Below are positions 1 through 46,149 of a DNA stretch of 46,149 nt, one piece after another (within the stretch, counting starts at the first letter, position 1; every line of letters begins with the position of its first letter). The notes under the pieces are model-generated. The model worked only from the letters and a program-made list of their open reading frames with translations. It was not told the origin of the DNA and ran no database searches. The position numbers and the translations under genes were made by a program. This stretch comes from Myxococcota bacterium (lineage in GTDB: Bacteria > Myxococcota_A > Polyangia > Polyangiales > Sandaracinaceae), in contig JAYZQJ010000044.1 in assembly GCA_036149055.1 (NCBI GenBank), forward strand, positions 1 to 46,149. The letters run 5' to 3'.

Positions 1-375
1 TCGCGCTTCGCGCTCGCGCCGCGACCCCAGCGACGGGGCGCTGGGGGCCCTGCGGCTCGCGCTCGCGCTGCGCGCGAGCTGGCCGCCCGCTGCCGCGGGA
101 TCGAACACAGGTGGTGGTGCGTGCGGCGAGCTCGCTGCGCTCGTCGCCTGCCCTCGCGCTTCGCGCTCGCGCCGCGACCCCAGCGACGGGGCGCTGGGGG
201 CCCTGCGGCTCGCGCTCGCGCTGCGCGCGAGCTGGCCGCCCGCTGCCGCGGGATCGAACGGCTCGAGTGGCGCGTGCGGCGACCTCGCTGCGCTCGTCGC
301 CTGCCGTCGTCTCGGGTCAGTGTGGTGGAAGCGGGCGGGGGGGCCTCGGCGCCATCGTTTGCCACCTCTCGAGCT
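1..375. repeat. Structured interspersed repeat (REP/BIME-like): two tandem ~153-bp units plus a tail
   Basis: 1-153 and 154-306 are near-identical. There is an internal stem CCCCAGCG-ACGGGG-CGCTGGGG. The unit and tail recur as a reverse complement at ~45857-46075. Confidence 0.9.
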
Positions 376-440
376 TCGTGGCCGTCGCTTCTGGCGGGCG
401 AAATTGGTGGGGGCGGGAAAGCGGCTCATCCTGGATCGGC

Positions 441-3400
441 GTGACGCGCGTCGGTGGCCGCTATCGGATCGAGGCCCAGCTCGGAGAGGGCGGGATGGGG
501 GCCGTCTTCTGGGCGGTGGACGAGCGGGACGGGAGCGACGTGGCGCTCAAGCGCATGCTCCGGGATCGGCGCGCGGGGCGGCGGGCGCGCAAGGCGGAGC
601 TGCGGTTCCAGCGCGAGTTCCACACGCTCGCGTCGCTCGACCATCCGCGCGTCGTGCGCGCGTTCGACTACGGCGTCGACGAGGGCGGGCCGTACTACAC
701 GATGGAGCTGCTCGAGGGGGAGGACCTGCGGGACCGCATGGGCCGCGAGGGGCCGATGGCGCCGCGCGAGGTGTGCGCCGTGCTGCGCGACGTGGCGTCC
801 GGGCTCGCGGCGCTCCACGCGCGCGGGCTGGTGCACCGCGACCTCAGCCCCCGGAACGTGCGGCTGGTCGACGCGCGGGCGGTGCTCTTCGACTTCGGCG
901 TGCTGGTGGACGCGGGCTGGGTCGGCGACGTGGCCGGGACTCCGGCCTTCACCGCGCCCGAGATGCTGCGCGGGGTGCCGGTCGACGGGCGCGCCGATCT
1001 CTTCGCGCTGGGGGTGCTCGCCTACGGCATGCTCACCGGCAAGCGACCCTACGACGCGCGCTCGATGGTCGAGCTCGAGAAGGCGTGGAGCGTCCCGGTG
1101 GAGCCGCCGTCGGCCCTCGCGCCGGTGCCGGAGGCGCTCGAGGACCTGGTGCTCGATCTGCTCTGCCTCGAGCCGCTGGGCCGGCCGCCGAGCGCCGCCG
1201 TCTTGATCGACCGGCTCACCGCGCTCGGTGACCTCGAGCCGGACCCGGGGCTCGCGGTGCGGCCCGGCTACGTGGCCTCCGCCGCCTTCGTCGGGCGCGA
1301 GGCCGAGCTCGAGCGGCTCGAGGCGCTGCACGCCGACGTCGCGGCCGGCGAGCCGCGCGCGTTCTATGTCGAGGCCGAGAGCGGCGGCGGAAAGAGCCGC
1401 CTGCTCCAGGAGCTGGCCATCCGCGCCAAGCTGCAGGGCGCGCTCGTGCTGCGCGCCTCGTGCGAGGAGGCGGAGGGCGGGCCCCACGCGGTCGTCGGCG
1501 CGCTCGTCGAGGAGGCCTTTGCCAGCGCGCCCGAGGAGGCGGGGCGCGCGTCTCGTCCCGACGCGCCGCTGCTCGCGAGGGTGTTCGACGCGGTCCGCGA
1601 GGCGCACCCGGGCGTGGCCCTCGAGAGCGAGGTGGGCGAGCCGGCCGAGGACCGCATGCGCCTCCAGGCGGCGGTGCACGGGTTCTTCCGGCGGCTCGCG
1701 CAGGAGCGGGTGGTGGTCGCGCTGGTCGACGACGTGCAGCGCGCCGACGAGGCCTCGGCCGCGGCGCTCGCCGGCCTCGCGCGCTCCGGGCTGGTCGGTC
1801 TCCTGCTCGGGGTCGCGCGTCGCCTCGGCGAGTCGGTCCGCGCGCCGGCCGCGATCGCCTCGCTGGCGGAGCTCGAGCCGCGCGTCCGCCTCGGCGGCCT
1901 CGACCCGGACGGGATCGCCGCGCTGCTGCGCTCGCTCTTCGGCGACGCCGCGAACGTCTCGAGGCTCGCGCGGCGCATGCACGAGGCGACCGGCGGCAGC
2001 CCGCTCTTCTGCACCGAGCTGGCCCGGCAGCTCATCGAGACCGACGTGGTCCGCTACCGGGACGGCAGCTGGATCGTGCCCGAGGACGTCTCGCTCGAGG
2101 GGCGCGCCGACGGGCTCCAGGGCGCGATGCGGGAGCGGGCCCGGGCGCTCGCGGGCGGGGCGCGCGCGGTCGGCGAGGTGCTCGCGCTCCACGGCGGCGA
2201 GCTGTCCCTCGAGGTGGCGCTCGCGCTCGCCGCGGGGCAGGGCTGCGAGGGCGACGCCGGCTTCGGCGCCATCGCCGATCTCCAGCAGCAAGGGTTCTTG
2301 ATGGACTCGGGCGAGGCCCTGCGCTTCCGCCACGACTCGATGCGCGAGGCGCTGCTCGCCGGCCTCGACGACGAGCGACGGCGCGCGCTCCACCGCGTGG
2401 TCGCGGAGGCGATGCTGGCCGAGGGCGCGCGCGGGGACCCGCTGCGGGAGGCGCGGGCGGGGTGGCACGCCCTGCGGGGCGGCGACGAGGCGCGCGGCGC
2501 GGGCATGCTCGAGCGCGCCGGCCGTCGCCTCTACGAGGCTCAGGCCCTCGCCGACTGCCTCGCCCCGCTCGAGGCGGCGCTCGAGGCGCGTCGCCGCCAG
2601 GCCGCGCCCGACGCGGTGATCGCGGAGCTCTCCTACATGCTGCTCGCCGCCGGCTGGGTGTCGGGGCGTGAGGTCGGCGAGCGTCACGCCGAGCCCGCGC
2701 TCGACCTGTACGCGGGGCTGGGCGGCCTGCGGCACGCGGAGCGATGGCGGCGGCTCCTGGGCTGGCGCCTCGCCTTCGTGGCGGGGCTCGCCTGGGCGTG
2801 GGCGCGATGGCTCTGTCGCCTCGGCGAGGCGCGCGGCCCGACGCCGCTCCGGGCGCTCAGCTTCTTCGCGGTCGGCCTCTCCTACGCCACCGCGCTCGCC
2901 TACTCGGCCAACCGCAAGGCCGACGTCGACGCGCTCGTCGCGCGAGCCGATCCGTTCCAGGCGCTGAAGGGGCAGCCGCCCTACGCGGCGTATCTCAGCG
3001 TGCACGCGATGCGCGACATCCTCCACGGTCGGCTCGGCGCGGCGGCGGCGCACCTGACCGAGGCGCGGGCCCTGGCGACCCGGGAGCGCCTGAACCCGCT
3101 GAGCCCGGACGCGCGACGGCTGGCCGACGCGGGCTGCCGCTCGATGCGGGCGCTGGTCGACGTGAACCAGTTCGACGCGCGGCTCGTGGACGACCTCGAG
3201 GCGATGAGCGAGTCGGGGCTCGCCTTCTACGCGCACGCCGCCCAGACGGCGCGCATCGTGCGGCATCGGTATCGGGGCGAGGAGAAGAAAGCGCGGGCGC
3301 TGGAGGAGGAGACCGAGGCGACCAGCCTCGCGCTCGGCTCCTGGTCGACCGATCTCCAGCGGCTGCTCTTCGCGCACCCCGCGTACGCCTTCACTCACGA

Positions 3401-4199
3401 CGTCGAGGGGCTCAAGCGCTGCCTCGACGCGCTCGAGCGGCGGGTGGGCGAGGGGATGGAGCTGTCGGTGCGGGTGACGCTCACCCGGGTCGAGATCGCG
3501 CGGGAGCGCGGCGACTACGCGGGCGCGCTGGCCCTCGTGACGCCGCTGCTCGAGTCGCTCGACGAGGGCGACCACCTCTTCCGGCAGTACGCCGCGTCCG
3601 CCGCCGCTCAGACCGCCCTCGAGGCCTACGGCTACGAGCTCGCGCTCCGCTACGCGCGCCTCGGCCTCGACGGAGGGCGCGACCCGCAGACCCGCGTGCT
3701 GCTGCCCTGGCTCCGGTGCCAGCGGGTCCACGCCCTCGCCGACGACGCGCTCGGGCGCACCGACGCCGCCATCGAGCGCCTCGAGGAGGCGATCGCGATC
3801 GCCGAGGAGCGCGGCGTCGTCGTACACGCCGGGGAGCTCCACGAGGCGCGGGCGCGGATCGCGTTCGCGGCCGGCGACCGGCTGCTCTTCGAGCTCCACC
3901 GCGTCAAGGCGAGCGACTGGCTCCGGCCGACCGAGAACCCCGGGCTCATCGCGGTGGTCGAGCGCCTGCTCGAGATGGATCGCGAGGCCGAGGTCCGCCC
4001 GGTCGATCCGCGCCGTCGCCGCCCGGGCGCGAGCTCCACCGAGAGCAGCTACGACCGCTCGAGCGCTCCGTCCAGCTCGGGGGAGCACGACGCGACGGTC
4101 GTCGAGGGCGCCGCGACCCGCGCGCGCACCCAGTCCGTCGGCACCGCTGACGAGGACGCGACGGTCGTCGAGTCCCCTCGCGGCTCCCGCCGGGAGTGA
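441..4199 (+). CDS. Ser/Thr protein kinase fused to an AAA/STAND-type ATPase and a helical (TPR-like) C-terminal region
   Basis: Kinase motifs LGEGGMGAV, VALK, HRDLSPRN, DFG and APE. ATPase motifs FVGREAEL, Walker A ESGGGKS and Walker B LVDD. Start moved to GTG 441 because 111-440 is mostly the repeat element. Confidence 0.9.
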   Translation: MTRVGGRYRIEAQLGEGGMGAVFWAVDERDGSDVALKRMLRDRRAGRRARKAELRFQREFHTLASLDHPRVVRAFDYGVDEGGPYYTMELLEGEDLRDRMGREGPMAPREVCAVLRDVASGLAALHARGLVHRDLSPRNVRLVDARAVLFDFGVLVDAGWVGDVAGTPAFTAPEMLRGVPVDGRADLFALGVLAYGMLTGKRPYDARSMVELEKAWSVPVEPPSALAPVPEALEDLVLDLLCLEPLGRPPSAAVLIDRLTALGDLEPDPGLAVRPGYVASAAFVGREAELERLEALHADVAAGEPRAFYVEAESGGGKSRLLQELAIRAKLQGALVLRASCEEAEGGPHAVVGALVEEAFASAPEEAGRASRPDAPLLARVFDAVREAHPGVALESEVGEPAEDRMRLQAAVHGFFRRLAQERVVVALVDDVQRADEASAAALAGLARSGLVGLLLGVARRLGESVRAPAAIASLAELEPRVRLGGLDPDGIAALLRSLFGDAANVSRLARRMHEATGGSPLFCTELARQLIETDVVRYRDGSWIVPEDVSLEGRADGLQGAMRERARALAGGARAVGEVLALHGGELSLEVALALAAGQGCEGDAGFGAIADLQQQGFLMDSGEALRFRHDSMREALLAGLDDERRRALHRVVAEAMLAEGARGDPLREARAGWHALRGGDEARGAGMLERAGRRLYEAQALADCLAPLEAALEARRRQAAPDAVIAELSYMLLAAGWVSGREVGERHAEPALDLYAGLGGLRHAERWRRLLGWRLAFVAGLAWAWARWLCRLGEARGPTPLRALSFFAVGLSYATALAYSANRKADVDALVARADPFQALKGQPPYAAYLSVHAMRDILHGRLGAAAAHLTEARALATRERLNPLSPDARRLADAGCRSMRALVDVNQFDARLVDDLEAMSESGLAFYAHAAQTARIVRHRYRGEEKKARALEEETEATSLALGSWSTDLQRLLFAHPAYAFTHDVEGLKRCLDALERRVGEGMELSVRVTLTRVEIARERGDYAGALALVTPLLESLDEGDHLFRQYAASAAAQTALEAYGYELALRYARLGLDGGRDPQTRVLLPWLRCQRVHALADDALGRTDAAIERLEEAIAIAEERGVVVHAGELHEARARIAFAAGDRLLFELHRVKASDWLRPTENPGLIAVVERLLEMDREAEVRPVDPRRRRPGASSTESSYDRSSAPSSSGEHDATVVEGAATRARTQSVGTADEDATVVESPRGSRRE

Positions 4200-4281
4200 T
4201 CGGCGGGAAAGGACCTCGCGACCTCCTCCCCTCTGGCGTGGGCGAAGAGAAGTCTGATATCGGTGTGCCCGGGAGGAAGAC

Positions 4282-4782
4282 GTGATGATGAACCGATGGA
4301 TCGGGTGCGCCCTGGCGCTGGGTGGAGTGTTCGCGATGGCGTGCGGTGGCTCGGAGAGCCCGCCGCCTCAGCAGCCGGCGCCCCAGCCGGTGGTGCAGCA
4401 GGCGCCGCCGTGCGCCGAGCAGTGGGTGCACATGCCGATGCTGATCACCTTCCCGACCAGCGGCACGGAGATCGACTCGCAGAACCGCGAGATCCTCCGC
4501 GAGATGGTGCGCAGCGCCCAGGCGCGGACCGACATCCGCCGGGTGCGCGTCGAGGGTCACACCGACACCTGCGGCAACGAGCTGAACAACATGGTGCTCT
4601 CGCAGAACCGCGCCGTCGCGGTCGCCAACGAGCTCGTCATGATGGGCGTGCCGCGCGAGATGCTCGAGACGATGGGCCACGGCTCGACCCAGCCCCGCGC
4701 CAACGAGTCGTGCGGCCAGCATCAGACGCTGAGCGAGCAGTCGAACCGCCGAGTCGAGTTCACCTTGCTCGTTTGTCGTTGA
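4282..4782 (+). CDS. OmpA-family peptidoglycan-binding lipoprotein
   Basis: Lipobox-like AMAC; OmpA C-domain motifs VEGHTD, N..LSQNRA..V and NRRVEF; GGAGG RBS upstream. Confidence 0.9.
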   Translation: MMMNRWIGCALALGGVFAMACGGSESPPPQQPAPQPVVQQAPPCAEQWVHMPMLITFPTSGTEIDSQNREILREMVRSAQARTDIRRVRVEGHTDTCGNELNNMVLSQNRAVAVANELVMMGVPREMLETMGHGSTQPRANESCGQHQTLSEQSNRRVEFTLLVCR

Positions 4783-4814
4783 CCCGAACTCGCCCGAAGG
4801 GCGTCCCACAACCC

Positions 4815-5073
4815 CCCGTGCCCGTGCCCCTGCCCGTGCCCGTGCCCGCGTGAAACTTCGGGCATCCAACGAGGGGCGCGCAGTTGCCCGTCTGCTTCGC
4901 TGTGCCCGGAGACATTGCGGCTCGGGGACACTGCGGCTTGGGGACACTGCGGCTTGGGGACACTGCGGCTCGGGGACACTGCGGCTCGGGGACACTGCGG
5001 CTTCAGGACATCGCGGCGATCTCGAGATCGCGGCGCTTCCGGGCACGGGCACGGGCACGGGCAGGGGCACGGG
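4815..5073. repeat. Inverted (CCCGTG)n / (CACGGG)n arms enclosing a 16-bp tandem array
   Basis: Arms at 4815-4848 and 5040-5073 share the same variant unit (CCCCTG/CAGGGG). Seven copies of ~GGGGACACTGCGGCTY lie at 4908-5019, with the first and last degenerate. Confidence 0.9.
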
Positions 5074-5098
5074 AGCCGCGCGCCTGCGGCGCGCGGCT
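5074..5098. terminator. Hairpin between convergent genes (possible terminator)
   Basis: AGCCGCGCGCC-TGC-GGCGCGCGGCT forms a perfect 11-bp stem; no U-tract. Confidence 0.45.
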
Positions 5099-6065
5099 AG
5101 AGCCCGAGACCCCAGGTCACGAGCGCGGCGGCGCCGGACGCCACGAGCGGGATGCTCAGGTTGTCGTCCACGCGGAGGCTGAGCAGCTCCGCGAGGGCGC
5201 CGGCCGCGCCGGCGGCGCAGGCGATGGCGAGGGCCGCGCCGAGCGCGATGCCGGGGGCGAAGAGGAAGGCCGCGCCGACGCCGAAGAGCGAGGCGGCGGC
5301 GAAGAACGCGAGCGTGCCCTCGAGGGTGCGGCCGTGCACGAGCGGGATCCGGCCCCAGCGGCGACCCACGAACGCGGCGATCGGATCGCCGACGCCGAGC
5401 ACCGCGAGGCCCACCGCGCAGGGGAGGGGGGCCTGGGTCAGCGAGAGCGAGAAGATCGCGGTCAGGTACCAGGTGGCCGAGTTCACCCGGCGCCACTCGT
5501 GCGGGTGGGCGATCGGCGCGAACGCGCGCATCAGGACCGCGTTCCAGCGCTCGCTCCAGCGGCGGCCGATCTCCATCGTCCACGCCCAGAGCACCAGCGG
5601 GCCGGAGATCGCGATCGCCCAGGCGGGGTCCGGGACCGCGTAGAGGATCCCCATGCACACCGCGGCGTTCAGCACGTGGAAGAGGCTGCGGCGGTGGTTG
5701 GTCGGCCGGAGGCTGGGGACGTGGATCTCGAGCTGATGGAGGGTCGCCTGGAGCGCCTCGTAGCTCGGGGTCATCGACTTGCGGAAGGCCATCCAGCGGG
5801 CGCGCGCGTTGGCGGCGGTGATGTCCTCGCGCGGCAGGCGCTCGGCGAGCGCGGCGCCGACCTCGGCGAGCTTCACGCGGAGCGCGGCGCTCTTCTCGGG
5901 CCAGGACTGCGACGTCAGGTGCGCGACCTTCGCTTCGATGGCGCGCAGCTTCAGCCGCGCGGCGTCCGCGGCGCCCGCGTGCCAGCGCGCGGGATCGATC
6001 TCGGAGAGGGCACGGTGGAGCTCGAGGACGAGCCGACCGCTCTCGTCTGCCAGCGCTTGCTGCAC
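5097..6065 (-). CDS. Diacylglycerol/polyprenol (phytol/dolichol) kinase family membrane protein with an N-terminal helical extension
   Basis: RRSLFH, GDPIAAFVGRRWG, GRTLEG and DDNL motifs; multiple TM segments. Confidence 0.85.
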   Translation of the reverse strand: MQQALADESGRLVLELHRALSEIDPARWHAGAADAARLKLRAIEAKVAHLTSQSWPEKSAALRVKLAEVGAALAERLPREDITAANARARWMAFRKSMTPSYEALQATLHQLEIHVPSLRPTNHRRSLFHVLNAAVCMGILYAVPDPAWAIAISGPLVLWAWTMEIGRRWSERWNAVLMRAFAPIAHPHEWRRVNSATWYLTAIFSLSLTQAPLPCAVGLAVLGVGDPIAAFVGRRWGRIPLVHGRTLEGTLAFFAAASLFGVGAAFLFAPGIALGAALAIACAAGAAGALAELLSLRVDDNLSIPLVASGAAALVTWGLGL

Positions 6066-6141
6066 CGGCCGAGTATGCGGGGCGCGTCCTCACCGAGCCA
6101 GTCGAAGATGACCCTCCGCGCCTGAACCGTGATCACCGAGC

Positions 6142-6585
6142 TCAGACGGCCAAGGGGCCGTGGATGTAGTGCGTGAGATCCTGCACCTCGCGCTCGAGGT
6201 CCTCGCCCAGCGCCTTGGTCAGGTCGCCGATCGAGACCAGCCCGACGAGCCGACCGTCGTCGACCACCGGGAGGTGACGCTTCCGCTGCTCGGTCATCAG
6301 CCGCAGCGCCGAGCGGATCGACAGGTGCGGATGAATGGTCGTGAGCGAGCTGCTCATCAGCTCGCCGACCCGCACGGTGGCCGGGTCGATCCGGCGGACC
6401 ACCAGCCGAACGAGCACGTCGCGCTCGGTCAGGATGCCCACCGGCTGGTCGTTCCTCATCACGAGGAGCGAGCCGATCCTCTTCTCGTTCATGCTGCGCA
6501 CGGCCGCCAAGACGGTCGCGTCGGGCGAGATCGTCGCCACCTCACGTCCCTTGGCCCGCAGCACTTCGTCTACGTGGCGTTCCAT
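6142..6585 (-). CDS. CBS-domain protein (tandem CBS pair)
   Basis: IGSLLV, GILTERD, RHLPVV and GLVSIGDL motifs; GAGGGGG RBS before ATG 6585. Confidence 0.9.
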   Translation of the reverse strand: MERHVDEVLRAKGREVATISPDATVLAAVRSMNEKRIGSLLVMRNDQPVGILTERDVLVRLVVRRIDPATVRVGELMSSSLTTIHPHLSIRSALRLMTEQRKRHLPVVDDGRLVGLVSIGDLTKALGEDLEREVQDLTHYIHGPLAV

Positions 6586-6842
6586 CGAGCCCCCTCGGGA
6601 CGAATTCGTGACGTCCCTCACAGCTAAAGTGTCCGCGTCGCGGGCCCCTCACAAGTCCGCGCCCGATGGACCCCGGCGCGTGAGCCAGCCCCGAGGACCC
6701 CCGCGCGGCGATGGAGCAGGGCGGATACATCCATCACGTCCGCGGCTTGCCCGGGGCGCCTCGGTGATCTACCCCGGGGGACTCCCACGACCGCGGGAAT
6801 GCGCATCGGGCTTCCATCGGTCCGACGCCCGGCAAGGTCTCC

Positions 6843-7733
6843 ATGGGCTCATTCAAGCGATTTCGCGACGCCGCCATCTGCGTCGCCTTGTTGGCGATTC
6901 CGTTCTTCTTCCTGAACGCCAACCTGAAGGACCCGGAGCACACGAACGCCCTGGACCGGACGGTGCTGACCATCAGCGCCCCCATCCAGATGGTCGCGAC
7001 CACCACCGCGCGCTGGTTCTCCGGGGTGTGGCAGGACTACATCTACCTGGTCGACGTCAAAGAGGAGAACGACCGGGTCCGGGCCGAGAACGCGCGGCTC
7101 ACCGAGGAGAACCGGCGGCTGCGCTACGAGGCGCTCGAGAACCGCCGGCTCCGCTCGCTCCTGCAGCTCCGGGAGCGCATCGGCGGCGAGCTGATCGGCG
7201 CCCAGGTCATCGGCCGCGACGTCTCCCGCTTCTTCCGGGTGACCCGGATCCGGCTCGACCGCGGCGAGCGCGACCGGGTGCGCGCCGGCATGCCGGTCAT
7301 CACCTCCGAGGGGCTGGTCGGGCAGGTCCGCCGCTCCTGGGGCCGCTACAGCGACGTGCTGCTCACCGTGGACCGCACGAGCGCCATCGACGTCGTGGTC
7401 CAGCGCACCGGCGCCCGCGGCATGCTGCGGGGCACCGGCGAAGACGACCGTTACCTCGCCCAGATCCAGTACCTCCGCCGCGAGGACGACATCCGGGTGG
7501 GCGACCTCGTGCACACGAGCGGCCTCGGCCAGCGCTTCCCGGCCTCGATCCTGGTCGGCCGCGTGACCCGCATCGTGCGCCGCGAGTTCGGCCTCTATCA
7601 GGAGGCCGAGGTCACGCCGGCGGTGAACTTCTCCAGCCTCGACGAGGTGCTGATCCTCACGGAGGGCTCGCGCGAGCGGAGCCTCGTCGAGCGGACCGGC
7701 GGTGACGTCGACGCCCCGGCGGAGGAGCTCTGA
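6843..7733 (+). CDS. mreC: Rod shape-determining protein MreC
   Basis: N-terminal TM, coiled coil with ENRRLRSLL, GLVGQV, TSGLG..FP motifs; operon context. Confidence 0.93.
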   Translation: MGSFKRFRDAAICVALLAIPFFFLNANLKDPEHTNALDRTVLTISAPIQMVATTTARWFSGVWQDYIYLVDVKEENDRVRAENARLTEENRRLRYEALENRRLRSLLQLRERIGGELIGAQVIGRDVSRFFRVTRIRLDRGERDRVRAGMPVITSEGLVGQVRRSWGRYSDVLLTVDRTSAIDVVVQRTGARGMLRGTGEDDRYLAQIQYLRREDDIRVGDLVHTSGLGQRFPASILVGRVTRIVRREFGLYQEAEVTPAVNFSSLDEVLILTEGSRERSLVERTGGDVDAPAEEL

Positions 7734-7736
7734 GGC

Positions 7737-8260
7737 GTGCGTAACCTCGCGTTCGTGCTGCTCGGATTCCTGCTGCTCGTGCAGCAGGCCGCGGTCGGCG
7801 TCATGGTGCCGCTCGACGAGTGGGCCCCGAACCTGCTCCTCCCGATCGTCATCTACCTCGGCGTCGCCCACGACGTGCACATCGTCCGGGGCGTCTCCCT
7901 CGCCTTCGTGCTCGGTTACCTGCTCGACTCCTTCTGCGGCAGCCCGATGGGCCTCCAGACCTTCGTCATGGTCGCGACCTTCCTCGTGGCTCGCGGCGCC
8001 GGCCTGAACCTGTTCATGCGCGGCCCGCTCTTCCAGATCGCGCTGACCTTCGTGTTCGGCGTGCTCGCGGGCGGCTCCATCCTCGCGCTCCGCGCCATCT
8101 TCGAGCCGCCGGCCCCGTTCCCGACCGGCAGCGTGACCGACACCGTGGTGGCCCTCACCGCCGGCGCGGCGATCACCGCGCTCCTGTCGCCCGCCATCTT
8201 CCTCGTCGTCCGGCGCCTCGACGCGCTGGTGACCCGCCGCCGCGAGGAGGCGGCCGCGAC

Positions 8261-8264
<4 letters not shown>
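7737..8264 (+). CDS. mreD: Rod shape-determining protein MreD
   Basis: Hydrophobic 175-aa protein with PNLLL and GYLLD motifs, located between mreC and mrdA. Confidence 0.85.
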
Positions 8265-10198
<1,934 letters not shown>

Positions 10199-10200
10199 CG

Positions 10201-11307
10201 ATGGAGACCATCGGCAAGGGCCTGAGGGACAACTTCGACTGGCCGCTCTTCGTGACGGTGGCCGCGGTCTGCGTGATCGGGGTCACCAACCTCTACTCGG
10301 CGACCAGCGCGGCCACGTCCGCCCTCAGCGAGCTCTACATCCAGCAGATCTACTGGCTGACCCTCGGCGCGGGCGTCGCGGTGCTCATCGTCGCCATCGA
10401 CTACCGCCACTTCGAGCGCTTCGGCTGGGCGGCTTACGGCGCGGGCATCGTGTTGCTCCTGCTGGTCTTCCTGCTCGCGCCCGAGATCCGTGGATCCCAG
10501 CGCTGGATCCGGATCGGCAGCTTCTCGCTCCAGCCGAGCGAGCTGATGAAGATCGTGCTGATCGTCGCGCTCGCGAAGTACCTGCACAACGACCCGAAGA
10601 CCGAGGGCCGGACCCTCAAGGATCTCGTGATCCCGGGGCTCATCCTCGCCGTGCCGATGACCCTGATCCTGCTCCAGCCGGATCTCGGGACCGCGCTGAT
10701 CCTCGCGTTCATCTTCGGCTCGATCATGCTGCTGACGAACCTGAAGCTGCGCTCGCTCTTCACGCTCGCGGCGGCCTTCGTGCTCAGCGCGCCGCTCACC
10801 TGGACCTACCTGCTCAAGCCCTATCAGCGCGAGCGGCTGACCAGCTTCATGGACCGCGAGGCCGACATCCTCGACGCGGGCTGGCACGCCCACCAGTCCA
10901 TCGTGGCCATCGGCAGCGGCGGCTTCTGGGGCAAGGGCTTCATGCAGGGCACCCAGAACCAGCACCGCTTCCTGCCCGATCAGCACACCGACTTCCCGTT
11001 CCCCGTCTGGGCCGAGGAGCAGGGCTTCCTCGGGGTCGGGCTGCTCTTCTTCCTCTACGTGTTCCTGATCCTGTGGGGCCTGAAGGTCGCCTCGCAGGCG
11101 AAGGATCGCTTCGGCGCGGTGGTCGCGGTCGGTGTCAGCGCCTTTTTCTTCTGGCACACGATCATCAACCTCGCGATGGTCAGCGGCATGGCCCCGGTCG
11201 TCGGCGTCACGCTTCCGCTCTTCAGCTACGGCGGGTCGAGCGTCCTGACCTCGATGATGGGCATCGGTCTGCTGATGAACGTGTCCATCCGACGCTTCAG
11301 CTTTTAG
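10201..11307 (+). CDS. rodA: Rod shape-determining protein RodA (SEDS)
   Basis: QPSELMK, QPDLGT, IGSGG..GKG, HTDF..P..AEE and LPLFSYGGSS motifs. Confidence 0.95.
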   Translation: METIGKGLRDNFDWPLFVTVAAVCVIGVTNLYSATSAATSALSELYIQQIYWLTLGAGVAVLIVAIDYRHFERFGWAAYGAGIVLLLLVFLLAPEIRGSQRWIRIGSFSLQPSELMKIVLIVALAKYLHNDPKTEGRTLKDLVIPGLILAVPMTLILLQPDLGTALILAFIFGSIMLLTNLKLRSLFTLAAAFVLSAPLTWTYLLKPYQRERLTSFMDREADILDAGWHAHQSIVAIGSGGFWGKGFMQGTQNQHRFLPDQHTDFPFPVWAEEQGFLGVGLLFFLYVFLILWGLKVASQAKDRFGAVVAVGVSAFFFWHTIINLAMVSGMAPVVGVTLPLFSYGGSSVLTSMMGIGLLMNVSIRRFSF

Positions 11308-11393
11308 CGGCCACGATTCCGGACACGGAATGTCCCATGCCGGGGAGAGGCAAATCCCCGCGCGGGGTGTAATCTCCGCTGCGCGGAGGGTAC

Positions 11394-12248
11394 ATGCGGG
11401 TGACGCCAGAGGTGGGGCTACCGGTGGGAGACCGGTACACACTGATCGGGCCGCTGGGGGAGGGAGGCCTGGGCACCGTCTGGGAGGCCGAGGACGCCTC
11501 GCTGCGTCGCCGGGTCGCCATCAAGCTCGCCCGCGCCGACACTCCGCTGACCGACGAGCACCTCGCCCGCATCGAGCGCGAGGCGCGGCTCGTCGCGCAG
11601 CTCGACCATCCCCACGTCGTGCGCGTGTACGACTACGGGGTCGACGCCGGCTTCGGGCCGTTCATCGCGATGGAGCTCCTCCGCGGCCACAGCCTCGAGG
11701 ACGAGCTGGAGGAGAAGGGCACGATTCGCCTCAAGGAGATCATCGAGTGGCTGGCCCCGGTCGCCCATGCGCTCGACGAGCTCCACCACCGCGGCGTGGT
11801 CCACCGGGACGTGAAGCCGCCGAACATGATGCGGGTCGAGCAGCGCGGTGAGCCGATGGTGAAGCTCCTCGACTTCGGCATCGCCGCGTTCCTCGACGGA
11901 CACGAGCGCCTGACCGAGACCGGCTGCATCGTGGGCACCCCGGAGTACATGGCGCCCGAGGTCGTCGAAGGTGCGCTCGCGACCGCGTCGAGCGACGTCT
12001 ACGCGCTGGCGGTGGTGGCGTACGAGTCGCTCTCCGGCGCGCTCCCGCATCAGGGCGGCTCGCCGATGGAGATCCTGCGCGCGAAGGCGACCCGGCCCGC
12101 CCACGCCCTCTCCGAGAGCACCGGCCGCATGTTCTCGCTGCCCCTCGAGGAGGCCTTCGCGCGGGCGCTCCACCGCGATCCGAGGCACCGCTGCCGGAGC
12201 GCGGGGGAGCTGGTGGACCTGCTCCGCGGGTGCATCCGCGGCCGTTGA
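11394..12248 (+). CDS. Ser/Thr protein kinase (catalytic domain only)
   Basis: LGEGGLG, VAIK, HRDVKPPN, DFG and GTPEYMAPE motifs. Confidence 0.93.
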   Translation: MRVTPEVGLPVGDRYTLIGPLGEGGLGTVWEAEDASLRRRVAIKLARADTPLTDEHLARIEREARLVAQLDHPHVVRVYDYGVDAGFGPFIAMELLRGHSLEDELEEKGTIRLKEIIEWLAPVAHALDELHHRGVVHRDVKPPNMMRVEQRGEPMVKLLDFGIAAFLDGHERLTETGCIVGTPEYMAPEVVEGALATASSDVYALAVVAYESLSGALPHQGGSPMEILRAKATRPAHALSESTGRMFSLPLEEAFARALHRDPRHRCRSAGELVDLLRGCIRGR

Positions 12249-12302
12249 CCCGGTTCGATCTGCTAGCGTGTCCCTCGCCCGGGATGGAGCGAGGGGAGAG
12301 GT

Positions 12303-14465
12303 ATGGACGCGGTCAACAGGATGGTCGACGCGCAGTGGGCGGTCGACGGAGTGGAGCCGGTGGGCTGGAGGCCCGTGGGCGCCACGCTTCGAGAGGCGCT
12401 GAACGAGCCCTACGTGCTCACGCTGGATCTCCTCCGGGATCAGGCGGGGCAGGACGCGCAGCCCTTCCTCGGTAGGCGCTGCACCCTGCGCCTCAGCCGG
12501 GGCGGCGTGGACCAGACGCTGCACGGCATCGTCACCCGGGTGCGCGACGAGGAGGAGGAGGCCGACCACGGGGCGCACGCGCGGCTCACGATCGAGCCGG
12601 CCTTCGCCGCGCTCCGGCACCGGATCGACACCCGCATCTTCCAGGACATGACGATCCCGCAGATCCTGGAGCGCGTGCTCGGGCAGGGGCTCGGGCCGTT
12701 CGGTCGCTCGGTGTCGCTCGACCTCCGGGAGAGCTACCCGGCGCGCGAGTTCACGGTGCAGTACCGCGAGAGCGATCTCGACTTCGCGTGCCGCCTCATG
12801 GAGGAGGAGGGCATCGGCTTCCACTTCGAGCACCCCGACGAGGCCGAGGTGCTCACCCTCTTCGACGCTCGCGAGCACCACGCGGCCGCGCGGGGCGAGG
12901 ACGGGCACACGCTGCCGTTCAGCGACCGCGAGGACGGCTGGCGCGGAGGGCGCGAGCACGTCCTGACGCTCAGCCCGGAGCGCACGATCACCGGCACCGG
13001 GGTCTCGACCAACGCGTTCGACTGGACGCACCCGGAGCGGCCGATCGTCGGCACCACGCTCGAGGCGCCGGAGCAGGCGGTGCTCGAGGACTACGTGGTC
13101 GACGCGCCGATCACCCTTCACGACTACGCGGGCGCCTACCGGGATCACGACGCGCTGCGCCGGCTCCGCGTGCACCGCGAGCTGCAGACCCGCGACGGCG
13201 AGCGCTTCGCCGGGCGGACCACCTCGCTCGCGCTCCGGGCCGGCGTGCGCTGGGCGCTCTCGGGTCACCCGCGCTTCGAGCTCGACCGGGAGCTCGTGGT
13301 GACGGAGGTGGAGCACCGCTGGGGGCGCCACACCGACGACGCCGGAGACGAGGCGGCGGACGGCGACTACCTGAACGTGATCCGCTGCCTGCCCGCCGAG
13401 ACGCCCTGGCGCCCGGACCGGGTGCGCCCGAAGCCGCGGGCCTACGGCCTCCAGACGGCGATCGTGGTCGGGCCGCCGAGCGAGGAGATCCACACCGACG
13501 AGCACGGCCGGATCAAGGTGCACTTCCACTGGGACCGGCACGGCAACCGGACCGACGCCGACTCCTGCTGGCTCCGCGTCGTGCAGAACATGGGCGGCTC
13601 GGGCTGGGGCTTCTCGTTCGTGCCGCGCATCGGCATGGAGGTCGCCATCTCGTTCGTGGACGGCGATCCCGACCGGCCGATCGTGACCGGCGCGATCTAC
13701 AACCCGGACAACCCGCCGCCCCTGAACCTGCCGGAGAACAAGACGCGCACGACCATCCGGAGCAACTCGTCTCCGGGCGGCGGCGGCTTCAACGAGCTGC
13801 GGCTCGAGGACCTCGCCGGCCACGAGGAGATCTTCCTCCACGGGCAGAAGGACTGGAACACGATCATCCGGAACGACCTGACCCGCTCGGTCGGTCACGA
13901 CGAGGCGCAGCAGGTCACCCGGAACCGCTCGCGCTCGGTCGGGGTGGACGAGTCGGTCTCGGTCGGTCGCAACCGGCAGCACTCGGTCGGCGAGAGCGAG
14001 ACCATCCAGGTCGGCACCGATCGGGTGCGGCAGGTCGGGCGCGACGAGGACGTGCTCATCCAGCGGAACGCGACCCACACCATCCTCGGCAGCCTCACCC
14101 GCACCATCAAGGACGCGTTCGGCGACAACATCGCCAAGAGCCTGGTGCAGAACATCGGCATCAACCGGCTCATCAACGTGCTCGGCTTCAGCGAGACGCA
14201 GATCGTCTTGCACGAGAAGCGTCAGATCGGCACCAGCCGCGAGACCAAGATCGGCGAGGACGACGTGCTCGACGTGAAGGGCGACTGGAACGTGAAGGTC
14301 GGCGGCAAGGTGCGCATCGAGGCGGGCGACGCGTCGATCACGCTCGAGGACGGCAACATCACCATCGCCGGCGCGGACATCATCCTCGAGGGCAGCGGCC
14401 AGATCGTCGAGCGCGCCACCGGGGACGTCGCCATCAACGGCGCCACCATCAAGCTGAACTGCTGA
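12303..14465 (+). CDS. vgrG: Type VI secretion tip protein VgrG (TssI)
   Basis: RIFQ, VQYRESD..F..RLMEEEG, EEIHTDEHGRIKV.F.WDR, SCWLRV, PRIGMEV, GDPDRP and NEL motifs; 8-residue gp5-like beta-helix repeats; ends IKLNC. Start could be 12321. Confidence 0.95.
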   Translation: MDAVNRMVDAQWAVDGVEPVGWRPVGATLREALNEPYVLTLDLLRDQAGQDAQPFLGRRCTLRLSRGGVDQTLHGIVTRVRDEEEEADHGAHARLTIEPAFAALRHRIDTRIFQDMTIPQILERVLGQGLGPFGRSVSLDLRESYPAREFTVQYRESDLDFACRLMEEEGIGFHFEHPDEAEVLTLFDAREHHAAARGEDGHTLPFSDREDGWRGGREHVLTLSPERTITGTGVSTNAFDWTHPERPIVGTTLEAPEQAVLEDYVVDAPITLHDYAGAYRDHDALRRLRVHRELQTRDGERFAGRTTSLALRAGVRWALSGHPRFELDRELVVTEVEHRWGRHTDDAGDEAADGDYLNVIRCLPAETPWRPDRVRPKPRAYGLQTAIVVGPPSEEIHTDEHGRIKVHFHWDRHGNRTDADSCWLRVVQNMGGSGWGFSFVPRIGMEVAISFVDGDPDRPIVTGAIYNPDNPPPLNLPENKTRTTIRSNSSPGGGGFNELRLEDLAGHEEIFLHGQKDWNTIIRNDLTRSVGHDEAQQVTRNRSRSVGVDESVSVGRNRQHSVGESETIQVGTDRVRQVGRDEDVLIQRNATHTILGSLTRTIKDAFGDNIAKSLVQNIGINRLINVLGFSETQIVLHEKRQIGTSRETKIGEDDVLDVKGDWNVKVGGKVRIEAGDASITLEDGNITIAGADIILEGSGQIVERATGDVAINGATIKLNC

Positions 14466-14466
14466 C

Positions 14467-15498
14467 ATGGCCGAGGTCTCCGACGACTCCATGCCGGGGC
14501 TGGGCATCGCCCGCCTCGGAGATCCGACCGCCTCCGGCGGCGCCATCACCACCGGGGACATCTCGGTGCTCATCGAGGGCGTCGCGGTGGCGCGCCTCGG
14601 CGACGTGGTGACCGACCCGCTCCTGATGGGGTGTGGGCAGGTCTCCACCCACGCGCCCAACGTCTACGCGGTGAGCTCTCCGGTCGCGCGTCAGCTCGAT
14701 CGAGCCGCCCCGAGCGCCGGCGCCGCGGCGGCGGGACGCCCGGGCGTGCTCGGGCCGAACAGCCGCGGCGAGACCCTCGAGGGCGACCCCGACGGCTCGC
14801 ACGCCTACTCGCGCCACGCGATGAGCGACGGCACCCAGCACGCCGAGGCGCGCATCGTGCAGTACCAGGGCACCTACGGCGACGACGTCGCGAACGCGAC
14901 CTCGGGCGGGGTCCCCGGCCGGGTCAGCGGCGGCGACTACGCGCTCGGCGAGGGCCGCGCGATGCTCTCGCAGTCGTCCGAGCAGGGCTTCGCGCTCGAG
15001 GGCGCGGCCGAGGCGACGCTCGCCCGGGTGAGCGGGACCGAGATGCTGACCAACGGCCAGGGCAGCTCGGTCTACGCCTCCGGGCTCGGTCGAGCCGGCA
15101 CCGCGCGGGCGAGCGGGACCGCGCTCCTCGGCCGCAACCCGGAGACGGGCGACGCGGGCGTCGGCGTGCAGGGCGAGCTGATGGCGGCCGCGCTCGAGGG
15201 CGAGGTGAGCGGCGGCTGGGAGTTCCCCTTCTTCGGCTGCCGCTGGGGCGGCAACGTGACCGGCGGAGGCAGCCTCGCCTCGCTCGGCGCCGGCGGGCGC
15301 GCGGAGATGGGCTGGGACGGAACCGATCAGCGCTACGAGCTCGGCCTCGGCGGCAAGCTCGCCGCGCTGGTCGGGCTCAAGGCCGACGTCGAGCTCTGGG
15401 GCACCTGCGCCTCGGACGCGCCGGAGAGCGGGGCGCAGGGCGGCGGCCCGGCCCAGATCGCCCGAGGCGCCTCGACGGTGATCGTGGGGGACCGGTGA
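14467..15498 (+). CDS. PAAR-domain protein with a large internal Gly/Ala-rich insertion (candidate specialised effector)
   Basis: IARLGD, VLIEG..VARLGD and PVARQLD at the N-terminus. The closing PAAR strand IARGASTVIVGD is at the extreme C-terminus. Starts 1 bp after vgrG. Confidence 0.8.
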   Translation: MAEVSDDSMPGLGIARLGDPTASGGAITTGDISVLIEGVAVARLGDVVTDPLLMGCGQVSTHAPNVYAVSSPVARQLDRAAPSAGAAAAGRPGVLGPNSRGETLEGDPDGSHAYSRHAMSDGTQHAEARIVQYQGTYGDDVANATSGGVPGRVSGGDYALGEGRAMLSQSSEQGFALEGAAEATLARVSGTEMLTNGQGSSVYASGLGRAGTARASGTALLGRNPETGDAGVGVQGELMAAALEGEVSGGWEFPFFGCRWGGNVTGGGSLASLGAGGRAEMGWDGTDQRYELGLGGKLAALVGLKADVELWGTCASDAPESGAQGGGPAQIARGASTVIVGDR

Positions 15499-16592
15499 CC
15501 GAGAGCTTCCCGCTCCCGGACGCCGCGCCCGACGGCTACGTGCGCGCGCAGGTCTTCGTCGAGGAGGCGCCGGCGCTGGCCTGCTCCACCGTCCTTCCCG
15601 CCCACTTCCGGCCGGTGCGCGCGCCGGTGAAGGTGCCGGGGCGCGATCGCCTCATCGGCACGCTCGGCACGTTCCGCGACCCCGACGACAAGCGACCGGT
15701 CGAGGTCGAGATCGTCTGCGGCTGGCTGGAGCGCGAGGTGAGCCCGGCCGACTGGCTCGGCGGCCTGCTCAGGATGCTCGACGCCGAGGTCGTGCACCGC
15801 CGCGACCTGCCGCGCGAGAAGGGCGGCGACGCCGTCGACCTGCTGACCCGGCGCGCGGTGGGCGGCGACACCTTCGTCTCGCGCTGGTCGGTGCACAAGG
15901 AGGGGCGCAACGACGGCGCCCACGTCTTCGCCGTCGAGGCGCGCGCCCGGAGCGACGTCTACGCCGACGCGGCCGAGTCGCTCGCCCTCGCCGCCGGCGG
16001 CTTCGCGCCCGACGCGCCGTCGGCCTGGCCCTACGCCGAGCGCCTGAAGGGCATCGGCCGCGGTCAGCCGGGCGACTTCCACACCTACTACCCGCTCAGC
16101 TGGAAGGCGGGCGAGCTCCCGGCCGAAGACGGCACGCAGAAGATCGTCGTCGACCGCGAGGTCGGCGGCGAGGTGCTCGCGCAGATCGAGCTGCGGGTCG
16201 GCGTGGACCTGACGCCGGACGAGCTGACCTCGATGTATCTGCTGCCGATGGCGGAGCGAGGCCTGGCGCCGGAGCTCGCGCCGCTCGCCGAGCGCGCGCC
16301 CTTCGGCGGCCTGGAGGCGGCGTGGGAGACCCGCGGCACCGCTGCGCCTTCCGATCATCGCGGGGCCCCGCCGATCGACCTTCATCTCACGCTCGGCACC
16401 CGCGGCCCGGTGACCTACCTGTTCGGCCTCTTCGGCCCGTCCCGCGCCCTCGCCCCCGACCTCGCCGCCGTGCACGAGCGCGCCTACGGCACGGTCCTCG
16501 AGCAGCTCGTCACCGCCGACGTGTCAGCTCGTGAGCCAGGCGGTGAGGATGGCGGTGAAGGCGAGGAGCCCGAGGGCGGCGGCGCCGAGTAG
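15495..16592 (+). CDS. Hypothetical protein coupled to the PAAR gene (candidate immunity protein or adaptor)
   Basis: GTGA overlap with the PAAR stop; 365 aa of globular-looking sequence; no signal peptide seen. Confidence 0.7.
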   Translation: MTESFPLPDAAPDGYVRAQVFVEEAPALACSTVLPAHFRPVRAPVKVPGRDRLIGTLGTFRDPDDKRPVEVEIVCGWLEREVSPADWLGGLLRMLDAEVVHRRDLPREKGGDAVDLLTRRAVGGDTFVSRWSVHKEGRNDGAHVFAVEARARSDVYADAAESLALAAGGFAPDAPSAWPYAERLKGIGRGQPGDFHTYYPLSWKAGELPAEDGTQKIVVDREVGGEVLAQIELRVGVDLTPDELTSMYLLPMAERGLAPELAPLAERAPFGGLEAAWETRGTAAPSDHRGAPPIDLHLTLGTRGPVTYLFGLFGPSRALAPDLAAVHERAYGTVLEQLVTADVSAREPGGEDGGEGEEPEGGGAE

Positions 16593-17942
16593 GACGAAGT
16601 GGATCGTGGTGAGCTGCGGCCCCGAGGCCCGCGAGGGGCGGGGCGGCGGCGCCTGATCCAGCGGGGCTCGCTCGAGCGGCTGCGTCGTCTTCGGCGTGTG
16701 CGCGAGCGGCGAGGGCACGTCGATGAAGCTCTCGTCGGTGCGCTCCGCCTCCCAGTCCAGCTCGGGGGCGCGGATGAGCGGGTTCGTCTTGGGCGCGTTC
16801 TCCGCGCCGCCGTCGGCGAGCGCCATCGGCAGCGTCACGTGGGCGGCGCCGCTGACGACGGTGGGCTCGGCGGCGATCGGGTCGGGCGCGGGCGTCTCGC
16901 GATCGATCTCGGTGATCCCGTCGGCCTCGTCGTCGAACGACGGGAAGCGCTCCTGGTCGGTCTGCGCGTCTCGCTCGTCGAGCCCGCCGCCGGTCGGGAG
17001 CGCGAGGCTCAGGAGATCGTGGGTGTCGACGGTGTCGCTCGGCAGCTCGGTCGACGGAGGCGGCGCGGGAGGCTGGGGCGCGAAGGCGCCGAGGGCGGCC
17101 CGGCGCTCCTTCTCCTCGCGCGCCGGCACCAGCGGGCGCAGCGCGTGATGCAGATCGCGCGCGCCCGGTCGCTCGGAGGGCGACGCCGCGAGGAGCGCGT
17201 CGAGGATCTTCACGAGCGCCTCGGGCACGTCGGGGGCCACGTCCGGCACCGGGTCGTAGCTCACGAGCCGGACCTTGATCAGCGTCGCGAGCGGCGTGGG
17301 CCCGTCGAACGGCGGCTGCCCGGTCACCGCGTGATAGAGGGTCGCGCCGAGCGAGAAGAGATCGGTCTTCTCGGTGATCGGGCGCTCGAGCGCCATCTCC
17401 GGCGAGAAGTAGATCGCCTCGGTGCCGACCCGGGAGGCCTCGATGGTGAGCCGCCGCTCGAGCGAGGCGGTCGCGAAGCCGTGTACCCGGGCGCGGCCCT
17501 CGCGGTCGATCGCGATCGCGTCCGGGGAGAGGGCGCGGTGGACCAGCGCGGGGCGCATCGCGTGGGCGGCCTCGAGCGCCTCGGCCACGTCCCGCGCGAT
17601 CAGCGCCGCCCACTCGGGCGGGAGCGGGCCCTCGTGCTGCGCCATGACCTCGGCGAGCGAGACGGTCGGCGCGTCCTCGTGCGCCACCCAGGCGAAGCCG
17701 TCGGCGACGCCGTGGTCGAGCGGGCGCATCGCGGGGCCGTCGACCGGCAGGCGCGAGGCGCTCGCCGCGTCCTCGAGGAAGAGATCGAGCTCGCGGGGAT
17801 CCTCCTCATCGGGGAGCCGGACCAGATCCAGCCGCACCGGTCCCGTGGCCTCACCGTCGGTGCGCCGCGCCTCGCGCGCGGCTCTCGGCGTCGTGTCGTC
17901 GAGAGGTTTCGCGAGGGTGTAGGGGCCGACCCGATCGAGCAT
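16524..17942 (-). CDS. Ser/Thr kinase-like pseudokinase with an acidic Pro/Thr tail and a C-terminal TM anchor
   Basis: Retains YFSPE and TDLFSLG..LY..TG.PPF. Has HRALSPDA in place of HRDLKPxN and HGF in place of DFG. No Gly-rich loop or VAIK lysine. Confidence 0.8.
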   Translation of the reverse strand: MLDRVGPYTLAKPLDDTTPRAAREARRTDGEATGPVRLDLVRLPDEEDPRELDLFLEDAASASRLPVDGPAMRPLDHGVADGFAWVAHEDAPTVSLAEVMAQHEGPLPPEWAALIARDVAEALEAAHAMRPALVHRALSPDAIAIDREGRARVHGFATASLERRLTIEASRVGTEAIYFSPEMALERPITEKTDLFSLGATLYHAVTGQPPFDGPTPLATLIKVRLVSYDPVPDVAPDVPEALVKILDALLAASPSERPGARDLHHALRPLVPAREEKERRAALGAFAPQPPAPPPSTELPSDTVDTHDLLSLALPTGGGLDERDAQTDQERFPSFDDEADGITEIDRETPAPDPIAAEPTVVSGAAHVTLPMALADGGAENAPKTNPLIRAPELDWEAERTDESFIDVPSPLAHTPKTTQPLERAPLDQAPPPRPSRASGPQLTTIHFVLLGAAALGLLAFTAILTAWLTS

Positions 17943-17994
17943 CCGCGAGGACTATAACGCGCCGACGTCGGGACGGTGCTGCTACCTTCCGCCC

Positions 17995-18810
17995 ATGAGC
18001 GGACGGACGAAGGTGGGCGTCGTACAGATCACCTCCACGGGCGACGTGGAGGCGAACCTCGCGGCGACCGAGCGCACCGTGAGCCAGGCGTCCGAGGACG
18101 GCGCGAAGCTGGTCCTGGTGCCGGAGTGCTTCGCCTACCTGGGCCCCGAGGACGGCAAGCTCGAGATCGCCGAGTCGCTCCCGGGCGGCGGGCCGATCCT
18201 CGCCCGCATGCAGAAGCTCGCGAAGGTGCGCGGCGTGGAGCTGGTGCTGGGCGGCTTCTGGGAGCGCGGCGAGGACCCGAAGAAGGTCCGGAACGCGTGC
18301 GTGCACCTCGACGCCGAAGGCCAGGTCCGGGCGATCTACCGGAAGATTCACCTCTTCGACGTCGACCTGCCGGACGGGGTGCGGCTCATGGAGTCGGAGA
18401 CCGTCGAGCCGGGCAGCGAGCCGGTCGTGACCGACGCCGCGCTGGGGAAGCTGGGCCTGAGCGTCTGCTACGACCTCCGCTTCCCGGAGCTCTACCGGAG
18501 GCTCGTCGACCAGGGCGCGATCGCCCTCGCGGTGCCGGCCGCCTTCACGCTCACCACCGGCAAGGACCACTGGCACGTGCTCCTCCGCGCCCGCGCGATC
18601 GAGTCGCAGTGCTACGTGCTCGCCGCCGCGCAGACCGGCCACCACTACGGGCGCCGCAACAGCTACGGGCACGCGCTGATCTGCGACCCGTGGGGCACCG
18701 TGCTCGCGGAGTGCGGCGAAGGCGAGGGCGCGGCGGTGGCCGCGGTCGATCCCGAGGTCGTCGCCCGCGTCCGGCGCGGCCTGCCCAGCCTCGCGCACCG
18801 CGTCCTGTGA
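17995..18810 (+). CDS. Carbon-nitrogen hydrolase (Nit1/deaminated glutathione amidase-like)
   Basis: E-K-C triad motifs VPEC, YRKIHLFD and CYDLRFPE; also RARAIE and YGH. Confidence 0.92.
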   Translation: MSGRTKVGVVQITSTGDVEANLAATERTVSQASEDGAKLVLVPECFAYLGPEDGKLEIAESLPGGGPILARMQKLAKVRGVELVLGGFWERGEDPKKVRNACVHLDAEGQVRAIYRKIHLFDVDLPDGVRLMESETVEPGSEPVVTDAALGKLGLSVCYDLRFPELYRRLVDQGAIALAVPAAFTLTTGKDHWHVLLRARAIESQCYVLAAAQTGHHYGRRNSYGHALICDPWGTVLAECGEGEGAAVAAVDPEVVARVRRGLPSLAHRVL

Positions 18811-18844
18811 GATGGCAGCGCGCGGAGAAGACGACTGCGCGCTG

Positions 18845-19231
18845 CTACGCGCCGCGGGCGTGCCAGCGATCGAAGGCGCCGAGCACGTGCACGTCGAAGC
18901 CGGCGGCGCGCAGCACGAGGTCCGCCTGCGGGGCGTCCTCGCCGTCGCGCGAGTAGACGACGATCGGGCGATCGCGGGGCAGCTCGTGCAGGCGATCCTG
19001 GAGCTCGGTGATCGGGATGTTGATCGCCCCCTCGAGGTGCCGGCCCGCGTACTCCATGTGCGGGCTGACGTCGACGAGCAGCGCGCCCGAGATCACCAGC
19101 CGCATCGCCTGCTCGCCGCTCACGCGGTGGCTCTCCGGCAAGGGGTCGTGCCCCGTCGCCGGGATGGACCCGCCGCACCCGAGCAGCCCGATCGCCAGCG
19201 CGCACCACAGCCTCTGCATCGTCACCTCCAC
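18845..19231 (-). CDS. Rhodanese-like domain lipoprotein (active-site Cys replaced by Ser)
   Basis: Lipobox LLGC; LVDV..EY..H..GA.NIP; IVVYSRDG. Start could be 19219. Confidence 0.8.
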   Translation of the reverse strand: MEVTMQRLWCALAIGLLGCGGSIPATGHDPLPESHRVSGEQAMRLVISGALLVDVSPHMEYAGRHLEGAINIPITELQDRLHELPRDRPIVVYSRDGEDAPQADLVLRAAGFDVHVLGAFDRWHARGA

Positions 19232-19274
19232 GGGGATCGGTGAACGGCTCGTCGGCTGGGCACTGAACTACGTA

Positions 19275-20723
19275 TCAGCCGCGATCGAGCTTCGCGCGGA
19301 GGGTCTCGTAGGCGCTGGTGCCGCGCAGGCTGGCCAGGTCCTCGTCCCTCTCGAGGTGCTCGAGGTCGTCGTAGCCGGAGTCGACGGCGCGCTCGAGCCA
19401 GGCGATCGCGCGATCCGGTCGGCGCGCTCGGGCGTGAGAGCAGGCGGCGTTGTAGGCGTGGTCGGCGCCGCCGGTCCGCTCCCAGAGGACGCGCGCGAGC
19501 TCGGCCGCCGCGTCGAAGCGGCCGTCACGGAAGAGCGACGCCTCCACCAATGCGCCCCGCTCCGGATCGGTGCCCACCGCGTCGCCGGCCTCCTCGTGGC
19601 GGTCGAGCATCGTCAGCGCGTAGGCGCGCAGCAGCGCGCGCTCCCCCTCCTCGGCCTCCGGGTCGAGCCCCTCCGCGCAGGCGAGCGCCTCCTCCCAGCG
19701 TCCGCCGCGGAGGGCCACCAGGCTGCCGAGCGCGGGCGACGGCTCGTGGCTCTCGCGCATGACCTGCACGTTGGCGGCGGCGCCGTCGGTGTCGCCGGCG
19801 AGCAGCCGGGCCCAGGCGGAGAGCTCGCGGGCGGTCGCGCGATCGTCGGCCGACTCCAGCTCGGGCAGCACGCCGCGCTCGAGGTCTTCGGCGAGCCGGG
19901 CCCAGTCCGCGGCCCGCGCGCCGTAGAGCACCCGGCCGACGAGGCGCTCCGCCGACCGGTGCCCCGCTGCCTCATCCCAGGCGAGCGCCCGGCGCGCCCG
20001 CTCGAGGGCCTCCCGCGGCGGGAGGGGCCGGCTCGAGCGCGCGGGGCGGGGATCCGAGAAGGCGCGCGCGGCCTGGCGGAGCGAGAGGCCGAGCAGCAGG
20101 CCGAGCCAGGCCGTGGTCAGGCTGAAGCCGAAGGTCATCACCACCCAGGCGAGCAGCGGGACGGCGACGAGGAAGGTCACCACCGCGGCGGGCTTGCGGC
20201 CCTTGCCGCCGGTGAGGCGATCGGCGAGCGCCTCGACCGCGTGGCCTCCGTCCCAGGGGAGCATCGGCAGCAGGTTGATGATGCCCCAGCCGACGTTGAC
20301 GTAGAGCAGGATCGTGTAGAGCTCCCGCGCGGCCCAGTGCGCGTGGGCCACGTCGGCCAGCTGGCCGACCGCGAACACGATCGCGCCCACCGCGAAGCCG
20401 GCGAAGGGGCCGGCGAGGCTCACCCAGAGGCGCTGGGTCGCGCTCGGGGTGGGTCCGCGCCCCCAGCTCGTGTGGCCGCCCATGCCGTGCAGGGCGATCG
20501 ACGGGGAGTAGCCGTAGTGGCGCATCGCGAAGGCGTGGCCGAGCTCGTGCCAGATCACGCCGACGGCGCCGACGCCGAGCCAGATCGCGAGCCCCACCAG
20601 CACCTCGGGCGTCCACTCGCCGCTGCGGGGTGCCCCGAGGAACAGCAGGATCATGAAGAACCAAGGGCTGACCCGGATGGGGAATCCGAAGAGGCGCGGC
20701 CCGGTCTCGGTCTCGGCGCTCAC
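19275..20723 (-). CDS. Site-2 protease (M50 family) with a C-terminal TPR-like region
   Basis: HELGH, SLAGP and NLLPMLPWDGG motifs; C-terminal YNAAC..A...AIAWLERAV and D.DL..LR; GTG start at 20723. Confidence 0.88.
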   Translation of the reverse strand: MSAETETGPRLFGFPIRVSPWFFMILLFLGAPRSGEWTPEVLVGLAIWLGVGAVGVIWHELGHAFAMRHYGYSPSIALHGMGGHTSWGRGPTPSATQRLWVSLAGPFAGFAVGAIVFAVGQLADVAHAHWAARELYTILLYVNVGWGIINLLPMLPWDGGHAVEALADRLTGGKGRKPAAVVTFLVAVPLLAWVVMTFGFSLTTAWLGLLLGLSLRQAARAFSDPRPARSSRPLPPREALERARRALAWDEAAGHRSAERLVGRVLYGARAADWARLAEDLERGVLPELESADDRATARELSAWARLLAGDTDGAAANVQVMRESHEPSPALGSLVALRGGRWEEALACAEGLDPEAEEGERALLRAYALTMLDRHEEAGDAVGTDPERGALVEASLFRDGRFDAAAELARVLWERTGGADHAYNAACSHARARRPDRAIAWLERAVDSGYDDLEHLERDEDLASLRGTSAYETLRAKLDRG

Positions 20724-20840
20724 GCCGCGAGTATGCGTCGCGCCGGAGCGGAATCCACCCTCGGGCGGACGAGGGAAGACGCGAGGGGCTTCGCCTGTAT
20801 ACTCTCGCCCGCACGCCATCCGCCTGCACTCGGAGGAATC

Positions 20841-21242
20841 ATGAAGAAGCTGGCCACCATTCTCTTCGTCTCGGCGTTCGCCCTCGCCTTCGCGGGGTGC
20901 TCGGAGCCCGACCCGGTGGACGAGAACGTCACCGGAGAGCTCACCGAAGACGATCCGCGCGTCGAGCAGGACAACTCGCCCTACGACGAGTACCGGTTCG
21001 AGGTCGCGGAGGGCTGGACCATCACGGGCGACATGCAGAGCAGCGCTTTCGACACCTACCTCTGGCTCATCGGTCCCGACGGTCAGTCGCTCGTGCAGGA
21101 CGACGACGGCGGCGACGGCACCAACAGCCGGGTCAGCTACACCGCGCCCTCGAGCGGCACGTACACCTTCCGCGCCAACAGCTACAACGGCGAGGGCCGC
21201 GGCGCCTACACGCTGCACTACACGGCCAACCCCGGTCAGTGA
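20841..21242 (+). CDS. PPC (pre-peptidase C-terminal) domain lipoprotein
   Basis: GGAGG RBS; lipobox FAGC; FDTYL.L..PDG and DDDGG.GTNS motifs; G.Y repeats. Confidence 0.85.
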   Translation: MKKLATILFVSAFALAFAGCSEPDPVDENVTGELTEDDPRVEQDNSPYDEYRFEVAEGWTITGDMQSSAFDTYLWLIGPDGQSLVQDDDGGDGTNSRVSYTAPSSGTYTFRANSYNGEGRGAYTLHYTANPGQ

Positions 21243-21263
21243 CCCCGCCGCGCTGACGCGCCG

Positions 21264-21292
21264 AGGCCCCGCGATCGCCGATCGCGGGGCCT
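21264..21292. terminator. Long hairpin between convergent genes (bidirectional terminator candidate)
   Basis: AGGCCCCGCGATCG-C-CGATCGCGGGGCCT. Confidence 0.65.
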
Positions 21293-21302
21293 TCGTCGTC
21301 CG

Positions 21303-21980
21303 TCAGGGCCGGCGGGCGCGGACGACGTACTGGTAAGGCAGCTCGCTCGGCACGATCTCGGCGTCGAAGCCGGCGGCCCGGAGCTCGGTCTGGACGGCGT
21401 GGGGGGCGACCCGCATCGCCTCGGGCGGGCCGTGGGGGCTGTCCTCGGTGAAGTCGACCACGAGCACGAGGCCGCCTTCGCTCAGGCCCCGCATCACGCG
21501 ATGGGCGTAGGCGGTCCGGTCCTCGATGTGGTGCCAGGTGTCGACGATCAGCACCCGGTCCACGCCGGAGAGACCGGGGTCGTCGGCGGCGACCACCCGG
21601 GCCTCCACGTTGCTCATCTCCGCCTCCGCGGCGCGCCGCCGCATGTGCTCGACCATCGCCGGCTCCACGTCGAGCGCGAGCACCCGCCCCTCGGGGCCCA
21701 CTGCGGGGCTCAGGTGCGGGAGGAAGTAGCCGGTCCCCGCGCCGACGTCGGCCACCGTCATGCCCGGCTCGAGCTCGAGGAGCGCGACGACGTCGGCAGG
21801 CCGCTGCCACGCGTCCCGCTCGGGGTCGTCGAACATCGCGGCGAAGCGCTCGACGTCCGAGAAGTCGTGCTGATGTCCGGCGTGGCCGTGACCGTGGCCG
21901 CCCGGGTGCCCGGCGGCGTGGTCGGGCTGACCGCCGCCGCAGCCGGCGAGGAGGAGGGCGAGCGTGAAGGCGCGGATCAT
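21303..21980 (-). CDS. Class I SAM-dependent methyltransferase with a lipoprotein signal and a His-rich linker
   Basis: Lipobox LAGC; RDAWQRP; VADVGAGTGYF; ATGA overlap with the upstream gene. Confidence 0.88.
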   Translation of the reverse strand: MIRAFTLALLLAGCGGGQPDHAAGHPGGHGHGHAGHQHDFSDVERFAAMFDDPERDAWQRPADVVALLELEPGMTVADVGAGTGYFLPHLSPAVGPEGRVLALDVEPAMVEHMRRRAAEAEMSNVEARVVAADDPGLSGVDRVLIVDTWHHIEDRTAYAHRVMRGLSEGGLVLVVDFTEDSPHGPPEAMRVAPHAVQTELRAAGFDAEIVPSELPYQYVVRARRP

Positions 21981-24244
21981 CGGACCACCGAGAGCTGAGG
22001 CTTGGGGGCGTAGGCGTGCAGGTGTCCGCTCTCCTCGGCCACGTAGACCCAGCCGCGCTCGTCGACGCGGGTCCAGTCGGGCACCAGCTCGCAGGGGAGG
22101 GCGTCGCCGATCGAGCGGCCGTCGGCGACCCGGAGCACGTGGACGGAGGCGCTCGGCACGAAGAGCGCGCCGCCGCGGAGCACCGGCTCGAGCCGGCGGG
22201 GCACGTCGTCGGCCACCGGGTGGGAGAGCTGTCGCTCCCAGCGCAGCTCGCCGTCGTCGATGCCGAGGGCGCGGGCCGAGCCGAGCGGCGTGTTGACGAT
22301 GAGCGCGCGGTCCACCGCGAGGCAGGAGCCGCCGAGCGCGAGGCCCGGGTCCGGCGCCATCCAGCGCAGCCGGCCGTCGGCGGCGTCGACCGCGGCGAGG
22401 CTGGCGTCGCGCGGGCCGCCCACCGCGAGGGCGGCGATCCCGCCCACCGCGATCGGGGCGCTCGCCGGCGCCGCCTCGAGGTCGCGGGTCCAGAGGGCCC
22501 GGCCGCTGAACAGGTCGATGCCGTGCAGGACCCCGTCCGCGCCGCCGGGCCGACCGCTCGCGGCCACCACGACCTCGCCGGCGACCACCGGGGCGAGCGC
22601 GAAGCAGCCGCCGTCGGCGCAGTAGCGCCAGAGCAGCTCGCCGGTCGCGACGTCGAGCGCGCTCAGGGTGCCGTCCCCGCCGGTCGTGAGCAGGATGCGG
22701 CCCGCCCGCTCGAGTCGGAACTCGCCCGCGCCGTGCCCGCTCGAGCGCCAGCGCAGCTCGCCGGTCCGGAGGTCCACCGCCACCAGGCGATCGCGCCCCT
22801 CGGCGAGGACCGCGGTCGGGGGGATCGAGCGGCCGCCGACCAGCACGCCGGCGGGCGGTCCACCGGTGCGCGGCGCGAGGCGGGCCTCGGCGAAGGTCTC
22901 GCCGTCGTCGACATGGCTGAGCGTGAGGTGTCCGTCGCTCGAGAGGCGGGCGAGCACGGTGCCGGTCATGAAGGAGGCGCTCGCGGGCGAGACCCGCGAC
23001 CAGAGCACCTCGCCGTCGTCGCGGCCGAGCGCCACCGTCTGGCGCGGGGTCGCGACCACCAGGCGATCGCCGCAGAGGAAGGTCGAGGCGGCGTCGAGGC
23101 CCTCGACCTCGGTCTCCCACCGGCGCTCGAAGGCGAGGCGGCGGGGGGCGGCGCTGGCGCGGGAGGCGCCCTCGGGCGCGGCGCAGGCGCCGGACGACGC
23201 GCGGAGCCGCTCGGGGTCGGCGTGCACGACCGCGCTGGCCTTCGGGCTGCGGGCCCGCACGCGGCGGCGCAGGGCGCGCACCTCGGCCCGGAGGGTGGTG
23301 ACGCGCAGGTTGCGGGCCTGGCTGCGGTCGATCGAGACGAGCGCGCGCAGCACGTCGGAGGCCAGCCGGAGGATGGGCAGCGCCGCGTCGCTCACGCTGA
23401 GCGCGGGGATGGTGACCCGACCCGCCTCGTCGGAGCCGAGGGTCAGCTGCACGCCGTCGGTGCGGGAGCGACGAACGCCGACCGCGAAGCGCCCGGCCCG
23501 GAGCCGCACGTTCGCCGCGCGGTCCGCCTCGTGCGCCTCGACCAGCGCGCGGGCGGCCGAGACCATGCGCTGGATCGCGAGCATGATCGGCCCGCGCACG
23601 AGCGGGATCCGGCGGCCGCGGGTCCAGAGCCAGAGGGTGCCCGGGAAGAGCAGCGCGTGCGCGTCGGAGTGGGCGCTGGTCTGCCGGGGCGGATCGGCCA
23701 CCGGGACGATCGCGGCCTGGAAGCCGAAGGCGAGGGGCACGCTGCGCCGGGGCGCCTGGACCGCGCCGCCGGTCTCGATCACCGGGGCGAGCGGGACGCG
23801 CTCGGGGGCCACCGCCTCCTCGCGGGCCCGCTCGGCGAGCCGCAGCACCAGGCGGCGCGAGATCGGATCGGAGTCGGCGGTCGCCTGGGTCTCGGCGATC
23901 TCGGCGCAGCGGGCGAGCAGCGCCTCGAGGCCGACCGGGCGGTCGAGCACCCGCACCTCGGTGGGGCCGTCGATCAGGTAGTAGCTGACCAGCACGTCGT
24001 CGCCCGATCGCAGCATCACCAGCTCGGCGGGGGTGGTGGCCAGCGGGAGCAGCGACTTCTTCCGGCCGCCGGTCGCCAGCGCGAGCGCGGCGCTGAGCAG
24101 GTCGGCCAGGGGCGGCATCGGCAACGCGTCGGTGACCCCGAGGAGGAGGTCGCGCAGGTCGCGCTCCGTCTCCTCCTCTCGCGCCGCGTGGACGGCGATC
24201 GGGGCGTTGACGTCTTCGAACGGTCGAATCGGGATCACGCGCAT
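21977..24244 (-). CDS. PQQ-binding-like beta-propeller repeat protein with an unknown N-terminal domain
   Basis: Repeated A.D..(T/D)G..(L/R)W motifs (ALGRDDGEVLW, AVDLRTGELRW, ALDVATGELLW and others). Start set at MRVIPIRP. Confidence 0.82.
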   Translation of the reverse strand: MRVIPIRPFEDVNAPIAVHAAREEETERDLRDLLLGVTDALPMPPLADLLSAALALATGGRKKSLLPLATTPAELVMLRSGDDVLVSYYLIDGPTEVRVLDRPVGLEALLARCAEIAETQATADSDPISRRLVLRLAERAREEAVAPERVPLAPVIETGGAVQAPRRSVPLAFGFQAAIVPVADPPRQTSAHSDAHALLFPGTLWLWTRGRRIPLVRGPIMLAIQRMVSAARALVEAHEADRAANVRLRAGRFAVGVRRSRTDGVQLTLGSDEAGRVTIPALSVSDAALPILRLASDVLRALVSIDRSQARNLRVTTLRAEVRALRRRVRARSPKASAVVHADPERLRASSGACAAPEGASRASAAPRRLAFERRWETEVEGLDAASTFLCGDRLVVATPRQTVALGRDDGEVLWSRVSPASASFMTGTVLARLSSDGHLTLSHVDDGETFAEARLAPRTGGPPAGVLVGGRSIPPTAVLAEGRDRLVAVDLRTGELRWRSSGHGAGEFRLERAGRILLTTGGDGTLSALDVATGELLWRYCADGGCFALAPVVAGEVVVAASGRPGGADGVLHGIDLFSGRALWTRDLEAAPASAPIAVGGIAALAVGGPRDASLAAVDAADGRLRWMAPDPGLALGGSCLAVDRALIVNTPLGSARALGIDDGELRWERQLSHPVADDVPRRLEPVLRGGALFVPSASVHVLRVADGRSIGDALPCELVPDWTRVDERGWVYVAEESGHLHAYAPKPQLSVVR

Positions 24245-24457
24245 CGGCGGAGTGCTCTCCGGGCGAACGGGACGGATCGGTCCGGCCCTCGCCGAGGATC
24301 GGCGAGGCGACCAGCCAAGGCCCCCTGGACGAAGGTTCTCGGGGCCGGGGCGAGCGCGGCGTCGACCGCCTTGCTCGTGGACGTCATCGTAGGAAACGAT
24401 CGGGCCCGCTCTCCAGTTTTCGGGATCCTTTCGCGGGCTTGCGGCTACCTTGACCGC

Positions 24458-24853
24458 ATGCCGAAGTTCGTGCTCGCGGTGGCGGCGGTGGTGATCCGGG
24501 ACGGGCGCGTGCTCGCGATGCGGCGATCCCCGGACAAGGACGCGGGCGCCGGGCTGTGGGAGACGCTCTCCGGGCGCGTCGAGGCGGACGAGCAGCCGCT
24601 CGACGCCCTGCGCCGTGAGATCGCCGAGGAGTGTGGCCTCGACGTCGAGATCGATCCGCGCCCGATCGACGCCTACGTCGCGCGCCGCGGGGTCGAGCCG
24701 ATGGGCGTGATCGCCTACCGCGCGCGCTGGACCGGCGGCGAGGTCCGCCGCAGCGCCGAGCACGACGCGCACGCCTGGTGGACCCCCGAAGAGCTCCGCG
24801 CCCACAGCACGCTGCGTCGTCTGGTCGACGCCGTCGACCGCGCTCTCGAGTGA
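24458..24853 (+). CDS. NUDIX hydrolase
   Basis: Nudix box GRVEADEQPLDALRREIAEECGL. Confidence 0.92.
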   Translation: MPKFVLAVAAVVIRDGRVLAMRRSPDKDAGAGLWETLSGRVEADEQPLDALRREIAEECGLDVEIDPRPIDAYVARRGVEPMGVIAYRARWTGGEVRRSAEHDAHAWWTPEELRAHSTLRRLVDAVDRALE

Positions 24854-24910
24854 GACGTCGACAGTTTCATTGTCTCTCGCGGAGGCCGCCGGCGGACGCG
24901 GCCGGCCGCG

Positions 24911-26314
24911 CTACTCCCAGCCGCGGAAATTCGTGGGGAGCTCGCGGCGGCGGGCGCGCGGGCGGCGGGGCAGGACGATCTCGAGGGCCTGATCGCGGTC
25001 GGGGACGAGCTCGCGCTCTTCGGTGCGGTGGCCGCGGGCCGCGATCTCGAGGGTGACGGGCGCGTCGCTCCGCGGGAGGACGATCGGCGACTCGACCTCT
25101 TCGCCGTCGAGGGTCAGCGTCGCGCCGCTCGGGGTGGTGGTGATCTCGATGCGGACCTCGGCGGGGAGCGCGGCGCCGACCGGGGGCTCGGGCTCGGCCT
25201 CGGGCGCGGGCGCCACCGGTTCCACCTCTTCGACCGGAGCCTCGACCGGCGACGGCGCGGTCGCGAGCTCCGGAGGGGGCGCGCGCAGGGCCCAGACCAC
25301 GCCGAGCACGGCCACCGCGGCGAGCACGAAGCCGGCCACGATCAGGAGCGGCACGAGCAGCCGGGGGCGGCGCCGGGTGACGACCGTGTGGTCGCCGTGG
25401 ATGACGGGCACGCCGCTGAAGCGGACCGGGCCCTCCTCGGACGACATGGAGCGGAGGCGCGCCTCGACCTCGAAGGCGCTGCGGGGGCGCGTGCCCGGAT
25501 CCTTCTCGAGCAGCGCGGTGACGAGGTCGGAGAGGCCGTCGGGCAGCCCCTCGGCTCTCTCGTCGAGCCGTGGTGCGGGCTCGCGGAGGTGCATGGCGCA
25601 GAGGGCCATGGGCGCGTCGTCCCAGAAGGGCGGCTCGCCGGTGATCATCTCGAAGAGGATGACGCCGAGCGCGTAGAGGTCGGCCGCCGGGCCGATCTCG
25701 ACCCCGCCCTCGACCGCCTCCGGGCTGATGTAGGCGGGGGTGCCGACGATCATCGCGTCGCTGGTCAGCCGCGCGCCCCGCGGGCCGTCGCCGTGATCGA
25801 GCACGCGGGCGATGCCGAAGTCGATGACCTTCACGCCGCCGCCGTCGAGCATCCAGATGTTCGCCGGCTTCAGATCCCGGTGCACCACGCCCGCCGCGTG
25901 GGCGGCGCCGAGCGCCTCGGCCACGTCGGACGCGATCTCGCAGGCCTGCGAAGGGGTGACCCGGCCGTGCCGCTCGAGCACCTCGTCGAGGGTGTGCCCG
26001 CTGAGCAGCTCCATGACCATGTAGAGGCCATGCGCGGGGTCCTCGCCGAAGTCGTGGATGGCGGCGGCGTGGCGGCTCGAGATGCGGCTGGCCGCGCGGG
26101 CCTCGCCGATGAAGCGCTCCTTCGCCCGGCCGTGCTCGACCGTGAGGATCTTCAGCGCGACCCGGCGGTCGATGCGGCGGTCCACGCACTCGTAGACCGC
26201 GCCCATGCCGCCCTCGCCGCGCATCCCCACCACCTCGAAGCGGTCGGCGATGACCGTCCCCGCGGGCAGGGCGGAGGGGCCGGTGGGCGATATGGCTCCG
26301 GAGACGCCGGACAC
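24911..26314 (-). CDS. Membrane Ser/Thr kinase with a C-terminal PEGA-like domain
   Basis: GEGGMG, VALK, HRDLKPAN, DFG and GTPAYISPE motifs; TM helix; T.PSGA.L.LDG. Confidence 0.92.
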   Translation of the reverse strand: MSGVSGAISPTGPSALPAGTVIADRFEVVGMRGEGGMGAVYECVDRRIDRRVALKILTVEHGRAKERFIGEARAASRISSRHAAAIHDFGEDPAHGLYMVMELLSGHTLDEVLERHGRVTPSQACEIASDVAEALGAAHAAGVVHRDLKPANIWMLDGGGVKVIDFGIARVLDHGDGPRGARLTSDAMIVGTPAYISPEAVEGGVEIGPAADLYALGVILFEMITGEPPFWDDAPMALCAMHLREPAPRLDERAEGLPDGLSDLVTALLEKDPGTRPRSAFEVEARLRSMSSEEGPVRFSGVPVIHGDHTVVTRRRPRLLVPLLIVAGFVLAAVAVLGVVWALRAPPPELATAPSPVEAPVEEVEPVAPAPEAEPEPPVGAALPAEVRIEITTTPSGATLTLDGEEVESPIVLPRSDAPVTLEIAARGHRTEERELVPDRDQALEIVLPRRPRARRRELPTNFRGWE

Positions 26315-26380
26315 CAGGGCAGCATGGCAGGGAGGGGGCCGGTTCCGCCAGCGCGTTCCGGCGCGACCCCCTCCTCCAGG

Positions 26381-26614
26381 TCAGGCGGCCACGGGCTGAC
26401 GCAGCCACTCGTTCGGGTCGCGCGCGAGGTGGTCGTGCAGGGTGCGCAGCTGCGTGGCGTCGAGCTGGGAGAGGGACTGCTTGCGGTCCCAGAGCTCCAT
26501 CAGCTCGCGCTGGATGCGCGCCTGCGACGCGGCGGAGGAGCGGAAGAGGGCCCGCTGCAGGCGGGTCTCCCAGAGCTCCAGGCGTTCGCGCGTCTTCTCC
26601 ATCAAACCGTTCAT
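26381..26614 (-). CDS. Small hypothetical helical protein (77 aa)
   Basis: GGGAGA RBS, a sigma54-like promoter upstream, and non-shadow amino-acid composition. Confidence 0.65.
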   Translation of the reverse strand: MNGLMEKTRERLELWETRLQRALFRSSAASQARIQRELMELWDRKQSLSQLDATQLRTLHDHLARDPNEWLRQPVAA

Positions 26615-26674
26615 GGCGTCTCCCAGGGTCGCGCCTCTCCCACTGCGGGAGAGGGGCTCGTCTCCTGGGGCTTC

Positions 26675-26688
26675 GCAAGAAGCGCACC
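26675..26688 (-). promoter_or_regulatory. Candidate sigma54 (-24/-12) promoter
   Basis: Minus strand reads GGTGCGCTTCTTGC (GG-N10-GC with TTGC), ~60 bp upstream of 26614. A CCTCTCCC/GGGAGAGG hairpin (26634-26654) lies in the leader. Confidence 0.45.
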
Positions 26689-26766
26689 CCGTCCTACACC
26701 CACCGCTGGGGTGCTACGGACCGTCGCCACGCCGCCACGCACGTGCGCCCTCGCGCAGCGCGGACG

Positions 26767-27759
26767 TCACCACGTGGCCATCGCCCCCTGTGGCATCGCG
26801 CCCGGGTTCAGGATCACCCCGGTGCTCCCGCCGGTCGGGCCGTTGGCCTGGTCGATGGCCCACCCGATCAGGATGCCGGCGCCGATCGCGGCGAGCGTCC
26901 CCCCGACCACGCCCCAGAAGACCGGCTCTTCGAGGAAGATCGTGCCGCGGGGCTCGGGCAGCGCGTCGCCGAGGTCGAGGTCGAGGCGCAGGTGCTGGTT
27001 GTGCTCGAGCACCACCGGGCGCTCCACCGGCTCGCGGTCGGGCGCGAGGACCGAGACGGTGTGCTCCCCCGGCTCGAGCTCGATCGCGGCCCCGGTCGTG
27101 CCGACCTCCTCGCCGTCGACGAGGATGCGGGTCCCGGGCGCCCGCTCGAGCAGGCTGACCTCGAGCCGGGCGGGCAGCAGGGTGGAGTCGAGCTGCACCG
27201 CGCGCCGCAGGGTCACCCCGGGCTCGGCCTCGACCTCGATGAGCTGGGGCGCGTGGCCCTCCGCCTCGACCCGGATCACGTGGCTCCCCGGGTTCACCCG
27301 GGCCACGCGCGCGCCCTCGCCTTCGATCGGGCGGCCGTCGAGGATCACCGTCGCGTTCACCGGGAGGACGTCCACGTGGATCTCGGCGACCGCGCGCTGG
27401 GCGTGGGCGAGCATGCGCTGCGCCTCCACGTAGGCGTCGCCTTCGGTCGCGATGTCGGCCTGGGCGCGGTAGCGATCGAGCGCCTCGATCGCCTCCACGT
27501 AGCGCTCGAGCGCGTAGTAGCAGAGCGCGAGGTTGAAGGCGGTCACCGGGCGATCGACGAGGTCGAGCGACCGGCGGAAGGCCTCGGCCGCCTCGCTGAA
27601 GCGGCGCTGCTCGGCGAGGTCGCGGCCTCGATCGAAGTGCGCGCGCGCCTCCACCGTGTTCGGGTCCTCTGCGTCCTGCGCGGACGCCGGCCCGGCGAGG
27701 AGCAGCAGGGAGAGCGCGGCGACGAGGCGCAGCGTCCTGGTCACATGGTTCGTTCGCAT
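26767..27759 (-). CDS. TPR plus PEGA domain protein, secreted, with a C-terminal hydrophobic segment
   Basis: Signal peptide ending ASA-Q; ARAHFDRG..FNLALC TPR-like region; two PEGA-like repeats (V.LDG..PG.H). Confidence 0.82.
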   Translation of the reverse strand: MRTNHVTRTLRLVAALSLLLLAGPASAQDAEDPNTVEARAHFDRGRDLAEQRRFSEAAEAFRRSLDLVDRPVTAFNLALCYYALERYVEAIEALDRYRAQADIATEGDAYVEAQRMLAHAQRAVAEIHVDVLPVNATVILDGRPIEGEGARVARVNPGSHVIRVEAEGHAPQLIEVEAEPGVTLRRAVQLDSTLLPARLEVSLLERAPGTRILVDGEEVGTTGAAIELEPGEHTVSVLAPDREPVERPVVLEHNQHLRLDLDLGDALPEPRGTIFLEEPVFWGVVGGTLAAIGAGILIGWAIDQANGPTGGSTGVILNPGAMPQGAMATW

Positions 27760-28466
27760 CTTCCGCTCTCGCTGCAGGTCATCCCGAGGTCCGCACAGCT
27801 CATGATGTTCTCGCAGACGCCGGCCGGGCTGCACATGCCCATCATGCACGGCGTCCCGTCGGTGCACGTCTCTCCTGGACTGCAGAAGAGCTGCCCCGCG
27901 TCGCCCGGGGGAGCTCCGCCGTCCGCGCCCACGCCGCCGTCGGGCACGCTCGCGTCGGGCGGGACGCGCCCCTCGAAGAGGTCCGGCAGCGTGTCGGTCG
28001 CGTCGGGCAGGGTCGACGGGTCGACCCCCTCCGGGACGCAGGCGCCGTAGAGGCAGCGCTCGGAGCTCGGGCAGCCGCCGACGTCGTCGCCAGCGGGGCA
28101 GTGGCGCGAGAGCGGGACCTCGAGCTGGAGCCGCCGGCCCGGGACGAAGGAGGTGACCACGCGCTGGTACGCCACCGCCTCCCCCGCCTCCCCGCCGCCG
28201 CCGAATTCGGCGATGACGTTCAGGGTGATCTCTTCCTCCGGCGCGCCGCTCGGGACCACGCCGAACGAGAGCGGCAGCCCGGTCTCGACGAGGTCGAAGC
28301 GGTGCTCCGCCTGCTGGTCGGCCGACGACACCGACACATGGAGAGCGTCGATCTCCGGGCCGATCTCGTAGTCCGAGTCGACCACCACGATCAGCTGCGT
28401 GGGCGTCGTACACCCGGCCGACAGCCACAGCATGGCCGCCCACGTCCCTCCGCCTGCGAGCCTCAT
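27741..28466 (-). CDS. Cys-rich myxobacterial-type lipoprotein
   Basis: Lipobox SAGC; TQLIVVVDSD; LPLSFGV; DAG/DGG linker; paired-Cys C-terminus. Confidence 0.72.
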   Translation of the reverse strand: MRLAGGGTWAAMLWLSAGCTTPTQLIVVVDSDYEIGPEIDALHVSVSSADQQAEHRFDLVETGLPLSFGVVPSGAPEEEITLNVIAEFGGGGEAGEAVAYQRVVTSFVPGRRLQLEVPLSRHCPAGDDVGGCPSSERCLYGACVPEGVDPSTLPDATDTLPDLFEGRVPPDASVPDGGVGADGGAPPGDAGQLFCSPGETCTDGTPCMMGMCSPAGVCENIMSCADLGMTCSESGRCERTM

Positions 28467-28543
28467 AGGTTCCCCATCATACCGATCGGAGCGTGAGAAT
28501 ACACCCAGCTCGGATCGTCATACGGCGCGGGGGCCCCGAAGTT

Positions 28544-29713
28544 TCACCCGTTTTTCTCCGGGCCTCGGGTTTCTTCGAGGCATGCGTCCAGCGCCTCGAG
28601 GTAGCGCTCGGCCGAGTGGGCGACCCGGACCCAGTCCGTCCCTTTGCGGCCGAGGTCGGCGGCGCCCTCGCGGGCCTGGGTGGCGAGGAGCGACGCGGCC
28701 GCGAAGGCCTCGGGGTCGTCGTCGGCGACGATCATCGCGGCCCCGGACAGGTCGAGCCCGGCGCTCGCCCGGCGCACGGCCACCGTGGGCACGCCGCGGG
28801 ACATCGCGTCGAGGAGCTTCATCGGCAGGCCGCCCGGCGCGCCTCGCGGGACCCAGGCGGCGTCGGCGGCGGCGTGGGCCATGCGGCGGTCCGGCTCGTC
28901 GGCGAGGGGCGCGAAGGTGACGCTGGCCACGCACTCCGCCGACCAGAGCGCCCGCTCGAGCGGCTCGGGATCGGAGGTGGTGGCGACGAGCAGGCGCGCG
29001 TCGGGGCGCTGGGCGCAGATCAGCCGGAAGGTCTGCACCAGCGCGTCGAGCCCCTGGTAGGCGTCGAGGTTGCCGGCGTAGAGGAAGACCGGCGCGAGCG
29101 CGTCGAAGCCGAAGCGGGCCCGCGCCTTCGCCCGCTCGTCCGCGCCGATCGGCTCCGGGATGGACCAGGGCACCGGGACGAAGCGCACCTCGCGCCCGCT
29201 CCGGTCCGACAGCCGCTCGGCGAGCCAGGGCGAGACGGCCATCGTCACGTCGGCGCGGCGGGCGAGCATGACGTCGAGCGCGTCACCCGCCTTGCTCGCG
29301 AGCTTGCCGGCGGCCGGAGGGAGGTAGCTGGGCAGCTCCGGCCCGAGCGCGGTGTGGGCGAAGAAGGCCACCGGCGAGATCTGGGCGGAGAGCGCCGCCG
29401 CCGCGGCCTCGACGTGGTGCGCGACCACCGCCTCGGCGCGCATCTTCCCGAAGAGCCGCCGCGCGCGCACGGCGAGCTGCGCGTCCTGCACCACCTTGCG
29501 CCACGAGGGCCCGGAGCGGAGCGAGCGATCCTTCACCACGTCGCGGATGCGGTGCAGCTTCCACGGCGGCGTGAGCTCGAAGCCGCCGTGGGCGTAGGCG
29601 AGCAGCTCGGGCTTGCGCCCGTCGGCCATCTCCGCGTCGAGCATCGCTCGCACCGCGGCCTGGGTCCCTTGCACGGAAGGAAACGGCATCGCCGCGACGT
29701 GAAGAAGCGCCAC
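28544..29713 (-). CDS. Glycosyltransferase family 4
   Basis: YAGNLDAYQG and PMKLLDAMSRGVP (GT-B, Glycos_transf_1-like). GTG start at 29713. Confidence 0.85.
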   Translation of the reverse strand: MALLHVAAMPFPSVQGTQAAVRAMLDAEMADGRKPELLAYAHGGFELTPPWKLHRIRDVVKDRSLRSGPSWRKVVQDAQLAVRARRLFGKMRAEAVVAHHVEAAAAALSAQISPVAFFAHTALGPELPSYLPPAAGKLASKAGDALDVMLARRADVTMAVSPWLAERLSDRSGREVRFVPVPWSIPEPIGADERAKARARFGFDALAPVFLYAGNLDAYQGLDALVQTFRLICAQRPDARLLVATTSDPEPLERALWSAECVASVTFAPLADEPDRRMAHAAADAAWVPRGAPGGLPMKLLDAMSRGVPTVAVRRASAGLDLSGAAMIVADDDPEAFAAASLLATQAREGAADLGRKGTDWVRVAHSAERYLEALDACLEETRGPEKNG

Positions 29714-29736
29714 GGCGCCGAGGGTACCAGGCCCCG

Positions 29737-31398
29737 TCAGTCCAGGTACCCGAGGGCGCGCAGGCGGCGCTCGAGGGCGCTCTCGTCGCCCCGGCCGGCG
29801 CTCGGGGCCTCCGCGTCGGGCAGGGACTCGCGGCCGGTGGATCGGCGGCTCAGCGCCTCGCGCAGGACGCGGCCGCTCATCTCCGGCGCCGGGGCGACGC
29901 CCATGCGCGCGAGCAGGGTGGCGGTCGCGTCGGGCATGCGCGCGCGGATCTCTCCCGCGGCCCGCACGCTCGGGCCGGCGGCGACGAAGAGGCCGCGCTC
30001 GCGGTGGCTCCCGGGCAGGCTCCGGCCCTTGCGGCCGAGGTGCTCCTCGGGGGCGAGCTTGCGCCACGGCCCGGTGCCGGGCGGCGCGCTCGCGCTCGGC
30101 ATGACGTTGTAGGAGCCGGCGTCGGACAGCTCGAGCTCCACGATGAGGTCGGGGGCGCGCTCCACGTGCGGCCCGTCGTAGAGCGCCTCGCGCGGGATCA
30201 CCTCCCGCACCGCCGGCGCGCCAGTCCAAGGGTCGCGCAGCGCGCCGAGCGCGGCCTGCACGTCGCGGCGCACGATCTCGACGTCGCGCGGGTCGACGGT
30301 GCCGTCCGGGTCGCGCCCCCGCAGGTTGAGCCAGACCGCCGGGAAGTAGTTGAGCTCGTCCGAGAAGGCGCGCGTGCGCGGGAAGTCGATCGCGCCGAAG
30401 CGGGCCCGTGACTCCACCCAGCCCGGGAGCGCCCGGCCGGCGACCGAGAAGAGCGCCTGGCGCGCGCGGCCGGGGAGCGCGGTCAGCGCGAGGTCCTTGG
30501 CCCGGCCGACGAGCGGCGCCGCGAGCGACGCGCGGTGGAAGCGGAGCAGCCCCGCCTCCTCGAGCGCCCGGTTCAGGTAGAGCACCCGGTCGCTCGCCCC
30601 GCCCGAGCCGTGGTCGCTGACGAGGGTCACCTCGACCGCGTCCCCCGCCCGCGCCACCAGCGCCCCGACCGCGGCGTCGAGCGCCTCGTAGACCTGGGCG
30701 AGCGCGTCCTCGTGTCCCGGCTGGTGCCGCGGCGAGCCGGGGTCGTGGAACGCCCAGAGGTGATGCGCCGCGGTGTCGCTCTCGCCGAAGTAGAAGGCGA
30801 AGAGATCCCACCGCTCGCGGTCGAGCAGCCACGAGGCGAGCTCCACCTTGCGGGCGATCCGCGCCGCGAGCTGCGCCGGCAGCCGCTCGTGCCAGCCCGG
30901 CCGCTCGGCGTCGAACTCGTCCACGTCGTCGAAGCGGCTCGGGCCGAAGCGCGCCGTCATCTCGTCGTGCAGCGAGGGAGGGTGCACGAAGGAGCGGTCC
31001 GCCTCGAACGCCACCGGCGAGTCCCACCCGCTCACGAACACGCCGCGCTCGAGGGGCTCGGGCGGCCACGTCGCCGGGAAGCCGACGAGCGCGCAGCGCT
31101 TGCCCATCCGGTCGAGCCGCGCGGCCACGGTGGGCGCCTCGCGGATGGTGCCGGCGGTGAAGGCGACCCCGTAGCCGCGGCGCGAGGTGAAGTCGAAGAC
31201 GCCGTGTCGGCCCGGGTCCACGCCGGTGAGGAAGGTCGTCCAGTTCGGCAGGGTGGCCGGCGGCTTCACGCTCTCGAGCCGCGCCCACGCGCCCCGCGCC
31301 ATCAGCCCGAAGATCGACGGGAGCCGCGCGGGCCCCAGCGCCTCGATCACGTCGACGTCCGCTCCGTCGAGCCCGATGACCAGATGTCGTGCGCTCAT
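29737..31398 (-). CDS. Alkaline phosphatase superfamily protein (type I phosphodiesterase/nucleotide pyrophosphatase)
   Basis: IGLDGA, S..PP.T.P.W, TG..PG.HGVFDF, SDHG and H...G motifs; C-terminal RLRALGYL. Confidence 0.88.
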   Translation of the reverse strand: MSARHLVIGLDGADVDVIEALGPARLPSIFGLMARGAWARLESVKPPATLPNWTTFLTGVDPGRHGVFDFTSRRGYGVAFTAGTIREAPTVAARLDRMGKRCALVGFPATWPPEPLERGVFVSGWDSPVAFEADRSFVHPPSLHDEMTARFGPSRFDDVDEFDAERPGWHERLPAQLAARIARKVELASWLLDRERWDLFAFYFGESDTAAHHLWAFHDPGSPRHQPGHEDALAQVYEALDAAVGALVARAGDAVEVTLVSDHGSGGASDRVLYLNRALEEAGLLRFHRASLAAPLVGRAKDLALTALPGRARQALFSVAGRALPGWVESRARFGAIDFPRTRAFSDELNYFPAVWLNLRGRDPDGTVDPRDVEIVRRDVQAALGALRDPWTGAPAVREVIPREALYDGPHVERAPDLIVELELSDAGSYNVMPSASAPPGTGPWRKLAPEEHLGRKGRSLPGSHRERGLFVAAGPSVRAAGEIRARMPDATATLLARMGVAPAPEMSGRVLREALSRRSTGRESLPDAEAPSAGRGDESALERRLRALGYLD

Positions 31399-32741
31399 GC
31401 TCGGTTCTTCCCCATCCAGCCGTCCGGCGCGTCGAGCCCGAGCAGGGCGAGCGCGGTGACGCCGACGTCGTGGATCGAGAGGCCCTCGAGCGGGCCGCGC
31501 GCCTCCACGCCCGCGCCGGCGGCGATGAAGATCCCGTCCCAGTCGTGGTTGCAGCCGTCGGGCCCGCGGTCGTCGCGCTCGGCGAAGACCTCGCCGCCGA
31601 CCGTGCCGAGCGCGCGCCGCCGCAGGTCGCCGAAGAAGACCAGCAGATCCGGCGCCAGCCCGCGGACCTCGCGGTAGAGGGCCTCCGGGCGAGCGGCGCG
31701 CGTCTCGGGGACGAGCGCCTCGAGCTCCCTCGCGAGGGCCGCGCGGGCGTCGTCCAGCGCGGCCGGCGCGACGATCCCCTCGGGCTCGCGCCCCTCGACG
31801 TTGAAGAAGACGCGCGCGTAGTAGCCGCCCGTGCTCCAGGCCTTGGTGCGGGACCAGTCGATCATGTCGGCGGTCAACGCGCGGGGCGCCGCTGGCTCTT
31901 CCTTCAGCGTCAGCCAGCCCGTCCGGCGGAGCTGCTCGTTGACGCACACCCCGCCCTCCATGCGCCGCGCGCCGTGATCGCTGACCACGAGGATGGCGGT
32001 GTCGTCGTCGGCGCGCTCGATCAGCGCGCCCACCTGCGCGTCGACGAAGGCGTAGTAGTCGCGCGCCTCGCGCACCAGCGGGTGCGACGGATCGTGGTCG
32101 GGCGCGCTCGGGTCGAGGTGCGTCCAGAAGGCGTGGTGCAGCCGGTCGGTGCCCATCTCCACCATCATCGCGAAGTCCGGCGCCTCCTCGTCCCAGAGGG
32201 CGCGCGCGACGTCGAAGTGGAGCTGGGTGGTGTCGTAGAGCGCCTCCAGCAGCCCCTCGCGATCTTCGGTGCGGAACTCGTCGACGTCCGGGCGGTGCGG
32301 GCCGAAGCGCGCCTCGAGCCTGGGCCCGAGCTCGGGCGGGTGGGTGAAAGGCGGCTCGGCGCCGAGGAAGCCCCCGACCAGCACGCCGTTCACCGGCCGC
32401 GGCGGCGAGGTCAGCGGCACGTAGCAGACGGCGACCTTCTTGCCCGCCGCGCCGGCCACGTCCCAGACCCGCGGCGCCTCGACCGCGCGACCGTCGGCGA
32501 CCGAGAGCGCGTAGCTGTCCGGCACCCGGTTGCGGAACCCGTAGAGCCCGAGCTCCCCCGGGTCGCGCCCGCTCACCATGCACGCCCACGCCGGCACCGT
32601 GATCGGCGGCGCGACCGAGCGCAGCGGCCCCCACGCCCCGCGCCGCCGCAGGCTCGAGAGGTTGGGCAGGACCGGCGCCAGGCGGTCGAACACCAGCGCC
32701 GGCGGCGCGCAGTCGAGCCCGATCACCATCACCCGAGGCAC
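31395..32741 (-). CDS. Alkaline phosphatase superfamily protein (type I phosphodiesterase/nucleotide pyrophosphatase)
   Basis: IGLDC, PPITVPAW, SG.DPG.LG.YGFR, DRLHH, SDHG and NH motifs; ATGA overlap with the next gene. Confidence 0.88.
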   Translation of the reverse strand: MPRVMVIGLDCAPPALVFDRLAPVLPNLSSLRRRGAWGPLRSVAPPITVPAWACMVSGRDPGELGLYGFRNRVPDSYALSVADGRAVEAPRVWDVAGAAGKKVAVCYVPLTSPPRPVNGVLVGGFLGAEPPFTHPPELGPRLEARFGPHRPDVDEFRTEDREGLLEALYDTTQLHFDVARALWDEEAPDFAMMVEMGTDRLHHAFWTHLDPSAPDHDPSHPLVREARDYYAFVDAQVGALIERADDDTAILVVSDHGARRMEGGVCVNEQLRRTGWLTLKEEPAAPRALTADMIDWSRTKAWSTGGYYARVFFNVEGREPEGIVAPAALDDARAALARELEALVPETRAARPEALYREVRGLAPDLLVFFGDLRRRALGTVGGEVFAERDDRGPDGCNHDWDGIFIAAGAGVEARGPLEGLSIHDVGVTALALLGLDAPDGWMGKNRA

Positions 32742-32962
32742 GGGCCCAGGGCTAGCACGCGGGCGTAGGGTCGCCGAGCGCGCGGGCTGCTGGTGCGAGA
32801 TCCATCCCGGTGAAAGGGGACCTGGCTCGTCCCGACGCTCCAGGGCGGCGTTGCTCCTCCTCGCCGATGCGGGGCATCGACTCGTCGTCGCGCCTTGCCC
32901 TGAAACGCCGGTCCGTCGCCATCTCCCCTTCCACCGGTCGGATCTCCGCACTATGCCTCGGC

Positions 32963-33559
32963 GTGGGACGCGCCCGAACCCAGCCCCGCTGCGCGCGCTG
33001 TCGCATGCTCGACGCGCAGTGCCTGTGCGCGGCGCTGCCTTTCGTCCCGTCGCGCGCCCGGGTGGTGCTCGTGCCGCACGCGCGCGAGTGGCGTCAGCCG
33101 AGCAACACCGGGCGGGTCGCGCTGCTCTCGCTCCGGAGCGCGGAGCTGGCCGTCTGGGGCCGACGCGAGGCGCCGCTCGATCTCTCGCTCCTGCTGCGCG
33201 ACGGGCACACCCACCTCGTGCTGCACCCGGGCCCCGACGCGCGGCCGATCGCGCCGGTCGACGGTCCCGTGCGGCTCCTCGTGCCGGACGGCTCGTGGCG
33301 TCGCGCGGGGCGGATCGCGCGGCGGCTGCTGGCCCTGCCGGGCGCGATCCCGGTGAAGGTCGACGTCGCGCCGCGCGCCGGGCTCCGGCGAGCCCCCGAG
33401 CCGGGCAAGGTGCACACCGCGGCCGCGATCGCGCAGGCGCTCGAGGCCCTCGGCGACACGGCGGCGGCGGCCGCGGTCCGGGCGGCGGGCGACCTCATGA
33501 TCCGCCGCACCCTCGAGGCGCGAGGGCGTGCGGTCAGCGCCAGAAGCTCGAGGCCATGA
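32963..33559 (+). CDS. DTW-domain protein (tRNA-uridine aminocarboxypropyltransferase-like)
   Basis: RC..C...CLC, H..E...SNTG and DGSW motifs; start uncertain. Confidence 0.8.
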   Translation: MGRARTQPRCARCRMLDAQCLCAALPFVPSRARVVLVPHAREWRQPSNTGRVALLSLRSAELAVWGRREAPLDLSLLLRDGHTHLVLHPGPDARPIAPVDGPVRLLVPDGSWRRAGRIARRLLALPGAIPVKVDVAPRAGLRRAPEPGKVHTAAAIAQALEALGDTAAAAAVRAAGDLMIRRTLEARGRAVSARSSRP

Positions 33560-34265
33560 AGTCCATCGTGCTCGCCACCAGCCAGTGGAGGAGCACGCCC
33601 GGCCAGATGCTCCGGCTGCGGAGGGCGATGAAGCAGAGCACGAGGCCCGCGATCATCGCCGACGCCATCTCCAGCTCCGGCTTGCCGTAGTGCATGAGCG
33701 TGAAGGGGATGGTCGAGATCAGCACCGAGCGATGGAAGAAGTCCTTCTGGAAGGCGAAGAGCATGAAGCCGCGGAAGAAGAACTCCCACGCGATCCACTT
33801 GAAGAGGTAGAGCCCCTCGAACAGCAGGTAGAGCTCCAGCGAATTCTCCGCCTCGGACAGGCGCGGGTAGACGCGCTCGAACGCGGGCAGGTCGTGCACC
33901 AGCCACACGAGGGGCACCATCACCGCCCAGAGCCCGAGCACGACGAGCAGCTCGGGCCCGGCGTTGCGGATCCCGAAGCCGAGGTCGATCGGCGTCCAGC
34001 GCTCACCGACCCAGCAGAGGATCAGGGGCGCGATCATCAACAGCACGATCGCCGACGCGTGGGACCAGAGGTGCTGATGGAGCGCCTCGACCTGCTCGCC
34101 GAGGAGCGCCTGGCTGCCCTCCAGGAACCAGGTCGGCGCCTCGTACTGTCCGCCGTGGTGGTGGTAGAGGACCATCAGCCACGTCGCGGCCGCGGTGAGA
34201 TAGAGCGGCCGCCATCCCATGCCGGGGAAGAGGCGATCCAGCAGGCTCTCGACACGCGCGCGCAC
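33534..34265 (-). CDS. CPBP-family (CAAX protease/Abi) intramembrane glutamic endopeptidase
   Basis: WEFFFRG, F.LMH and SIW....H motifs; multiple TM segments. Confidence 0.88.
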   Translation of the reverse strand: MRARVESLLDRLFPGMGWRPLYLTAAATWLMVLYHHHGGQYEAPTWFLEGSQALLGEQVEALHQHLWSHASAIVLLMIAPLILCWVGERWTPIDLGFGIRNAGPELLVVLGLWAVMVPLVWLVHDLPAFERVYPRLSEAENSLELYLLFEGLYLFKWIAWEFFFRGFMLFAFQKDFFHRSVLISTIPFTLMHYGKPELEMASAMIAGLVLCFIALRSRSIWPGVLLHWLVASTMDFMASSFWR

Positions 34266-34354
34266 GGCGGCCGAGCCTACACCGTCCGTGACGACGCGGA
34301 ACGGCGCGTGTCGATTCTTCACGCGAGCCCGCGCCCCGGACCGGACGGCGGGGC

Positions 34355-34370
34355 TGGCACGCGCGATGCT
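34355..34370 (+). promoter_or_regulatory. Candidate sigma54 promoter
   Basis: TGGCACGCGCGATGCT is close to TGGCAC-N5-TTGCW; predicted +1 is ~34381, next to ATG 34383. Confidence 0.55.
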
Positions 34371-34382
34371 GTCACCACGCCC

Positions 34383-35555
34383 ATGCGTCGTCTTCCCCTC
34401 GCCTTCGCCTTGCTCGCCGCCGGCTGCTGGGAGAGCCACGCGCTGCCGGCGCCTCCGAGTGACGGGGGCGGCTGCCTCGGAGCCCCCGGGCAATGCGCGC
34501 GGGCCGAGGGCTGCGAGGCGTGGACGACCCGGGCGCCGGACTGCGTCGACGGTGAGTGGCGCTGCGCCGAGGGCGAGCGCTGGCTGTCGGACTTCCCCGC
34601 GCCGGTCCCCGACGGCGCGGTCTGCCTGCCGCACCGCGCGGCCTCGATCGCGTCGGTGGGCGGCTTCACCGCGGCGGTCCCGGTCGGCGACGCGTGCGGA
34701 TGGATCGCCCAGTTCCCGGTGACCGCCGACGGACGCGCGCCCACCCTCGGCCTCGCGGTCCCGGACGCGCCGGGCTTCGGCGCCTGTCCCTCGGGCACCT
34801 GGCGGGACCTCGACACCGATCCCGAGCCGGACGGCGCCTTCCTCTCGGTGCTCGACGCGGCCCGGCTGGGCGACGACACCTGGGTGAGCCTGCGCCGCTA
34901 TCGCTGGGATGCCGACGCCGGCTGGCCGGGGCTGCGCGTGGTGGGGAGCGGCTTCGCGCGCTGGGCGCCCGAGCCCGCGCGGCTCGGGGGCGTCGCGCTC
35001 CCCTTCGGCGCCGCGGAGGACGCGGGCGACACCCTCGCGCGCGGCCGGGACGGACGCCTCTACACCCTCGCGTGCGAGGGCCCGACGGAGCTCTTCCACG
35101 AGGACTGCCGGCTCGGCCGGCTCGAGGGGGACGACCCGACCTTACGCGCGGGCTGGCGCTTCGTCGGCGCGCGCGGGGCGTACGGCGACTGGGACGACGC
35201 GGAGACGGTGTTCCTCTCCGGCCCCGAGCGCTCCTCCCTCCGCTGGATCCCGGGCCTCGCGCGCTACGTGCACGTCTACGCGCCCGGCTTCGGCGACGCG
35301 ATCCGGATCCGCACCGCGGAGGCGCCCGAGGGGCCCTGGACGAACGCCCGCGAGCTCGTGCGCTGCGACCTGCCCGCGGACGACGAGGAGGCGTTCTGCG
35401 GCTCCCCGGTGATCCGCCTCGAGCGCATGGATCCGCGCCGCCCCGCGCAGCTCGCGATCACCTACGACGTCTCGACCCTCGCGCCGGATCGTGAGGCCCG
35501 CGTCGCCGCCGACCCCGAGGCCTACTGGCCGCGGCTGGTCTTCGTCACCCCCTGA
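34383..35555 (+). CDS. Hypothetical lipoprotein (Cys-rich N-terminus, possible DUF4185-like beta-propeller)
   Basis: Lipobox AAGC; RTAEAPEGPW and Y.PR..F end resemble 5-bladed propeller proteins (inference). Confidence 0.65.
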   Translation: MRRLPLAFALLAAGCWESHALPAPPSDGGGCLGAPGQCARAEGCEAWTTRAPDCVDGEWRCAEGERWLSDFPAPVPDGAVCLPHRAASIASVGGFTAAVPVGDACGWIAQFPVTADGRAPTLGLAVPDAPGFGACPSGTWRDLDTDPEPDGAFLSVLDAARLGDDTWVSLRRYRWDADAGWPGLRVVGSGFARWAPEPARLGGVALPFGAAEDAGDTLARGRDGRLYTLACEGPTELFHEDCRLGRLEGDDPTLRAGWRFVGARGAYGDWDDAETVFLSGPERSSLRWIPGLARYVHVYAPGFGDAIRIRTAEAPEGPWTNARELVRCDLPADDEEAFCGSPVIRLERMDPRRPAQLAITYDVSTLAPDREARVAADPEAYWPRLVFVTP

Positions 35556-35586
35556 GGCTGCCCGGTCCACGGCGCCGGTCGACGGC

Positions 35587-35603
35587 TGCGGTCAATTGTC
35601 GCA
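35587..35603. promoter_or_regulatory. RegA/PrrA-box-like palindrome 1
   Basis: TGCGGTCAATTGTCGCA has one mismatch to GCGNC-N5-GNCGC; intergenic, ~40 bp before 35644. Confidence 0.6.
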
Positions 35604-35643
35604 GGCCCTTCTCGCCGGGCGCCTCCGGACGCTAACCCCCCGC

Positions 35644-36534
35644 GTGCCCTGGTCCCTCGCCACCCGCGCCGGCCTCGCGCTGTCGCTCGCCGTCGCCCTC
35701 GCGCCCGCGCCGGCGTCGGCCTGCGTGACCTGCGGGGCGGGCGACCCGACGCTCACGGTGATGGGGGCCGAGCCGCCGCTCGCCGGGCGGGTGCGGGTCT
35801 CGCTCGGAGTCTCGGCGCTCTGGGACCGGGTGGGCGACGTCTCGCTCGCGGAGGGGCGCACCGATCTCGCGCTGAGCGTGGCCCCGACCGACTGGCTGAC
35901 CCTCTCCGCCTCGACGCCGCTGGTGCTGCGCGCGGTGTCCGAGGGCCCGCACGGCCGCTTCCTCACCGTCGGCCCCGGGGACACCGAGGTCCGCGCCCGG
36001 GTGGTCTGGCTGCGCGACCGCGCCTGGGCCCCGAGCCACGTCTTCGGCCCCACGCTCGGCGTGCGCGCGCCGACCTCCCTCGACCACGCCGACGGGCAGG
36101 GCCTGCTCCCGGTGGACGCCCAGAGCGGCTCGGGCGCGTTCGCCGCGATGCCCGGGCTCCAGTACGCGTGGCTGGTCGATCCCTGGTCGGTCTTCGTGTC
36201 GGCGACCGTGACCCTGCCCTTCGCCGGGCGCTACGCCGACACGCCTGGCCCGTCCTTCGCCACCACCACCGCGGCGCAGTACCGGTTCGACCGGGCGCTC
36301 ACCGTGCGCGCGGCGGTGGACACGCGCCTCGACGCCCCGGCGACCCTCGCCGGCCGCACCGACCCGCGCTCCGATCACTTCTCGCTCTTCGTGTCGCCCG
36401 AGCTGCTCTGGTCGCCCGCGGGAGACTGGATCCTCCAGCTCGGCGTGCGTGTGCCCGTGCTCCAGGTGACCGAGCAGGGCCGCGAGGAGGGCTGGACGGT
36501 GCGCGCCGCCCTCACCGTCGACGCGGAGCTGTGA
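35644..36534 (+). CDS. Secreted protein with an N-terminal CxxC, probable outer-membrane beta-barrel/transporter family
   Basis: Signal peptide ending ASA-CVTCGAGD; G.GD, PT and GSGA motifs; amphipathic beta-strands. Start approximate. Confidence 0.65.
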   Translation: MPWSLATRAGLALSLAVALAPAPASACVTCGAGDPTLTVMGAEPPLAGRVRVSLGVSALWDRVGDVSLAEGRTDLALSVAPTDWLTLSASTPLVLRAVSEGPHGRFLTVGPGDTEVRARVVWLRDRAWAPSHVFGPTLGVRAPTSLDHADGQGLLPVDAQSGSGAFAAMPGLQYAWLVDPWSVFVSATVTLPFAGRYADTPGPSFATTTAAQYRFDRALTVRAAVDTRLDAPATLAGRTDPRSDHFSLFVSPELLWSPAGDWILQLGVRVPVLQVTEQGREEGWTVRAALTVDAEL

Positions 36535-36535
36535 C

Positions 36536-36552
36536 TGCGACGATCGGCCGCA
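36536..36552. promoter_or_regulatory. RegA/PrrA-box-like palindrome 2
   Basis: TGCGACGATCGGCCGCA matches GCGNC-N5-GNCGC exactly. Its reverse complement is 14/17 identical to box 1. Lies 35 bp before 36588. Confidence 0.6.
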
Positions 36553-36587
36553 TTGGCGCGCGACGGCGGCGACCGTATGTCCCCGGC

Positions 36588-37226
36588 GTGCGCGCGACCG
36601 TGCTCGGGCTGATCCTCTCCGCCGCGATGGCCATGACGCCGTCGTGTGTGCTCGTGGCCGAGCGCGCCGGCGCGGTCGAGCTGACGCTCTCGGTGCCCAC
36701 CGCCTCCGGTCTCAGCGCCGACGGGCGACCGCTCACCGTCGACGCGCTGGAGCTCGGCGTCGCGGACGCCTGGCTCGAGCCCTGCGCCGCCCGGGCGTCG
36801 CTCTCGCTGATCGGGCGCGCGTACGCGCTCCACCCCGACGCCGGCGGCAACTCGCTCGGCGGGCCGCGCGTCGTCTCCCTGGTCGACGGCGAGCCGATCG
36901 GCGCCCTCTCTCCGCCCCCCGGGCGATGGTGCGCGCTGCTCGTGGCGGTGGCGCCGCACGACGCGCTCGACGGCTGGACGCTCCACGCCGAGGGCGACCT
37001 CGACGGCCGCCGCTTCGACGGCGAGGGCTACGCGATGCAGGTCTGGCGGCTCCCGCTGGCCGCCCCGCTCGAGCTCTCGGAGGGCGCGCCCCCGGTCGCG
37101 CTCGAGGTGGCGGTCGATCTGCCGCGCGCCCTCGCGGACGTGCCCGCCCGCCCCGCGGACGACGTGGCCCAGGCGCTCCTGCTCGCGCTCGAGCCCGCCG
37201 CGCGCGTCCGCGCCCTCGACGAGTAG
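36588..37226 (+). CDS. Hypothetical exported protein or lipoprotein
   Basis: Hydrophobic N-terminus followed by Cys; beta-rich; AYALH and PPPGRWC motifs; directly upstream of regB. Confidence 0.6.
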   Translation: MRATVLGLILSAAMAMTPSCVLVAERAGAVELTLSVPTASGLSADGRPLTVDALELGVADAWLEPCAARASLSLIGRAYALHPDAGGNSLGGPRVVSLVDGEPIGALSPPPGRWCALLVAVAPHDALDGWTLHAEGDLDGRRFDGEGYAMQVWRLPLAAPLELSEGAPPVALEVAVDLPRALADVPARPADDVAQALLLALEPAARVRALDE

Positions 37227-37235
37227 GATGCGGGC

Positions 37236-38459
37236 GTGGCCGCCGCCTACGCGCACTTCGGGCTCACCTGGCTCGTCCGCCTCCGCTGGCTGACGCTCGC
37301 CGCCCAGGGCCTCGCGGTCGCCACCGCGGCCACCGGCCCCGAGCCCGTGCCGCTCGGCGCGCCCCTCGGGCTGCTCGCGGCGGTCGCGCTCTCGAACCTG
37401 ATCTTCGCCGTCGGTCGCGCGGCCCCGCCGGTGGGCGCCGTGCTGGTGGTCGACGTGCTCGTGCTCACCGCCCTGCTGCACCTGACCGGCGGGCCGATGA
37501 ACCCCTTCACCGCGCTCTACTTCGTCTTCATCACCATGGCGGCGGTGCTGCTCGGGACCCGCTGGGTGGTGGCCCTGCTCGCGTGCGCGGTCGCGGGCTA
37601 CGCGGCGCTCTTCGCGGTGGACGACCCGGTGGCCCACCACGCCCACGATTTCCGCACGCACCTCCGCGGCATGTGGATCGCGTTCGGCGTGGTCGCGGCG
37701 CTGCTCGCCTTGTTCCTCACCCGGCTCACGCGCGCCCTGGCGGCGCGGGAGAACGAGCTCGCCCGGGAGCGCGACCGGGCCGCCCGGAGCGCGCAGGTCG
37801 CCGCGCTCACCGGGCTCGCCGCCGGCGCCGCGCACGAGCTCGGGACGCCGATCAACACGATGGTGCTCGCCGCGGGGGAGCTCGAGCGGGCGCTCGCCGA
37901 GCGGGCGCTGCCCGAGGCGATCCTCGAGGACGCGCGGCTGATCCGCGACGAGGGGCGTCGCTGCCGGGCGGTGCTCGACGGCCTCAGCGAGGCGAGCGGG
38001 GAGGCGCGCGGCGAGGGCTTCGCCGAGACGCGGCTCGGCGACATCGTCGAGGCGGCGCTCGCGCCCCTGGATCGCGCGCGGGTGCGGGTGTCCGGCGACC
38101 TCGACGCCACCGCCGAGCTCCCGGTCGCGGCGCTCTCCACCGCGCTCCGCAACCTGACGCGCAACGCCCTCGAGGCCAGCACCGACCCGGTGGCGCTCGA
38201 GGTGCACGCGGGGGCCGAGGAGATCGCGCTCCAGGTCGTCGATCGCGGCGAGGGCATGTCGCCCGAGGTGGCCGCGCGGGCGGTCGAGCCCTTCTTCACC
38301 ACCAAGCCCGCCGGCGCCGGCATGGGCCTCGGGCTCTTCCTCGTGCAGGCGTTGGCCGAGCAGCTCGAGGGCGCGCTCGAGATCGACTCCAGGCCCGGCG
38401 CGGGCACGACGATGACGCTGCGGGTCCCGCGCGCGCCTGATAGACGGAGAGAGACATGA
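37236..38459 (+). CDS. regB: RegB/PrrB-family sensor histidine kinase
   Basis: LVRLRW; quinone-binding-type TGGPMNPF; H-box AAHELGTP; RCR cysteine; N, G1, F (PFFTTK) and G2 boxes. Confidence 0.88.
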   Translation: MAAAYAHFGLTWLVRLRWLTLAAQGLAVATAATGPEPVPLGAPLGLLAAVALSNLIFAVGRAAPPVGAVLVVDVLVLTALLHLTGGPMNPFTALYFVFITMAAVLLGTRWVVALLACAVAGYAALFAVDDPVAHHAHDFRTHLRGMWIAFGVVAALLALFLTRLTRALAARENELARERDRAARSAQVAALTGLAAGAAHELGTPINTMVLAAGELERALAERALPEAILEDARLIRDEGRRCRAVLDGLSEASGEARGEGFAETRLGDIVEAALAPLDRARVRVSGDLDATAELPVAALSTALRNLTRNALEASTDPVALEVHAGAEEIALQVVDRGEGMSPEVAARAVEPFFTTKPAGAGMGLGLFLVQALAEQLEGALEIDSRPGAGTTMTLRVPRAPDRRRET

Positions 38460-38983
38460 AGCCCACGATCCTCCTGGTCGACGACGACGAGCGCTTCCGG
38501 CGCATGCTCGCGCGGGCGCTGGAGTCGCGGGGCTGGGAGGTCACGGCGGTCGCCTCGGGCGAGGAGGCGCTCGCGCACGCCCGCGAGGACAGCCCCGAGC
38601 ACGCGCTCGTCGACCTGCGCATGCCGGGCATGAGCGGGCTCGACGTGGTCGACGGCCTGCTCGGCATCGATCCCGCGACGAACATCGTGCTCCTCACCGG
38701 CTACGGGAGCATCGCGACCGCGGTCGAGGCGGTGCGTCGCGGCGCGACCGACTACCTCACGAAGCCGGCCGAGGTCGACGAGATCCTGCGCGCCTTCCAG
38801 AAGAAGGCGGGCGAGCCGGTCGAGCCGCCCACCACCGTTCCGTCGCTCGCCCGCGCCGAGTGGGAGCACATCCACCGCGTGCTGACCGACTGCGACGGCA
38901 ACATCAGCCAGGCGGCGCGCCTCCTCGGCCTCCACCGCCGCACGCTCCAGCGCAAGCTCGCCAAGTACCCGGTCAGCCGTTGA
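38456..38983 (+). CDS. regA: RegA/PrrA-family response regulator
   Basis: Receiver motifs LVDDD, DLRM, LTGYGSIATAVEA and KP; Fis-type HTH EWEHI.RVL..C.GNIS.AAR.LG.HRRTLQRKL. Confidence 0.92.
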   Translation: MKPTILLVDDDERFRRMLARALESRGWEVTAVASGEEALAHAREDSPEHALVDLRMPGMSGLDVVDGLLGIDPATNIVLLTGYGSIATAVEAVRRGATDYLTKPAEVDEILRAFQKKAGEPVEPPTTVPSLARAEWEHIHRVLTDCDGNISQAARLLGLHRRTLQRKLAKYPVSR

Positions 38984-39176
38984 GGCGAGCCGGCGAGGGA
39001 TCTCTCGCCGAGACGCAGAGGGGTGGCCTCGGGATGGAGCCTGGCCGCCGGCCACTCGGCTGCGCGCTCGGCGGCGGCCGCCGCGGGTGAATTGGGCTCT
39101 CGCAAAGCCGCAAAGACGTGGGGGTGGCGGCGGGATGGGGGGGCTCGCCCCGCGCTGGGGTCGGGGCCGAGGGAGC

Positions 39177-39806
39177 TCACTGCATGGCGACCCAGAGGAT
39201 CACACCGCCGCCGAGGCCCAAGATCAGGCTGAGCACGCCGACGCCGACCATGATCAGGACGGCGCGGCCCATCGGCTGGGCGCTCGGCTCCTCGGGCGGC
39301 GAGATCGCCGGCAGCCGGGGAGGGGGCGCGGGGCGGAAGCCGCTCACGCCGTCGGGCGGGGGCGCGTCCATCGGCGGCGCGGGGAGCGCCTCGACCTGGG
39401 TGGAGGGCTCGACCTCGCCGATGGCCGCGAAGCTCATCGCGGTGGGCAGATCCTCCGGCTCGGCCAGCGGATCGACGTAGTTCATCACCGTCTCCGCCTC
39501 CTCCTCGCCTTCGACCTCGTCGGCGATGAGCGGGAGGTTCTTGGCCGGCCGGGTCACCGGGCCGGTGAGGGGCTTGGTCAGGCGGCCGGTGACCGCGCGG
39601 ATGCCGGTGTCGGAGGGAGGCCCGAAGGGAGACGGGGCGGTCGGCGGATCGTCCTGAGGCTCCACCTCGGTGGTCTCGTCCTCGAAGGTGCTCTCGTCGA
39701 ACGGCGAGAGCGAGGCCGGGAGGCTCACGGGCTCCGCCCGGGTGGGCGCCGCGTCCTCCTCGTCCTCGGCCTCGTCGGGGATGAATCCGTCGATGGAGTC
39801 GCTCAT
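39177..39806 (-). CDS. Hypothetical acidic, Pro/Thr-rich disordered protein with a C-terminal TM anchor
   Basis: TGATG coupling with the serpin stop; low-complexity body; hydrophobic C-terminus. Confidence 0.7.
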   Translation of the reverse strand: MSDSIDGFIPDEAEDEEDAAPTRAEPVSLPASLSPFDESTFEDETTEVEPQDDPPTAPSPFGPPSDTGIRAVTGRLTKPLTGPVTRPAKNLPLIADEVEGEEEAETVMNYVDPLAEPEDLPTAMSFAAIGEVEPSTQVEALPAPPMDAPPPDGVSGFRPAPPPRLPAISPPEEPSAQPMGRAVLIMVGVGVLSLILGLGGGVILWVAMQ

Positions 39807-41119
39807 CACGTTCGCGGGTCGTTCACTCGACCCATGAACAGGATGCTCCCGGTTTGCGTGTCGCGGATCAAGAACAGGAAGGGGTGGTCGGCGGTGAAGC
39901 GCGGCGGCTCGGGCGGCGCCGCGGCCGCGCCACGGACCCGCATCACCACCGCGGTCGCGGCCGCCGCCTCGGTGCCGGACTCGTTCACGTCGATGAACGC
40001 GCGGTGGTACGCGTCGTCGATGTAGAGCTGGTCGTCGGCGCTCGCCGGGTTGCTCATCGCGGAGAAGTCCGCCGCCGGCGTGAACGGCAGCGGCATGCCC
40101 ATCTCGATCAGGGTCGGCTTCATCGCGATCGGCGCGTCCATCTCGATGCGGAAGCGCGGCAGGGTCACCTGCACCTGCTGCTCGGGCAGGCCGGTCGTCC
40201 ACGCCTCGAGCTGCGCGGCGGTCAGGCCCTCCTCGACCGCGCCGAGCCCGTCGCGCGCCTCGGGCAGCACCACGACCATCGCCAGGTCGCCGCCCGCGTA
40301 GGGCATCTCGAGGAGCGCGACGCCGTCCCGCTCGGCGTAGCCGAGGGTGTGGGTCATGTGCATCATCGGCACCGCGACCCCGTCCCCGCCGTCCACGTGG
40401 AAGGGCTCGTCGCGGGTCTGATCCTCGTCGAACTGGGTCGCCCAGTTGCCGAGGAAGTAGACGGCGTTCGTCAGCACCAGCCGGCTGAGCTCGTCGATGG
40501 AGCCCTCCGGCAGCAGCTCGTCGATCCGGTCGTTCGTCTGCCCCGCCACCCACTCGTTGATGTGGACCCGCGCCGCGTCGGGCGGGGTGAAGGAGAGGAG
40601 CTCGACCGGGGCCTGGTAGCGATCGCGGGTGAGGGTCACGAAGTCGGGCTGCAGATCCATGCCCGCCTTGGCGAAGAGCCGGTTGGCGACCCGCAGCTCG
40701 TAGGTGTCGCGGTCCTGATCGTTCCAGCGCGCCAGCTGCGCCTGGGCCGCGGCGTGCAGCGCGTCGGCGTCGCCGCCGAAGTGGAAGACGCGCGACATCT
40801 GCTCGGCGGTCTCGCCGCGCGCGCCGGCCCAGGTCATCGCGAAGGCGATGTCGATGCTGCCCGGGCTCATCACCAGGTTGCCCTCGCGCTCGCGGAGGCG
40901 CTGGTAGAAGTCCACGCCGAACTGGCGGGTCGAGGCGGCGAAGGCGGCGCTGGCGGCGTCGGTCACGGCGGGCTCCTGGGGCGGCGCCTCGGGCTCCGGC
41001 GCCGCGGTCGGCTCCTCCGCGGGCGCGGCGGGAGGCTCGGTGGACTCCGCGCTCTGCGAGCCGCAGGCGCCGAGGAGGAGGGCGAGAGCGAGGGTGGTGG
41101 GGCGCAAGGGTCTCTCCAT
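39806..41119 (-). CDS. Serpin family lipoprotein
   Basis: Lipobox LGAC; N...SP.SI, GARGET, IN.WV..QT...I, NAVYF.G.W, ESGTEAAAAT and F.ADHPFLF.I motifs. Confidence 0.95.
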   Translation of the reverse strand: MERPLRPTTLALALLLGACGSQSAESTEPPAAPAEEPTAAPEPEAPPQEPAVTDAASAAFAASTRQFGVDFYQRLREREGNLVMSPGSIDIAFAMTWAGARGETAEQMSRVFHFGGDADALHAAAQAQLARWNDQDRDTYELRVANRLFAKAGMDLQPDFVTLTRDRYQAPVELLSFTPPDAARVHINEWVAGQTNDRIDELLPEGSIDELSRLVLTNAVYFLGNWATQFDEDQTRDEPFHVDGGDGVAVPMMHMTHTLGYAERDGVALLEMPYAGGDLAMVVVLPEARDGLGAVEEGLTAAQLEAWTTGLPEQQVQVTLPRFRIEMDAPIAMKPTLIEMGMPLPFTPAADFSAMSNPASADDQLYIDDAYHRAFIDVNESGTEAAAATAVVMRVRGAAAAPPEPPRFTADHPFLFLIRDTQTGSILFMGRVNDPRT

Positions 41120-41230
41120 GGTCGCGAGACTACGGGGGCGGGCCGCCCGTGGGAACCCACCGTGCAGAGCCGCGTGTAGCGGTCTGCACGGTCGGGCGGG
41201 AGGGGCCGCGAATCCGGGGCCCGGCGGCCC

Positions 41231-41246
41231 TGGCATCATCGCTGCT
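41231..41246 (+). promoter_or_regulatory. Candidate sigma54 promoter
   Basis: TGGCATCATCGCTGCT (GG-N10-GC); predicted +1 is ~41257, just before ATG 41261. Confidence 0.5.
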
Positions 41247-41260
41247 GTCTCCGGTGCGAC

Positions 41261-42127
41261 ATGCGCACGGCGACCTTCCTTGGAGCGCTCCTGTCGCTCG
41301 CCCTCCCGGAGCCCGCGGCCGCCCAGGACGGCGGCCTCCGGGGCGTGATCCACGAGCGGCTGGTGTTGCTGCTCAACCCGATGGGGGCCGAGCACGAGCT
41401 CCGGGCTGGCGTGCGGGCGCGCCTCGGCGATCCGGACGCGCTCCTCTTCACCGGCGCCCACGCCGAGGCGGGCGGCGTCTCGCAGGTCTCGCCGGTCTAC
41501 GCCATTCACGGCGGCTACCTGCAGGTCTCTCCGCTCGCCTTCCTGGTGCTGCGGGCCGAGATGACCGGGACGCTGATGTGGCCCATCGGCATGGACGGCG
41601 CGGGCTACTACCCGCTCGGCGGCTACGGCGCCGACGTGCGCTCCGAGCAGCTGCCCGGGCACGCGGGGGAGGGGGCGGGCGGCTGGAACCTCACGCTCGC
41701 GGCCACGCTCAAGGGCCTCGTCCCGCTGGGCCCCGCGCGGCTCCTGATCTGGAACCAGACCCAGCTCAGCCACGTCACCCTCGGCGAGGCCTCGCACTTC
41801 TACAGCCTGAAGCACGACCTGATCCTGGCGGGGCGCGACTGGGTGCTCGAAAACGACGCCCTGCTCCTGGCCGAGGTCTCGCTCTCCGAGAGCGTCGCGC
41901 TCCGCTTCGGCGCCTACGACAACCTCCGCCACGTGCCGGCGTCGGGCTACGTGGGCCACCAGGTCGGCCCGATCGTGATGCTCGCCTTCGAGCGACCGGC
42001 CGACGCGGTCACGAGCCTCGGCCTCTTCGTCCGCGGCGGCTGGTACACGCACCACGTCGTGCGCCGGGACGAGGTGACCACCCTCGGCGGCGTGCAGGTG
42101 ACCTACGACCTCGGGAGGCTCCGATGA
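41261..42127 (+). CDS. Hypothetical secreted protein, probable outer-membrane beta-barrel
   Basis: Signal peptide ending AAA-Q; alternating beta-strand pattern; C-terminal VQVTYDL. Confidence 0.65.
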   Translation: MRTATFLGALLSLALPEPAAAQDGGLRGVIHERLVLLLNPMGAEHELRAGVRARLGDPDALLFTGAHAEAGGVSQVSPVYAIHGGYLQVSPLAFLVLRAEMTGTLMWPIGMDGAGYYPLGGYGADVRSEQLPGHAGEGAGGWNLTLAATLKGLVPLGPARLLIWNQTQLSHVTLGEASHFYSLKHDLILAGRDWVLENDALLLAEVSLSESVALRFGAYDNLRHVPASGYVGHQVGPIVMLAFERPADAVTSLGLFVRGGWYTHHVVRRDEVTTLGGVQVTYDLGRLR

Positions 42128-43518
42128 CCGTGCCCCGCTCGGCCCGGCTCGCCTTCGGCGCCTCGGGGCTCGCTCAGAACGTCGTCGGCACCTGCCTCGG
42201 AGTCCACCTCTTCGTGTTCTACACCGACGTGGTCGGCCTCTCGCCGCTCTGGGTCAGCGGCGGGCTCTTCGTGGCGACGCTCTGGGACGCGGTGAGCGAC
42301 GTCTGGATGGGACGGATCTCCGATCGCACGCGCTGGCGCGCCGGTCGGCGCCGGCCGTTCATCCTCCTGGGCGCGCTCCCCGTGGCCGTCGGGGTCACCC
42401 TCCTGCTCGCGCCGCCGCGGGGGCTCGAGGGGGACCTGCTCGGGCTGTGGTTCGTGGGCGCGCTGCTCTTCCTCTTCACCGCCAAGACGGTCACGCAGGT
42501 GCCGGCGCTCGGGCTCCTGCCCGAGATGGCGCGCGGCGCCCGGGAGCGCGTCCACCTCGCCGCCGCCCGCGAGCAGCTGGGCAACGTTGGCGACCTGATC
42601 GGCCTCCTCCTGCCGCCCGCCCTGATGGTCGCGGCCGGCTTCGACGGAGAGCGCGAGCTGGCCCGCGACGCGTTCGCCCACGCCGGCGTGATCATCGGCG
42701 CCCTCGCGCTCGTGGCGCTGCTGCTGACCCACCGCGGCACCTACGAGGACCCGGCGGCGATCCCGGCCTCGAGCTCGCTCGGGGAGGCCCTGGTCGCGCT
42801 CCGCCGCAACGCGCCGTTCCGGGTGCTGCTCGGGGCGAGCTGCCTCGCGGCGCTCGGGCTCGCGTTCGTGCAGGCGATGTTCCTGTACGTGCTGCGGCAC
42901 GTGATGCACGAGACCGATCCCGCGATCCACATGGCGGCCTTCGCGGTGAACGCGCTCGCGGCGATCTGCAGCTACCCGGCCTGGACCCGGCTCGCGGCGC
43001 GGCGCGGGAAGCCCACCGCGTTCCGGCTCGGCCTCGGTCTCAGCGCGGTCGCCTTCGTGAGCGTCTTCTTCGTCGGCCCGGGTCAGCGCTGGGCGCTCTT
43101 CGGCGTGATGGTGTTCAGCGGCGCGGCGAACGTGGGCTTCTGGACCCTGATGCACGCCCTGAGCGCCGACGTGGTCGACCTCGACGAGCTGGCCCACGGC
43201 GAGCGTCGCGAGGGGCTCTTCGCCGGCTTCTCGGCGCTCCTGCGCAAGTGCGCCTTCGCGGCCGCCGCCGGTGGGGTGGGGCTCGGCCTCGCGCTGATCG
43301 GCTACGAGGAGCGGGTCGCCCCCGGCCCGGAGACGGTCCTCGGCCTGAAGCTGCTCTTCGCCGGGCCGCCGACCGCCCTCGTGCTCGCCGCGTGGCTCGT
43401 CTTCCGCCGCTATCCGCTGACCCGGGAGGCGTGCTCCGAGCTCCGGCGGCGGCTCCGACGGGCGAGGAGATCCGGGCCGATGCGGCACACCGTGGCACGG
43501 GAGCGGCTCGCGAGTTGA
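42124..43518 (+). CDS. MFS transporter, glycoside-pentoside-hexuronide (MelB-like) family
   Basis: FYTDVVGL, DAVSD..G..SD.T....GRRRPF and DVVD.DE...G.RREG.F motifs. Confidence 0.9.
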   Translation: MTVPRSARLAFGASGLAQNVVGTCLGVHLFVFYTDVVGLSPLWVSGGLFVATLWDAVSDVWMGRISDRTRWRAGRRRPFILLGALPVAVGVTLLLAPPRGLEGDLLGLWFVGALLFLFTAKTVTQVPALGLLPEMARGARERVHLAAAREQLGNVGDLIGLLLPPALMVAAGFDGERELARDAFAHAGVIIGALALVALLLTHRGTYEDPAAIPASSSLGEALVALRRNAPFRVLLGASCLAALGLAFVQAMFLYVLRHVMHETDPAIHMAAFAVNALAAICSYPAWTRLAARRGKPTAFRLGLGLSAVAFVSVFFVGPGQRWALFGVMVFSGAANVGFWTLMHALSADVVDLDELAHGERREGLFAGFSALLRKCAFAAAAGGVGLGLALIGYEERVAPGPETVLGLKLLFAGPPTALVLAAWLVFRRYPLTREACSELRRRLRRARRSGPMRHTVARERLAS

Positions 43519-43620
43519 CGGAAACGCGCCTGGCCGGCCACGACGGTGCAGCGCACGGGTCTTGCTAGCCCACCCTTGCTACAGTCACCCGCGCTGCACC
43601 AGCGAAGAGCCAGGAGCGAC

Positions 43621-44892
43621 ATGAACGCGACGCGACACCTCGGGATCCTCATGACCGCGCTGCTGGCGGTGGCCTGCGGGTCCAAGAGCCCGCTGCTGGT
43701 CCCCGAGCCGGTGGAGGACGCCGGCGTGGTCACCGACGCCGGCATCGACAGCGGCGTCGACTCCGGGACCGACGCGGGCCCGATGCCGGACGAGTGCATC
43801 GAGCTGCCGTTCATGGATCCGCCCTCCGAGCTGCGGGTGTCCTTCGTCGCCCAGATCCAGAGCGCCGAGATCTTCTTCCTGGTCGACGTGACCGGGAGCA
43901 TGAGCGACGAGATCATGCAGATCCGCGAGAACCTCCGGACGGTGATCGTGCCGGGCCTCGCGGACTCCATCCCCGACATCCGGATCGGCGTCGGCCACTT
44001 CGCCGACTTCCCCGAGCCCGGGCTCGGCTACGGCGCGGACGGCGACGAGGTCTTCCGCCTCCTGCAGGCCCAGACCAACGACCTCGAGCGCGTACAGATC
44101 GCCGTCGACGACCTCCCGCTGCAGAGTGGCAGCGACACCCCCGAGTCGATGGTCGAGGCGCTCTATCAGGTCGCGACCGGGGACGGCATCGGCGAGTACG
44201 TGCGGGCCCGCTCCTGCGCGGCCGGCCTCGTCGGCTACCCGTGCTTCCGCGAGGGAGAGCCGCCGATCATCCTCGCCTTCACCGACGCGCCGAGCCACAA
44301 CGGCCCCGGCGGCGACGAGCCCTACAGCGGCATCTTCCCGCGGCCCCACACCTACGACGAGACCGTCGCGGCGCTGCGCGGCATCGGCGCCAAGGTGCTC
44401 GGCCTGAACTCCGGCGACTTCGGGGAGACCGGCCGCGCCCACCTCACCGCGCTCGCCCGCGACACCGGCGCCGTCCGCCCCGACGGCACGCCGCTCGTCT
44501 TCGACATCGGCGGCGACGGCCGCGAGCTCGGCGCGTCGGTCATCGAGGCGGTGCGCATCCTCGTCGAGGAGGTGCCGATCGACGTCGACGTGGTGCTCGA
44601 GGACTTCCCGGGTGACGAGGTCGACGCGACCTCCTTCGTGCAGGAGATCATCGCGTTCGAGGCGCGCCCCGCCGACGGCGCCATCCCGCGCGGCGATCGC
44701 TTCGACGAGGTCCGCCCCGGCACCCGCGTCGAGTTCCGCATCCTGCTCGCCAACGACCGCATCCCGCAGACGGACGTCGCCCAGAGCTTCTTCCTCAACG
44801 TCGCCCTCCGGGGCGACGGCGTGAACACCCTCCGCGAGACGGTCGTGCAGATCGCCATCCCGCCCCGCGGCGGCGGCGTCGTCTGCCCGTAG
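43621..44892 (+). CDS. von Willebrand factor type A domain lipoprotein
   Basis: Lipobox VAC; DAG linker; MIDAS-like DVTGSM; D.PES; FTDAP; AGGAG RBS. Confidence 0.85.
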   Translation: MNATRHLGILMTALLAVACGSKSPLLVPEPVEDAGVVTDAGIDSGVDSGTDAGPMPDECIELPFMDPPSELRVSFVAQIQSAEIFFLVDVTGSMSDEIMQIRENLRTVIVPGLADSIPDIRIGVGHFADFPEPGLGYGADGDEVFRLLQAQTNDLERVQIAVDDLPLQSGSDTPESMVEALYQVATGDGIGEYVRARSCAAGLVGYPCFREGEPPIILAFTDAPSHNGPGGDEPYSGIFPRPHTYDETVAALRGIGAKVLGLNSGDFGETGRAHLTALARDTGAVRPDGTPLVFDIGGDGRELGASVIEAVRILVEEVPIDVDVVLEDFPGDEVDATSFVQEIIAFEARPADGAIPRGDRFDEVRPGTRVEFRILLANDRIPQTDVAQSFFLNVALRGDGVNTLRETVVQIAIPPRGGGVVCP

Positions 44893-44903
44893 GGAGTGTA
44901 TTC

Positions 44904-44932
44904 AAGGGGACGGGCCGAAGGCCCAGTCCCTT
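44904..44932 (+). terminator. Hairpin after the VWA gene
   Basis: AAGGGGAC-GGGCC-GAA-GGCCC-A-GTCCCTT, an imperfect stem. Confidence 0.5.
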
Positions 44933-45244
44933 CGTGCACGTGCACGTCCTCGTGCACGTGCAACGTACCCGTGAACGTCCTCGTTCTCGGGAGCGCGGAT
45001 CAGGCGTGAGGTCCACTAATCTCGAACGAGGTGTGGTCGAAGCTCTTCGATAGGGCGTTTGCTTCGACTTCGCGACGACCAGTGGGCGCGTATCGAATCG
45101 TTGCTACCTCCCGAGCGCCAGACGGTGGCCGGCCAGCCAAGCCCCACCGACGAGGGCTTCCTCATCGACGATGCTCTTGATCGTGCGACGAGGACGTCAA
45201 CCGATACGTGCACGTGCACGAGGACGTGTACGAGGACGTGTACG
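44933..45244. repeat. Inverted arms of GTGCAC/GTCCTC-type hexamers around a ~200-bp lower-GC spacer
   Basis: 44933-44984 is an imperfect reverse complement of 45188-45238. A hairpin GCCCGGC-TTC-GCCGGGC follows at 45247-45263. Confidence 0.85.
45059..45153 (+). pseudogene. IS5-family transposase N-terminal remnant (frameshifted)
   Basis: LRDDQWARIESLLPPER followed in the -1 frame by GGRPAKPHRR. This resembles the LTDxQWxRIEPLLP...GRP start of IS5/IS427-group transposases. Confidence 0.6.
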
Positions 45245-45286
45245 CGGCCCGGCTTCGCCGGGCTTTGAGAACACTGCCTAGCGCGC

Positions 45287-45760
45287 TCAGCCGCCCTTCA
45301 GCTGGGCGCGCAGCTTCGACACCGCGGCCTCGAGGCCTGCGGGGTCGAGGCCGGGCATTCGGTCTCTCAGCCATGCGGCGCCTTCGCCCACCGTCGAGAG
45401 GATCTGGTGAGGCACCGGATCGCGCGAGAACATCATGATGCCGGTCATCACCGCACGAACCGCGGCCGACCTGAAGCCCTCGCCTTCGCGCACGAGCGCG
45501 ACGCCCACTCCCTTCCCCAGCTCGCTGGGCAGCTGGGAGAGGTGTTGTCGCGCCTCGGCCGAGGGCAGCGAGGCGTGCTCGGCCACGACGACCAGGGATC
45601 CCGTCGCCGCGTGACCGCGGCCGGCGAGGCTCTTCGCTGCGGCTAGCGCGCCTACTGCACCCTCGTCGGGCGTCCCGTCCTCCCACAGCTGGATGAGCAC
45701 GGGGCCGTGGAGCCCGAGGGCGTACCCGGCTCCCATGTCGATCACTTCCAAGTCGGGCAT
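45287..45760 (-). CDS. Hypothetical protein (myxobacterial STAS/SEC14-like family, inferred)
   Basis: P.AEAR, EGEGFRSAAVRA and A.AWL motifs; GAGG RBS. Confidence 0.65.
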   Translation of the reverse strand: MPDLEVIDMGAGYALGLHGPVLIQLWEDGTPDEGAVGALAAAKSLAGRGHAATGSLVVVAEHASLPSAEARQHLSQLPSELGKGVGVALVREGEGFRSAAVRAVMTGIMMFSRDPVPHQILSTVGEGAAWLRDRMPGLDPAGLEAAVSKLRAQLKGG

Positions 45761-45856
45761 CTGCGCCTCACGATTCCTGCACCACGACCCCCGAGGCTCT
45801 CGGACTTTTCACGTCAAATCAAGTCTCGATCGAAGCCGGACGGGATCCTGCCCGAT

Positions 45857-46149
45857 GAGCTCGAGAGGTGGCGAACAACGGCGGCCACCGGCGCACCCTC
45901 CACGTCGACCGGCCCGAGACGACGGCAGGCGACGAGCGAAGCGAGGTCGCCGCACGCGCCACTCGAGTCGTTCGATCCCGCGGCAGCGGGCGGCCAGCGA
46001 GCGCGCAGCGAGAGCGCGAGCCGCAGGGCCCCCAGCGCCCCGTCGCTGGGGTCGCGGCGCGAGCGCGAAGCGCGAGGCGCCGACGGAGTCGGGAGGGGGG
46101 CCCCATTGGCGCTTTGCCCAATGGGGGGAGGGTTTGCCCCAAACCCTCC
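45857..46149. repeat. Inverted copy of the 1-375 structured repeat plus two terminal hairpins
   Basis: 45913-46075 is the reverse complement of ~154-316 with few mismatches. Hairpins CCCCATTGG/CCAATGGGG and GGAGGGTTTG-CCC-CAAACCCTCC lie at the end. Confidence 0.9.

Follow-up and report, generated by a model that had tools for sequence, protein, structure and literature searches.

The cargo of PAAR proteins is normally sought at the termini of the chain. In the window analysed here, the whole 46,149-nucleotide contig of a Sandaracinaceae bacterium, the gene at 14467-15498 appears to hold its cargo internally, which raises the questions of whether the PAAR fold is indeed interrupted, what the interrupting domain does and what role falls to the gene behind it. 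An earlier note on the bare sequence had described the product as a PAAR spike split by about 245 residues of Gly/Ala-rich beta structure, possibly a membrane-inserting or pore-forming domain.

Results

The split PAAR fold and its zinc site

The open reading frame was of coding-type composition throughout, with a GC3 of 0.92-0.98 in every segment, and an overlapping frame at 14631 was dismissed as its off-frame shadow. The stretch 13800-16800 was present whole in one contig and without indels in all four public runs from four studies (4/4 assemblies), which rules out a frameshift or fusion artefact. Among the variants listed, 10 of 16 in the effector gene and 9 of 11 in the partner gene were synonymous. 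The public runs containing the locus were mostly marine. A contig from an RNA library also covers it, an observation unable to demonstrate transcription, and no sigma-70 promoter or terminator was found within 11200-16800.

The AR..D motifs of the effector were located at residues 15, 42 and 74 (span 14-78) and the closing-strand pattern at 331, in agreement with the earlier placement of three motifs at about 14-78 and a closing strand at the very C-terminus. The Pfam PAAR profile PF05488 matched with 40.4 bits (cut-off 27), although only over residues 17-81, corresponding to profile positions 1-63 of 70. The AlphaFold2 model, calculated from a 91-row alignment with a mean pLDDT of 78.5, superposed on the PAAR protein c1882 (4jiw_D) with Z 13.3 and an rmsd of 1.6 Å for 83 of 93 residues (model range 12..341), and the PAAR proteins T4 gp5.4, phiKZ and P1 aligned with Z 11.7-13.3. 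Since the structural alignment extends to residue 341, the C-terminal strand completes the PAAR fold in the model, the point on which the earlier reading hung. Residues 12-82 and this strand together superpose on c1882 and the intervening 245 or so residues therefore sit inside the third PAAR loop. The model thus predicts a complete conical PAAR fold despite the split. Both the split and the position of the cargo within a PAAR loop are borne out by this superposition and by the large family of homologs described below. As a control for chance, the closing-strand pattern was found to end 14 of the 9,603 genome ORFs of 250-450 aa. A profile of 12 short PAARs mapped its positions 20-81 to the N-terminal part and 82-95 to the last 14 residues of the homolog P0005; on the 14467-15498 protein its alignment was weak and out of register.

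Table 1. Coordinates of the vgrG-effector-partner genes and of the segments of the effector within the window.
Feature	Position	Strand	Basis
Orphan VgrG spike, 720 aa, no evident C-terminal toxin	12303..14465	+	TIGR03361 497 bits (cut-off 186); Phage_GPD, OB and gp5-C domains
PAAR::beta-sheet effector, whole ORF, 343 aa	14467..15498	+	Translation, Pfam, AlphaFold2 model, structural alignment
N-terminal PAAR part, residues 11-82, three motifs, without Zn ligands	14497..14712	+	PF05488 at residues 17-81; ligand columns
Flexible Pro/Gly/Ala linker out of the third loop, residues 83-112	14713..14802	+	pLDDT < 50 at 86-118
Open Gly/Ala-rich sheet of about 10 long antiparallel beta-strands, inserted at residues 113-314	14803..15408	+	DSSP of the model
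Last four strands, residues 258-312, candidate membrane-inserting hairpins	15238..15402	+	Amphipathic across the family
Return linker, residues 315-326	15409..15444	+	pLDDT < 50 at 319-325
Closing PAAR strand, residues 327-342	15445..15492	+	Structural alignment to residue 341; conserved in the family
Conserved partner, 365 aa, two tandem PsbP/Mog1p-fold (Eag/DcrB-like) domains, no signal peptide, probable chaperone	15495..16592	+	Model, fold matches, synteny

The roles of the PAAR zinc ligands, including the Cys after motif 3, were taken from the accessible part of PMC7773334. The His that usually follows the first motif had already been reported missing; its absence is confirmed, but it is not an isolated loss, as none of the four usual His/Cys ligands is present in the effector (S23, D50, M54 and no Cys after motif 3). 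The H-C-H-C set is kept in 84 of the 91 family rows. All four ligands are also absent in P0047, P0050 and L002, and these Zn-free forms have a common D-P-x-x-G loop. In 87 of 91 rows the family insert begins directly after the Cys that trails motif 3. The zinc site lies at the tip of the PAAR cone, so that the insert would leave from the tip end.

Genome setting and a second locus

The stop codon of vgrG lies 1 nt ahead of the PAAR start and the effector stop overlaps the partner gene by 4 nt. This trio is located between the kinase gene that follows mreC-pbp-rodA and a convergent kinase gene. Ser/Thr kinase genes are found at 111-4199, 11394-12248 and 16524-17942, the latter two directly flanking the module, which is ordinary for myxobacteria. 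The GC content, the kinases and the resemblance of same-order loci to named Polyangium loci suggest a myxobacterium. The 9.9 Mb genome encodes TssC and two TssM proteins, on contigs other than that of the effector, together with 15 vgrG matches spread over 11 contigs, including three consecutive vgrG genes on each of C150 and C240. The family profile detected only one further PF05488-like PAAR (C108). A vgrG gene was also present within the retrieved stretch for 28 of the 35 domain-bearing loci. The linkage to vgrG and the T6SS genes of the genome are as expected for a specialised T6SS effector.

A second locus of the same genome (C205:16202-21531, with L103:706-3969) comprises vgrG, DUF2169, a DUF4150::beta-domain protein, a homolog of the partner and a small lipoprotein-like ORF. 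The DUF4150 protein scored 39.9 bits against the beta-domain profile, compared with 18.5 for the reversed sequence and 5.8 for the best of 50 shuffles. Pairwise BLAST of the insert with this domain was not significant (E 0.22), and the link rests on the profile.

A family of split PAAR proteins and other carriers

In a phmmer search the 14467-15498 protein retrieved only itself and no PDB sequence. Searches with a single sequence detect next to nothing of this family, which was reachable only via relatives and profiles. A 13-row profile searched against 1.84 billion representatives gave 45 matches at E <= 1e-30 and 540 at 1e-10. The best 150 homolog clusters comprised 80 split PAARs with the same insert, seven split PAARs with a further C-terminal extension, 41 clusters without an insert match, 21 fragments or unresolved cases and one intact PAAR ending in the domain; the insert profile was built in part from rows that it then classified, whereas the closing-strand pattern is independent of it. 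The split family therefore numbers 87 or more clusters when grouped at 50% identity; sequence identities are mostly 18-32%. Nothing follows the closing strand in 80 of these 87. Several of the other seven hold enzyme-like domains, and the extension of P0080 is lipase-like (Lipase_3 E 0.038, NF047388 E 5e-12).

Named carriers span Enterobacterales and Bacteroidota and include Enterobacter, Pantoea, Kosakonia, Raoultella, Erwinia, Brenneria, Rahnella, Apibacter, Fibrella and Polyangium; partner genes were also found in Cronobacter and Pectobacterium. A further PAAR protein of the E. cloacae T6SS-1, reportedly named by Donato in 2020, could be a member as well. One family member and a 352-member Atlas cluster are labelled FlgH; none of the 91 members matches the FlgH Pfam domain (0/91), and a flagellar L-ring identity was rejected as misannotation.

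The domain is not confined to split PAARs. It stands at the end of the intact PAARs P0097 and P0104, and at L069:6563-7687 the arrangement is reversed, with an intact PAAR apparently inserted within the beta-domain and followed by the partner. Within the phylum, three genomes of a single genus (L080, L081 and L100) have it behind an Flp-like N-terminus, a likeness judged by eye and not matched by Pfam, and the next gene is a partner with a signal-peptide-like N-terminus. The one Flp-like locus that was extended (L100:3437-12985, G401:C598) proved to be a Tad cluster with TadE/G, CpaB, secretin, ATPase and T2SSF, and the Flp-like::beta-domain protein is possibly a toxin-tipped pilin. Neighbours among the Atlas predicted structures were LXG, WXG100, T7SS-signal, VgrG and RHS clusters, at TM values of 0.35-0.50 that make them leads only.

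Conversely, the third loop can hold other cargo, namely a 75-aa remnant in L093, an unrelated domain of about 330 aa in L099, another in P0144 and a further Ala/Lys/Glu-rich segment of about 550 aa in P0120. The split PAARs at L093:2520-3044 and L099:345-1607 have, before the closing strand, a short alternating strand resembling the last strand of the beta-domain, which may be what the partner recognises.

Fold and amphipathic strands of the insert

Apart from PAAR, a Pfam search over the 91 members gave only one weak OprD match, and no Pfam, NCBIfam or PHROG family covers either the insert or the partner. Foldseek searches with the effector returned nothing at E <= 0.001 against the PDB and only PAAR-sized significant matches against viral models. 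The best non-PAAR fold matches of the insert were parts of outer-membrane barrels, with Z <= 8.6 and rmsd values of 5-17 Å (about 10 Å for the best), a level that is common for unrelated models. In our reading these matches indicate an open, curved sheet in the modelled insert and do not imply homology. LptA/LptC and lipovitellin were also among the matches (Z 6.1-6.9). In the model, which is that of a monomer, the sheet stays open without forming a closed barrel, and four of its ten strands are amphipathic.

This pattern is a property of the family. Across the 91 homologs one face of the last four strands is 47-72% VILFMWY and 1-8% charged, compared with 4-19% and 24-38% on the other face, whereas the first six strands have mixed faces and are not amphipathic. 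The 14467-15498 protein retains the pattern. In accordance with the lack of a catalytic motif reported earlier, no catalytic residue is conserved in the insert, where only Gly231 and Gly303 reach 90%. The proposal of a membrane-inserting or pore-forming domain gains indirect support from the amphipathic end strands, from the membrane immunity-like neighbour of its relatives and from the variety of secretion carriers; it is weakened by the partial nature of the barrel matches and by members with a separate enzyme-like C-terminal domain.

The tandem PsbP/Mog1p partner

The model of the partner (pLDDT 90.4) matched PsbP (Z 15.1), Tsi3 (10.5), TplEi (9.9), PA94/EagT6 (9.8), DcrB (9.1) and SciW (7.6). 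The protein thus has the DUF1795/DcrB-like fold twice over, yet gives no PF08786 match. TplEi/Tli4 and Tsi3, which we take to be periplasmic immunity proteins of enzymes, share the PsbP/Mog1p fold with the partner, and TplEi also has two domains, but in a different arrangement (rmsd 5.3 over 139 residues). Eag chaperones act as dimers that clasp their client, and by analogy the tandem partner could provide such a clasp within one chain. A complex prediction for beta-domain and partner, with a score of 0.00 (mark 0.32), is taken neither for nor against their interaction.

With the 15495-16592 protein as query (E <= 1e-25) a partner was found downstream of the effector in 5/5 same-family loci, and a profile of five myxobacterial sequences extended this to enterobacterial and Bacteroidota loci. 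Among 35 distinct domain-bearing proteins, the partner lay downstream in 28/28 that end no more than 52 aa past the domain and in 0/7 with longer tails, the latter apparently being one Polyangium-like clade in which two had less than 500 nt of flank. Of 401 genomes from the phylum, nine were hit by the effector profile, two of them through the PAAR part only, and the partner profile hit the same nine plus one, related genomes not being independent. The two genes are therefore strongly, though not exclusively, linked: the partner was also seen behind PAARs that carry other inserts (L093, L099) and behind a small, unrelated ORF (L094), and the partner loci L094, L095 and L098 match neither insert nor PAAR. 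In the Polyangium-type loci L033-L036, L038, L040, L043 and L012 a conserved tail of about 55 aa extends past the closing strand and no partner was seen; in L035 a DUF4123 gene lies downstream of the effector. The partner of the Rahnella plasmid locus (L014:13437-14531) is annotated as two consecutive ORFs.

As judged by eye and hydropathy, the N-termini of the three pilin-linked partners resemble signal peptides and those of the T6SS-linked partners do not, although three T6SS-linked rows with uncertain starts also scored 1.65-1.8 on hydropathy. The partner thus seems to be located wherever the beta-domain waits before release, which favours a chaperone. We therefore regard a chaperone as more likely than an immunity protein for the downstream gene.

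An immunity-like gene in related loci

In 17/17 loci (L014-L030) a membrane protein of 122-154 aa with three to four predicted helices is encoded between effector and partner. These proteins form one family, three distant ones being recovered with leave-out E values of 2e-7 to 3e-4, and five of the loci contain extra orphan copies. Immunity genes against membrane toxins usually show this pattern of a membrane protein with orphan copies. A different gene, of 143 aa, occupies this position in Fibrella (L031). In Apibacter (L029:4600-5199) a lipoprotein-like, single-domain copy of the first half of the partner lies between the membrane gene and the full partner.

No gene separates effector and partner at 14467-16592, in its five relatives, in C205, in L069 or in the pilin loci, and the profile of the immunity family found nothing among the 75,605 ORFs of the genome, which is 96% complete. 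Self-protection in this clade may come from the partner doubling as immunity protein or from an unlinked immunity gene, or the targets may be non-kin.

Discussion

Relation to known effectors

Split PAARs are known from the prePAAR effectors, which have Eag (DUF1795) chaperones, as in Tse6/EagT6 and Rhs1/SciW (Ahmad et al. 2020, PMC7773334). As far as the accessible part of that paper goes, the two systems are alike in a PAAR whose two segments lie apart in the chain, a membrane-type element joined to PAAR on either side, a Mog1p/PsbP neighbour and a place next to vgrG. They differ in the site of the split (after motif 3 here, between motifs 1 and 2 in prePAAR), in the insert (a beta-sheet of about 245 aa as opposed to transmembrane helices), in the C-terminal toxin, which the beta-insert family usually lacks, and in the partner, a downstream tandem protein of about 350-365 aa with no PF08786 match instead of a dimer of 140-aa Eag. 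In the 14467-15498 protein, motifs 1-3 are contiguous and the insert, all beta, follows motif 3. The system is prePAAR/Eag-like in logic and not a member of the prePAAR family; we regard it as a variant of the specialised PAAR effectors. The architecture had been put forward as new, and this holds for the beta cargo after motif 3, of which we found no description, but not for the splitting of a PAAR as such, known from the helical prePAAR insertions between motifs 1 and 2. The PAAR survey of Zhang et al. (2021, PMC8651086) describes, in its accessible part, long Part_1 and Part_2 segments and no long Part_3.

With specialised PAAR effectors that carry C-terminal toxins, as partially available descriptions give them, the family shares PF05488 plus cargo, vgrG linkage and, in many members, an immunity-like gene downstream; its cargo, unlike theirs, is internal. 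The nearest functional analogy is Bte3 of Bacteroides fragilis, a T6SS effector with a predicted open beta-barrel that is toxic only in the periplasm (PMC13402684, accessible part). Bte3 differs in being a cargo effector of 768 aa with beta-sandwich domains; its immunity protein is a lipoprotein and its tip is of the DUF4280 type. The same source describes Ate3, an 11-strand open-barrel adaptor of Bacteroides T6SS. TseVF was set apart by its described helical character, and Pse2, BetaH and a Tse6-like protein of E. bugandensis by their descriptions only, all from partial text.

No published description of the beta-insert family was found among openly accessible papers; the candidate lists of other toxin screens may include the domain unnamed. 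The family is not described in the accessible parts of PMC12861213, PMC10763514, PMC12994826, PMC9796082, PMC9424270, PMC12704120 and PMC12881460 or of bioRxiv 2023.03.28.534661, 2021.10.19.465003 and 2026.08.01.741415, and the supplements of PMC12994826 held nothing relevant to it.

Proposed mechanism and alternatives

On balance we lean towards reading vgrG-paar::beta-partner as encoding a specialised T6SS effector that damages membranes and has a chaperone of its own. The three genes would form an auxiliary type VI secretion module in which the split PAAR, to judge by its adjacency to vgrG and its modelled fold, would adopt the usual cone shape and sit on the tip of the VgrG trimer, while its third loop would carry the curved Gly/Ala-rich sheet on two flexible linkers. 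Like an Eag dimer in one chain, the partner may keep the amphipathic strands covered in the cytoplasm before the effector is loaded. Once fired by the T6SS, whose genes lie elsewhere in the genome, the beta-domain would reach the target envelope, where the last four strands could insert and, probably as an oligomer, permeabilise the membrane; in enterobacterial and Apibacter members the three- to four-helix membrane protein would confer immunity. Delivery by T6SS is suggested by the upstream VgrG, by TssC and TssM in the genome and by vgrG near 28/35 loci. The occurrence of the domain on intact PAARs, on a DUF4150 protein and on Flp-like proteins points to a modular cargo, and the amphipathic end strands together with outer-membrane barrels as the best non-PAAR folds point to the membrane. 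The membrane protein of loci L014-L030, with its orphan copies in five of them, adds an immunity-like pattern. A chaperone is consistent with the EagT6/SciW/DcrB fold, the missing signal peptide of T6SS-linked partners, the loci with other inserts and the persistence of the partner beside the immunity-like gene. Against a toxin with a chaperone stand the partial barrel matches, the non-amphipathic first six strands, the C-terminal extensions in 7/87, the lack of a membrane immunity gene here and in 5/5 same-family loci, the partner fold shared by Tsi3 and TplEi, and Atlas links to T7SS that lie near or under TM 0.5.

Several of these points bear on the role of the partner. An overlapping account, in which the beta-domain is the toxin and the PsbP/Mog1p protein its immunity protein, or immunity protein and chaperone in one, is a serious candidate that we nevertheless regard as unlikely. 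It would account for the two-gene locus of this clade, where the partner is the only neighbour and overlaps the effector stop, and Tsi3 and the two-domain TplEi/Tli4 are immunity proteins of the same fold; the extra lipoprotein-like half copy in Apibacter also agrees with it. However, a partner without a signal peptide would be unable to meet a toxin arriving in the periplasm. In 17 loci it is retained alongside a separate membrane protein, it also follows unrelated inserts and an unrelated small ORF, and the retrieved loci showed no orphan arrays of it. The domain itself could alternatively be a translocation or anchoring module, a beta counterpart of the prePAAR helices that docks the tip in the target membrane and aids a separate toxin, stand-alone members then serving cargo encoded elsewhere. 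We hold this to be fairly improbable: 80/87 split members end at the closing strand, the domain often forms the C-terminal end of its carrier, which is the usual toxin position, and the stand-alone enterobacterial members have an immunity-like gene and orphan copies beside them. What fits an anchor is the tethering of both ends to PAAR with an Eag-fold neighbour, as in prePAAR effectors (PMC7773334, accessible part), the 7/87 members with C-terminal extensions, including the lipase-like P0080, and the absence of the membrane immunity gene from this clade.

Quite improbable, in our view, is a non-toxic sheet acting as clip or carrier, with a concave surface for a lipid, a surface receptor or another effector, in the manner of Ate3 or the LptA/LptC jellyroll. 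The LptA/LptC and lipovitellin matches, the existence of Ate3 and display on an Flp-like pilin, which would suit adhesion, are in its favour, but the membrane gene with its orphan copies looks like immunity, and high divergence combined with carrier swapping is typical of toxins. Finally, the gene of the Zn-free myxobacterial subclade might be a decaying or purely structural PAAR whose insert is no longer active, given the loss of all four ligands, the absence of an immunity gene and the orphan location between the rodA-kinase region and the convergent kinase. This appears very improbable, as the Zn-free form recurs in P0047, P0050 and L002 with its common loop, the frame is intact in 4/4 assemblies with mostly synonymous changes and the amphipathic pattern is retained.

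The third loop as a possible general cargo site

Beyond the toxin-and-chaperone reading of this locus, the third PAAR loop might tentatively be seen as a general, modular cargo slot, set apart by its position from both terminal extensions and prePAAR, whose commonest cargo would be barrel-pore beta toxins with a tandem chaperone, delivered from T6SS tips, as type VII substrates and from the Tad pilus tips of predatory myxobacteria; this wider view is possible, though we would not expect it to hold in full. Because the Pfam PAAR match stops at motif 3, screens would overlook the closing strand and take the insert for a C-terminal extension. The view of PAAR as nothing but a sharp point is called into question by a whole domain inserted beside the Zn-bound tip, and the 14467-15498 PAAR dispenses with the zinc ligands entirely. 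The family offers a testable candidate trio of effector, immunity protein and chaperone; its domain may be a new membrane toxin of beta type and its partner may represent a class of chaperones for beta cargo. The link to the Tad pilus bears on what the contact-killing pili of myxobacteria deliver. A further rearrangement was seen at L083:628-1866, an apparently circularly permuted PAAR in which a closing-type strand precedes motif 1 and DUF2515 follows motif 3.
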